Shown: positions 1-64,000, counted from the stretch's first letter. The stretch: 64,000 bases of DNA from Patellaria atrata CBS 101060 (GCA_010093705.1 MU006092.1:1320350-1384349); one strand, 5' to 3'. Numbers and translations: made by a program. Notes: a model not told the origin generated them from the letters alone.

Positions 1-214
1 TCTCATGCTCCTCGTCGTCCTGGCCTTGGCTATCAGCGTCGTGGCTGGGGTTGCGCGGACGCTCGGGTATACGGGGATATATCGCTACGTCCTGGGGGTT
101 TGTGCGCCGTATACGCCGCTGCGTGTTGGGTTGGTTGCTGGGTTGGGCGCGCTTATGGTGTGGTTTTTCATGGTAACGTTTATTTATGTTCTGAAGTGGA
201 CGGTCGAACCCTGA
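1..214 (+). CDS. Possible 3' end of a membrane-protein gene running in from the left edge
   Basis: Open hydrophobic frame ending TGA at 212-214. It shows the C-rich to G/T-rich shift seen at other gene 3' ends in this window. No recognisable motif, and the antisense frame is also partly open, so strand is uncertain. Confidence 0.3.
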   Translation, partial: LMLLVVLALAISVVAGVARTLGYTGIYRYVLGVCAPYTPLRVGLVAGLGALMVWFFMVTFIYVLKWTVEP

Positions 215-1280
215 GGGTGAAGGGGCTGAAAGGGGGGGTGTGGGTTTGGGAGAGAGTGTACGGTGGATTCGTGGTTACGACTCCGTTGGGGAGGTGTGGA
301 GGAGAGGTTGAAGACAGTAAGAAGGCACGTTTACTCTGGAATCATACCATCGGCCTGGATTACGTATACATCACATCACATCACATCGCCACGCGCCTCT
401 TCGGAGAATAGATATGCGGCCTTCTTTCGCCCGGGCACCTTAACATCCAATATCGAAGGTCTCGAGATCCCGAACCAAATCCTCCGAACGAAAACTCTCC
501 TTGACCCTTATATCTGGCAATATCTTACGTCATCCCCGCTCTAGTTTTACCTCCCATATACTCCCCGTACCCATACCCAGGGACTAACGGAGACGGAGAG
601 GGTTGTATTTCGCAATTAGTCGCTCTTGGTGTGACGTTATTGCATATTCAAATTAGAAGCGGCCGAGGAAGGGGATGGGAGTTTTCTATATGAGGCTCGA
701 GGACGAGGTTTGAGCGCGATTGTTCGAGGCCGAGTGTTGATATAGGTAGTGCGACCGGTATTGACGGGTTTTCACAGTGGGCAGGTAGTCATGGGAACTG
801 ACGGGGAAATGTCAATGGGATATTTTGACAATTTGAAATTTGATTTTTTTAGTAATAGTATCTATGGAATTTTACTTCCTCATAACAGCAACTTAAGAGT
901 GATATCGAAAACGTGACGCGCGACCCTATCCGGCATGGTTCTAGTTCCCATGTGGCTGAATGGTGGATCCAGATCTCGCACCCCGATCGCGCTACCTTAG
1001 CTCATCGAGATCTATGACATCGACGCGGCGCCGCGATTGAAATAACCCAATACCCCTGATCGCTTTTGTCTTTTCGTAAGTACTTCCTTCTATTTGTCTT
1101 GTTCGATGCAAATTCTCAATGCGAGTTTGTAGAACTAACCCATTGATCGGAGCAACAAAGAACATTCTCCGATCCCAAAGCATCACCATCTCCCAAACAC
1201 GGGACATATTCTTACGGTCTCCCAGCTTGAAAGCACATCCCTTCCACACTAGCATATTATCCAACCGATCCACGACAATA

Positions 1281-3160
1281 ATGACGCCCAAGCGAAAACT
1301 CCCCTACACCGACCCTACTGGCATCGCGCCGAACAAACGGTCCGCGCGCTCTAAACCCGTCGTCTTAGTCGACGACACTATCCCAACCCTTAACTCCAAA
1401 TCAACTGGACCAGTCGAACGTAATTCTCCGGAGTTCGACCACTCGCGCCCGGAAGAGCGTGCAGGGATAGTCCAGCGCACCTTCTACCCGCCCGAAATGT
1501 CCAACGAGCGGTGCGCACAATACAACGCCAACGAGATCCCACGGCCGATTGAAGAGCTCGAGGGCGCGATAGCCTCGACCGCCCAGTCTCGCGCGAAGAT
1601 TACTACTGGGAATGCGGTGGTGTTTTGGTTCAAGAGGGATTTGAGAATAAGGGATAATAAAGGGTTGAGTCTTGCGGGCAAGAAGGCAAGAGAGGCGGGA
1701 ATACCGCTGCTTTGTGTGTTTGTGGTGAGTCCGCAGGATTATCAGGCGCATTTAACGAGTCCGGCGAGGGTAGATTTTGAGTTGAGGACGCTCGCCATTT
1801 TGAAGCGAGATTTGGCGGAGCTAGACGTACCATTGGTGGTAGAGACTATTGTGAAAAGGAAGAAAGTTCCGGAATACTTGACCGGTTTGTGTGAAGAGTT
1901 GGGCGCGAGACATTTGTTTTGCAATATCGAGTATGAGGTTGATGAGCTAAGACGTGAGACACTACTTACGAAGAGGTGCTTAGAAAAAGATATTGATTTC
2001 TCCGCCGTCCATGATGATGTGGTTGTTGCACCAGGAAGATTGAAAACTGGCACTGGAAATCAATACGCAGTATATAGTCCTTGGTTTCGATCGTGGATTA
2101 GACATGTGCATGAGAATCCGGAGCTTTTAGATGAATGGGAAACCCCCGGCAAAAATCCGCCGTCTGCAAGAGATAAGTATGAACATCTTTTTGATAACCA
2201 CATCCCACCGGCACCGGAGAATAAGAAGCTTGGAGACGAAGAAAAGGAGCGGTTTGCACATTTGTGGCCGGCCGGCGAGCATGAAGCTATGGGTCGCCTA
2301 AGCAAGTTCCTTAACGAGAAGATTGGAAGATATCAAGCGGGTAGGAATTTTCCCGCTTCAAATAGTACAGCCTTAATATCTGTCCATCATTCAGCAGGAA
2401 CGCTCGCGGCCCGGATGTCTGTGAGGGAAGCCAGAAATGTCAACAATACGAAGAAGCTTGACGGTGGGAATCCCGGCATCGCGGGTTGGATCAGTGAGAT
2501 AGCTTGGAGAGACTTCTACAAGCATGTCCTAGCTCACTGGCCATATGTGTGGTGAGTGATGAGATGTTTACTTGTATCTAGAAGATGTTCTCCTACTAAT
2601 TCTATGTCAGCATGAACAAACCTTTCAAGTATGAGTACACTAGCATCGAGTGGGAATATAACGACGACCATTTCGACAAGTGGCGTAATGGCCAAACTGG
2701 CTTTCCCATCGTAGACGCAGCAATGCGGCAACTCAATCACATGGCCTATATGCATAACCGTTGCCGTATGATCGTCGCATCGTTTCTCGCCAAAGACCTA
2801 CTTCTCGATTGGCGTTTGGGCGAAAAGTATTTTATGGAGCATCTCATCGACGGAGACTTCGCCTCGAACAATGGCGGCTGGGGTTTCTCAGCATCAACTG
2901 GAGTAGATCCCCAACCGTACTTCAGAATCTTCAATCCACTGTTGCAGAGTGAAAAGTTCGATGCCGACGGAGAGTATATCAGGAAGTGGGTTCCGGAATT
3001 GAGGGATGTGAAGGGAAAGGCGATACATGATCCGTATGGGAGAGGGGAGGGGAAGTTGGCGGCAAAGAACGGCTATCCAAAGCCGGTTGTAGATCATAAA
3101 ATCTGTCGGGAAAGAGCGTTGGCGAGGTATAAGGCAGGAATCGGACGGGATACTGCGTAG
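1281..3160 (+). CDS. phr1: Deoxyribodipyrimidine (class I CPD) photolyase; 2 exons (1281-2551, 2611-3160)
   Basis: Motifs WFKRDLRIRDN, YAVYSPWFRSW, WISEIAWRDFY, GQTGFPIVDAAMRQL, MHNRCRMIVASFL, DGDFASNNGGW and RIFNP. Intron 2552-2610 (GTGAGT..CTAAT..CAG) restores WPYVCMNKPF. Start taken as MTPKRK at 1281; an upstream in-frame ATG exists at 1119. Confidence 0.95.
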
Positions 3161-4788
3161 TCCTAGAAGGAAAAGGAACCTGAAACGTCTATACCACGGC
3201 GGCGGTACCTGCCCTAAGAGGAAATAAGAAAACAACGACAGATACCCACCCCTTGTTATAAGCAAGAGAACACTTATCTTCGCAAATCGCACATTGGCAA
3301 GTTTCTCTACCATGCGGTTGGAAAATAGATGTAGTTGTCTATACTCGCATCGAGCTTCTCCTGAGGAAGAAGTTGTTGATGTTCTTCCCGCCCATGCAGT
3401 GTCATCGCCTGTTGCAGCGGATAGATTGGCCGGGAAACGGGGCATCCTTTAGGCATTTCCGCCTTGTCGTACTGCTTTGAAGTGTGAGTGTAGACTCTTC
3501 ATCCCTCGAGGGTAGATGCTGGATAATTCTCGAGGACTTGGTGACATCAATGAAGGTGCTCTGCTCGCAGGGGTTAACGGTGGAACATGAGTGTCGCTCT
3601 GAGGAGCTTTCACATCACAGTAGGAGTTCATCCATTCCGTTCCAGTGAAAGTCAAGCTCGAAGATTGAAGGGAAGTAATTTGTGCATTCAGATACAATTT
3701 AGCATAGTGACGGGAGTAAACAAGGCAACGACAAGCAGAAATGATATCTACAGCCGACTGAAGATGAATGAAAAGGGGTATATATGCGCTAGGGTTCAAA
3801 AGTCTCTCCGAAGATTAGTTTCCATTCAAAGTCTACATTCTCCTACGTCCGCGTAAACGGACAGCTTCATGATACAAATGACCTTGTGTTACGAAGATAC
3901 TAATGTTTAGAACTACTCGAGTAGTGTTGTTTCCCCGTCTCCTTGTCCAAGGTCCGGCAAACCTCATCTCTCGCATAGGGCCACCGGATCAGGCTCGAGC
4001 AAGGGATGACCATCGTAAAGCACCGTATTTGACCCGCACCATCAAAGGTGAGGTAATCAAATTGTCCTCAGCTGAAATGAGCGCGTGCTAAAAGAAATTT
4101 GTTGCGATGGCATCATAGTGGAACAGTTGTTGTAGAATCGAAGATACGGACGAAAAATGGATGGGGATGGTATACGATTCAGGAAATCATGGAGCAGGCA
4201 ATTGGCCAAAATGGATGGTTGCTCTTAGGCGTGACTGATTTTTATTGGATACTGGTGATTTTTGGCATGTTTGCTAGAGTTTGCGACGAAAAAGGTACGT
4301 ATCCGTACTCCACTGTATACCGTACTGATACATACAGCTACTCCTGTACCTCTACTGCACATCGTACGTTTACAAGATATGATCAGTAGTTCTTCTCCTC
4401 CTGTAGCTGATCAAGTGATAGATTCGAACCAAACCCAGGTCAGTAAGTGTAAGTCTGTAAGGTTGAGATTCTGTTGGGATTTCTGAATAGCTACAAGCGT
4501 TGAGATGAAACGGAATGGACTGGAGTTCTAATTCGAGATGGAACAGTAAAAATGACATACTGGATATCATAAAAGGCATGTTCTATTTTGCCTTCATTTT
4601 GGAATGCAAAAATATGTCTCCTCATAGTCGAATGACGGAAGCTGTTCGAGCCCAATTAAGATCGCAACAAGCTGCCATATAAGGTCAAGGGGAGCCGATC
4701 ATATCAGTTCAAACGATTCGTTTCGTGGTTTCCTAGGAGTGCTAAGGCTGGGAATGCAGTTGCCAGCGACTATCCCGCACCTGCCGCC

Positions 4789-4854
4789 AGCCTTCTTCGT
4801 ACTTTCCCACCCTGTAAAGCAAGCCTCCTTCGTACTTTCCGACCCTACAAGTGC
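4789..4854. repeat. Imperfect 33-bp tandem duplication
   Basis: agccttcttcgtactttcccaccctgtaaagca followed by agcctccttcgtactttccgaccctacaagtgc. Confidence 0.8.
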
Positions 4855-5566
4855 TGCTACTTGCCGCCACTTGCCTGTACACGTACCTAAAGCCCCCATT
4901 GAAGAACCATCAGAGTCCAAAGCCAAGGTGCCCCTCCCTTCACCGAGCCGATACGCCCGCGATTGAAAAAACCCCATCAAGGCCCATGCTCACCTCACTC
5001 CCGCCCCGGCTTTTTGGTCCCTGCATCAACATCTTGCAAAGCTCATCAATTCTTCTCCTCCAACATCGAGGATATGTATAAAAATCGGTCATAACCTTCC
5101 CACACTTTCAGATCCTTCTCCTTCTACTCCTCTCTTAGCACATCCATCCTCTTGCATATCTCTACCTATTACCCCAGACCGTTGACTCCCTCCCCCACCT
5201 CTTCCAATTATAATGCCCAGCTGACAACGAAATCTGGTGGGAGGAGCCAGGTCACAGATTGCCCACGGACATCTGCCCTACTCTTCCCTAATCACGTTTT
5301 TTCCCCTGCAGTCTGTTAATATCCATTCGAGATTTTTGACGGCCTTATTATTTCACATATCCTTTTCTCCATTTCTCACAGTCGTTTTTCAAGAAGTCGT
5401 CTGCATCTGCCTGAGTCGTGGCGATTACATTGGTGCAAAGGCGTGGCCGGTGACTTTGAGCCGGACTCACGTCGAACTTCTGGGCAACCAGCGCCTCTCC
5501 AAGGCGTCATTGCTTTTGTTCCCAAATTCCCGACTCCACACAGCGTTCAAAAAATCCGCTATATGA

Positions 5567-7332
5567 ATGCAGGACTCGAACGACACTCCGGTCGTTCGAG
5601 CCCGCTCAACTCTTGAAGTTGCTGTCGTTCAAGAGTCGCGTCCGCGGCCGAAAAAAACCATGGCGCCTATCGCGAGCGAACTTCTTGGCGACTACCTCTC
5701 CAGCACCTGGGCCCTATTCGCGCATCCGCCAATCGATTTGTACATCTATTGCAGACGTTCAATCACTCGGGCCGTAGAGTATCTTAGGAATAGCGGAGAT
5801 GAGCAGGTAGACATTGAGGCGATGGTGCGGGCTGGCCCACCACAAGGGACCATTGGCGACGGATATCATAAGGACTACCGATGGAGTTCCTACCCCTGGT
5901 TTGTGGCCGCAACCCTTACTATGGCCGTTGTTTTCCCGCTTGTTTGCGCGTACGAATCTTTTGAATGGTACCAACAACGGTGGCATCGGAGAGGGATGCA
6001 GCAGAAGAGGCTTAAGTGGTGGCAATGGCCATTACTCATGGCGGGATTGATCATTGCACCGCTCGGCTTGATGATTTGGTCTTTTGACCATTATGTTCTC
6101 GAGCCTTTACTCGAATTCAGAAGACCAAATATGGAAAAGATTGCTGAGAGGCAGAAGCCGAAACCTCTGCCTAAGATGAGGCCGCGGGCCTTGACACCAC
6201 CACTTGTTCGGCCAGCTTGGAGTGTCAAGAGAATGCAGCATCAGAAAACCATCAATCAGGATGAGTGTCTACTTTTGAACAAGTTGCCTGCAGAGCTTCG
6301 GATCATGATTTGGACATATGTTGTTGGTGGACAGACGCTGCACTTGTTCGAGCAGCCATATCGGATGGCTCACGTTGTCTGCAAAGACAAAGTTCCCCAT
6401 AGGAAGATGTTTAATCATCCCTGGTGCCGTCAGGATATTGGAATGGATTGGTTCCGTCACTCCATGTCTACGCCAGATCCGAAGAATAATCGGAACGTCC
6501 TGGCTCTGCTTAAGGCATGTCGACAAACGTAAGTTTTACACCTTTTGATACTCCTTATCCTCAAAAAAANNNNNNNNNNNNNNNNNNNNNNNNNNNNNNN
6601 NNNNNNNNNNNNNNNNNNNNNNNNNNNNNNNNNNNNNNNNNNNNNNNNNNNNNNNNNNNNNNNNNNNNNGGGGTGGCAAAAATAGCAAAATTGCCTCATC
6701 TTCCCCGCATCTACCGTCTTATCGAGAATTCTCCCCCCGCGTATGCCACGTTTACACAGAATTCCCGCTAATCTTTCTACAGCTATCACGAAGCTCTTCC
6801 CATCCTCTACAAGACCAACACCTTCGACTTCCGCCGCACCAGCACCCTTCCAATATTCGCCAACACCTTACTCCCACAACGTCTCACCTCCATCCGATCT
6901 CTCTACCTGGAATTTTACTTCGACGACGACCCCTTCAACAGCTCTGAACCCGGTTCCCTCGCCACCAACCCGCCCTGGGTCCAAATCACCAAACTCAAAG
7001 CGGACTGGGCCGCCACCCGCTCCATCCTCTCGCGGATGTCCGGCCTCCGTAACCTCCAAATCAAGCTCAGCGGTGTTTTCCGCCGCAAAGAGAGCACAGC
7101 GAAGTGTCTGCTGAGCTTGTGCGAGGTAAAGGTGCAGGGAAAGTTTGAAGTCACTGTGACATGGCCGCGCAGCGAGGAAGAGGCCGAGTTAGAGAAGAAC
7201 GGAGTCTTGACGTTCAAATGCAAGAGGCTTTTCGAAGAGACGTGGGATGCGAATGTCCTCACTTATCTGTATTTTCCGGGCGCACCAAGGGGCTGGGATA
7301 GTTGGGATATCAAACAAAGGGAAAGGTTCTAA
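5567..7332 (+). CDS. Fungal F-box-like (DUF7730-type) protein with two N-terminal hydrophobic segments; 2 exons (5567-6528, 6783-7332)
   Basis: LLNKLPAELRIMIWTYVVGG..LH F-box-like motif. Splicing 6529 GTAAGT..GCTAAT..CAG 6782 gives LLKACRQTYHEALPILYKTNTFDF, typical of this fungal family, and stays open to TAA 7330-7332. The intron spans a 100-N gap. Confidence 0.75.
6570..6669. other. Assembly gap (100 N)
   Basis: Run of N. Confidence 1.
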
Positions 7333-7849
7333 TCTATCCCGTTACGGCGTTTTTTGGTTTTCGGCTTTGTTTTGTTCGCAGCCTATGGGCTGTTCACACA
7401 TGGTGTTGTATCCGGGGATATGGCATTGGGAAGGGAAAGGGGGATATGGAATATGGTGGGGCGGATGGGGTTATTCGGCGAAGAGATCCGATAGGCTCTC
7501 GGTTTTTTTTCTTTTTTTTCCATCATCTATGGGATTCGTTTCGTGCTATGTTATTTTATCTTATATTAGTAATTTTTTCGAAAGGCGAAACGGGCCAGAC
7601 AAATATTTCTCGCTATCTATACAAATCCGCCTTCTTCTACCATCATCGACGTTCCTCAACATCATGGGAGTTAACTTGAAATGGTAAAACATGTAGAACA
7701 TGCCACTCTTCCGAATTTCAAAAATTATTATCCACCGCAGAACTCTCAGCTACGAATCTAGAATCAACGAAATCTCAAAACGTCGGCATCCCAATTCAAT
7801 ACAGTAGCCTCGATAAACCATCAAGCTGAAAAACAGCGCCACGTGCCAC

Positions 7850-8470
7850 ACACGACAATCTCCCAAATCGGTAGTCCCAGCACCATACCCTCGCCTCACC
7901 ACCACATCACGCTAGGGGCGAAAAGCCCCTTCCGTCGGAAACCCGGATCCGACCATCCGACCCGACGCCACGATAGCCGAAAAGTGCGCGCACCACACCT
8001 CAGGCATCTGACACGATTACCTTAGCCTCTTTCACCCCTTCTTCCCTAACCCACGTGCGGGACTATACCGTTCCCGGTGCTGATCATGCGAGCGCCCTCA
8101 AGGTAAGGTAAGGTAAGGTAGGAGAGATGCAGGGCCTACCCGACGGCAAAGGGGGCGATCGGGCTAAGGTAAGAGTATGGGGAGTGGCGGATGTTCTGCA
8201 CTCCACTCCGCTCTTTTACCTAAGGAGTGGTGATGGGATGAGTCGGGTGGGTTTAACACCGGATCGGGAAGGCGGATGCGAGCGTTTCGCTTATCGGACC
8301 CTGGATTTTTTTGGGGGATTCGGCATGGGTACGATGACGTCGGGTCTCGATGTTTGTTTCGCGTAAGGTAAGCGGAGGCTGCTTTGGCGTTGTGAGTTTG
8401 CGTGTTGACCGCTACGGGGTGGGGAGGCCGTTTTTGTGCTACGTTGCCGTACGCGCGTTGTGCGATGGGT
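7850..8470. ncRNA. Candidate structured non-coding RNA / fold-back element (identity unknown)
   Basis: Nested complementary segments: 7893-7905/8416-8428 (11/13), 7908-7912/8400-8404, 7959-7967/8338-8346 (9/9), 7976-7981/8319-8324 and 8017-8027/8162-8172 (11/11). Local hairpin 7915-7929 and (AGGTA)4 at 8101-8120. No credible ORF. Confidence 0.35.
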
Positions 8471-8569
8471 GCGGTTTTGATGTGTGGTTTCGCTCCGCCG
8501 TCGTCGGTCCTTAGGTTCTCTTCTGGGTTTTTGCTGTGGGTGATGGGGTTTGGTCTTAGTAGATTTATT

Positions 8570-10470
8570 TGATGAAGTGGTGACAGGATAGGAGTAGGTG
8601 GTTGGATAATGCTCGCCGTGTATTTCCTCATAAGCTCGCTGGAGGTTCTCAATCTTCGGCGGGTTGAACTGGAAGTTATCGATGAAGTTGTGAGAGGTAG
8701 TAGGCCCAATTTAAGTAATCCACAGAAAGACATCAGAAAGATTACTCTAGTAGGCACTGATTTCTGAGCAATAGTGAGCTTCATAGAGAGTAGTGCAGAG
8801 GTGTATGAAAACCAGCAGTTGGAGGGTAGGCCCAAAGGACTGGATCAAGGTAGATGGAGCGGGGACAGGGGAGCACGGGCGAGGAGGAATTTAGGGTAGA
8901 CTTTAGATGCGAGGGGGCTGGATCTAGTACCGTCGCGTAAGGGACATGTTTTTCAGACGGGTTCGGATGGCGTGGAGGTAGGATTCGAAGTAGACTGGTT
9001 GAAAGGCGCCTTATTGTCTGTCCAGGAAGAGATCAGCCACGTTTTCCATCTCACAGAGGAGCTGGAGTAGTAGTCCGAAAAGAGATTTGTTCGCCGCTAT
9101 GGTGGAATAGTCCTCTATGGGGCAGTAGAGAGATGGTCCTGGGGCGTTCTCATTCGGACTCAGAGCCCTATGATATGATTCTTGTAAGAAGGAGATTGGG
9201 GGTACAGTTTCTATGAGGGTGAAGATTTGCTGGTTGAAACTAGGAGGGTTCGTTGACCGTTCTCTCCTACGAGCCGGTAGCAAAAGTCCATTGGACTGCA
9301 TGATATCATTGCTCCATAGAAAATGACGGTACAAAAGGACTGTACAAGACTATGGCACAGACGAAACGAGTGCACTTATGCGAAGAGTCCCAAAGCTAGG
9401 AAGCTGAGGATACCAGTCCCAACTGCGTAAAAACAAGATATTTGTCAAAAGGTTCCGGGTGACAGTACGCTTCTAATGGTACAGCGAGCGTATAGTAGAG
9501 CGGAGCGACAGTTCTAACAGGAGAGATATCACCCACCGCGCAGGAACTCCAGTGATGACCACGGAAAACTGATTCAAACCACCTCTTTGCCGTTAATCCA
9601 CTCAATGCGGTACGAGCGGATCATTCAATAATTTCATCGCAACTTTTCTAGCTCACCAGCAAGAAGTTGACGTATTCATATTGCCGTCTTGATGTCCACT
9701 TGGAACTTTGGCTCTGCAATGCGCCGAATGATTTCAAGTTGACGCTCAACCTTTTACCACAGCAGTACGCTTGCTATTACTAAGAGGCAGTCACTCCATG
9801 TTCACGAACCTAGACGATAGAAATACTCATATAGAGGAGATCGTCACTGTTGAGAAGCACCCAAAGATGCTTTTGGGATGTTGCTGTAGTAGTGAAGATC
9901 CTACTGCCTCGAATTATCCTGCCGGTAGTGTCCGTTACGCGTAGCATTTAGATCCCAGACTTACGGTGGCCATACCATGTTACCAATAAATTTACTCACA
10001 ATGTCTCATCAGTTCCACTACATTCGCTTTGGAGTTGAAAGATCACGGCAGACAGTCTAATGGACCTACCTCAGACCTGATATTGACGTGGCGCTTTGAG
10101 GAAGCATTCAGAACATAATTGAGCAGAACTGTTCCATTCCTGTCACTGTTTTGACAGTCAAAAGTGAGACGGTTGCTGTCATCAGCAAGAGTCATCGATT
10201 TGGGAGTCGCTCCATAGCGCAAGTGGACCTGTTGCGGGAAGACGCCTCAGTTCCTCTGCCTACTATCCTCAAGGTATCGATTTTGAGTTGAGGTTGGCTA
10301 TTACGTTGAAGTTTCGAAGTCCGAGCTTGATTCCGCAATGTCTTACCTTCTTTAACTGTATTGGATGCTGAATAGTCGGGAATGCCGCTATACTGGGCCA
10401 AGGGCCCAGATCTCATCGTTTCTGACCTTTTCAGCCCAACCGTCTCTCCTCTTCTGCTCTTTCTCTTCAA
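8570..10470 (-). pseudogene. Possible decayed gene resembling fungal transcription-factor-type C-terminal domains
   Basis: Fragmentary minus-strand frames (LLYRHFLWSND..., LFGLLLQLLCEMENVADLFL, ISAY*SNLSDVFLWIT*IG) broken by stops and frameshifts. The resemblance is impressionistic. Confidence 0.25.
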
Positions 10471-11169
10471 ATAGAAAATGATGCGTGACGTGCGAACTTA
10501 CTTTATCGTCTACTACCTTCAGTATATTGAATCGAGACGGACGGCTGGATTGAACTGTAGAGCAAGGTGCTCCGCCATATAGATTCTTGTGGTCTCTTAC
10601 GTCGCCTAGCTTTTTCTACGATCTCATTCACGCTCTCATGCGCCTTCGTTCTGGTGGTAATTTAGAATAGTTCCGTCGTGTTATATTTAGTTCTGTATCA
10701 TAGATACGGCAGGTCATGAGCAGTTGCCACAGATGGTCGACAAAGTTTGAGCTGTTAAATTGATGATGTAACCCAATCTATGGGAGATCATGAATTATTA
10801 GAGGAAATATAGTCTTTAGATAGATATGCAAAAGCTAAAAAATCAGCTCCAATCCGAAGAGTGAGATGGAATAGGAGGTTGTATGCCTCGGTGGAGTTCG
10901 CGGAGCTGAAACCCGTACATATCCTCTTGCCCTTCTGAGATACGCCTGTACTAGAACTACAGCGGTCTAGGATATGAGCTGTCAAAGAAGCTGTGCTCCT
11001 TCGATGCATAACTTTCGAAAATTGATGAGTATCATGGAATGGATTAGAGGTTGCAACCTTGACGTTTGTATAGACTGTCGAAAACTACCTAACTATGCCT
11101 AATGTAGATAGTTCCAATTGCCAATCTCAACATAATCAACCTCCGACAACCACCAACAACCTCTCCGCA

Positions 11170-11820
11170 ACAAGCAAAAGAACAAGAGTATTCCATCGAG
11201 CGTCATATCTTTCGGAGTTTGTATAGGCTATGGTGTTCGCTAAAAATTCAACCTCAATTTATATACTGAAGTTCTTCTCTTCTTTTCTTCTTCTCTTTAT
11301 CATATTGTACTTTGCAGTTCCCTTGAGGTGAACAATCTCTATGACTATGGGGCCATCTAGAAGTTCTAAATCATCCCTCAAGAGTCCCTTCCCGGTCTTA
11401 CTACTTACTGAGGACGCCAAGCGCAAGGACTTCCAAAACCAATCCAGGAAGTTCCCATCAAAGCAAAGGATGTACTTGTTCGCTAGCAGTGCTACACCAG
11501 TCGGGGTTCCGATATCTGGTGCACCCATAGGGTGCCTTAGGGAGTGGTAAGGTTTCGCTGGTCTCATCTGGCTTGCGGGATGTCTGTATATCACTAGTGT
11601 GCAATTCTTTGGGGTTTCGAAAGTGAGCCCCTAACCAGACTGGGTAGTATCACCAACTTTCGTTGAACGCCTTTGCCGTGGCTCTTTGCAGTACTTCGCC
11701 GCCGTTTGGTCCGTTTTGTGGTTTCAAGGTCCTTTTGGTGGAACTCAATACAATTTTCACTGTATATCCTCAATCTACTTCTAGGTACAGTACAGGTGTT
11801 CCCGATGGGATAAGACATTT
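11170..11820 (-). pseudogene. Possible degenerate orphan gene
   Basis: Protein-like frame NKYILCFDGNFLDWFWKSLRLA...KRRRKEEKNFSI*IEVEFLANTIAYTNSERYDARWN continues through an in-frame TAA. The upstream part is in a different frame. Confidence 0.25.
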
Positions 11821-12686
11821 TAGCGCTCTGTTTTCCAAATTTTCATACCTTCGTTCCTACTAGAGTTGTCCAGGGTCAAATGGATTTCCCATGCAATATG
11901 TTCTTTCTCCTTTCTAATTAGTTGGGCCTACCGTATACTCACCCCTGAAACCCCCCCACAACTCTGTTTCCAGGAGAGTCAAATCCACGTAATAAGCCCC
12001 AGAGTACGTAAAACTCAACTGTAAGAAATACAAGGGTTCATTCCAGAATTAAAGTTCACGTACTGTACGTTCAATTTCAAACATTCTCCAGCTCTACGAT
12101 AGAGGAAAGTCGGGCTTTGTACAATAAAACCCTTAAACGCACCTTGTCTGAACCATGCGGATGATAGAGGATTAAGGAATCTCCGGTCGTCGCAGATCTT
12201 GAGAGATCATTACTCAACCACGTGCCGTTTGTAGAATACCCGCATATTTTCAATTACAAACGACACAAACCCCACAAGCACCACATATCCTGAAGTAATT
12301 CTTATTTAAGACGATGCCCGCCCGCTTTCTCACCTTTTCTCCTCACATCCCCTAGAAGACACCGTCCTCACGAACTAATTAACCATGAATTTCATTCTTT
12401 ACTTTCATAATTTCGACCGTTTCATTTGTCCATTCTCCTTCGTGTATTATATCCACACTCTTTTAGTTTCTTTCAAAACTCCTCATCAAATGACAACTTT
12501 CCGAAGCTTATTGGCTAGCTGACCAACATGGGAAAGAGCACAGGACAAGCAATTTCCATGAGCATCGCAGCAATGGATCTCGCCCACCACCAATACTTCA
12601 TTTTTAATTCTTTAGTCAATCTTCCTTTAACACCATCTTCTACCTTGTCGTCGATACAATCTCGATTCCATGCAAGTAACGCAAGT

Positions 12687-13241
12687 ATGGAAACGCCAAA
12701 ACCCTCTAGCAAGCTACCGCAACTGACCGAACAAGTTTTTGATGGCTTGGTCGCTTATATGGAGAGACAAAAGCGGGCAGTAATGTTTGCAGCTCTCAAA
12801 GCATCATCTCCAGGGGGCCGAAAGATTGCAGAGACGTTGGAGGATGAGATGTACGACAAGATGGTGGCAATGATCGAGGTATACGGTGAAGGGTAAGTAT
12901 CCATTATTACCAGTCCGAATGATCATATAAAACTGACATTTCCCTGCGTTAAGAGGAAGCACTAACTAGAACAGATACTTAGTCCTCTACTTAAGAAATT
13001 TAAGAGCACTCACGAGAATCTGGATTCTAAAGCCCCTGATGTACAAGCACAAGCACAAACTAACGTAGCAACCGACATATTAAACAAACTACCAGTCCCT
13101 ACCGACACCACCGCACAGAAAGACGATCCCAAACCCCAGCTCAAGGGAAGAAAGTCCGTCGCGTTCGATACAAAGCGAGAAAACGAGAGTAAAAAGAGAT
13201 GGAAGCACAAGCGTGTTTCAGCTTCCCGGCCTCTTTTATAA
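12687..13241 (+). pseudogene. Small orphan gene/pseudogene with one intron
   Basis: METPKPSSKLPQLTEQVFDGLVAYMERQKR...VYGEG, donor GTAAGT at 12893, branch CTGAC, then frame KH*LEQILSPLLKKF...KRWKHKRVSASRPLL*. It contains an in-frame TAA, plausibly CAA>TAA. Confidence 0.4.
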
Positions 13242-13973
13242 TTCCCTCTAAAGCCCCTTTCATCCCCCCCTCTCAACTCCAGCAACTGAACATGGACGAC
13301 GGGAAGCATGTACCAGTGCACCCTCCGAGCACACCCACTCCTCAGCCCCTGAAGCGTGTAATACCTAGCGACACCTCGGACGAGATATACTAATGACAAT
13401 CACGGCCTTGCGGACAATGGCTCATCACACTGATCTTTGCCGCTGGATGAGAGATGTTTGATGATACTGAAACGGCACCTCGTGGATACGTTCTTGAACG
13501 CCGGGATCTTTCACACCACTTATATAGTTACATACATCAGCATACCTTCAATTTACGATGGCAAGTTCCGACAGCCACTATTTGACACACCTTTTGGGCG
13601 TTTGTTCTGTTCAGTGGCACATCGCTGCAGAAGAATATCTCGGTTTTTCTTTCATCAGTCTCTCCATAGTGGGAACGCACACGAGGGAGTTCGCAAGTGG
13701 TGCACCACCTATTGTCATGATTTCGAAGGTAGGCCATAGAGTAAAATTGGTATAGCAAAGGGGATGGTGGGTGGAGTGCGCGGCGGGGCTTTCATTCGGA
13801 TGGAATTCAGCTCGATTTGTTGTTAGAGCAGATATATTAATAGCACAGCGACAATCATCCCATCACTCGTCAATGAACCACACACGAGTGCTCAAAGGTC
13901 TCTACTCAATTAGCAATGAAAGTCCTTCATAATAATATCCACACTAACTACCCTTGTGAATCTACATACCCCC

Positions 13974-16407
13974 CTACTCTAAAGTGCCAGCAGCCTTATT
14001 CACCAACCCAGCTATAATCCCCGCCCACCTATACGCCCCGCCCTTATCCCCGTCGTCGATGGCCTCCACGAGGCCCGGGTAAGTAGCCCCTGCATACCCC
14101 GTCCACAGACCCGGCGCAAAGACCACGTGCTTGAACCACGGTCTGCTATCCAGGCCCGGCGCGTACAAAAACTGCCGCTCGAGCTCCTTGTACGCGTTGT
14201 TGACCTGGCGCACAGCATAGTAGAGCTTAACCTTCTTCCACCACTTCCACCACGGGATATCCGCGTGTCGGACCTCGTTAAGGAGGTCAGCGGCATGGGC
14301 ATCAAAAGTTACAGAGGAGTTATGGAGACGGTCGAGGGCTTTTTCGATGGAGGTGAAGAGAGTAGATTCTTGGGAGAAGATGGGGGAGTTCGCGGCTTTG
14401 TCCTCGAGTTTGAGGAGGTATGCTTTCAGTGCTGTGGCGTAGTCTGTCGCGTTGAGTTGGATGACGGGTGTTTCTGCTAGGTTTGCGGCGAGGAGGGCCC
14501 AGACCTTGGAGATTGCTTCGTGGTAGTGGAAGCCGGGGTCGCCGAACTTGTCCATCCAGTCGAAGGAGTCGTAGTTGGAGTGGTAGTGGTAGACGGGACT
14601 GTCTGGGCCTGTGTTGAAGCCGATATCGACGCAAGGGATACCGGCGAAGTCTTGGAAGGCGGTGAAATCGCTTCCGGAGCCCATGGTGCTGATGTGTTTG
14701 TCCCAGGTGTCGTAGACCGTCTGGTTCTCGACTGTTTGGTTTGGTGAGAGGACGAGCTGTGTAGCTTCCATGAGGGCTTTGTTCAATAGAGGGGCGCCGG
14801 CGGCTTTGAAATATGATCCTACGGCCCCAATGTCGACGTTGAGGTATGCGATGTTAGTGGCTGTGAGCCAGGGGATGTATTCTTCGACCCACTCCGTTGA
14901 GCCAAGGAGACCGTATTCTTCGCCGTCCCAGCTTGCGAAGACAATGGTGCGCATCGGTTTCCACCCCGCTTCTAGAGCAACTCCAAAGGAGCGGATGACT
15001 TCGTTCAGGGCTGCGGAACCGCTGTTCGGGTCGCCAGCTCCACCGGCAATCCATGCATCTCTATGATTACCCAATACTATCGCTTCATCAGGAATGGTAC
15101 CATTAATTACTCCAATGACATTCCACATGGGCGTGATGACGTATTCTTGCGCGTTATAAAGGTTCAATACCAGATCGTCGGGCGATGGGCCAATGTTATA
15201 ATGCACGCCTTTGTGCCCGAGTCCGCCTGTATGCCAATACTTGTTGAACGATGATGCGTTGGGCCCATGCCCGTTCAAAGCTTTCAGTAACGGGATAGCT
15301 TCCGCATACGACAGAGGTAGAGATGGGATAGAGGGAATAGCGTTGTCTACAGGTTGACGAGGTGCTCCGGGTAGTGAAGGATAACCTGGTGTTGTGGGAT
15401 CACCTGGTGCTATAGCTTGTAACATATTAGCCACATATACAAAGTGTACGGAAAGACATACAAAGGAACTGTGTGCTTCCCCTTTGCACACTACTAGGAT
15501 TTCTGGCCGGCCCATCTGGATAAGTTTCGTATCCATTGACCTTCCTAATCTCTCCATCGTCGCCTGGGTCCGAATAAATTACAGCGCCAATCATTCCTAG
15601 CTCTTGGGCTCTCTTCACTTTCAGGCCCCTAAATATATGACTGTATTTGATAAGAGCGATCTTGCCGGCAAGGCTAATGTTTGCAGCTAGGAGATCTTCA
15701 AAGTCCTGATACGTCCCATAATTGACAAATACATACGGTGCAGTGACATTTCCATTTGCACTGTAACCATGGAAGGTCGGTATGCGGTCTTCGAGCCCGC
15801 TTGTGCCATCCTCTTCTAAAACATCTTCTTCGAGAGTAGCCTCGAATTTTACCTTCCAATCAGCCTCACTTTCACCGTCGGCACCTGACTCAGGTTTGGT
15901 CTTTGAACTGCCCTCCTTTTCCAATAATGCCAGTCTATGATTAATCGGATAGTTGACATAGATGTCGTATGTTACAATACTTGACTTTACGCCGAACTCT
16001 TCCCATCGATCCTTCGTCCATAATGCCTGTGACAGGTTCTTCCCGGCCAAATGAGGGCCGGATGTATAGTATTTACTCCATTCCCTAGCTTTTTCTGCTT
16101 TCGGGGTCTCTTTCAAGATGTCCTGAAGCTCTTTATAATTTAAGCCTTCGCTCTTCGGCCATGCATTGTTTGGCAGTCTGACGGATCTCCTCGGATCACG
16201 ACTACCGAACCCTAGGATATCTGGGTATATCAGAATGGTGATTACAATAGCGGCCACAAAAGCAGGAATCGCGGTAAGGAGGAGAGTACAAGAGCGACGG
16301 AGGTTATGATGTGGGTACCTAGCACGGTAGGGTCGGATTTGGACGACTTGGATGAGTGGAGTCCGCTCATCTGATGGTATGTCTGCCATTGTAATCTTCT
16401 CGCTCAT
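13974..16407 (-). CDS. Glutamate carboxypeptidase II / transferrin-receptor-like M28B peptidase (Vps70/Tre1-type), type II membrane; 2 exons (16407-15462, 15415-13974)
   Basis: N-terminal ERTPL plus one TM. PA domain (FRGLKVKRAQELG, YSDPGDDG, VQRGS). Intron 15461-15416 restores TQFLSIAPGDPTTPGYPS. Zn ligands GNHRDAW, GAGDPNSG, SWDGEEYGLLGSTEW, YLNVD, YHYHSNYDS. TFR dimer motif RPWFKHVVFAP. Confidence 0.95.
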
Positions 16408-17710
16408 CTTCAGAGGCGAGAAGTGACGGAACTGGAGAGTATCGGAGAGGGGATGTTGTTGTTTGGGAGCTTTGGAGCTCGAGACGTGGCGATGATGCCA
16501 TCCGTTGTGAGGGAGCTCCTCCCCCTCGCGAATGCCCGTTGTCGATCCTTTGGCAAGTCCACCAACAATTTCACTTTTCCTTCCATCACGGTATTGTATA
16601 GTATTGCTACGCAAATCGCTATCGAGTTTGTCCTGTCCTCTTTTTTGAAATAATGATAAACTGTGATGGATGGAAGCTCAAGAGTTTAGATTCGGGGTGC
16701 AACTAGTGACCAGCATGCATTCTCGTCTGAACACCTGGGTCCCCCCATCATCGGAGGTTCTATCACCGTAATATTCTTCCATTGATCGAATTCACAGACG
16801 CTTCACCCCTGTTGATTACTGTACTGAAGGGTGCCATATTTGCGCAGCTCTTCGCAGTCGGATAGCAACTCAACATCCCACGAGCCTCAATATCTGATAT
16901 CCAATACAGACCATACAGTTGTCGTTGCTCTTCACTGAGTCCTACTGATAAGTAACTGCATCTTGAGATATACTATCTCAATTTACTTTCCTCATGCGAG
17001 TACAGTGAGTTCGTACAATTCCGCCTCGGGGAAGCCGTCGAAGGGGGAGCGTTTCCAACATTTTCTCCTTCATGCGTCAAATCATGTCTTCGGCATGTAG
17101 AGCCTCTAGGTGTTTCAAGCCCAATCCTCGCATTGCGTTCATACATCTAGATCTGAAGATCATATGCTCACCCTAGGAATATCTCAGTCTATTCCGACTT
17201 GCGATTTAGGCCGCGGGAACCAAAAAGACCACGCACAGCCTATGGCCTCTAGCAACCGATGAGGCCCTCGGTTTCACTTCTACTCTTTCTCAAGACAGTT
17301 CAAAATATTAAGGTACGTGCACCCTTTGTATGCTGACTAGTAAGGTTCCAAATCCCACGGCGCTCCATTGCGGTTATGTTTTGTGGCAGTGAAACCAAGT
17401 ACCGTAACCCATACATTATGCGCCACTGAATAGGAAGTACTCTCAATCCATATTGACTCTTTTTCTTTTCGACCATTTAGATTTCTCATCGAGACTTGCT
17501 ATATCCTTTATACATAACCCTCTGTGGGCCTCTTTGTTTAAGAGTTATTAGAGCTTAATTTTTTTTTTCAAATATTAGGATTTTCCTCATAATCCTCTTT
17601 GGTTCTCATCATTGCTGATTACCTTATATTTCCTTGTATTTCGTTATATATACCGCAAATACAAAAACGGACATCATTTCTATAAGTTTTATGTGAATGA
17701 TCGTTCAAGA

Positions 17711-20060
17711 ATGGCGCCGGAAGTGCCCCCTAAACCATATCCTATAATCCCAAAAAAGTCGACCGTACAGATCCAGCGTTCAATATCTGAAGTCCAACGG
17801 CAAACTGTTCCAGAAAGTCTACGCATCCAGTTTCCAGTGTCAAGGCAGCAACAAGAGAGCGAAAGCCCACCCAAACGAGAAAGAAGTAACGCGGCTTCTC
17901 CACAAGTTGTAAATGTCTGTCCTGATGAGGGTGTCTCGAGCCCCCCCTTGCCGAGGAACCTATTATCAAATTTATCGGCTTTACGAACGAATCAAGGTAA
18001 TACACATGAAGGTCGCCCCGCCAGAAATGGCGTACAAATACCTCGCCCCTCGTTTCATCCATCTGGAATAAGTAGCAGCGGTTACTCAACCGTTCGGTCA
18101 TCCGGCACATCCCCTTCATTTGTGATCGAAGAAGCCTCAGAAGCAACGATCCAACACGTCAGAGTCTCAAAACCCAGAGTTACATATAACTTCTCTCGCC
18201 CCTTCCGGATAGCGTTGAACCGCGGGAGCACAAAATCTACCTCAAGTAATGCAAATCAAACAGGGATTACGCATATATCTACCCCACACGTTAAGCCCAA
18301 AAATGAACCCGAATCTGAGACTTGCGAAATATCCAAATGGCGATGGGTGTTTGCATGTCTAAATATGTTTTCTGGGGCTCTCTTGTATGGTAAGCATATC
18401 ATGCCTGCAACTTACCTATCTCCTAAATACTAACGGATCTTGTAGGCATTGATACAACGATTGCTGTGAACATCCAAGGAATCATCTATCAGGACTTAGG
18501 CAGTCTACAGAACCTTCCATGGATAGGTATTGGTTTTTTCCTTGGCTCAGCAGCTGTGGTTCTTCCACTCCAAAAATTTGTAACCTTGTATAACCTCAAA
18601 TGGATGCTTTTGTCCTCATTTGTTGTTTTTGTGGTCGGAAACACCCTTTGCGGAGCCGCACCAGTAATGGCTGAGTTTATTGTAGGACGTATCATAGCTG
18701 GGATCGGTGGCGTAGGAGTTATTATTTTGTATGATACCTCATCTAACCTAATATTTGTGTGTCTAACAACTAACTGCTATTAGTAACTTTGCTTATACGT
18801 CTATATTCACAGCTCCGAATCATCGGCAGTTCTATCATGCGGGAATATTTCTGTTCTGGAATATTGGTATGATTGTAGGTCCTGTCATTGGTGGTTCTTT
18901 CAGCGATAGCAGCGTATCCTGGCGATGGTCTTTCTATATCATCATAATTTTTACTGGCGCAAGTAGGTCATCGAAATCAAAGCTTACACCTATTGTCCGT
19001 TCACTCATTTACTTCAACAGTCAACTTTCCAATCTCATCCTTGCTCATGCCTCATTTCCAACCACCATTGGAGTCCTCAACGGGAAAAGAACTTGCCACA
19101 ATTGACTGGCTCGGAACTTTCCTGAACACTACTGTCTTTACCCTTTTCGCTATTGTTGTAACCTTTCAAGGCGCGATATGGAGTTGGAAGTCCCCAGCCG
19201 CCATCGTGATCTGGTATATCTTTGGCCTTTCACTGATCGCCCACATCCTCCAACAAATATATAGCATCTACACCTCCCCTACCCACCGAATCTTCCCCGT
19301 CGAGCTACTTCGTAGCCGCACCATGATCCTCCTTTTCATCGTCACCAGCTGTGCTACTGCGGCCCTAGTCATCCCACTCTACTATGTTCCCCTATTATTC
19401 CAATTCACCCGTGGCGAAGATACCCTTCAAACACCTATCTATCTCCTCCCTCTCCTAATCCCCTTCGTCTTCACCCTCTTAGTCACCAGCGCAATTCTTC
19501 CCCTCGCCAAACTTTATCCACCCTTCTACCTCGCCGGCGGAATCCTTATCTCGATCGGCGGCACCATTTTCCTCCGCATCACACCCAGCACATCCCGTGG
19601 GTCCATATACGGCGCCGAGAGCGTCATGGCGATCGGCGCCGGTCTAACTTTTCAAAGCGCATATACCATCGCTGCTGCTAAAACACGCTCAGACAAAGCC
19701 GCTACAGCAGTCAGTTTAATCAGTATCGCGCAGGTCGGATCTGCGACCATCGCTCTCACGGTAGCGGGCACGATCTTTCAGAATCTGGGATACCATAACC
19801 TGGCGTGTGCGTTTGTGGGAAGGAGGTTTGAGGTCGAGGAGCTCAGGGGCATGTTAGCGGGGAGAATGAGTCCGGTTCTGAGGGGCGCTAGTGAGGAGAT
19901 TATGGTGTTGGCGCTTGAGGCGATTGTTGATACGATAGCGAAGGGTTTTGCGTTGGTTGTTGCGGCGGGAGGAGTTATGGTTCTGGCGGCGGCGGGGATG
20001 AGGTGGGAGAGGTTGAAGATGAAGGGGATCTGGGGAGATAGAGGTCTGGAAGAAGAATAG
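17711..20060 (+). CDS. MFS drug:H+ antiporter (DHA2/14-TMS type) with long N-terminal disordered extension; 4 exons
   Basis: LYG|IDTTIAVNIQ, LPWIGIGFFLG, LCGAAP..FIVGRIIAGIGG, IVGPVIGGSFSDSSVSWRWSFY, IDWLG, IPLYYVPLLFQFTRG. Introns 18390-18445, 18729-18783, 18963-19020. Confidence 0.85.
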
Positions 20061-20339
20061 GTAGGGATAGAGGTTACTGCTGTAGTTATAGGGAATACTT
20101 TGTATATAGTTGAGGAACTCTAGTTTTGTTTGTTTTGTCTCCTCCATTAATGTCTAGGCCAGTCAACGGATTTAGGAGAAGAGTTATGCAGTAACATAGT
20201 AGGGAGAGTGTAAGGAAGGATAACCACATCATGCTGGTAGATTATCATTTTCTGTAGGCCAGTCATCGCGTGCAATAACCGTGAGGTATCGATCATCATC
20301 TTTTCCCTCCCATTATCCTAAACCAGTGGTCGCATCCAT

Positions 20340-21332
20340 TGTCTTCCCGCGCTTCGCCATGATAGTGATGCATCCCTGAAGAACCTACTATGCCCATTCT
20401 CATCAACCTCGATCTTCCTAGGTCCCACGTCCACAATCGAGATAGACTCAAATGCACCTACCATCCAGCTTGTTGTTATCCTGCTGCTCGTCGGCGGACT
20501 AGGCCTTACTCGCTTCTTTGTTCATCCGCTCCCAGCGAACCCCATCGCGACGTGTGAGCGCTGGGAACTCCACAGCCAGAGGAGACGTAAATTTCGTAAA
20601 ATTTTGTGCGGCTAGTGAAGTTCGAGGGAGTGTTAGACATCTCTTGTACTCCGTTATAGTATGACCAATAGAGATCGGTGAGGGGATTGGTACCATCAAG
20701 CACTTCAGTTACTGCGACTTAGAAATATTTGCTGAGGAACCGCGCAGAGTCGTAGTAACTGCTGTAGGTGAATCGCTTGTTAATGCATAGATTGAGTAAA
20801 AACATGCAGTGTTCGTAGCTGAGGTTATGGTTCAGGTCAAACTGGGCTGCTTGGAGATCTGCGCGGATTTTAGGGTTCTGGATATATTCCGTCACTCCGA
20901 ATCTTCAGGGTGTTTCTAAAGGAATTCAGCATTTATTCAGTCAATCTCGTCCTTCTCCTTTCCAAATAACGTACATCATGTTGACTCTCTGGATATAAGC
21001 GAATGCGCGAAGCTCGTCTCTGTTTTGGGTTTATTAGAATTTTGATATGAAATTCCTTTGGTTAAACTTACGCGCAAAGAGCAGGTTTAATATCGTCAAG
21101 GATTTCAAACCCATCATGTACACCCTTTCGTCGTTCAGCGGACAAAGCTTCCTCTTTATAGATGCGTTGTGTCTTCCGTAGTTTCTCCCGTAGTTTCTCT
21201 TGTTGTTCTTCGCTATTGTTCTTCGGATCCCTAGCTATCGCGGCGTGCTTTTTCTCCCTCCGCTCCCTATTGTATTGTTTTCTCCCCTCAGCTGTCCGGA
21301 GAATGCCACTTCCGAGTACTGTTTACCGTCAT
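20340..21332 (-). pseudogene. Orphan-family pseudogene copy A (paralogue of 26117-27335)
   Basis: MTVNS../ILRTAEGRKQYN...DIKPALCA | ADELRAFAYIQRVNM (exon 21019-20975) | ..FGVTEYIQNPKIRADLQAAQFDLNHNLSYEHCMFLLNLCINKRF...EMSNTPSNFTSRTKFYEIY../EFPALTRRDGVRWERM../FESISIVDVGPRKIEVDENGHS. Several frameshifts and stops; the 3' end is approximate. Confidence 0.75.
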
Positions 21333-22633
21333 CACGAGAGAAGAATTCCTTGCAACACTTGGTAAGCAAAATGATATATAACGATTTGAGTAGTACAATA
21401 GATAATCTGCTATAATGGTGGAAGGTAAGAGATCTATGAATAGCAATAGAATGGCATATGGGGAAAAGGTCTGGTGAGATAGCTGCTCGAAGGGATAACC
21501 ATCTCAAATTCGCGATCACAATAAGCGGATTTGGCGAACGATATTAAACTGCAAAGATGCTAAAGCGAAAGGGGATTGAAGTGCTAGTCATGGTATAGGA
21601 ACTTACAGGGCCGTTGATTGATTGCAAAAGTTTGAAGAATTGGAGGAGAGAATGGTCTATTAATAAGATCAGCAGGTGCGGTTAGGGCGGCCATTCAAAG
21701 ACAAACGGCTGCTTGAAGCGAAATGACTCAAAAATATGTGACTCTCTAACACGCGATTATGTGGGGAAATATAATGAGCCTACGATATTCTGTCTTCGAG
21801 TATTCTAACAACTTGTAATCGCAGTGAATACAGATTTGAGAACAAAGAAGCTGTGAAAAGTAATTGAACTCTTCCATTGAGTAAAAATTTGATGGTAACT
21901 CTGGTCGCGTCATCGACGAGTAAAAAGTATTGACAAGAGTAATAACTTAAAAAATTGCAGGATGCTCTATATCGTCTTCCTTCAGACCCATATGACTTTC
22001 TACTTAGTATTAGGGCCTTCCGATCCTCAAGAGCAATAGAGGAAGCTAACTGTTCTCTCTCTAAAGCAGAACTGTGGGAGATAATATAAGCATACAGAAA
22101 GAAGCAAATACAATACCTCTTATCAGATCTTTCAGGATTCCTCGTCTACTATATGTGCTCTCTCAAAGTGCTCTGACACTTTAACCAGTCAAGTGAAAAT
22201 GGAAGAACGTACCACATTTGTACGAGGGACCTGATAATACAGCAAACAACAGTGGTGGAACTTTGCAATTAGCATCTTCCTAGGAATAAGAAGGAGGTGT
22301 AAATGCTATCCGGAATGGGGGAGGTGATGCAAAAGAGGGAGTAGAATATGGTGTTACTCAGTTGCTGTATGGCTGGCGCTGAATACCCCCTACACCGATG
22401 TACGTATGGAAACAGACCTTACACTGATGCAAGCCGTACTATGCCTGGGTCAAACATCATTTATGGCTGTCGATGCTTCTGATTCGATAGTTCCTCCGTA
22501 AGTGTATTTCCAGCAAAGCGAGCAGTGAGATGGGAAGAGGGGTATTCCTATCCCAATCAAAATTTCGTATCTTTATAAAGCTCCTCGTAATTTGGGGGTC
22601 TGTAGTGACCGGGGTGAGGGCGCGCGCCAAGTA

Positions 22634-22674
22634 GAAGTCTTGGACACTCCGTGCACAGAGACACTCCGTGCACG
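22634..22674 (+). repeat. Left TIR (41 bp) with internal 14-bp direct repeat
   Basis: gacactccgtgcac occurs twice (22643-22656, 22660-22673). Exact reverse complement of 24680-24720. Confidence 0.97.
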
Positions 22675-22724
22675 CCACCCCACAAACCTATACTGTTACT
22701 TCAAAATTCAATATCTCCATCAAT

Positions 22725-24567
22725 ATGGTAGCTATTGACCTCGCTCTTGATGATCTGAATAGCCAATCAGTACCTAATATCAGCCATACTGCTAAAAAGT
22801 TTGGTGTTGACCGTACTACGTTGTCGCGTCGATGGAGAGGTATAACCCGTTCTATAGATACGGCGTACAAGAGGAGAGAATTCCTCAACGAATCCCAGTC
22901 CAAATTCCTTATTAATTATATTAACAGAGTCTCTGCGCAAGGCTTAGCGCCTACTCCATTAATGGTACGGACCTGGGCAGTAGAGATTGCTAAGAAAGAG
23001 CCGTCAGCTAAATGGCCAAGCCGCTGGATTAAGCGAAATTCAAAATGTTTGAAATCTAGATATCTCTCAGGGCTAGATAAATCCAGGAAAAATTCAGAAT
23101 CTGCCTTCTACTACGCGCTATACTTTAAGCTATTAGCTCGTAAAATAGAGCAGTATAGGGTTAAAATCCCTAATATATGGAATATAGACGAGAAGGGCTT
23201 TCTAATAGGTATACTGCAAAAGTAACGTCGTTACTTCTCTAAAGTATACTACGAAATAGGGGCTCTGAAGCACGTACTTCAAGATGGTAGTAGATCGTGG
23301 ATAACGTGTCTTGCTACTATCTATGCTGACGGTAGGCACCTGGATCTAATGCTGATTTACGAGGCGGTTAGTGGAGATATTCAGGATACGTGGATATAAG
23401 ACTATAACGAAAATATCCATAAATGCTCTTTTGCTTCCTCTCTAACTGGCTGGACGAATAACGAGCTCGGATATCAGTGGCTAACACGAGTCTTTAAGCC
23501 GTATACTAGACCCACAAGCGATAGAGAGTGGAGAGTTTTAATACTTGATGGGCACGGATCTCACGTCATAATGAAATTCATTGATTTTGCGTTAAGTCAT
23601 AGAATCCTGCTGGCTGTTTTTCCTCCGCATTCAACTCACCGTTTACAACCTCTTGACGTCTCATNNNNNNNNNNNNNNNNNNNNNNNNNNNNNNNNNNNN
23701 NNNNNNNNNNNNNNNNNNNNNNNNNNNNNNNNNNNNNNNNNNNNNNNNNNNNNNNNNNNNNNNNNNNNNNNNNNNNNNNNNNNNNNNNNNNNNNNNNNNN
23801 NNNNNNNNNNNNNNNNNNNNNNNNNNNNNNNNNNNNNNNNNNNNNNNNNNNNNNNNNNNNNNNNNNNNNNNNNNNNNNNNNNNNNNNNNNNNNNNNNNNN
23901 NNNNNNNNNNNNNNNNNNNNNNNNNNNNNNNNNNNNNNNNNNNNNNNNNNNNNNNNNNNNNNNNNNNNNNNNNNNNNNNNNNNNNNNNNNNNNNNNNNNN
24001 NNNNNNNNNNNNNNNNNNNNNNNNNNNNNNNNNNNNNNNNNNNNNNNNNNNNNNNNNNNNNNNNNNNNNNNNNNNNNNNNNNNNNNNNNNNNNNNNNNNN
24101 NNNNNNNNNNNNNNNNNNNNNNNNNNNNNNNNNNNNNNNNNNNNNNNNNNNNNNNNNNNNNNNNNNNNNNNNNNNNNNNNNNNNNNNNNNNNNNNNNNNN
24201 NNNNNNNNNNNNNNNNNNNNNNNNNNNNNNNNNNNNNNNNNNNNNNNNNNNNNNNNNNNNNNNNNNNNNNNNNNNNNNNNNNNNNNNNNNNNNNNNNNNN
24301 NNNNNNNNNNNNNNNNNNNNNNNNNNNNNNNNNNAGGTATCAGCTCGAGAGCGTGCTACTGAGGCTCGTCAGGCTCAACAACAGCTTATTGGCGATATCA
24401 GACAGTCACGGCTACGCAATAAGGTATCAAAAGGTGTATTTACTACCACTCAACAGAAGGAAGTTGTTGTTCTATCTCCATTAAAAGTTCAGGATAGTGG
24501 TGAAGGTAGTTCTCGTCCAAAACGCACGCGCAAAGCACCAGCACGATTTTTAGATTTTGAAACATAG
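22725..24567 (+). pseudogene. Fot1/pogo transposase (HTH psq + CENP-B HTH + DDE_1) inactivated by in-frame stops
   Basis: AKKFGVDRTTLSRR, WNIDEKGF, GWTNNELG, LILDGHGSH, FPPHSTHRLQPLDV, C-terminal RPKRTRKAPARF. In-frame TAA at 23223-25 and 23397-99. Confidence 0.93.
23665..24334. other. Assembly gap (670 N) inside transposon
   Basis: Run of N. Confidence 1.
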
Positions 24568-24679
24568 ATAGATCTATTTCTTACTATCTAAATAACTATT
24601 CTACCAAATTTGAATATAAACGGACTTATGGTTGTTGAGATATTCGTAATTCAAAAGCCATACTGTTGGTGGTGATCAC

Positions 24680-24720
24680 CGTGCACGGAGTGTCTCTGTG
24701 CACGGAGTGTCCAAGACTTC
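24680..24720 (-). repeat. Right TIR (41 bp)
   Basis: cgtgcacggagtgtctctgtgcacggagtgtccaagacttc followed by TA. Confidence 0.97.
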
Positions 24721-26116
24721 TAATATTAGAAACTGAAAACTAGAATATGCTAATATCAACCTCACTGAAGGACTTCTCGCCGTTGATACAACAATATATC
24801 AACCATAGTAATAGTAGTTTGTCTCACTGAGAGTACGATATGATCAATACTATATAAAATATTACCCAGTAATTCAAAAATTATTTCACTGGTATCTCAT
24901 CGCCAAGTTAATAGCATTATCTCGGTATGTCCCACTCAAATCACATCTTCTTACGGTCATATAACCCTCATTGTATCTGAATACGCCGTATATCCTTTTC
25001 AATTACACTTGAAAATAATGAACTCTTAAGAACTATATTCTCTTTGTTGCTCCCCTCTGCGTACCAAACCATCCAGTGCTCTTATTTCGTCTGTCCCTCA
25101 ACCTAAATTGCAGAGCTGTATCTTCTTATCAGCCTTGATAGGCATTCCCTTTGATGATTCAACGCATATTGTTTTGTACAATATTGGTTCTTAAGTTGTG
25201 CATCTTGTTTACTCCTGTCTTATTCAGTATCGGCCATGTGAAAATCATGTCCGGAATACATTCTATTTACTAATAAGATCAGGTTGAATTTGAAAGTCCT
25301 CAGACCTTTTCGCGTGGAGTCTTACTTTACGACCCAAAGACTTTTGACCTGTCGGTATCTTCACGCATTCGGAAGGGTGTTCCAAGTGGGCAATGACATC
25401 CACTTCACTAACTCGGCGGGACGACGTTACTTGCGGCGAAGAACCAGCTCGCCCAAGTTTTTGTACTAGAAATTTAAACCGGAAAATTACGCCTTCACCC
25501 GAGCGGGTTTAGTATATAAAACTTGGTAAGTCCCCCCAACGTACCTAAGGTCACAGTTCGATTCTAACGTCTAATAGGTTCCATATTATAGATATAAATA
25601 GAAAATCAATCATATCATTTCCAGCTTGCTCTACTTGCGAAAGTGGAGAGTGTAGCGCAAATGTGTCCGGTGGTTCCGATAACAGCCAATATTGTTTTCT
25701 TTTTACTTCATTGTTTTTGTTTTAATTCTTTTTTATTTAACTTAACTATAAGTATTAGGAATACATAATGAATGCCTTTAATTATCGTATTATATTTTAT
25801 CTTTCAAAGCTACCAATGAGTTAATTCCTAATACCTGATGAGAAATTGAGTGTCCTTCATCGTCCCAACTCGAATTCTCCAAAAACTGGTCGCTGGTGGA
25901 TGATGTAATAGTAGTTCACGCCCGATTTTGTTCCATTTGTAGTTGGTCACGGTGCACAACACGCCGCACTTAAACCAAACTTGTCGCGTCTCTCTCTCCC
26001 TCTCGCTCACACTCGCACTCACATCTACCTCGTACAAACACTCCGTCACTTGGGTCCTTTTCCCTGGATACATCCGACACTATCTTAATTATACCACCCT
26101 TGAGCAACTACTAATA

Positions 26117-27335
26117 ATGACTAAGAATAGCAGAGAATAAAAGCTGTTGGCAACATCTGAGGAGAGGAAGGAGTACAACGCAATGACAAGATAGAAGAGA
26201 ACTGTTAAGCGCGAAGAGAACGCAGAGCAGAATACTGCAAGAGCAGCTCAGCAGCAGTAAGCACAGCAGGAAGCACAGCAGGAAGCACAGCAACGTCAAC
26301 GAGAATTGCACTGGGCCGGTCAACGCGAAAATGTACACAACGTTAGATTCGATTCGACGTAGAACCCGAGCTTTCTGCGTAAGTTTAGTGTGTATAGAAT
26401 TGCTTTTCCGTCTAATATGTGCCCTTTAGGGAAAAGATTCGCGCATTCGCTCACTTGCACAGAATAGGGATAAAGTAAGTTCAACACAGGGACAGGATCA
26501 GCATATGGGATACTCAATGCTTCTAGGACACTACCGGGATACGGGGTGAAAGAGTACATCAAAGATCAGGATGTACACAACGAGCTTCAGGAGAACGGCT
26601 ACAAGCTTAGCCATAACTTATCCTTTGACGCCATCACCTTCCCCTTCAACCTTGGGATCAGCAAGAGGTTCAATTTCGACATCCGCTTTCCCTTCCCAAA
26701 CATGATCTGCGCCTATGCTCTGCTTTGCCTTAATTCCCTTAGCAATGACGAGACAATTTTCCTAACGAAAATTTAATCGCCCTTTTTAGATGGCGCCAAT
26801 GAGATGCGGACCAATCCCGAGACCTTCGACGCTCGTATTAAATTTTGTAACATCTACTTTGATTCCGAAGACGACTTTCCACGCTTTTCCCATGCTGATC
26901 TCAAACACTGGGATCGGTTCCAGCGAAAGAGCCGCATGGCCATGGCGTACGTGGAGAAGCTGGAACAAAAAAAGCCCGTCGACGACATATGCGAGATTAT
27001 CAAGTTTCTGGACTTCGAGTCCTCCGAGGAAAAGATGGAGGGCATGATGGACGAGTTTGAGTTCGTTGGAATTGAAGATGTGGGAGAGGGAACGGTGGAG
27101 GTGAATGATAAAGGTCATAGCGCCTCATATTTAGCAATGGTGCAGACAGATGTTGTTCAAGCAGCGTAACGTCCAGGAGGAGAAAGTTCTCCGTGGTGTC
27201 CGCGACACCTTCGGGACCCCGGATGAGCATGAGGAAGCGCCCCGAGATAGCGAGACGGCGCCACGGGATAGAGGAAAACAGATGCAGGAGATTAAGGAGG
27301 ATGATGGCGGTCGCGGATGCGATGATGTGAGATAA
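26117..27335 (+). pseudogene. Orphan-family pseudogene copy B (paralogue of 20340-21332)
   Basis: MTKNSRE*KLLATSEERKEYN...(QQEA)n.../DVEPELSA | AEKIRAFAHLHRIGIK (exon 26430-26474) | TLPGYGVKEYIKDQDVHNELQENGYKLSHNLSFDAITFPFNLGISKRF.../EMRTNPETFDARIKFCNIYFDSEDDFPRFSHADLKHWDRF...FEFVGIEDVGEGTVEVNDKGHS. Introns start at 26379 and 26475. Multiple stops and frameshifts. Confidence 0.75.
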
Positions 27336-27807
27336 ACTGTATCTGCAGGTGCATGGAGTATGTCGCTCGATTTTTCTATCTATCTACTAAAGGAATTTCT
27401 ATATATACTGAAGAGCTACCGAGAACACGTATCCAAATCTCAATATATCTAATAGTCGTTGAGATATCTGTTGAGATAGTGGAGTCAGTTGAGGACGAAA
27501 CAAATAATTGTTGAAGAGAGACTTTTTCGTACTCCATGCTACTCCGTGGCTGACATCTGACAGATAGTTGACAGATCCACCAAAGGACCCATACTTCAAC
27601 ATTACCCTTGGTCGCTAGTAGCACTAATACTCTAACAGCTCCATCATCTAACAGATGATCTCATGGACGTCGACTGTAGAGACAAGTGGTGAGCTGCAAC
27701 GATGGGATTGTCAAAGGCGGCGGAGTTTTCATTTTCTTTCACGATATACCCCATGTATTGAAAGCTGTCTGGATGGCGATTTGATTTTGTTCTCCTTCAC
27801 ATACACA

Positions 27808-27990
27808 CCTCTTCTCCTAGATCTCCTCCCTTCATACATGTATAGACGAAAACAGCATTTGACAATACAGTACGTGGACTTGGTACTCCCTCTTTTTCTA
27901 GATATCCCTCCTTCATACATGGATAAGTAAATAAAAACAGCAGTGTACGTGAACTGAATATCACACATCTCTTCCTATATCTCTCTTTCA
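27808..27990. repeat. Degenerate ~80-bp tandem repeat (about 2.3 copies)
   Basis: cctcttctcctagatctcctcccttcatacatg..aaaacagca..gtacgtggact recurs as cctctttttctagatatccctccttcatacatg..aaaacagca..gtacgtgaact, with a partial third copy. Confidence 0.7.
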
Positions 27991-28979
27991 CAATGCACTG
28001 TTTATCCAAAGCCTGGCTACAAATATTCATGACTGTAAATAATCTAACCTCAATTCAATACACCTTTACCTTGATCTACAATTCTATCCTCCTACAGTAC
28101 ATACTTTCTAAATGTTCTAGCCTTGCTCTCCACGTTCCTGGGCTTTATCTCAAACTAGCTGAGACCAATACAGCCAGTTGACTTCGCTGCTAGGTAGAAT
28201 CCTACTCTACCACCCAAAACACATATTTGCAACACCTTGGAAGGAAGGCCATTACTCTCCGCGATTACAGTACTACGTACAATCCTCTTTTCTGACCTCA
28301 CTTACCGCACAAGCCAACCACCATACTTAACAGACCCACAACCGCCCACTTTCCGACCTAAACGCACGAAATTTTTTGGTAATCTACGAAACGGTCAGTA
28401 TAGGAAGAATTTGACATAATAATCCTCAATCTTCACGAAAAATCTTTGCGATTAATATGCCATACGAAGTTTCGGCCAACTTCGCTTTCCCTTTACGAGA
28501 TGAGATGGGAAGGAGGGGAGATGCGAACGGAGTCACGTCACCGCGGCAACCTACTCTCTCCTAACCTCACAGATACCCTCATACCCTTCATGACACCACG
28601 GAAGTAATCCAATCGTCTGCTAACGCACAATAAATTGTCTATTACCATAAAAGTGCAGTCTTCAGTCAAGAAAAGTGTCATTGATGATAAGTCATATGAA
28701 GTAAGATAGCTACATCCACAACACACGCACGTCGAAGAGAACAAAGGTGATATCTCTATAGCTAAATTTCGCAATACGGGTAATAAACTTCCACTGCTCG
28801 GTCCCTCGCTCTGCGCCCCCTCATGAAGTTGGCCTTGCCCTCAAATACCACATGATGCTCGCAAGACCGGTCCTCCGACCCATCACCACAATGAACAAAA
28901 CCGCATGATCATGTCCTCGTTAATTCAGACAACCTCTCTACGCGTATAGAACGCGTAGCACTACACATGCATGAATCCT

Positions 28980-31033
28980 TCAAGACTCAGCATCCACAAA
29001 TTCATCAAGGTCTCCACTCTCAGAGTCTTGTCTCGCCAGTTTCGAGCCATCGGGTCTATTTTCCGCTGGCTTCATTGCTTCCTTGTAATGTTGTGTTGAG
29101 GGTAGCAATGGTTCTTGCATCCTGGCGGGTGGTTGGTTGTCGTGCATTGGTTGCTGTGTGTTGATGAGAGGCGAAGGGCTTTGTACTGCTTGCGGGCCTT
29201 TGCTTCGTGGTGTATCATTTTGACCGAAGTCGATGAGATCCCCGGAACCGCCTTGCTGTTCTGCAGGAGTGTGGTGATGGTTATCCGCAACGCTTCCTCT
29301 TGGTGGGATCTCAAAGTCATTCTTAGGTTTTTGGCCAGGTAGGATGGCGGCGATGTTGAGGATTTGCTTCGTCGTCTCATCGGGTGTTTTCCCGTCGCTA
29401 ACCGCCGTTAGTTGAAGGTGAGAAACAAATAACTGTCTCTGCTCACATTCTTGCGTTGATAATCCAGTCTAGGTCTTCTTCACCTTCCTCCTCTCCGCCT
29501 GGACCTCCCCTGACTCTCCGGAAGAATCTCGGATGCCACTCCACGCCGTCTTCGACTCGTTTCGCAGCCTCCGCTCTTTGCTCGTCTTCGATGCGGGATT
29601 TCTCTGTCGTTGCTGTGTTTTGATCTTTCTGTTTTAGAGCAGTAGTGACCTTCCTCCATAGCTTCTGCGATTCGCGGTCTTCCTGCTCCTCCAGCGGTCG
29701 AACACTCGGAGGTGTTTCACGAGCGTGAGTAGCATCAAATAAAAGCTCCTTCTTTCCGGTCTACAGTTGTGAAATCTAGATTAGCATAGATAGTTACGAT
29801 AGCATGAAGTTATTGGAGAAATTTACCGCAAGGTCCTTAATGAACATCTCCCCATTCCAAAGACCTGAAAGCTCGAATAGATTTTTGTCGTTGCGATCCT
29901 TAATGTAACCTCCTATGGCGTTGTAAGTGCCACCAAAGTAACCCTTCGTCTTGAACTCGAGATCCGCAACCATTCCACTTTCAGGACATCTAACGAAACT
30001 ATGATCGCCAAGTTCGTACTTCATTTTCCCAAACATGATACCTCGGGAGTAGATATTCGGTTGTGTAATGAAACTAACCACACCCTATCAGTATACTTCC
30101 ACCGTCGTTTTGATGGTGCACATACAATCTTTCATTTCTATCGAGAAACCTCATCACAGCTATGCCCTCCATCATACTGGCGGCTGAGTTACCTAAAAAC
30201 TTGCTTCGAGGTTTCAAGGTTCCATCAATTCTGATATTATGCTCGGGAGCCATGAAGAAGTAACTTGATTTTGGTGGATGATGTGACGTCTGTTCGGATA
30301 TGTAGTAACCACGGGAATTATCAGGGTATTCCCAGTACCCTGTGAATATCTCCCCAAGAATTGGATTCAGGGGCTTTTTGACCCCTCTGTCATATAATTA
30401 GCCCCTATACCGCCTCCATTCACACCAAAGGGTTGCAACGCGGTAGAGCATACATACGGTGGCTTAATGTGCCAGCCACTGAGATAGAACTTTACAACAG
30501 CGACAAATCTCTGGACAGGATCATCTATCTTTGACATGGGGAGCAGAATCTCGGGATGTGCCATGAAACTATAGTTCTATGTCAACGTCGATTCGAGCGC
30601 GGAAGCGCCGGAAAAGCGTATAACGCACTTTGTTATCCTCTCCAACATTGATCGAGGTTCTAGGATAAAGGTAGGTAAGGTTATTCGACTTAGGTCGGCG
30701 CCTGGTCGTAGCTGGGATATGATATGCATGAGCACTGTTTTACGTTGACATTCAGTTAGCATTGCTCTACTGCATTGATCATTCCTTGTCACCTCCTTAA
30801 TCACCACAGGACAGAACGTACTGTTACCCTGCTCCGAGTCCACGACAGTCTCATCGTCAGTAACGTTCCCTTCCCGAGTCTCATCAACGGAGGAACGGTT
30901 GCCTGTGGAACGAGAGAAAGACGAGGTTAGCTACAATTCTATCTCTATGAATCGCGTTGTGAGAAGGGGTAGGAGAAATAGAAGTTGCCATACTGTGAAC
31001 AGAGTGCCGCCTATGACTGTGACCCAGAACCAT
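28980..31033 (-). CDS. Oxysterol-binding protein-related lipid transfer protein, Osh6/Osh7 (ORP5/8)-type, multi-exon
   Basis: MVLGHSHRRHS start, then GADLSRITLPTFILEPRSMLERI, KKPLNPILGE, signature SEQTSHHPP, RSKFLGNS. Last exon ends ...DLDEFVDAES* (TGA 28982-28980). About 7 short GT-AG introns. Confidence 0.93.
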
Positions 31034-31882
31034 TGTGTTGACACTGCTGCTTCAGCAGGCAGGACCTCCTAGCTGAATACCTGTGTGTTTGGAGGCCTTA
31101 AGGTAAGTGGTGTAAAAGGAATCACGGGGAAATGAAGCAGCTAAGCGGCTGAGAGACAGATTAGAGAAGAAGTAAAATAGATTAGGTTGACATGAAAGGG
31201 CGGATTGCTTCGTGGTTTGCTTCTAGGCACTTGGTTCGTCATGGCTTGGCTCGACAAAGCCGCGGGGTGTCAAAAGTCTCTAGAACTACCTGCCCCCCTC
31301 CTCCCAGGGCATGCCTCAGCCACAACTCGCTACAGTACCTTATTGCCCTGAGTCCTGCAAGGTACAGAGTAAAGTACGAAGATTGATAACGATTACAGAA
31401 GAATCTGATCATAATGCATACAAACCTAGTATAAGTACCTCATCTCAAGCGGAAAACTCTAGTGGTTCTATGTGATATCTGAGCATTTATCATATTATCA
31501 CCAGTATACACCATTGAAAGACTGAGAATTTGTGTGCTTTGTATCATATACCTATCAGTACGGTGGTTTGTACTCTGTACTACTACCGTACCTATATTTG
31601 TCTTCCGCACGACCAGAGATTATGTGCAAAAGATATACAGTACCGTAAGTACAAGAGCCTGTTATCGACTTTGGCGCGTTTTCCACTAGCGGTGACACGT
31701 CGGGAACGGTGGAATACATCTACAACTTTAGGCGACTTGTACTTCGAGTATTTCACACAGTTAGGTAAGATTTTCTTGATAAGGTTTATATGCTATATAC
31801 ATGAAGATACGGTCTCGTCCAACATCTCTCACAGCACGGTCCAGTTTCACTACGATTTCCATCTAGAAAGGGCATTATCGCT

Positions 31883-32641
31883 TCACCCTCTCCAAACCCG
31901 TGGACCCGGCATCTGGTAGCTGGTGGGGACGGGATAATAAGGATTCAATTGAATACCAGGATCGCTGGCCTTGTACGCGCCTGGAAACTTGACCAGAGGT
32001 CCTGGGCTCCCGCCTCCGTTTCCGGTAATCTGAACCTGCGCACAGTTGATGTAGAACTGCGCACCACCGGAACCCTGAGCATTGTGGATTCCGATCTGCT
32101 CGAAGCGCACAAGGTACTCGCCGGGTGGCGTGCTTGCCGGTACCTGAAACGTATACTGCGATACTTCAGTAGTCTTCCAGCTCCACGCACCGGTAGAGAA
32201 GGTCGGGCCGACTTCGGCAACCTTGAACCAGTCGCCCGAGCCGTCATAACTGGAGACTGAGCCAGGTGCTTTCGACATGTAGACTAGGATGGGCCCAATG
32301 TGGTAGACAGCTTGGTCGAGCGCCATGCCGATAGTTGAGCCGGCGGCGACGGTGTAGGTCTGCGTGCTCGCAGCTGAAGCTTGGCTGCCGGTATTGCATC
32401 GGATGTCGTTCGAGGAGACGCTTGCTACTGGGGAGTTCATGTTGCTGTTCTTACGAACATATTGAAAAGCGGGAGTCTTAGTGCCGCCAGCGATGAATGA
32501 AGTCCAAGTATCTAGAAGAACGTGTCAATAGGAGTGCATGAGGATTGTAGAAGGCTAGAGGTAGAGTGATTTAGACGTACAGTGGGCTGATACCGTGTTA
32601 AGGCAAGCTGCGAGCGCGGTGACGGAGACGGCAAACTTCAT
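31883..32641 (-). CDS. AA9 (GH61) lytic polysaccharide monooxygenase, secreted, no CBM; 2 exons (32641-32581, 32511-31883)
   Basis: Signal peptide MKFAVSVTALAACLNTVSA followed by His1 (HYTWT after intron 32580-32512), DIRCN, YHIGP, WFKV, GEYLVRFEQIGIH, GAQFYINCAQ, FPGAY..DPG, PGP..W. Confidence 0.96.
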
Positions 32642-32708
32642 GGTGCTGGTATTAGAGGTTTCTTGGAGCCTAAAGAACGAAAGCCCGATACTGTAGGGAG
32701 GAGTAAAC

Positions 32709-32715
32709 TTATATA
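32709..32715 (-). promoter_or_regulatory. Putative TATA box of AA9 gene
   Basis: TATATAA on the minus strand ~70 bp upstream of the ATG at 32641. Confidence 0.5.
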
Positions 32716-34161
32716 TTGGGCCGTCGCCCTGGTTTCGATTTTGGGTTTCAACTATTGTATCTGAATACTGGGCCCGGATACTATCTTGCTTGGTAACACT
32801 ATTGAATTTGGGCATATCGCCGTCCGACTATATGAGGCCCGAGGCGCACATGGTCCAACAGCGGTCAGTAGCACCTGGTGCAATATAGATATCCTTGCTT
32901 TTGAGAATGGAAGGAAAAAAGATCGAAAACCAAGGAACTGATAGCGATTAACAACGCGAGGTGTTTGAAGACAAGGGGGTTTATGGTAATGGGAGTAATA
33001 TAGTGCCGGGCCGGCAATCTTGCAGGTGAGCCGAAATTGATTGCACTCGCTTCTCCACAACTGCGATAACATGCTTTTCCTGGGGAAACAGGGCGGGTTT
33101 TGGCGGCAATAGCTGCTCGAAATAGAAGACCCCTGATAATCTTAATAGAACGTTGGAAACACTTCAGAATGACTGTCTTGGCAATAACTGAAATATTGGA
33201 TAGGAAAGTTGGGTTCAAGCATCGTCTTTCGAAGCGGATCCAGTGGTGATGATATTTTATGATGATAGTTCAACAAGGAGATTAGAATGAAATGAAATCG
33301 TGCATTCTGGATTACCTTCTTTCGTGTCTTTAGTATGCTCAACTCAGTTCAACTGTAGAACTAAATTCGATTCGAGCATCAGGACGCGGGTCTTAGCGCT
33401 TGCTTCTCGTCTTTTCCTCGAGTGGGTATCATCAGAAAGATCCTCACCACGACAGCAGGAAAGACACACAGATAAAAAAGATGAGACGTTCATTCACCTT
33501 ACGGTTGTTGAGGAGGTGTGAAGGGAATCTGTAAAAAAGAACGGACGATTTCTATGCCAGGGAAAGCTACACGTGACTGAAAGCACGTGCCGGTTTGGTT
33601 CTGGGACCATGCGGCATTCGGAAGGCGGTGAGTGGCAAAGACGGAGGAGGATAGAACTCTGCAGCAGAACGTCAAGCGGCATCAATCGGCTGAAATACAT
33701 TTCTCAGATGCCGCTGTCTGTATCCGTACAGTAGCTTTATGTACAGTTCGTACGGTACCCTCACACCGAATGTACCTTGTCACGTCTGGATAGATTTATT
33801 GTGGAAGAAGTCTCATCGTCCTTACCATTTGACTCCTCGCACCTCCCCGGGTCCTCCAGCACTGACTCGAGTGCTGTACCGACAACGAAGTGATGTTATG
33901 TATTCTGATGATGTCGGTGTGCTACATCAGATGCACCTGCAGTGTTAACAGTGGGGGAAGGGCGTGACTGATAGTTCGCCCGCGCTCCCCGCAATACCAC
34001 CCACCGCACGTAGTTCTATGACACAACACGCGATTGACATTTGACAAAGCAATTTCATGGACCCATGGAGAGTTCACCGGAATCTACCTCCTTTCCCTTT
34101 TGCCTACTTATACCCATAAAAACTCCACATCGCTATAGAAACAGTCCCAAATCTTATTCCA

Positions 34162-36340
34162 ATGTCAAAACCCAGGCCAAAACTTCCTGCGCAGCAGCTT
34201 TTGATTCTATGTACGTGCCTACCACTTTTACTTCTGGGTTCCATCAACTGATATTATTCGTAGCAATATGTCGCTTTGCGGAACCTATAGTCTTGACATC
34301 CGTGAATCCTTATCTCCCTGAAATGATAGAGAGCTTCGGTGTTCCTCAAAACGAAGTTGCAAAATGGGCCGGCATAGCCTCAGCTATATTTTCCTTATGC
34401 CAGTGTCTGACGTCTATACCTTGGGGTGCGTTGATATATTTAGTTGTAGGGAAGATGTTGGTGTACCAGAAGATGTTGCATGCTAATATGAACGCTTAGG
34501 GCGACTATCGGATACCATAGGGCGGAAGCCTGTGATTCTAGTAGGACTTTTTAACACCATGGTGACAAGTCTAATATGGGGATTTTCAAGTTCTTTACCC
34601 ATGGCTCTTACTTCAAGGTATGGGTGTTGTCAACACCATAAGAAAACCGAGAAACTAACCTTTCGAGTAGAGCTTTAGCCGGCGCCGGAAACGGTAAATA
34701 ACCTCAAATTTGATTTTGAAGTTAGTTCTAACATTCATAAGGTAATATCGGCATAATCAGGACTATGGTGGCAGAGCTATGCCCTTGGAAAGTATGTAGT
34801 ATATACGTTTCAGATCCGTCTTGAGTTAACGTCTCTAGGAACTTCAACCACGCGCATTTAGTATCATGCCACTGGTTTATAACATAGGTAGTGTTATCGG
34901 GCCCTCTATCGGTGGCGCCTTAGCAAATCCTATGCGTGTCAAACCTGGATCGTCAGGGAACGGAAGCTTCTTAGAGCGATATCCTTACGCTCTTCCAAAC
35001 CTTGTCACTTCTGCAATGTTCTTCATCGGTATCACAACTGGTATTCTGTTTCTCCATGTATGAACTGTCTTCCTATTGACGCGGAAAAAGTCTTACATGT
35101 ATAGGAAACGTTAGCCTCGCGTAGAAACAGACTGGACTATGGTCTGCGCCTTGGAAGACGTCTTATAGCTGTAACTAGGGAACAGTATAGGAGAGGAAGT
35201 GCTTTGCTTTACGGGATTAAAGATCGTGAGACTGAGCCCTTGATCAAGTCTTTAGCTTCATCGGAAGACGTTATCGTTCCAGATGAGGGATCTTCGGATT
35301 TGGACTTACAAATTGATAAGTCTGGGTCAAAATATGCGGACGTCTTTACTAAGCAATCTGTCCTTAACCTCATTGTCTACACTATCCTTGCTCTCCATGC
35401 TCTAGGTTATGATCAGCTTCTTCCGGTTTTTATGCACCATCATCCGCAGTCTACTGGTGATCCCAACTTCAGTCCACCTCTAAAGTTTGCAGGGGGTTTC
35501 GGTATTGACTCCGCCCGGATCGGTGTCCTTTTCACCCTCTATGGCTTTTCCGGGATATTCTTTCAACTTGTTGTATTTCCTCCGGTTGCAAGACGTTACG
35601 GTGTCTTAAATTGTCTTCGCGTCGTTCTCATTGTTTTTCCCATACTCTACTTACTTACCCCTTTCACCACCCTCATGCCAACGGCAACGGGCAAGCAAGC
35701 CACTCTTGTAATCCTCATGCTGATAAAAGGCGTCTGCTCGACTTTCGCGTTCCCCGGTATCACCATAATTCTCACCAACTCGGCGTCATCTTTACAAGTG
35801 TTGGGCACTCTCAACGGTGTCGCGACAAGTGTATCAGCCATCGGCCGCGCGGCTGGTCCGGCAATTGGTGGTTCGATATTTACGCTTGGAGTGAAACATG
35901 GATTTGTACTGGCGCCATTCTGGGTTTTTGCTGCTATTGCTTTACTTGGAGCTCTTTCTTCGTTTCTGTTGGTTGAGGGTGAAGGCTTTGGCGACGACAA
36001 AGTTGACGAAGACACCTTTGAAGATATTGAAGACAACCCGTACGTCAAAGCTGCGCCCCTTGGGATACAAGGACAGGAAATGATCGATGAATCCGAGTCG
36101 GAATATGGAGACATTGGACCGTTATTGAGTAGAAGCGCTACCAACATGTCCGAGGCAGTGGAGAGTGTTGATGGAAGTGATATTGAGGGTTCAAACTCTA
36201 GATCAACCTCGAGGAGAGGAAGTAGAGTGAGAAGGAGGAGTAGCGTACCATTGGGTATGAACGCGGGGTTTAAAAGGTATAGCTCTAATCTTGGACAAAC
36301 CAGAAGCGGATATGGGGTGGGCAATTCATGGGATGGCTGA
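34162..36340 (+). CDS. MFS transporter (DHA1/ZIFL-YCR023C-like), multi-exon
   Basis: MSKPRPKLPAQQLLILS|ICRFAEPIVLTSVNPYLPEMI, WG|RLSDTIGRKP, GNG|NIGIIRTMVAEL, ELQPRAFSIMPLVYNIGSVIGPSIGGALANP, YPYALPNL, LGTLNG..SAIGRAAGP. About 6 introns including a ~23-nt micro-exon (34671-34693). Confidence 0.92.
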
Positions 36341-37372
36341 AGAGAATTTATTATTTGGATGGTTTGAAACTTGTAAGTTTTCATACCTCTTTCTTCGATT
36401 ACTTGTTATCTTATTATCTCACTTCGCAATAATTTCACCGTCAAAAAAGGGTTTCGACATCACTGTAGGACTATAAGACAGATGAAGCCGTATAAGAGTT
36501 GTGCAATGCTCTTAACTCTACATACGATAGAGGTTACTAATAACTCCGACTCGGGGACTCGAGTCGCTCCAAATTTTCAATGAGCGTATAGAGATTGAGG
36601 AATGCGAACCATAGCAATGAAGAGGATGGCTGCAATGTATGACTTCCCATGCAGTTAGTACCAGCAGTTGCTCTAAGGGAAATGGTTTAGACGGGTATTT
36701 CAACAATTAGTCGTCAAATAGAACAGTACAGTTACTTTATTCGGGATCTTGATGCAACGCTTTATCAAGGCCGTGATTAAAAAGAATATATGATATAATG
36801 AACATTGACTATATGGGTGGATTTTGTACCAGAAGTCAGAACGGCAGAACCAACCTCTCCAACAGGTCTATGAACGAGGTTATTGGTCAGTTTAGTCAAT
36901 GAGTCAGTCAGTTTTTCGTCAACGAAGGATTTTTGCGTCGTGTTTGAATTCGTACGTCCGTAACTAAGGTATGCCTGTGGATATGCCTGAGGATAAGCCA
37001 GGCAACAGGAAAACTGCTACATCACCTACTACCGTCCCTTTTACACCTGAACTTTATTTGAATACGCGTAAACGTGCTTTGATTACTGTTCATGAACTTT
37101 GTCATCTTTCTTTTCTCCCACTGAGGTTATATATGTCAAGCTTCTGACATCTTGTCTTGGTGTTTCTTGCCTTAAGGTGAGGTTACGATCGGGGCACAGG
37201 ACTTTCCAAAACACCGACTCTCTACCGAACTTGGACCAGCTGAACCAACGAACTTCCACCTTCAAGGGCTTATTCATAGCACAGACAGCCGTGACGGTGC
37301 TTCGGATTTGCGCCTCCACCGACAATCGTTTAAGCCTTTATGGTTACTCACGCTTAATTGACCTGGTCGGAA

Positions 37373-40258
37373 ATGGCATCCAATTCTCATATCGATCCAA
37401 GACTTCAGCAACCTACACATTCTGTCTTCGGCAATGTTCCAGCAGTAACGGGGGAGTCTCCAGGCTCCGCGAGCGCGAACAGCAATGCTACTTCGCGACA
37501 GCCATACTATCTACCTTCGACCCATGCACACCAGAATGCGCCAGCATCTGCAACCACGAGGGTCAGCGAGCCTGAAGCCATGGACGAGGAAACTCCAGAA
37601 GACGAGCAGGATAACGAGCATGAACCGGATGCGGGCCAAAATGGGTGAGTCTCGTAATTTCTTCATCGAAGCAAGATCCTGCGCGGCCGAGGGAGTGTGG
37701 AATGCATCAACTTACATATCTCTAGTGATACCGGGCAACAGCCGGGCCAAAAGGAGGGCAAACGTCCTCGAGCATGCGATGCATGTAGATCACTGAAAGT
37801 CAAATGCGATCAAGAGCCCACCCAACCTCAGGTACCATGTAAACGATGCGCGAAAGCTGGCCGGCAATGTATTACAACTCCCCCGACGCGTAAAAGGCAG
37901 AAGAAGGCGGATAGCCGAGTTGCCGAGCTTGAAAAGAAAATCGATGCACTTACAGCTACATTATCAGCTCAGAGGGCTGGCAGAACAGGAGACCATGGCA
38001 TGTATCCTCCCGTGGAACCTTCACCACATTCCGCATCGCCTTATACGCACACATCGCCCTCATTGTCCCACTCACAATCCAATCATGGATCTTCCAGGAA
38101 TGATCAGAATTCACCGATGGAACCACCTTCGAGAAACGATAGCTTTGCGAATAAGCGTCGACGACTAGAGAACGAGCGTTCATATGCGGTAGGACTTTTT
38201 GAACCGTTGATTGATTAACTACAGCTTTATGCTAACTTTATTCCAGAATGAAATCAGAAGGAACAGCCCCGAATGTCGTATCGGAGGACCGGACTCAATG
38301 CCACAGTTCTGGCACAACTTAACGGAGAAACGACAGCTCGTCTTTGACCACTCAGACATCGGCCGAAAGTTGGATAAGTTCATGGATGCAGGTTTGATAG
38401 AGCGTATCTTTCAACATTATGTCAAGGGAATTATGCCACAGTTCCCCGCTGTGATCGTATCTTCAGATACAACGGCTGCAGATCTACGAGCACAGAAGCC
38501 TATACTTTTCCTGTCGATCCTTGCGTCATCATGTTTTGGCATGACTCCAGCCGTACCACTGAACGTACAGAGGGAACTGCAGAAAATACTTAAGGACCAA
38601 TTGGCGGACTCGCTACTGAGGAACTTCGAAAAATCACTGGAACTGATACAAGCTCTTCAAGTCACAACGCTGTGGTATCGTCCACCTCCTTATTTTGAGC
38701 AGCACAACTTTCACCAAAACGTCCACTTAGCATGTGTCATGTGTATGGACATCGGACTTAATAGGCGGACAAAGTCTCCTAGACTACGAATCGGCGCGTC
38801 CCCGTTCCGCAACGATCTAGCTGATCCCGATTCAGTTGAAGCAAGAAGAGCCTGGCTGGTTTGTTATTTACTTTCTATGAGTATTACAATGGTTCACAGG
38901 AGACCGATGTTTCTTCGTTTCGACAAATACCTGGATGAATGCCTCAGTATACTACAGGAGTCACCAAATGCTGTAGCCTCTGATAGGATCATGATACAAC
39001 ATGTCAAACTTGCGCATATTGCGGAAGAGGTTGCGCAACACTTCGCCATGGACGACGCCTCGGGAGATGTTTCTATGGCGGATGCTAAAGTTCAGTATCA
39101 ATTGAAGGTAATGGAGAATCAGTTGCGGGATTGTAATATCGATACCGATAACAGTGAGTCTTTGTCCTCCTTTCCAGTTTGACACGTTCTGCGGCTTGGG
39201 CTGACCCGCGGATAGTTTCCCTACGAATCAACAAGCACGTCACAAATCTGTACATTCATGAAATTGCGTTACATTTCAAGCATAATACAGACGATTTAGG
39301 GGGTATACCTTCACATCCCAGTATATATGTTTCCTACATTCAAACCCTTCCAACCCAACTTCCGTCTACACAACCCAAGCTAATCACTTCCCATATAGCA
39401 CCCTGGACAGAAGAAACTTTCAAATCCGCTCGTGAAGCCGAACTCTTCGGCGCCTCCCACATCGCCGCCATATCCGACTGCGTCAGCGGCTGCCACGGCA
39501 TCCTAGACTCCTACCTCGCGCTACCTTGCGAAACCATCTTCACGCTCCCTCTCATCTTCTCCGTCCGCTGTATCTTCTCGACCGTCTGCCTCATGAAACT
39601 CTGGGTCGCCGTCACGACACCTGGAGAAATCGGCCTCGTGATCAAGAAAGAAGACCTCCGCCTCGAATACTTCTTCGAGGCCCTCCTCCGCCTCTTCCAA
39701 CAAATGGTCGACAAAGACTCGAATTGCCCGCACGCCAAATTCCTCTTCATCAGCCGCATGCTCAAGGAGCGCTTCGTCCAGCTCAAGTCCCCCGAGGGCG
39801 CCCGCGAAGAGAGGAGTATCAGACAGCAGGCCATCGAGACGCAGGAGATATTGCAGAGACAAAGTACGGGTGGGGCGGGGACGCAGCAGAGTCCACTACA
39901 CCTCCTCAGCGAGGTGGCGATGGGTTCTAGTCCCAATGCCTCCAATCTCCCGGCTTCCAGTACCGCTAACTACGACCCCCAACTCATCGCCCCGCAGATC
40001 GCGAGAGGTATCATACCCCCGGCGCAGCAGCAACAGACGCCCTGGCCCCCGTACGATCCTGGCAATATGCTGCAGAGCCAGCAGGCATGGATGGGGATCG
40101 ATACAGGCTTTGATCTTGGTGGCGCTCTTGGTGGGTACGATTTGGATCTTGATCTCGGTGGTAGTAGTGAGGCGTTGCAGTATTGGCTTGATCCTATGTG
40201 GAGCGCGGGCGGGTATGGGGCCCCGGGCGTAGGGTTCTCCGGCGCGGCTGGGAATTAA
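37373..40258 (+). CDS. Zn(II)2Cys6 transcription factor (War1-like architecture), ~5 exons
   Basis: KRPRACDACRSLKVKCD..CKRCAKAGRQC followed by RKRQKKADSRVAELEKKIDAL coiled coil. Middle homology region (SLELIQALQV, EARRAWLVCY). Introns at ~37645-37725, 38189-38246, 39154-39215 and 39302-39398. Confidence 0.92.
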
Positions 40259-41410
40259 TAGGGCCTTTTGTGAGGTTGGAGGGTTATGAGGGGTGCTGTG
40301 TTTGTGCTGCTGGTACGAAGAATAGCGGTACCGTTGGTATGGGACGTTGATGGAACAATACTATTGGTATGAAGGGTAAGGACGCGGCGGATTTGTATCA
40401 TATAAATGTGGAGGATACCCTATCCCACCCTCCTTTTGCATCCGGTGTTTCGGAGTGTTCAAGATAGATGTGATATTCGGGCTAAGTCATATGAATCACG
40501 ACGGGGAAGCAGAACTGTATATTACCTAGATGGAGAGGGAGATACCCCACTCTTACATATCTTGCGTTTAGAGGAATGAGAAATGTACTGTACAATACAA
40601 TACAGTATGCGTTTGCAGTATAGTAAGCTACATGTACGCGAGAAGCCCACTCTACTCATCCCGTTATTCGGTTCATCTCTTACCCACTCATGAGGTTAGG
40701 CACCTCAGTCATCCGCCGAAACCACTGCACCCCTTATACTACCACACACCTGAACCCTCCACTCGAACTAATACATATCATCCCCGCTTTCTCATTTCCG
40801 TCCATATAGAACATGTGCTAATGGTAAACGGAGACTGGATATCGATCTGTATTATATCCTTTGTATCCTCCGTACCTTTTATATCCTCCCCGGTTACAGG
40901 ACCCAACTTCAGTTTTGGCGTCAGTGTAGTGTGTACAATACTGTACCGTACGCATTCATCCACACGGGAGATGGGGGATGTGAGATGTGTACGTGCTGTA
41001 TACTGTACGATGTACTGAAAAGAGTCTTCTCCGACTGAGGTAGGGTGGGCGGAGAGGTTGTGATTGCGGTATCTGAGGATAGGGGGGAGGTGTGGTGAGG
41101 TAAATGCCAGATCGAAAATAGTAATCCAAGCCATCATAAGCTACTAGAAGTTTTACAGATATGTACATGAAAGGTCGTATTTACATGATATCCGTAGACT
41201 CCATGGTTCTACCCATCCCCTATCCTCTCCCTTCTAAGAAGCACCCCAGAACAGGTATCGAGACAACTAGCTATGCACCGAAGTATGTACACGAATCGTA
41301 CAAATTCCGAAGAAAGCTGACGGGAAGTGCGACATATAGAAACAGATGTGAGAGTATATATACAGTGACCGCAGAACGGTCAAGAAAACGAGATACGAGA
41401 CACGAGACGT

Positions 41411-43159
41411 CTATGACGACCTCATCGTCTTCCGTACCCGGTCATACTCCCCCAAATCGCCTCCATCGAAACACTCCAACCACTGACTCAACGCATCAGT
41501 GAAGTACTTCCTGCTAACCGCCCCGGGTGCAAACGTGGTACGGAAATCATAGCAGTGCTGCGCATTCGCGATATTATATCCAAAAATCTTATTCCTGCTC
41601 GTCGTAGCTCCACACGCAGGTATCGACTGGATCTCCTGCACCCTCGGCGCAAAAGGCTCAGAGCTAAGCGGACTGAGCGTTCGCCACGGGTCGAACTCGC
41701 CGCCGCTCCAGTACGTGTTCGAGGGTCTGATGTCCCAGCCGCCGAACTTGCGGTTGGTCTCGGCGGTGCGCGGCCATTCAGGGAGGAGGCCGGAGCGCCG
41801 TCCGGTCGGGAACTGACGGTGGCAGATGTCTTTCTGATGCTGGAGGGAGTTCCAGGAGGAGACGATCTGGTTGGGGCCGAGGTTGGCGGACTGCAGGAAC
41901 CCCCACTCGGTGCAGTATTGCCATGTCCAGGCGATCGAGGCCGGGTCGGTGAACTGGCGGTTAAGATCGCAGTCGGGTAGCAGCGCAGGGTTCACGTCCG
42001 GTCTGGTTTGGCCTTCGCAATTGGTTTCCAGGAAATCGTTCACGTTGGTTGCGAAGTCGCGCCATGTGGCCCACTGCTGGAGAACAAATTCGGGGCCTTT
42101 GGATGGGGCCCAGCCCTGAGCGGGAGAGGTTTTACCGGTTTTGGGGTCCGTGGCGATGTGGTCGCAGAAATCTCGAAGCAGGTATTCCACGCCGTAAGAC
42201 TGCCAATACCAAAAAATGGTGCTGAGAGCATCGGCAAAGACGGCGTTGGAGTTATTCTCGGCACCACGTCCAAGGAACTGCCTTTTGATCGCAGCGGCCT
42301 TTCGAGGTGATAGCATTGCCCTGTCAATGTATTTTATGGCAGCCTTGATATCAGAAGTGCAGTTGCCCCAGCCATAGTGGTTTAGACCCCTATACACCGG
42401 TTCAAAGTAGAATGACATATCCGTGCTCGCTTGAACTGGTGCAGAGGATGCGTAGGAGGCGAAAATCGTTTCGGGGTAGAATTTGCGCATGAAAGCAGCA
42501 CGCATACCGGGGTAGGAGCCACCGATGAAGATCCACGGAGTGGAGCCAGGAGTGAGATCAGCATTGATATTTGGGCGGGAAAAGTTTCTTGCGAAATATG
42601 GAACATCGGCAAGTGCCTGCATGGTATTGTGATATTTGAATGCCTTTGGTTGTGTTTGCAAATTTATAGGCTCAGGAGTAGATATTCCGTAAAATCGGTG
42701 TTCCCAAACGATTCCGATTCCACCGAATTGGTCCACGATTTGCTTGAAGAATGAGGTTCCATTCTTTAGTCTTGTCAAGGCGCTGTTCTCTGCGTTTGCT
42801 TCGCCTACGTCGTATATGAATACCGGCCCGCCAGGCTTGTAGCCCGACTCTGCTACCCAGAAACGGTTCTCAAATGTGCCCGCGCCGTTTCCAAAGTGAT
42901 CCAGGGGAATGGTGACGAATTCTTGTACGATGTTCTCCGTGGAGTCCGGGGGCGAGGTAGTTTGTCTTGTACGGAAGCCAAACGCAGCTCGGTCGACCTC
43001 GGGGGCATCCGAGTCGAGCATTGGTTTTCCATCAGGTCCTAGGCCAAGATCTGCAAGATCGGCATATTTCCTCGTGCCCACCATAGCTGTAACTTGGACA
43101 TTTTGAAGTGAAGAGTATAGGGCGAGGGCAAAAGCCGACAACCGAGAGAGAAAACGCAT
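41411..43159 (-). CDS. Secreted serine peptidase, family S28 (prolylcarboxypeptidase/EDA2-like)
   Basis: Signal peptide, IPLDHF, WEHRFYGIS, QALADVPYFA, nucleophile motif GGSYPG, ASSAPV, WTWQYCTEWG, GEFDPWR, AQHCYD. Single 582-aa ORF. Confidence 0.95.
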   Translation of the reverse strand: MRFLSRLSAFALALYSSLQNVQVTAMVGTRKYADLADLGLGPDGKPMLDSDAPEVDRAAFGFRTRQTTSPPDSTENIVQEFVTIPLDHFGNGAGTFENRFWVAESGYKPGGPVFIYDVGEANAENSALTRLKNGTSFFKQIVDQFGGIGIVWEHRFYGISTPEPINLQTQPKAFKYHNTMQALADVPYFARNFSRPNINADLTPGSTPWIFIGGSYPGMRAAFMRKFYPETIFASYASSAPVQASTDMSFYFEPVYRGLNHYGWGNCTSDIKAAIKYIDRAMLSPRKAAAIKRQFLGRGAENNSNAVFADALSTIFWYWQSYGVEYLLRDFCDHIATDPKTGKTSPAQGWAPSKGPEFVLQQWATWRDFATNVNDFLETNCEGQTRPDVNPALLPDCDLNRQFTDPASIAWTWQYCTEWGFLQSANLGPNQIVSSWNSLQHQKDICHRQFPTGRRSGLLPEWPRTAETNRKFGGWDIRPSNTYWSGGEFDPWRTLSPLSSEPFAPRVQEIQSIPACGATTSRNKIFGYNIANAQHCYDFRTTFAPGAVSRKYFTDALSQWLECFDGGDLGEYDRVRKTMRSS

Positions 43160-43956
43160 GATGAAGATGCTCGTGAAATTGAGGAGAACTCCTTTCGAGC
43201 GAAGGCGAAGAAGAGACTCAATTTGCTAGTAAAAGCAATTGAATTCTTCTAAAGAACGAAGTTAGAGAACAAGAGCAAAAAAACTCTTGTGTACAGAAAG
43301 GAAGAATAGAAAGACAGTGCTATAAGTACTTGAAATTGTCATGCTGAAAAAAGGGCAGACAGGATACCGAGCTTGAACTCGGCGCCACCAAGTAAATTAA
43401 TTCATGGTCTGGTGAGAGTCTTGGAGCTGGGGTATCAGGGTTGTAAACGCGGTAATGCGATTTTTGGGCAGTGTAGATCCAAACATTTTTTCGCCGCCTG
43501 CCTAAATAGGCAGGGATATCATCACTGCTCGTCCTAGGATTGAAGCCGGCTACATGCACAGTGCACGACCTTCCTATCGCGTAGTGTCGCGCCGCATGGA
43601 CACAACAATCTACATGTAGATTGAAAAACCGTGATTTGAATTCTGAAGCTGTTTTCCAAAGGCCACGGACACCATGTGGGTTCTATACAGGGAATAGCTC
43701 ATCCACTGAAGATCTTGATAGTCGGCGAAGATAGCACATAGTGAGAAGGTCTTAGAACTGGTTTCTTGTGACTGAGGGCCACCGTCAAAAAGAGATATTA
43801 ATCCGTTTCCCATGAGAGACAGACTTATATGAATGCAGGGCGAGACTTTCATCGATACAGAAGTGATTTGCGAGTGGTAACGGTACACATCTCGTGTTGA
43901 ACTGAGACGTGATTGGATGTTGAAATAATAAATGTGTCCAGAACAAGGGGATGTGC

Positions 43957-43988
43957 TTGGTGGTCTTCTTGGTGGTCTTCTTGGTGGT
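43957..43988. repeat. 12-bp tandem repeat (cttggtggtctt) x~2.7
   Basis: cttggtggtcttcttggtggtcttcttggtggt. Confidence 0.7.
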
Positions 43989-44624
43989 TGGACAAGCTTT
44001 AACCGTCATGTACAGATGTACGATCATCGGTAACTAAGATATTTCCTACCCAACGTCGATAGAGCTCTCGCCTCAGTAGTGGAGCCCATATGTTAAGAAT
44101 AGCCCCGATCTAAGAGACCGCGGAGAGGACAGTTGATGGAAATGTACGTAACATGGACATTCGGATCCGACAACACCAACTCACCAAGGTGATGAGCCTG
44201 AATTCCAGCCGTCACCTGGCTTCTTATACCCGATGTGCATACATGCGGAAGATAACAGCCAAAAGCTTAGTTGTAAGCGAGACGAGGCTTCTATTTAGAC
44301 GTTTCGTGAAGCGCGAGTCGTAAAGTTCTACCGCGTTGGAACTTGGGAAGAGCCCATGAGAAGGTTAGCAATTCTGATATATCAACACTCACCGATAATC
44401 GCTTGTTGTGGAGTAGAGATTATTTTGCTGAACGTACCGCAAAGGCGAGGTCTGAAGTGTCAAGGGATCGGGTTGGAGGCACAGAACCTAAATTGTCCCG
44501 CCCATTGGCCCGAGCTTGATCCGCAGATTCTCCGTGTACGCAGTTCGTACCCCTTATACCAACGACTTCATGCATTCACCTCATCAGTCGCTTTTCATCC
44601 CATGCGTAAGAGATAGTGGCGAAC

Positions 44625-47091
44625 ATGCAGAGTTACACTCGTGATGGGGCGAGCAATCATGGCGATAATCGACCTCAGAAGAGAAAAAGGCTTACCTACT
44701 CTTGCCTCAACTGTCGACGCCGTAAGCTGAAATGTGATCGAGAAATGCCCTGCTCGCGATGTCGACAAGCAGGGGATGGGAATTCGTGCAATTACGGGAA
44801 TTCTCCATCGCAGTCATTGAATGTACCGGTTGAGAAACGAATTACAACACCGTCCGTTCAAAATCAAAGCTTCACTGGTGACAATCAAACCCAGAGTTCA
44901 TCCTCTTCATCTGCTCAAACTGGTTCCGAAGAGTTTACTTCCCAACTTGTTTCTCAAGCACGCATGGAAAGTAAAATTGAAACTAAACGAATATCTTCTG
45001 CTGATTCAGAATCTCGCCGAATGATATTAGAGGCTCCCTTTTCATCCAGAACACAGAATACGAATATACGTAACTTTTCATCTCCTGGGGACCATCTATC
45101 CCAGAGTCGGGAGCAGCAAGTTCCTCATGCTAACAAACCGCTTTTTAAAAGGAAAGGGTTTGAAATACAGTTCTACGGCTCTAGTACATCAACAAACACT
45201 ATTGCCCAGGTAAAAGGCTAGAACTAATTGGAAAACATACGCTGATTTCATCTCAATAGTTACCCGAGTTGAGAGAATTTATGGATAAAGCACGTGGAAC
45301 ACTGCCACACCACTCTACTTTGAATCATTATCGCACGAAGATGAAGAATATGACCAAGCTCAAAGCTGAAATCGATCATACAAATAGTGATCACCTACGC
45401 ACTTATTCTACCGACAAGGAACTTATGGACCTTTTGCCGGCGAGATCTAGCGTTGACTTAATGATAGAGCAATATCTATCTACTTTCGAGCTATTTTATT
45501 GTGTCCTTGATGAGTCGTTTTTCAGGCAAGAGTACCAGATATTCTGGGAACGACCCGAAAGATGTAGAACGGGGTTCATTGCAGTGATTCTTTTGACTAT
45601 GGCCGCAGTCGTTTGTTGTTCCCAGAAAGAGCCTTTCATATATACCGGCGTTGACTCCACTGGCCGAAAAACGGCCCTTGAGTGGATTCGTGCAGCAGAA
45701 TCCTGGCTTGATAATCAGAGCAAAAAGCATACTACTCTTGGTTTCTTTCAGGTGCATTGTCTCCTCCTGATAGCGAAACAGATGAATATGGTTAAGATGA
45801 AGCAGAACTGGGTCAACGCCGGCTCTGTTTTCCGTATTGCCATGATGAGTGGGTTCCACCGCAACCCTAAGCTTCTTGCAGACAAAATCAGCGATCAAGA
45901 CCAATCAATGCGCAATCGACTGTGGTTGACTATTATCGAACTCGAACTTCAGGCGTCATTCGATAGAGGCATGCCTTCAGCTTCTGCAGCGCTCCCGTCT
46001 GATTATTTATCTCCGCACGGCGATCGCTATGGATTTCAACCATCATGTACAGACTCGACGGTATCGCATATATTGAACTCCGAGTCATTACCTCCTAATC
46101 GATTTTGTAAGGATAGCTTTTCATTGAGATGCACTCTCAATTCTCTCATCAATAACACGGACGCAGCCGTCTCGCAACAGGATAGATCATATTATGACGA
46201 AAAACTGTTATCAAAGGCTGAGAACCTGGAAAACTACTTCCAACCCAAAAATTCTCAATCTTCAAAAGACCGTTTGGTGTTCCTCTTTCTAGACAATCAG
46301 CTTCGCCAATACTTTGATGCTCTCTATGCTCCTTTTGCACGAAGCACTGGAACGACATGGCGAAATGCATACTCAAGAGTCGCATACCTTCATACGGCAA
46401 CTAAATTAATCGAACAACATCATCAACTAGTCGCTATGGGGCGTTATGAGTTGCTGCTTCTCCGGGACGATATTGTAAGGGTTGGTCTAGGCTTATGTCA
46501 CGTTGTGTTTTCGTGGGGCCATGTTCCAGGTAAGTGGTGGGTAAGAATTGGAAATCTCGTAACTCATCACACCCTCAGAAGATCCACTGTTCCAGGGTAT
46601 TCTAAATTCCTTCCGACAACTTCTTGAAAAGGCTCTTTTGATGCTCGAAGCTAAGGTTCTCCGCCTTGGTTGCGGTTACAAACAATACTGGTATCTCTCT
46701 GCTGGCTATTCCTTCGTTCTTTCCACCCTTCCTGGGGCAGAAGAACGAAAGTTTTATATGAACCAAGCATTGGATAGAGTTGCACTTCTGTATCAGAAAG
46801 TTCTTGCAGCACAATCCGTACCAGAGCTCGAGGTGTGAACAGAAATACCATTGCATAAACATTAGTACCAGTCGGCTCACGAGACAACAGGAAGAACATC
46901 GTGTTTTAGAGACAGGACAACAAACTCAGAGCATTCACCAGAATCGTTGTGGAGTTCAATTTGAGATTGAGGTAATTAACACAACTTATATCTAGCTACT
47001 ATCATCTGATATGATCCAGCAACCAGGTTACGAACACTATGATTTCCTTGATCCAGATTTTGGCGTGAACTGGCCATTTGACGATCTCTGA
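44625..47091 (+). CDS. Zn(II)2Cys6 transcription factor with Fungal_trans domain, multi-exon
   Basis: RKRLTYSCLNCRRRKLKCDREMPCSRC...SCNY; FYGSSTS; intron 45210-45259; LLPARSSVD..YLSTFE, RIAMMSGFHRNP, MRNRLWLTIIELELQASFDRGMP; acidic aromatic tail YDFLDPDFGVNWPFDDL*. The 3' exon structure is approximate. Confidence 0.88.
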
Positions 47092-47906
47092 CCTCTGGAA
47101 TACCCCACTGACTAAATTTTCTATAAAATATATTGACTACTCGGGGTCTAGCCGCCGAGGAGAGTAGGCGTACCGTGGCTCCCGGGGCATAGTATGTCTA
47201 GGCGACCTGCCGTCCGTATGGCAAATATAGATATTTCACGCGCTTAGGATATAATGTCAATATCTAGCAGCTTGCTCAGTATATTCTACGTCTAAGCCAC
47301 GTAATGGGATATAAGCATACATATAATTTTACGAATGCGAGTCGTATTCCGAACTCCAAAGCGTCAACGACTCAAACGGAACAAACTATTCAAGAAACGC
47401 CGCTAGTATATGCAGGACGTCAACTCCACGTTTATAAAATTAGATTGTTTCTCTAACCCAAGATCTCTTAGCTATCGCAAGCGAGCTCGTATCCCCCGAT
47501 CCTTCTAGGGCGAGATCTAAATACTAAACCTGGGAAACAATATCTTTCACACACAACCATATTGCTCGTACCCTCAATATTAGAATCACCCACGGCCTGT
47601 CCTATCGACGAAAACTCGAGCGACGCGGGATGCTTCCGTGTCACATGCTAGGTACGACTACCCCCTCCACTATTCCAGCTTTCTACTAGAGCTGGTAATC
47701 AATGACACAACTGCTATATGTAAGCGCATTGAAATGTACTATCTTCAGTCCTGTAATAATCCCCTTGTCATAAGTTAAAGCGGATCAAAGCTCATATCTT
47801 TTGTTCCTCTTCTGAACTCCATCTAAATTTTATCATTAGAAACTGTATACCCCAAAAGAAGCATCATCCTTCCAACGAAAATATATTCCGACAAGAGTCC
47901 TCCGCC

Positions 47907-49282
47907 TTAGACGTAAATGTAGCAAAATGGTGCACCACCAATCGTATTCATCGCATCCTTAATCTTGATCTCCCCTGCATTAACCCCAATATCCATATTG
48001 TCCTCCAACCGCGTCGGTCTGTCGCCCCCGAGCGTAGTATTTCCAGCTAATGCGAGCGTTCTCTTCGCAATATCCATATTCTGCCACGTCCACCACGTGC
48101 GATCGATATTAGCATGGTGTAGGTAGAACGCTGGATCGCCTGGGGAGGCAAAGAGATCACCGCCTGGATCACCACCGATCGTGAAATGCCCGCCCGTATG
48201 CACACCTGCGAAACCTGCCGGAAAATCACCCTGCATTCTTGATTGAAAGGCTGCGATATCCGGGTTCTGCAGTATCAGGTTTACGGCGTCAATGTCACGG
48301 TTCCAGCGCGAGGAGACGTAAGGGTTGATGTCTCGCCGTAGGCAGCGTGGGTTGTAGCCCATTCCTGGAAGCCATGGTCCAAGGGGGGGGGGCTCAATAT
48401 AGTCAACGCTGGGGAAGACAGGCCCGAGGTTTACTTTCATGCTGAGAAGAGCATGTGTTAGCTTATGCTCCAAGGGAGAGGTGCAGATGAACCTACTTTG
48501 CGAATGGCCCGTCAGTGACGCACCCACCACCGGGGCCTTCAGGAATGGAGATGTTGACCGGCGGGAAATTGAACGGGATAGCGACGGGTCTCTTCTTCTT
48601 GTAAGCTCCATTGCCGCTCATTGAGTAGTCCGAACCGTCGAAGAGGGGTGAACTCTCGGGGTCTTCAGCCCATCTACCCCAGTTCCAGTACGGCTGGTAG
48701 CCGGTATAGCCGCATTCATTACGGAGGGCTTGTTCATAAGTCCAAGTGAAGTAGCGGTGCCATACGAGGAAGTTACCCTAGATCATCTCAGTGAGTTCTT
48801 CACTGAGTAGCAGTAGCAAAGGACCTACCGTCCCATGGATTTGACTAGTTTGATTAATGTGGGTTGCCACAAAATCGTCAAATCGACTCTTTGCGCCAGG
48901 AACAAAGATGGAATTCATCTTTGACTTTTTCGATTGGAGGCAAAGGACGGCGTCAATATATTTTCTGCGTTCGATTTTGGACAACGAACCCCTTCTTCTA
49001 TAAGCTGACTGTGTTTGCATCAAGACGTCCCATCGATTCAACTCACCATTCTCGTCTTACGGCAACGTTGTCTAAGGTACAACTGTTTGATGGGTAGCCA
49101 TTCTTGCCCACGTATGCGGCAAGATTTCTGTTCGCAAGGGCAGCTAAATAATCACTGCCAGCACCAGGATATGTTGTTGCCAGCTGTTGAGCCGACTCAG
49201 CACGCTTGTCAAAGTTATTGATGACAGCTCCATTGACAAGAGTGTATAGCTGAGCAACCAAAAATATCCTCAGAATGATCAT
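47907..49282 (-). CDS. Secreted tyrosinase-like di-copper-centre protein, 4 exons
   Basis: Signal peptide MIILRIFLVAQLYTLVNG, CTLDNVAVRREW, YIDAVLCL, CuA FDDFVATH..IHGT|GNFLVWHRYF, YQPYWNW, NPRCLRRD, CuB VHTGGH...SPGDPAFYLHHANIDR, C-terminal FCYIY. Confidence 0.94.
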
Positions 49283-52130
49283 TGTGGCTGACGAGCAAAG
49301 ATCTAAGGGAGTGCTTCTGGAAGTATTCAAGAAGATGTACGAGAAAAAATTTAGGGACTTAATATGCAACCTGGTTGTACAACAGCGGGCGAAGGGCAAC
49401 CATTGGTAAGGAAAGTTCTTCGATAGATGCTTTCTTCATATAAAGATAAGCGTCTATCCAACGCCCTGGATTCAGGTAGTTCAGGTGTGCCGACACGCGA
49501 GATAATAATGATGCAGATGCTGAAGATCTTTGCGCTGCATAAACTGCCGAATGTCAAGATATGAAGAAGTATGTTGGTGTGTCTGGCAAGCGCTGAGCTA
49601 TGTGGATCTAATTGACAGCTCTTTAGTGAACAACGTGACATAGGGACGGCTTTATGGGAACTTTTACAGACTTTACTGCGTGAAACTTTGCCTCTCAGCC
49701 CTTTTTCACTGCGGCTAGCTTGAAAATGGGGCTCCAACGCCGATGTCTCCACGTGCGAAGACTGCGGGAGATAACCCCCGCGGGCGGATATCTGCTCTCT
49801 ACTGGTGGAAGCAAGGTGTTGGTACATGGATTATACGACGAGGCTTGGACAGACCGCCAAGGGACTGCATTGGGGATGATGAAAAGGGTCTTTTTCAAGC
49901 AATTGATCTTCCATGTGATAGATTTGTCAGTTCAATAGAGGACGTAGCGCGATCGGACGAAGCTTAGTTGTATCCTTGAACGGATACGTTATCCCCTCTT
50001 TGACCTCAAGATCTACATTTCGGTATATCAAATTCTGATAAGATGCGATTAGGGAGTGAACTTTTAGTGATGGAGAAATTCTATAACTCTATATGGGAAT
50101 ATGCAGATGGGAAGTTTCTAATCTGCAATCGGCAGACTTCTTCAAAGACCTGTGAAAGCCAAGTATAATGGACTGCACAAAAACTTCAAGTCTCGGGCTT
50201 GCGGATTTTTGATATCTGGTGTCCCAGAGCGATTTGAGACCAGAAGTCTGTAGATGTTCGGAAGATCGAGCTAGATCAGGCCATAGTCGAGAGACAGATT
50301 CATCTATCAACACCATCGAGCAAAAGCGTCTGCTGAATCAATATCACCTACATGTCGTTTTATCAACCTTTCATATATGAGACAATATGTTCGAGCGTCT
50401 CGACGGCCAAATGCGAACATAGAAAGAGAGGTTGACGCGAGAGTAGCTTCTCAACCATGGTATGGCCCGTCTACTTCATCTACATTTGAGGAAGAGCAAG
50501 GTAGTAAATCTGTAGATAGTATCTATAGTGAGGAGATCAATGATATAAAACTATTGAATTTGTGAACGTTGCAGCGGACACAGATCAGTGTCCGAACATT
50601 GAGCTGCTTGTGGAACAACGCGTGAAGGTTTCACTGAGCAAGAGAACTTCAAAACCGTGGGGCAACAGCTGTTTAATAAGTGATGAGCCGGGCGGCTAAA
50701 CAGTTTCCCATTTAAAGGTTGCTGCCTGCACTGTTTTAAGTTGCGATAAAAAGAAACTTGAGAGGAGGTGAAGGTCAAGGCTGGCTGCCAAGGTCTGAAG
50801 TTCTCCTTTCCAGATCATCGCGCAACTCCCGTCCCGCACAACTAAAATTGACGTCTACCCATAAAGAACCACACTCTGCATCAAAACTGTCAACGACTCC
50901 TGCTATGACGATGAGAAACCTCCGCCGATTGAGATGTACTGGAATACAGAGGTAACTCATAGCAGAAATGCTAGAGGTATGCATGAGCCATCTCCTAGAA
51001 TCATTCTCCTCAAGCAATAAAAGCAAAGTTAATTCTTCCTCACCAACGGCTTCCTTGTCTTCATTTATTTCTTAACAACTTCTCGTACCCCGCACTACAA
51101 TTTTCATGTAGTCCCATTGATGGCACCAAGTCAACATCAGGCTGAATTTTGCACCCTGGCTCACATCGACATAAACTACATCCCTCATGAATACCCAACC
51201 CAGTCCTTATTCTTCAGGCACTGGTCTGATTTCATCCACTACGCAGTACAGATTCTGAGATGTGGTTGAGGTGGCGACTTAGTGAAACGTATTGACCAAT
51301 CATACATGCGTTACTGTCCACCGACTGGTCGAGAAATAGAGTGCTGATAGTATTACGCCATCCTTGCGTGGATCCATTAAGAACCATATCGGCATTAGGT
51401 ATCCATTGGCTATCTACTTATTGCTTTTATACAGCAGATGGCATCTCGAAGTTACAAGTTGAACTTCTACAGATGAAGGATTTTCCAGGAAGACTCAGAG
51501 CTAGTGATATGTGGAAACGTGTCACGGCTCATGACATCTGCTCTACGATGCCCTTATGTTGCAGAGATGACTTGGTCTTCAGGAGAGGTGTTGTCCCTTT
51601 GGGTATCCCGTCGACAAATGGCATGAACAATGCTGCGAACCTTTCTCTTGAGCTCATATCTAGTTATCAGGGAAAGATTATCATTGGCTACATCGCTATT
51701 TGATAGATCTTTACTAAGCATGATCATTGAGGGTGCGTGCGTCCTTCTTTCTAAAAGCTGATATTACTTCCCCGGATCGGCAGACCTGCACGCAAGGATG
51801 ACTTTCATATACAGATGACAGAATGAATCTAGGCGATTTATCATACCGAATATTCCCCTGTAATCTTTCGAATTTGTGTGTCTGTCTATAACGATGCTAT
51901 CTCAACAGCCAATGTGAATTGGCGCCTTAAAAATATTTCTCCTTACTCCCTGTCATATATCATGCAAAGACGGTAATGTTAAGGTCGAACTCTTCTTTTG
52001 AGTTTTGTATTTACATGGCCACATAAGCCTTTCTAGCGCTTTGTGTCCTCGTCTCTCTTCCCTCCTTCGTCACTTTGCTGATACGTACTCAAAGGAATAT
52101 CTTCTTTGAATCGAAACCCACTAATTCAGT

Positions 52131-53646
52131 ATGCCCGTGTTCAGAAGACAGTCACAGTCACAGTTTGCTGGACCACCTCCAACGCCCGAGTTTCTGGCAT
52201 ACAACAACAAAAATGAGATCATATCGATAACGTCTACTGTGACCGGGATCGCACTCATCGTCGTCCTACTAAGAGTCTATGTCAGATCTTTCATGCTAGG
52301 TGTCTTCGGAATCGATGATTATATCATGCTGGTTTCAATGGTATTTCGACCTTCAAAGTATTCTCGGCAAACCACTGAAGTCTAATGTCTTGCAAGGCTA
52401 TATCTAGCTTCGTTGCGGTTTGCTTCGGCATGGAAACTAAGTACGGACTCGGCAAACATATGATGGCCATAGATCGTCCTATGTTCTCAGACCTCTCGAA
52501 GTGGACCTTTTTTCATGCACTCTTTGTAATGATTGCAATCAGCTGTGTAAAGATATCCATTGCGTTCTTTCTTCTACGTTTAGCTTCAAGGACAAGATAT
52601 AAGAAATTACTTTGGGGAGCTGTTGGTAAGGATCACTAGTGCAACGGAAAGGAGTTTGCTAATCCTTTCCCCAGTATTCATCGTGGTCTTTACTATTGCC
52701 TGTTCATTTACTTTGATCTTCCAGTGTACTCCTGTCAGTGCAGCTTGGAATTACAGTCTTCGAGCACCAACTGGCACGGCCAGGTGCTTCACGATGTTGC
52801 AGTACAGAAACATAGGTTTGATGAACAGCTGTAAGCTTATCCGGGACTTGAACTAAGCTTACAAATATATGCTAACCAAGACAGCAATAAATATTGCAAC
52901 AGACGTACTCTTCGCTGTTCTGCCGATTCCTCTGATCTTATCATTGAAAGTCAATAGACGAACAAAAATCTCCCTGACTTTGATTCTTAGTCTGGGTATT
53001 TTGTAAGTGATATCATGATGTATCCACATTATCGCAGCGCTAAGAATACATAGTGCATGCGCAGCTGGTATGGTCAAAGCTGTACAGCAGTACCATGTTC
53101 TCACGGATAGGGATTGGACAGTGTAAGTTCTGTTAACGTTATCATCTTCAAAAACCATCTCTGATATTGCTAGACACGATTCATTTAACGTCTGGAATGA
53201 GTAAGTACGAATTGTATTGTTCGTTTCTGGGAAATACTGATAAAAAAAAAAGCATCGAGCTTAATGTCGGTATCGTTGCAGCAAGCCTCCCGAGTCTCAA
53301 GCCACTGTTCGCCTGGATGCTTGATTCTGCCCGCGCCCTCACCAACAACAGCGAAAACCGCTCCCGTCCACGCTCGATCTACCCTCGCAATTCCTCCCTC
53401 GGATATCTCAAGCAAGATGAAGCTTCCAGCATTGCGATGAGCAGCGTCAGGGGAAGCGACGGCAAAGACTCGCCGCGTGTACAAAGTGGAAGGCTCTCCG
53501 AACTTCGCGCAGCGCGATTCGGGGATGAGAAGGGTGTCATCTGGGAGATCGGTGAACGGAGTGACTCTCCGGTGGTTCCACTGGCCGGTCGACATGGGAT
53601 TGTACGGACGACCGAGGTTAGGGTTGATACGGGGAATAATTTCTGA
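52131..53646 (+). CDS. PTH11-like (fungal rhodopsin-domain) integral membrane protein lacking CFEM, ~7 exons
   Basis: VVLLRVYVR..FGIDDY, YGLGKH, KISIAFFLLRL, IFQCTPVSAAW, NIATDVLFAVLPIP, ILSLG, IELNVGIVAASLPSLKPLF. Six short GT-AG introns. Confidence 0.9.
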
Positions 53647-55785
53647 TACCATTACCACTGGGATCTATTGGGAAGGCGAACGGCGTTAATCTGGGTACTA
53701 CTTTAGGGAGTTATAATACCATGTCAGCGTCTTAGATCATCTATGCTAAGAATGTTTATTCAATACAGACAAATGTGTCGAGCCCTTGTGGCCAATTATG
53801 AACAGTTCTAAGTATTTAACAGGCCGCTACATTCATACCGGCCCGTGAAATGGAAAAGCAATACCGGCCTCACCGAGGGGAATCAGCTCCCTATCATAAC
53901 ACTCTTCACACCGAAACGATCCGAGAGCATGTTCAAGGTGCAAAGAGTAAGAAACACCCCCCAATTCCGTGGAGCCACGTTTTCATCCACGTTTAACGCA
54001 CTCCGGACACGTCCGCCCGACTAACGCACAGTATGAGCCAAGCGCCCCGACGTCTAATGGGCAAGACCCACATTCAATGGTTCGGACCTCTTATCCCCAG
54101 TGTCTAAGCTGTTGAGAAAAGAAAAGAGGAAGTTGGATAGGGAAGGGGAGGAGGTGGGGTTATATACCTATCTAAGACGCTAATATCAGTTATATCATAA
54201 AGGTGACCTGTCAACAAGCCAGCAAATGGACAAGATAATGCAGATGGTCAGATGGCCAGAAAACTACAGTCATACCATACCCCTCTTGACCCCTTGAGTC
54301 ATCCCCCTACAGTCACCATCCCTCTTCCTCAACCATGAAACCCCCTACCTCCCTCACCCTGTCTTCCCTTCTCATCCACAGTCTGAGCGAGACATCCACA
54401 AACTCCCGATGACTGGGATCTCAGGTACATTGGGAGCGATGAGCTTCTAATTTGAGGTTCTACTGCCGGGAGGATCGGTATGTCGCAGGCATGTCATTGC
54501 GGAGGGAGGAGGGCTGGCGATGATGGCTGGGACAAACTTACAGTATTGTTGGGATGATGCTGGGGGGCCGCTTTGGCGTTACGGGAATTGCCGGGGGTGC
54601 ATTTTGTCTGGTTAGGACTCAGGTTCTTTAACTAATTGATAAGCTTAGACCTATCTCATTGGAGCTGAGATGGCGAAGCTGAGGGTTATAATCTACACCA
54701 CCACCGTGTTTGAAAGGGTAAACAGCACCACCAAACAGTGTGTTACGGCCACAAGTTGTAAGAACATGCAGACAACGAGTGAGGGGAAGGAAGGAACACC
54801 ACTCGGGAGAACTGCGGGTGGAACGAGAGATAGAGAATCACGTGACCCAGACATTGGTCGCTTGGTCGCGCTGGTCGCAGTGAACGACCAACGACCAGAA
54901 CGACCAGAGTGTAGATACACCAAATTGACTATGGAGGATAGGAATATTTAAGGACGGTCTTTCCCTCATGTATTTAGATTCTTCGTAGTTATTCTTACCA
55001 TCAATCTTACCCATAGATTTGGATGTTACGGTTTTGAACTCGACTTCACTTGTTACGCTGTTTTTGTTACGCTGTTTCCATACAGTACGTCTTGTCTCAT
55101 TGTGAGCGTTACCCGAAGTCAAGGAGTCAGCAAGTTGTGTCGACAACTTGAAGTGCCTTGTTATACGTATCCTATCACTTTGCCAAACCTGCCCCAGTGG
55201 TTGACCACGTTAAGTGAGAAGCCAGGCGCGTTTCTAGACTTATCCAGTTCTGTCTTGATAAGTATAGACTCCCGTTGTAACACAGTGACGACAAACCCCA
55301 TCCTCCCCATCCCAATAAATTTCTTCCACAATATACCTTATTTGAATCCAGACGACAGAAACCCAACCCACCTCCCGATGGCGAATAAAGGTGTCGAACC
55401 GACTTCTTCTTGCCTACCCACCGTGTAGTTCTGACCCTCGAGACTGTGTCTTGAAAAGAGAGATTGGAGGGATTGGATGGGTGAGAAGGGTTTTATAGGT
55501 CTACTGGATACCCAAGCGTGTGTGAAGACTTAGGTCTGCAGGGCGACTCGGATGGTCTATACTGCACAGGCGACCGTTGACGGAGGTGGTCACGATGTCG
55601 GTACGGTAGAATGACAGCTCTGCATGCCGATCACAGGAGTCTCCTGTTAAGAGTGAAGAGAGTTTCAGATATCGGTCTCATCTCATCTCGAACCCAAGTA
55701 AAGTAAAATATACTACAACCCTCACACAACCCTCATACCCCCCCAAACCCACCAAAACCCCATGCAAAGGTATCTAATCAACCCC

Positions 55786-58558
55786 TTAATACCACACACC
55801 CCCGACCCCCCCCTTAAGACTCCCACCACCTCCACCCACGTCCCCAGGCTCAACCCCAACATCCATCCCAAACTCCATAACCATATCATCCCAACTCGCC
55901 CAATTCACATCCTCGACCGCGCACATCTGCAACGGGGACGTCTCCGCACTGCCACTACCGGCACTACTATCCCCGGGATCAAGCACACCCCCACCACCCC
56001 CATTACCATTCCCCTTAATACTCTCGTTGATAGTCGGTGACATAACAAGCCCAGCAAACGGGTCCAGCGCGTTAAACCAATCCGCATACCCCTGCGCGTA
56101 CGCGTACGCGTTATCCGGGTTCGCCGCCAAATCGTAGAGATCGCGGAGTGGGATATCGGCATGCATCCGCACGTCCTCCCCTCCACCACCACAACCATCC
56201 ACCCCTTGTTTACCTCGTTGCTGTGTTTGTGCTTCCGAAGCCCGCTGCTCGGCCTGCCGATACAGTTGACACAACCTCGATCCCCCCATCTCCAAGCCCT
56301 CCACACCCTCCATCCTCGCAGACGGCGCCGTGCGCGCCGAGAACGTAGGTCCGTCCATCGCACCAACGCCAGGAACCTTGTGACCCCACGGTGTGCGCGC
56401 GCCTACAAAGCCCTCGAAGATCTCCTGGTCGGGACCACGGTCGCCGTTGCGCTCAATCTCCTCCGCACCGCTGATGGGGTTTAAATCGCTACTGCGGAGC
56501 GCGGAACCGAAGCTCTTCGGCAAAGGCGCCGTGCTGAATCCACCGCCGCGGGTGGCCGCGAGCTGTTCCTTGAGAGCATTGGCGCGGGCGGCGCGGGCCT
56601 TGCGGACGAGGATGCGGAGGGGACGCCAGAGGCCGGAGCAGCGAGCTCTTTTCTTCTCCGGGTCCTGGCCCTCGAGTTGGCGGGCCGAGACGGTTTCGAT
56701 GGCGCGCCAGGCCCTTGCGACGAGGGGGCCTCGGGTGCGGACGCAGAGTTCGGTGAGGAGGAAGGCGATGGCATGCCATTGGACGTAGGTCCTGACGAGC
56801 CAGCCCCACTTCATGGTCCTACGCTCCGTCTCGAGGAGGAGGGAGTATTCCACGTTTTCGAGGCTCGTGACGAAGAGGCGGTCTTTCGTTTCCTGGGGGA
56901 GGGAGGCGCCGCCGTCGAGGCGTTGGAAGGGGTGGTACACCATTAGCCACATCTTGGACATGATGAGCCGGGAGACGGTCGCGATGACCCAGTACATTGG
57001 GATACTCATGTCGCAGTCTTTGAGATATTTTTCCTCGACGCGGGTGTGGCATTCTCGGATCCATTCTTCTTTCTTCTCGAGCGGGATTTCACTGAGGAAT
57101 TCGCTGCAACGGACGGGGCCGGGAGGGACGTATTGGATCCGGCGGTAAGTGTTCGCGACCTCAAAGCGGATGAGACAGAATGTCATGTCGGTGCAACCGG
57201 TTCTGGAGGGAGGGAAGTCCTTCATTTCAGGGTAAATGTCCGTGTCGTTTACGTTCAGGGGCAATTTAGTGTCAAATAGTGCTTCTACGATGGTTGGGTC
57301 ACAGCCGTGGTCTTCGCTCGCTCGAGAATCGAGAACGCATACCTGCCACCATAGACGTCTTCTCATTTCGATTTCGAACGGGGATAGATCAAAGTGACTA
57401 CCGTCTCGGTGAATACCCAATGTTTGCGCTATCCGCACAACAAGGCCAGTGAGAGTCCAGATAACGCGTGCATCAGCGTTGCGGCGCAGTAGAATTAGGA
57501 AGATGACAAAAGCTTGAAGTACGATCATTTCGTCCGTGACGAGGAAGTTTGCTCTTGCGAGGGCCTGTTCTAGGGCGAACTTGTATTTCAAGAGCAACGA
57601 ATTCCGATCTTCGCCTAACTCTCGAAGACAGTCCTCCGGTTGAAGACTTGTCGCGACTCCATAATAGATGGCGAACATGAGTGCTTCCATACCTTTTGGG
57701 ATGCTATCCAGATTGACTGCAGCATTTAAGATCTTCGGTTCCATAGTTGGGATGTGCAGTATCTTGACTAATGTATCGACGTTATCTTTGTAAATATCCC
57801 AATATTTGGGTATCATGGCGGGCGGCGGATGTAAGGATAACATGTCGATGTTAGACGAACTAAAACTGAATATATACCCCTGACTATTCTGGGAGAATAC
57901 CGAATCGGGAGAGGAATGGTCCTGTTCTTCATCCGTGCTATCATTTAGGATACCTTTGAGATCCTCAACCTACACCAGAGATACATCAGTTTGACCAGCA
58001 CACCCTCTTTTAGTTGGGTAAACCTACCTCATTGCTCAAACTGGCCCAATAACTGTTATTGATATACCTACTCCTCCCCTCATCAACCACCAACCTTCCA
58101 AACCTCGTCTCCAAGCCATTAACATGGGTGTCCTCTTTAGTCTTCCTTCTGAACTCCTCCCTTCTCTCTATATCCTTTGCCTTCTCCAGCGCAAGTGAAC
58201 ACTGCTCCGGATTTGGCCTGCTGGCTGTCGTCTCAAGCTTTCGATTTGCCTCCTCAGCCAAGGCCTGCTCCTCCTCAACTTGTAGTCCCAAACTCTTGAC
58301 CACACCCTCTAACTTGCGTAGCCGTTCGATGAGCTCTCCGTCTGCAGGTTTGCGGGGCTTACGCGGTGCCCTCCCTGGGGAAGGGTATACGCATTCGATG
58401 TGTTGCCGAGTACAGTTGGTGCAGGGCTGTTTCTTGTCACATTTAACTTTACGTTTGCGACAGGTAACGCAGGAGCGGGGGTTGAGGCCGTTACTGGAGC
58501 CGTTCGTCGTGACAGCGGAGGAAGCGCTGGGCTTCTGGACGCGATATTGATCCTCCAT
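55786..58558 (-). CDS. Zn(II)2Cys6 transcription factor with Fungal_trans domain; 2 exons (58558-58028, 57969-55786)
   Basis: SCVTCRKRKVKCDKKQPCTNCTRQHIECVYP, GRLVVDEGRSRYINNSYWASL. Intron 58027-57970 (GTAGGT..CTGAT..TAG). LHPPP, KILHIPT, VRIAQTLGIHRDG, EMRRRLWWQVCVLDSRASED. Confidence 0.95.
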
Positions 58559-60621
58559 ATCGACTGTATACGGTATAGAACGGTTCTAGCGGAGGAAATG
58601 TGTTAGAATGTAACGTCGAGTTACTATTTCACACTGTGAACTCTCATCAGAGAGTCTACTGCTATTCCGTGGCGGGGAATGTTGAAAATGGTATTGTTTG
58701 GGGGGCCTTAAAGTGCATCTACGAAGAGTCAAGACGGTAATGTGGGTGTCCAAATCGTAGATTTCCCCCGGTATTCTTAAGGCCTAGTTCAATCTGATAA
58801 CTCCGTGAGTTAGTGTATTATTGAGTGTTAGCTCCGAAATCGTTCCATCTCTTCCCAGGCCGGAGTGATTCCCTCATAAGTCGAAGGTGAAAAAAGATGC
58901 AGTTGCTTATAAACGCACCCCTAAGGTCACCGCATGCATATGAAAGCGCCCCTAGCTCCAGTTTGGGTAAAACGTCATCATCTCTACATATCACCATGAA
59001 CGGCACCAACGAATATCGAATTATATTCATCAATAACAACAATCTTACAGAAGTACAGTATGCACATGGTAGAAGTGAAGGATCATGGCGGGATAACAAG
59101 CTTCCGCAAGCATTCGAGTCCAGTACCTTTTTCTATTTAGGGATATCTGAAAAGGCTTTCATGAGTTCGGCGAATCAGATGGAGTGGAAGGGTATTCGGA
59201 TGCCTACGACAACTTGTCGGATACTATACAGTAATACAATTCACGAAATATATATCATTTATATATCAGTTTGCCGGATAGTTCGTTCACATGTGTTAAG
59301 GTACTTGAAAGCACCTAGGATAACGTCAGTTACTACTCGAACAGAGGTACTGTACAATAAAATATTGATCGCGTAACGGAGAGAGGCAATGATCCGCACT
59401 GCTTTGTCTTCTCATGAACGCAAGAGAATGGAATGTCATAAGATACCACCATGATGAGCAGTCACCAGTCCCGTGCTAGTACTTTTACACACATGTCAGA
59501 TACTGTACGGAGTAGTTCTAGTCAAAAGCAACATTACCCTTTTGACCAAAAGCGAGGGTGCACTCTTCAAGTACCATACCTAAACCGATCCACATACAGT
59601 ACTGTACAATCACCGCACGCAATCCAATCCTATAACCCAAAGCAATTCCCAATTCGCAATTCCAAACAATAATAACAAAGTGCATAAACTATAAAATTCC
59701 TCTATTAAAGAAATAGGAGCCTAATAAGCAGGGGTTTGCCACGTCGAGTGCACTACCTAACCACACCCTCCCCACGTGTTCCGACCACTGGGTTACAGCG
59801 GTGCGACTTTACTGCAAGGGACGATCAACACACCGGACGGTGACCTAAGATAGGGGGTTGACTAAAGAATATACCTTACTCGTATTTCAACTTCGACTTC
59901 GACTTCAACTTAAAGCTAGAGCAGTCTCTACATCGTTCCCGGTTTCCACTGCTATGAAAATGCTTTCGTCGGCTAAATGACCCTGCGGAGAGACAAAGGG
60001 GAGTGAATGGCCCCCTACATCACGAAAATACTCAAAATCTGGCCATCGGTACCGAAGCCCGGAAGATCCGAGTCATAAAGTTAAATGGAAGTAAGAGAAA
60101 GAGCTTCAAGAGACCAGGAAATCCTCACGGCACGAACACCGTGAACCAGGCCACAATAATGAATTATTAATATCAGACTGGATCGGATTTTACATTTTCT
60201 CACATACAACATCTTATCCTCAAAGTCCAAGCCCAGCAGAGAGGACAGCTCTGTACTGTACAAAACAACCGGAACCTCCAATTCAAAATGCAAAATCAAC
60301 GCCCCCCCCAAATGCAATGAAACCACATGGCAAACGAAAAGAAAAAAAGGAGAGCACAAGTTACCGTATGATCACTAAAATGGTTTAGAATTGTACAAGA
60401 TACAACAACAACCCCTCCCCAGGAATAAATGAGAAAGAAATATTTTAGAGTTGACAGGGTTGTAAAGTGGATCGAGTCAAGCAATGGGGTATCTTATCGA
60501 CAAGTTGAAAAAGGTTTAAGACGCTCGGATGAAGATGCATGTTTGCACACTGAGATCATTCGAATAAGTGGATTTCCGAGTCTTTTAGGTTTCGTCTTGG
60601 AATCATGTGCTTTTGCGCTCA

Positions 60622-61670
60622 TCATGCTTGGAAGCGCTTTCCGATTTTCGGTTGCGACTTTTGCTGCTGTTTTTGTGGCTGCTTTTTACCATCTTGTGGT
60701 TTTTTCCTGCTGACTGTCAGTTCCAGATTCCCTTTTCGGAGATATATGACCACTTCACAAAGGATACATGCGTCTGAATGGAAGGGGAAAGATGGTTGGT
60801 CGAAACTTACTTTGGCGCGAATTTCCACTCCATCGTTGCCGAATCGAAATGGTGATCCGCAAAATCCACCTGGGTCAACGATTTGGCGCCATACTCCTTC
60901 TCGAGAAGCTGGGAGTACGCATACGGTATCTTGACCGGTGTGTTCTCAAAATAGCTATCACGGAGCGGGAATAGATGCGTTCGCTCATATCGATGACGAT
61001 CTTTGCATCTCATCTTTCCTAGCTCTCCAGTCGGATCGGCCTCAACATCTTGTCTCAAGGCAGCAATATCGATGAACATTCCAGTGTTGATATCTATCCA
61101 ACGTGCATCGATGACGTTGTGTCTATCCGTCAAGCTGCCGTTAGTGTAATGCGGGTTTACTTCGATCATGTAATCTCTCGGCTTCTCCTCTCCAGGGAAG
61201 TGGTAATGATGGATGGTCATATTGTAGTAGGAAGCCATGTATTCCATACTCGTTAAGGACATTTGAACGTCGAGGTCACTATCCCAAGGCATTATTTTAC
61301 GGTTCCACCACCAACCCAGCAGGGTACCGTGCATGATCCATGTCTCGATACCGATATCATTCATAGTACTAAGGTAGGTCTTAACAAGAGCTTGGAGATG
61401 AGGAAGACGCTCACTGGGCGGTAGAGCGCGGTCTGCGAAGCGACCGTCGATGTGAGGGTGGAACTAGATTCATGTCAGATTGTTGCAGCATCGGGAACTG
61501 AATGCAGGACTTGCAGTAGATTCATGAAAGTATTTCTGTCCTGTCTTATCACCACCTTTACCACTATGGTCTTTTTCCAGATGTACTCGCACACTGGCGA
61601 AGTCAGCGTCAGCCGCCACCAAGCCCACGACTCCAGCGATGAGGAGGGCTAGAGAGTTTCTAAGAATCAT
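60622..61670 (-). CDS. LicD-family nucleotidyl/phosphotransferase (Mnn4-like mannosylphosphorylation protein), 3 exons
   Basis: Signal/anchor MILRNSLALLIAGVVGLVAA, KYFHES|..HIDGRFA, ETWIMHGTLLGWWWN, PWDSDLDVQ (DxD), NVIDARWID..GMFIDI, CKDRH, LFPLR. Last exon KKKPQDGKKQPQK...KRFQA* after a GTAAGT..CTGAC..CAG intron. Confidence 0.9.
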
Positions 61671-62485
61671 GTTTGCTGTGTCTTCTGATATTATATTATC
61701 GCTCTCGGTACATATTATGAGGATGAAAGAGGTGGAAGAGTAAGTTCTGAGGGAAGTATAGGGGTTTTGTTGGTCGTTCGTCAGCACTCAGGGTGAGATG
61801 TCGCGTGCCTCAGCTGAAGTTAGTAAGGAGTTACGGGTAGGGCTGTGAAGCGGTCGGCAAGGGGAATTTTGCGCTTCTGATCTTCTCGAAGATGGTGAGT
61901 GTAACTATGCAGTAAGATTGAGTCACTAAAGGAGCGAATGTATGTACAAAGAGTAGGTCGGAAAAGACGGAGAACAGAGGGTGGAGTTGCAACCAGAAGT
62001 CGTACACTCGTACTACTGGGTTTGCCATCCTCAAGAAGTCAGACATGACGGCGTACACCCAAGCTTGAGTTGCTTTCAGGCCGGCAAGCAAAACACCGCT
62101 ACTGCAAAAGCCAGGCTATCCAGCCCTGTACGGATGTAATCCAAGAGGCTTACACATGCGAGAGTCAACTTTCTATTCGTCGAATACAAGGTTTGCTTGA
62201 AACGAACGGCATTTCTTCTCCGACAGACACGTAAGACTCTGTATTTTTCAACGTTGAAGCGGTTACAGACGAAACCTTGCTGGCGGTTTTAATTTTTGAA
62301 CCTGCTTTAATACAGAGCTGCCCCGCAGACAGTTTGAGAGTGACTGAGGTGTGAGGTTACGGAGGACGGAGCACTCTAAACTTTCACCTGTTACCTGCTA
62401 TGTTCTAGCGCTGCTTTCAAATAGAGCTCATGTTTGAACAACTCCGGAGCGTGTTCGCTACCTTTCTCGTGTCTATGGAAATGAA

Positions 62486-62585
62486 NNNNNNNNNNNNNNN
62501 NNNNNNNNNNNNNNNNNNNNNNNNNNNNNNNNNNNNNNNNNNNNNNNNNNNNNNNNNNNNNNNNNNNNNNNNNNNNNNNNNNNNN
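62486..62585. other. Assembly gap (100 N)
   Basis: Run of N, followed by poly-A and short atatcttttg repeats. Confidence 1.
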
Positions 62586-64000
62586 AAAAAAAAAAATCTT
62601 TTGAATATCTTTTGTATATCTTTTGTGATACGGTAACAATCCTCAGCAGGAAGATGTGCACGCGACATGGTTCCATTTCAGGAGGTGGAAATTTGAGCGT
62701 GTGCTCAATTTCCCAATTTTCTCTTGGTGCACAATCTCTCATCTCGGAAGGCTCGATCGCGTAGAATAGGGGGTAACGCTCTGTTGGAACCCAACTGGGA
62801 AGCGATCGCCACCAAACCGATGAAGGCGGTAGGATATCAAGCCTTGAGAGGTTGACTTTGCTTCTCACCGCCTACAAAGGCTGTTGGTAAATGGTGCCCA
62901 GGAATCAAGCCCGTTGCGCCCAGAGAGATCCCGACGTAATGGCGCCTGGACCCTGCTCCGCCCGAAACTTCGTTGTACACTTGTGCTTTCTGCCGGTCTT
63001 ATCTGAGGGGAGAAGAGAGAATAGACGGGAGTTTTATGCTCACCAAGTACCTACAACGTTCCTAAAAGTAACTCATAAAAATACTTTCGTCTTAACAGGT
63101 AAGTGTTTTGTTTGAATTTGGTAAAGAGCAAGGTACTTTTCAACTTAGTAATGACGTCCATTACAATTGTCTTAGAATGTTCTACCGTCCGACTAGCACG
63201 AAGAAGTTGTTTTCTTGTTTAGTCAATACGAATGATGGTTCAAGGGACGAGGTCTCACATGTACACCTCAGACTTGACTGTACTTGTCCCTTATGAACCA
63301 ACTGACTGGACTCCGGAACCCATTATACGTTAAACAATCGACTTTGTACTGTACTGTACGGGACCTCGAGTACAATACCATTGATTTAACCCGGGCTCTT
63401 ACCTTAGCATTGGTGCTAGAGATATTTTCTCATGCACACGTATTGTACGCAGTAACTTAGAGGTATGGACATTGATATTGCCTTACCATTTGGATTCGGA
63501 TATGCCGGGTGGAAGCAAGCGAGAAAAATTCGGACAGAGGCGATGTTCAAAGACGTCTATATGGCGGCTGGTTCCTGTCATCAGATACCTGAAAGATGGT
63601 TCAGTCAATCAAATCCCCGAACTGAAAGATACGTCTCTCATGGTGAGGGAAAGAGATCGGGGTTACTTGGTGGGAGATTCACCTCAGCATTATGGTATCC
63701 AATGGCAACACATACGCCTTACCTTAGGAAAATACGGATGGGATTCCTACCTACTTTGATATCACTGGATGTGCTTTCTATATAGACATTGTAAACAACC
63801 CTCATTCTCTTTCTGAATACCTTGCTGTAGTCATATATAAGGTGATGATATACTTTACAGTACTTCCTCAAATCCATTTACATCCCAACAACAGCATTCC
63901 ACTTTATCATATCCAGCGACCGTATACTTGTATACACACTCAGTCAAGCATTTGGAGAGCACCTAATCGATAAAACTCGAAAAGAATGACCCTTCATTCG

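Follow-up and report, generated by a model that had tools for sequence, protein, structure and literature searches.

Two unprocessed pseudogenes in Patellaria atrata, probably left from an old divergent paralogue pair of an orphan family

The locus raises the question of what two broken genes, which point away from each other on either side of a transposon, once encoded and whether they still have a function. They lie in a window of 64,000 nucleotides (the whole stretch of DNA analysed) from Patellaria atrata CBS 101060 and form a divergent pair, copy A on the minus strand with its ATG at 21332 and copy B on the plus strand with its ATG at 26117. The reading preferred here, held with a probability of about 0.8, is that both are unprocessed pseudogenes, left over from an old divergent pair whose paralogous members belonged to a lineage-restricted (orphan) family. 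Judged from sequence, both copies would have had a function in the past and have none at present. Filamentous fungi contain unprocessed (duplicated) pseudogenes that derive from lineage-specific orphan gene families. A and B resemble these in their retained introns, their scattered disabling changes, the lack of a detectable family outside the lineage and a codon-position trace of purifying selection, but here the two genes of a divergent pair are both dead, and the searches recovered no intact member. The features of the two copies are as follows.

20318..21332, minus strand: copy A, unprocessed pseudogene (three-frame layout, tblastn against B, alignment); ATG 21332-21330, in-frame stop 20320-20318 after the last homologous block
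21072..21332, minus strand: exon 1 of A, charged, predicted helical; frame lost past codon 8 through one additional base near 21308
21020..21071, minus strand: intron 1 of A, 52 nt, gtaagt...acag
20975..21019, minus strand: predicted exon 2 of A, 45 nt, entered in phase 2
20916..20974, minus strand: intron 2 of A, 59 nt, gtacgt...ttag
20770..20915, minus strand: exon 3 of A, FGVTEYI...LNHNLS...INKRF; frame shifted by one additional base near 20902
20656..20769, minus strand: unaligned spacer of A, probably former intron 3; in-frame TAA 20721-20719
20387..20655, minus strand: exon 4 of A up to the GHS motif (three-frame layout, alignment)
26117..27169, plus strand: copy B, unprocessed pseudogene (three-frame layout); ATG 26117, stop 27167-27169
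26117..26378, plus strand: exon 1 of B, with stops and a frame-shifting duplication
26379..26429, plus strand: intron 1 of B, 51 nt, gtaagt...ttag
26430..26474, plus strand: predicted exon 2 of B, 45 nt, in the same phase as in A
26475..26526, plus strand: intron 2 of B, 52 nt, gtaagt...ctag
26527..26671, plus strand: exon 3 of B, YGVKEYI...LSHNLS...ISKRF, open
26672..26789, plus strand: unaligned spacer of B, probably intron 3; in-frame TAA 26774-26776, ctaac branch site, tttttag acceptor
26790..27169, plus strand: exon 4 of B, open, 126 codons, acidic

The sequence contains all the peptides quoted in the original prediction, both ATGs, the gtaagt donor at the end of each exon 1 and the 45-nt exon 2 of each copy, and the block-by-block alignment of A with B described there was borne out by tblastn and Smith-Waterman comparison. 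The read-through proteins of A and B align with a Smith-Waterman score of 332, compared to a mean of 37.4 (sd 5.7, maximum 74) in 1000 shuffles (z=51), a score slightly inflated because frames and break points were picked by eye under guidance from the other copy. This shuffle test, which had been set beforehand, is significant, and 80 of the 236 aligned residues are identical. The z value is 45 when only exons 2-4 are compared and 6.9 for exon 1 by itself. When fragments of B were searched against the whole window with tblastn, A was recovered in exon 3 (E=1.3e-8, 41 % of 46 aa) and in exon 4 (E=0.002); the reciprocal search gave E=2.7e-9 and 2.4e-4. A and B can thus be regarded, on the strength of their alignment, as true paralogues. 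In exon 3, 19 of the 48 columns of the two-row A/B alignment are invariant. Pattern scans used this two-row alignment, since a five-row alignment of fragments had diverged too far for the purpose. Homology is traceable up to a common GHS motif (A 20395-20387, B 27113-27121); homology of the tails past this motif was not accepted, as the best of nine frame pairs reached z=3.9 with a poor alignment. No third copy was detected by hmmsearch of the window, in which the next match past the pair's own pieces (E<=0.0042) had E=4.6.

Introns 1 and 2 are found at the same places and in the same phases in both copies. At the DNA level, no significant similarity between A and B was found by blastn (best E=0.16), and the flanks of the copies, compared with an in-place inverted duplication in mind, share no similarity. 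Identity at codon positions 1, 2 and 3 is 0.55, 0.60 and 0.39, respectively (129, 139 and 90 of 233), and 0.61, 0.63 and 0.37 in exons 2-4 only, in a protein-guided alignment that slightly favours identity at positions 1 and 2. Since protein blocks and intron places have been kept while DNA similarity is gone, a long divergence under protein-level selection is suggested. The codon-position pattern fits the history that had been proposed from diverged DNA with conserved motifs and intron positions, namely that the copies diverged for a long time under purifying selection before they decayed.

That both genes are broken was correctly predicted, but the damage had been understated, as each copy carries more lesions than described. 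Copy A carries at least five lesions, with no fewer than four frameshifts and one stop, and its exon 4 has a gap of 20 residues when aligned with B; exon 4 also contributes an extra base near 20577, a TAG at 20501-20499 and a frame shift near 20459. In copy B, three stops and one 5-nt duplication (at least four lesions) are all located in exon 1. The stops are TAA 26138-26140, TAG 26192-26194 and TAA 26258-26260, and the frame is shifted by a tandem duplication of gattc (26351-26355). The TAA at 26258 lies within a 12-nt tandem repeat, the other two units of which carry a G at this site, so that this stop is a G>T change and not of the type made by repeat-induced point mutation (RIP). Both copies retain introns 1 and 2 and show frame-disrupting changes relative to the paralogue, as expected for unprocessed pseudogenes. 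The probable third intron also seems to have suffered: an AG acceptor is missing upstream of the NGVQEM block of A, and B has no GT donor in the phase demanded by the acceptor of its intron 3.

Contigs of the sequencing runs X1 and X2, which represent one sample and possibly the assembly's own source, show 0 differences to the window over 20000-22660 and 24694-27355 (to 27280 in X2). Word depth over the copies (471/489 and 325/333, ~330-490x) equals that of the flanking single-copy DNA. The absence of differences at single-copy depth indicates that the lesions are not assembly errors, and the frameshift sites of A and B lie outside homopolymer runs. Run X3, from a different organism, yielded only three short, low-depth contigs on or beside A and B, which are identical to the window.

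Exons 2, 3 and 4 of B are free of stops and frameshifts, and its introns 1 and 2 have canonical ends. Accordingly, this copy might still be in use, either for a shortened protein from exons 2-4 (e.g., from ATG 26801 in the frame 26777-27169) or for a regulatory transcript. The four disabling lesions in exon 1 and the third intron without an in-phase GT donor argue against such a use, as does the other upstream ATG at 26331, which meets a stop after splicing according to the three-frame layout. Present use of B is therefore considered improbable.

The DNA between and beside the copies contains two mobile or repetitive features.

22632..24722, plus strand: pogo/Fot1-like DNA transposon, 2091 bp, with perfect 43-nt inverted ends including the flanking TA
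27326..27500, strand not assigned: start of a high-copy repeat that adjoins the 3' side of copy B; loose contig ends begin at 27326

Pogo/Fot1 is a group of Tc1/mariner DNA transposons (PMC7325037, PMC2836289). The central element agrees with this group in its DDE_1 core (54.1 bits, cut-off 22, E=1.9e-14), a Tc5-type helix-turn-helix (HTH_Tnp_Tc5, 22.1 bits, just under the cut-off of 22.2), inverted repeats, TA on both flanks and a length of ~2.1 kb, while its interior is partly N in the window. It departs from an active member in being inactivated by RIP: the transposase frame is cut by TAA codons at 23223-23225 and 23397-23399, both RIP-made, which provides a clean local example of this process. 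All 17 listed differences between this copy and other copies are CpA>TpA or TpG>TpA, the context of RIP, and the transposon is thus lightly RIP-mutated. Its depth is 2-5x, and the flanks of other copies diverge at 22631; the repeat at 27326 has a depth of 28428 compared to 489 (run X1). The transposon does lie between A and B, as had been noted, but this position is incidental. Its perfect inverted ends indicate a recent insertion, which is unrelated to the pair and came to lie between the copies by chance.

The surroundings had been described as a TE/RIP island, which applies to the RIP-mutated transposon itself but not to the composition of the region, with a GC content of 0.38-0.46 (N left out) and a composite RIP index of ~0. 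The neighbours are ordinary genes: the region is gene-rich, and the pair is surrounded by genes for an M28 peptidase, MFS transporters (one at 18948-20060), AA9, Zn2Cys6 and an S28 peptidase; another gene is located at 28980-29468. Rfam gave no matches over 19000-29000. In Leptosphaeria maculans, RIP is reported to spread occasionally into neighbouring single-copy genes (PMC3105345). A comparable situation is conceivable here insofar as RIP acts in this genome, as the transposon shows, and two of the three stops of B and the TAG of A could come from C>T in CpA. In contrast, the A/B differences show no excess of transitions (159 transitions to 182 transversions), one stop of B arose by G>T and the remaining lesions are indels. 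Indels are not made by RIP. RIP spread is therefore not supported as the killer of the pair, and A and B do not bear the RIP signature of the pogo copy.

The nearby transposable DNA (the pogo element and the repeat from 27326) together with the orphan sequence could also suggest that A and B are relics, domesticated or degenerate, of a gene from a mobile element or virus and not of a host family. Both copies are at single-copy depth, no other contig with >=80 % identity lies on them, neither is surrounded by inverted or direct terminal repeats, and the pair long predates the pogo insertion. Two spliceosomal introns conserved in position likewise speak against such an origin. Scans of viral contigs gave 6 and 47 pattern matches and scans of metagenome contigs 574 and 56, none of which was confirmed. 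As these scans brought up no relatives among viruses or metagenomes and the window contains no further copy, the proposed domesticated mobile or viral gene found no backing and is regarded as quite improbable.

Searches with protein sequences were similarly negative. B exon 4 (130 aa) had no match at E<=0.001 by HMMER against 1.84 billion representatives, and none of 51 candidates from a word-indexed search against longer proteins scored. Among 1251 candidates for the 350-aa read-through of B none reached E<=0.1, and none of 84 was confirmed for residues 105-274 of the read-through of A. The ESM Atlas gave no usable match, and the sole PDB sequence match, interferon-gamma at E=0.18, was attributed to chance. 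No piece matched Pfam-A at the gathering score, and the 214-residue read-through of B exons 3-4 hit no Pfam family. The best Pfam match, DUF6547 (17 bits, cut-off 27, E=0.0079), involved exon 1 of A only and not that of B, and was taken to be a charged helix matching by chance. The libraries consist mostly of prokaryotes and metagenomes, so that these negative results say little on whether the family is absent from fungi, and diverged intact paralogues may exist outside the window. Within these collections, the family is known from its wrecks only.

The head-to-head layout, the lineage restriction indicated by the blank searches and the joint loss of both partners would be compatible with the remains of a conflict system of two genes, be it for allorecognition, a spore killer with its antidote or a paired module of the immune type, that has been lost here and is intact and polymorphic elsewhere. 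Adjacent partner genes are known for HET-S/NWD2 in Podospora anserina (PMC3321046, PMC4344463). A and B are likewise two neighbouring genes of a filamentous ascomycete that share sequence. HET-S and NWD2 are not known to share more than a short amyloid motif and carry HeLo and NACHT/WD domains, whereas A and B are homologous over their whole length, full-length paralogues and not two different partners, and lack such domains. None of the pieces contained a HET, HeLo, NACHT or NB-ARC domain, repeats or a toxin-like domain, even at E<=10 in Pfam, which leaves the conflict locus of the original prediction without its expected domains; no signal peptide or membrane segment is apparent from hydropathy either, and a divergent layout by itself is common among ordinary neighbours. 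A conflict system is accordingly very improbable. The same low standing is given to its variant with homologous partners, i.e., a remnant of a lineage-restricted divergent system such as a killer/antidote or self/non-self pair, which would imply intact, polymorphic copies elsewhere and a protein family without a relative in current databases. An artefact, whether from a chance resemblance or from errors in sequencing a single intact gene pair, has nothing in its favour beyond the general possibility and is negligible in view of the shuffle maximum (74 against 332), the agreement of independent contigs at ~330-490x word depth and frameshift sites that avoid homopolymers.

For the two pseudogenes of the preferred reading, the following history can be proposed. 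After the duplication, both copies would have been under purifying selection until synonymous sites and introns had lost all similarity, and both may later have been lost through frameshifts, stops and loss of splice sites. Separately and recently, the pogo/Fot1-like transposon would have entered a TA of the ~2.7-kb spacer that separated the start codons, before light RIP set in. Such a course suggests that a diverged paralogue pair can last in a RIP-active genome until both members die by ordinary mutation. For annotation, the locus is best given as two pseudogenes and not as unlinked fragments or nothing, which is of small practical value; it documents a protein family that no search of this analysis could place, and its importance would rise only with intact, polymorphic relatives in related fungi.

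The ancestral gene, as modelled from two broken copies only, including its third intron and true C-terminus, would have had at least four exons with the 45-nt exon 2 among them and would have encoded a soluble protein of ~270-300 residues. This protein presumably had neither a signal peptide nor a membrane segment; its N-terminal arm would have been basic and helical, and its C-terminal part is acidic in copy B. A secreted small cysteine-rich effector was rejected because of the polar N-terminus, a highest 19-residue hydropathy of 0.62 and few cysteines (3 and 2 in the 261 and 275 residues of the two copies). bZIP factors carry the basic signature N-x7-R/K and, after it, a heptad leucine zipper; here, Pfam gave no bZIP match, and copy A has H and copy B has T at residue 8 after the conserved N, as read by eye. 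As a tentative guess, the ancestral product may have been a small helical protein that was nuclear or associated with nucleic acids. AlphaFold2 gave an unusable fold for B exon 4 alone (mean pLDDT 39.9). For exon 1 of A (21071-21322), it predicted helices at residues 11-31 and 38-83 (mean pLDDT 79.8), in line with the charged, coiled-coil-like N-terminus that had been noticed. The net charge is +8 in this exon and -13 in the C-terminal part of B (residue 151 onward).

Copies A (minus strand, 20318-21332) and B (plus strand, 26117-27169) of the head-to-head orphan pair are, judging from their sequences, probably unprocessed pseudogenes of a lineage-restricted family and as such of an ordinary kind. 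All elements quoted in the original prediction, i.e. the start codons, the gtaagt donors following exon 1 and the 45-nt exon 2 in both copies, together with the exon 3 and exon 4 peptide blocks, were found in the sequence.

Features of the pseudogene pair and of the intervening transposon
21332, minus strand: start codon ATG of copy A
near 21308, 20902 and 20577, minus strand: single extra bases in copy A
20501-20499, minus strand: stop codon TAG in copy A
near 20459: additional frame shift in copy A
22632-24722: pogo/Fot1-like DNA transposon of 2091 bp with DDE_1 match, inverted ends and TA flanks
26117, plus strand: start codon ATG of copy B
26138, 26192 and 26258, plus strand: stop codons TAA, TAG and TAA in copy B
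26351-26355: frame shift in copy B by a 5-nt tandem duplication at the end of exon 1

In a tblastn search of all copy B fragments against the 64-kb window, the hits of note were confined to copy A, with E=1.3e-8 for exon 3 (41 % of 46 residues) and E=0.002 for exon 4, while the reverse search with copy A returned copy B at E=2.7e-9 and 2.4e-4. Local alignment of the read-through proteins, for which frames were picked by eye and X was placed at stops and most breaks, gave a score of 332 with 80 of 236 aligned residues identical. In 1000 shuffles the maximum was 74 (mean 37.4, SD 5.7), which confirms the proposed paralogy. Exons 2-4 alone reached z=45 and the charged exon 1 alone z=6.9. The homology is traceable as far as a common GHS motif, and comparison of the tails past this motif revealed no convincing likeness. 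A two-sequence profile searched against all six-frame fragments matched only the pieces of the pair (next best E=4.6), and the window thus contains no third copy.

Introns 1 and 2 are located at the same codon positions and in the same phases in both copies, and the GT..AG ends of all four are canonical. Intron 1 measures 52 nt in A and 51 nt in B, and intron 2 59 and 52 nt, respectively. The spacer between exons 3 and 4 cannot be aligned between the copies, is of similar length (about 42-43 codons) and contains an in-frame stop in each; the end of the copy B spacer carries a branch site, ctaac, and an acceptor, tttttag. We read this spacer as a third intron, for which the full set of splice signals is no longer present in either copy, as A is devoid of an acceptor and B of an in-phase donor.

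Both copies are dead. Exons 2-4 of copy B are open, and in the alignment with B, copy A shows a gap of 20 residues. Two public runs of this organism, which may themselves be the source of the assembly, yielded independently assembled contigs that span both copies with 0 differences; the lesions are therefore not assembly errors. The depth of these contigs on A and B equals that of flanking single-copy DNA, and a further copy of 80 % identity or more thus does not exist.

At the DNA level, blastn detected no significant match between A and B (best: 17 nt in exon 2, E=0.16) and no similarity between their flanks. Among 233 aligned codons, 129, 139 and 90 are identical at positions 1, 2 and 3, respectively (0.61/0.63/0.37 for exons 2-4), a pattern toward which the protein-guided alignment is slightly biased, by too little to produce it. 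Third positions are thus close to saturation, yet 34 % of residues are retained, which indicates that purifying selection acted on A and B over a long period of divergence. The proposed history of old paralogues, selection and subsequent decay is supported by this codon-position pattern, the vanished DNA similarity and the lesions in both copies.

Repeat-induced point mutation (RIP) yields transitions only. With 159 transitions to 182 transversions between A and B, it was not what drove their divergence. RIP did act on the transposon: all 17 positions that differ from other copies in the same runs are TpA in the window and CpA or TpG elsewhere, which is the signature of RIP, and two of these changes disrupted the transposase frame by creating TAA codons at 23223-23225 and 23397-23399. 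According to a passage in PMC3105345, spreading RIP can reach adjacent single-copy DNA. RIP spread as the killer of the pair was not demonstrable, as one stop of copy B is a G>T change and the majority of lesions are indels. This G>T change lies in the first of three tandem 12-nt units, CAGCAG(G/T)AAGCA, at 26252-26292, which encode the Q/E-rich part of exon 1. The predicted RIP island was not borne out by composition, since the pair region has a GC content without N of 0.38-0.46 and a composite RIP index of about 0, a value also reached by several other parts of the window.

The transposon (DDE_1, E=1.9e-14; Tc5-type HTH, 22.1 bits, just below the cut-off of 22.2) has perfect 43-nt inverted repeats and a depth of 2-5 times single-copy; these results cover the element outside a 670-nt N run (23665-24334). 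Its perfect ends and its divergence of about 1 % from other copies indicate that it probably arrived long after A and B had diverged. Its position between them is incidental, and after its subtraction the start codons are about 2.7 kb apart.

The suggestion of a conflict locus or a viral gene found no support. Pieces of A and B had no gathering-level match in Pfam (best: DUF6547, 17 bits, cut-off 27, exon 1 of A only), and copy B exon 4 had none at E<=0.001 in a HMMER search of 1.84 billion representative proteins. Word-indexed protein searches with A and B queries, metagenome and viral contig scans, the ESM Atlas and PDB sequences yielded no relatives, an absence that holds for the protein, metagenome, viral and structure libraries searched. 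AlphaFold2 predicted two helices in exon 1 of copy A (residues 11-31 and 38-83, pLDDT 79.8); the model of copy B exon 4 alone was unusable (pLDDT 39.9). Neither of the read-through proteins (261 and 275 residues) contains a hydrophobic segment, the highest 19-residue hydropathy being 0.62. In A the N-terminal arm is basic, with a net charge of +8, and in B the C-terminal part is acidic, with one of -13. The ancestral gene thus probably encoded a small, soluble intracellular protein; a nuclear location is a low-confidence guess. The interest of the pair lies chiefly in annotation, and it could also serve as a lead should related fungi have intact relatives.

The window is a gene-rich part of a filamentous ascomycete genome, with neighbour genes encoding ordinary domains (M28 peptidase/TFR, MFS transporters, AA9, Zn2Cys6, S28 peptidase). 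Runs of 100 N at 6570-6669 and 62486-62585 look like assembly gaps. Directly 3' of copy B, a very high-copy repeat with the first letters TGTGAG begins at 27326/27327 and covers 27326-27500 and beyond; its word depth is about 58x that of single-copy DNA in X1, one of the two runs, and no second copy was found within the window. Farther downstream, an unannotated stretch contains two 37-nt direct repeats (27808-27844 and 27889-27925), which are 84 % alike and 81 nt apart.
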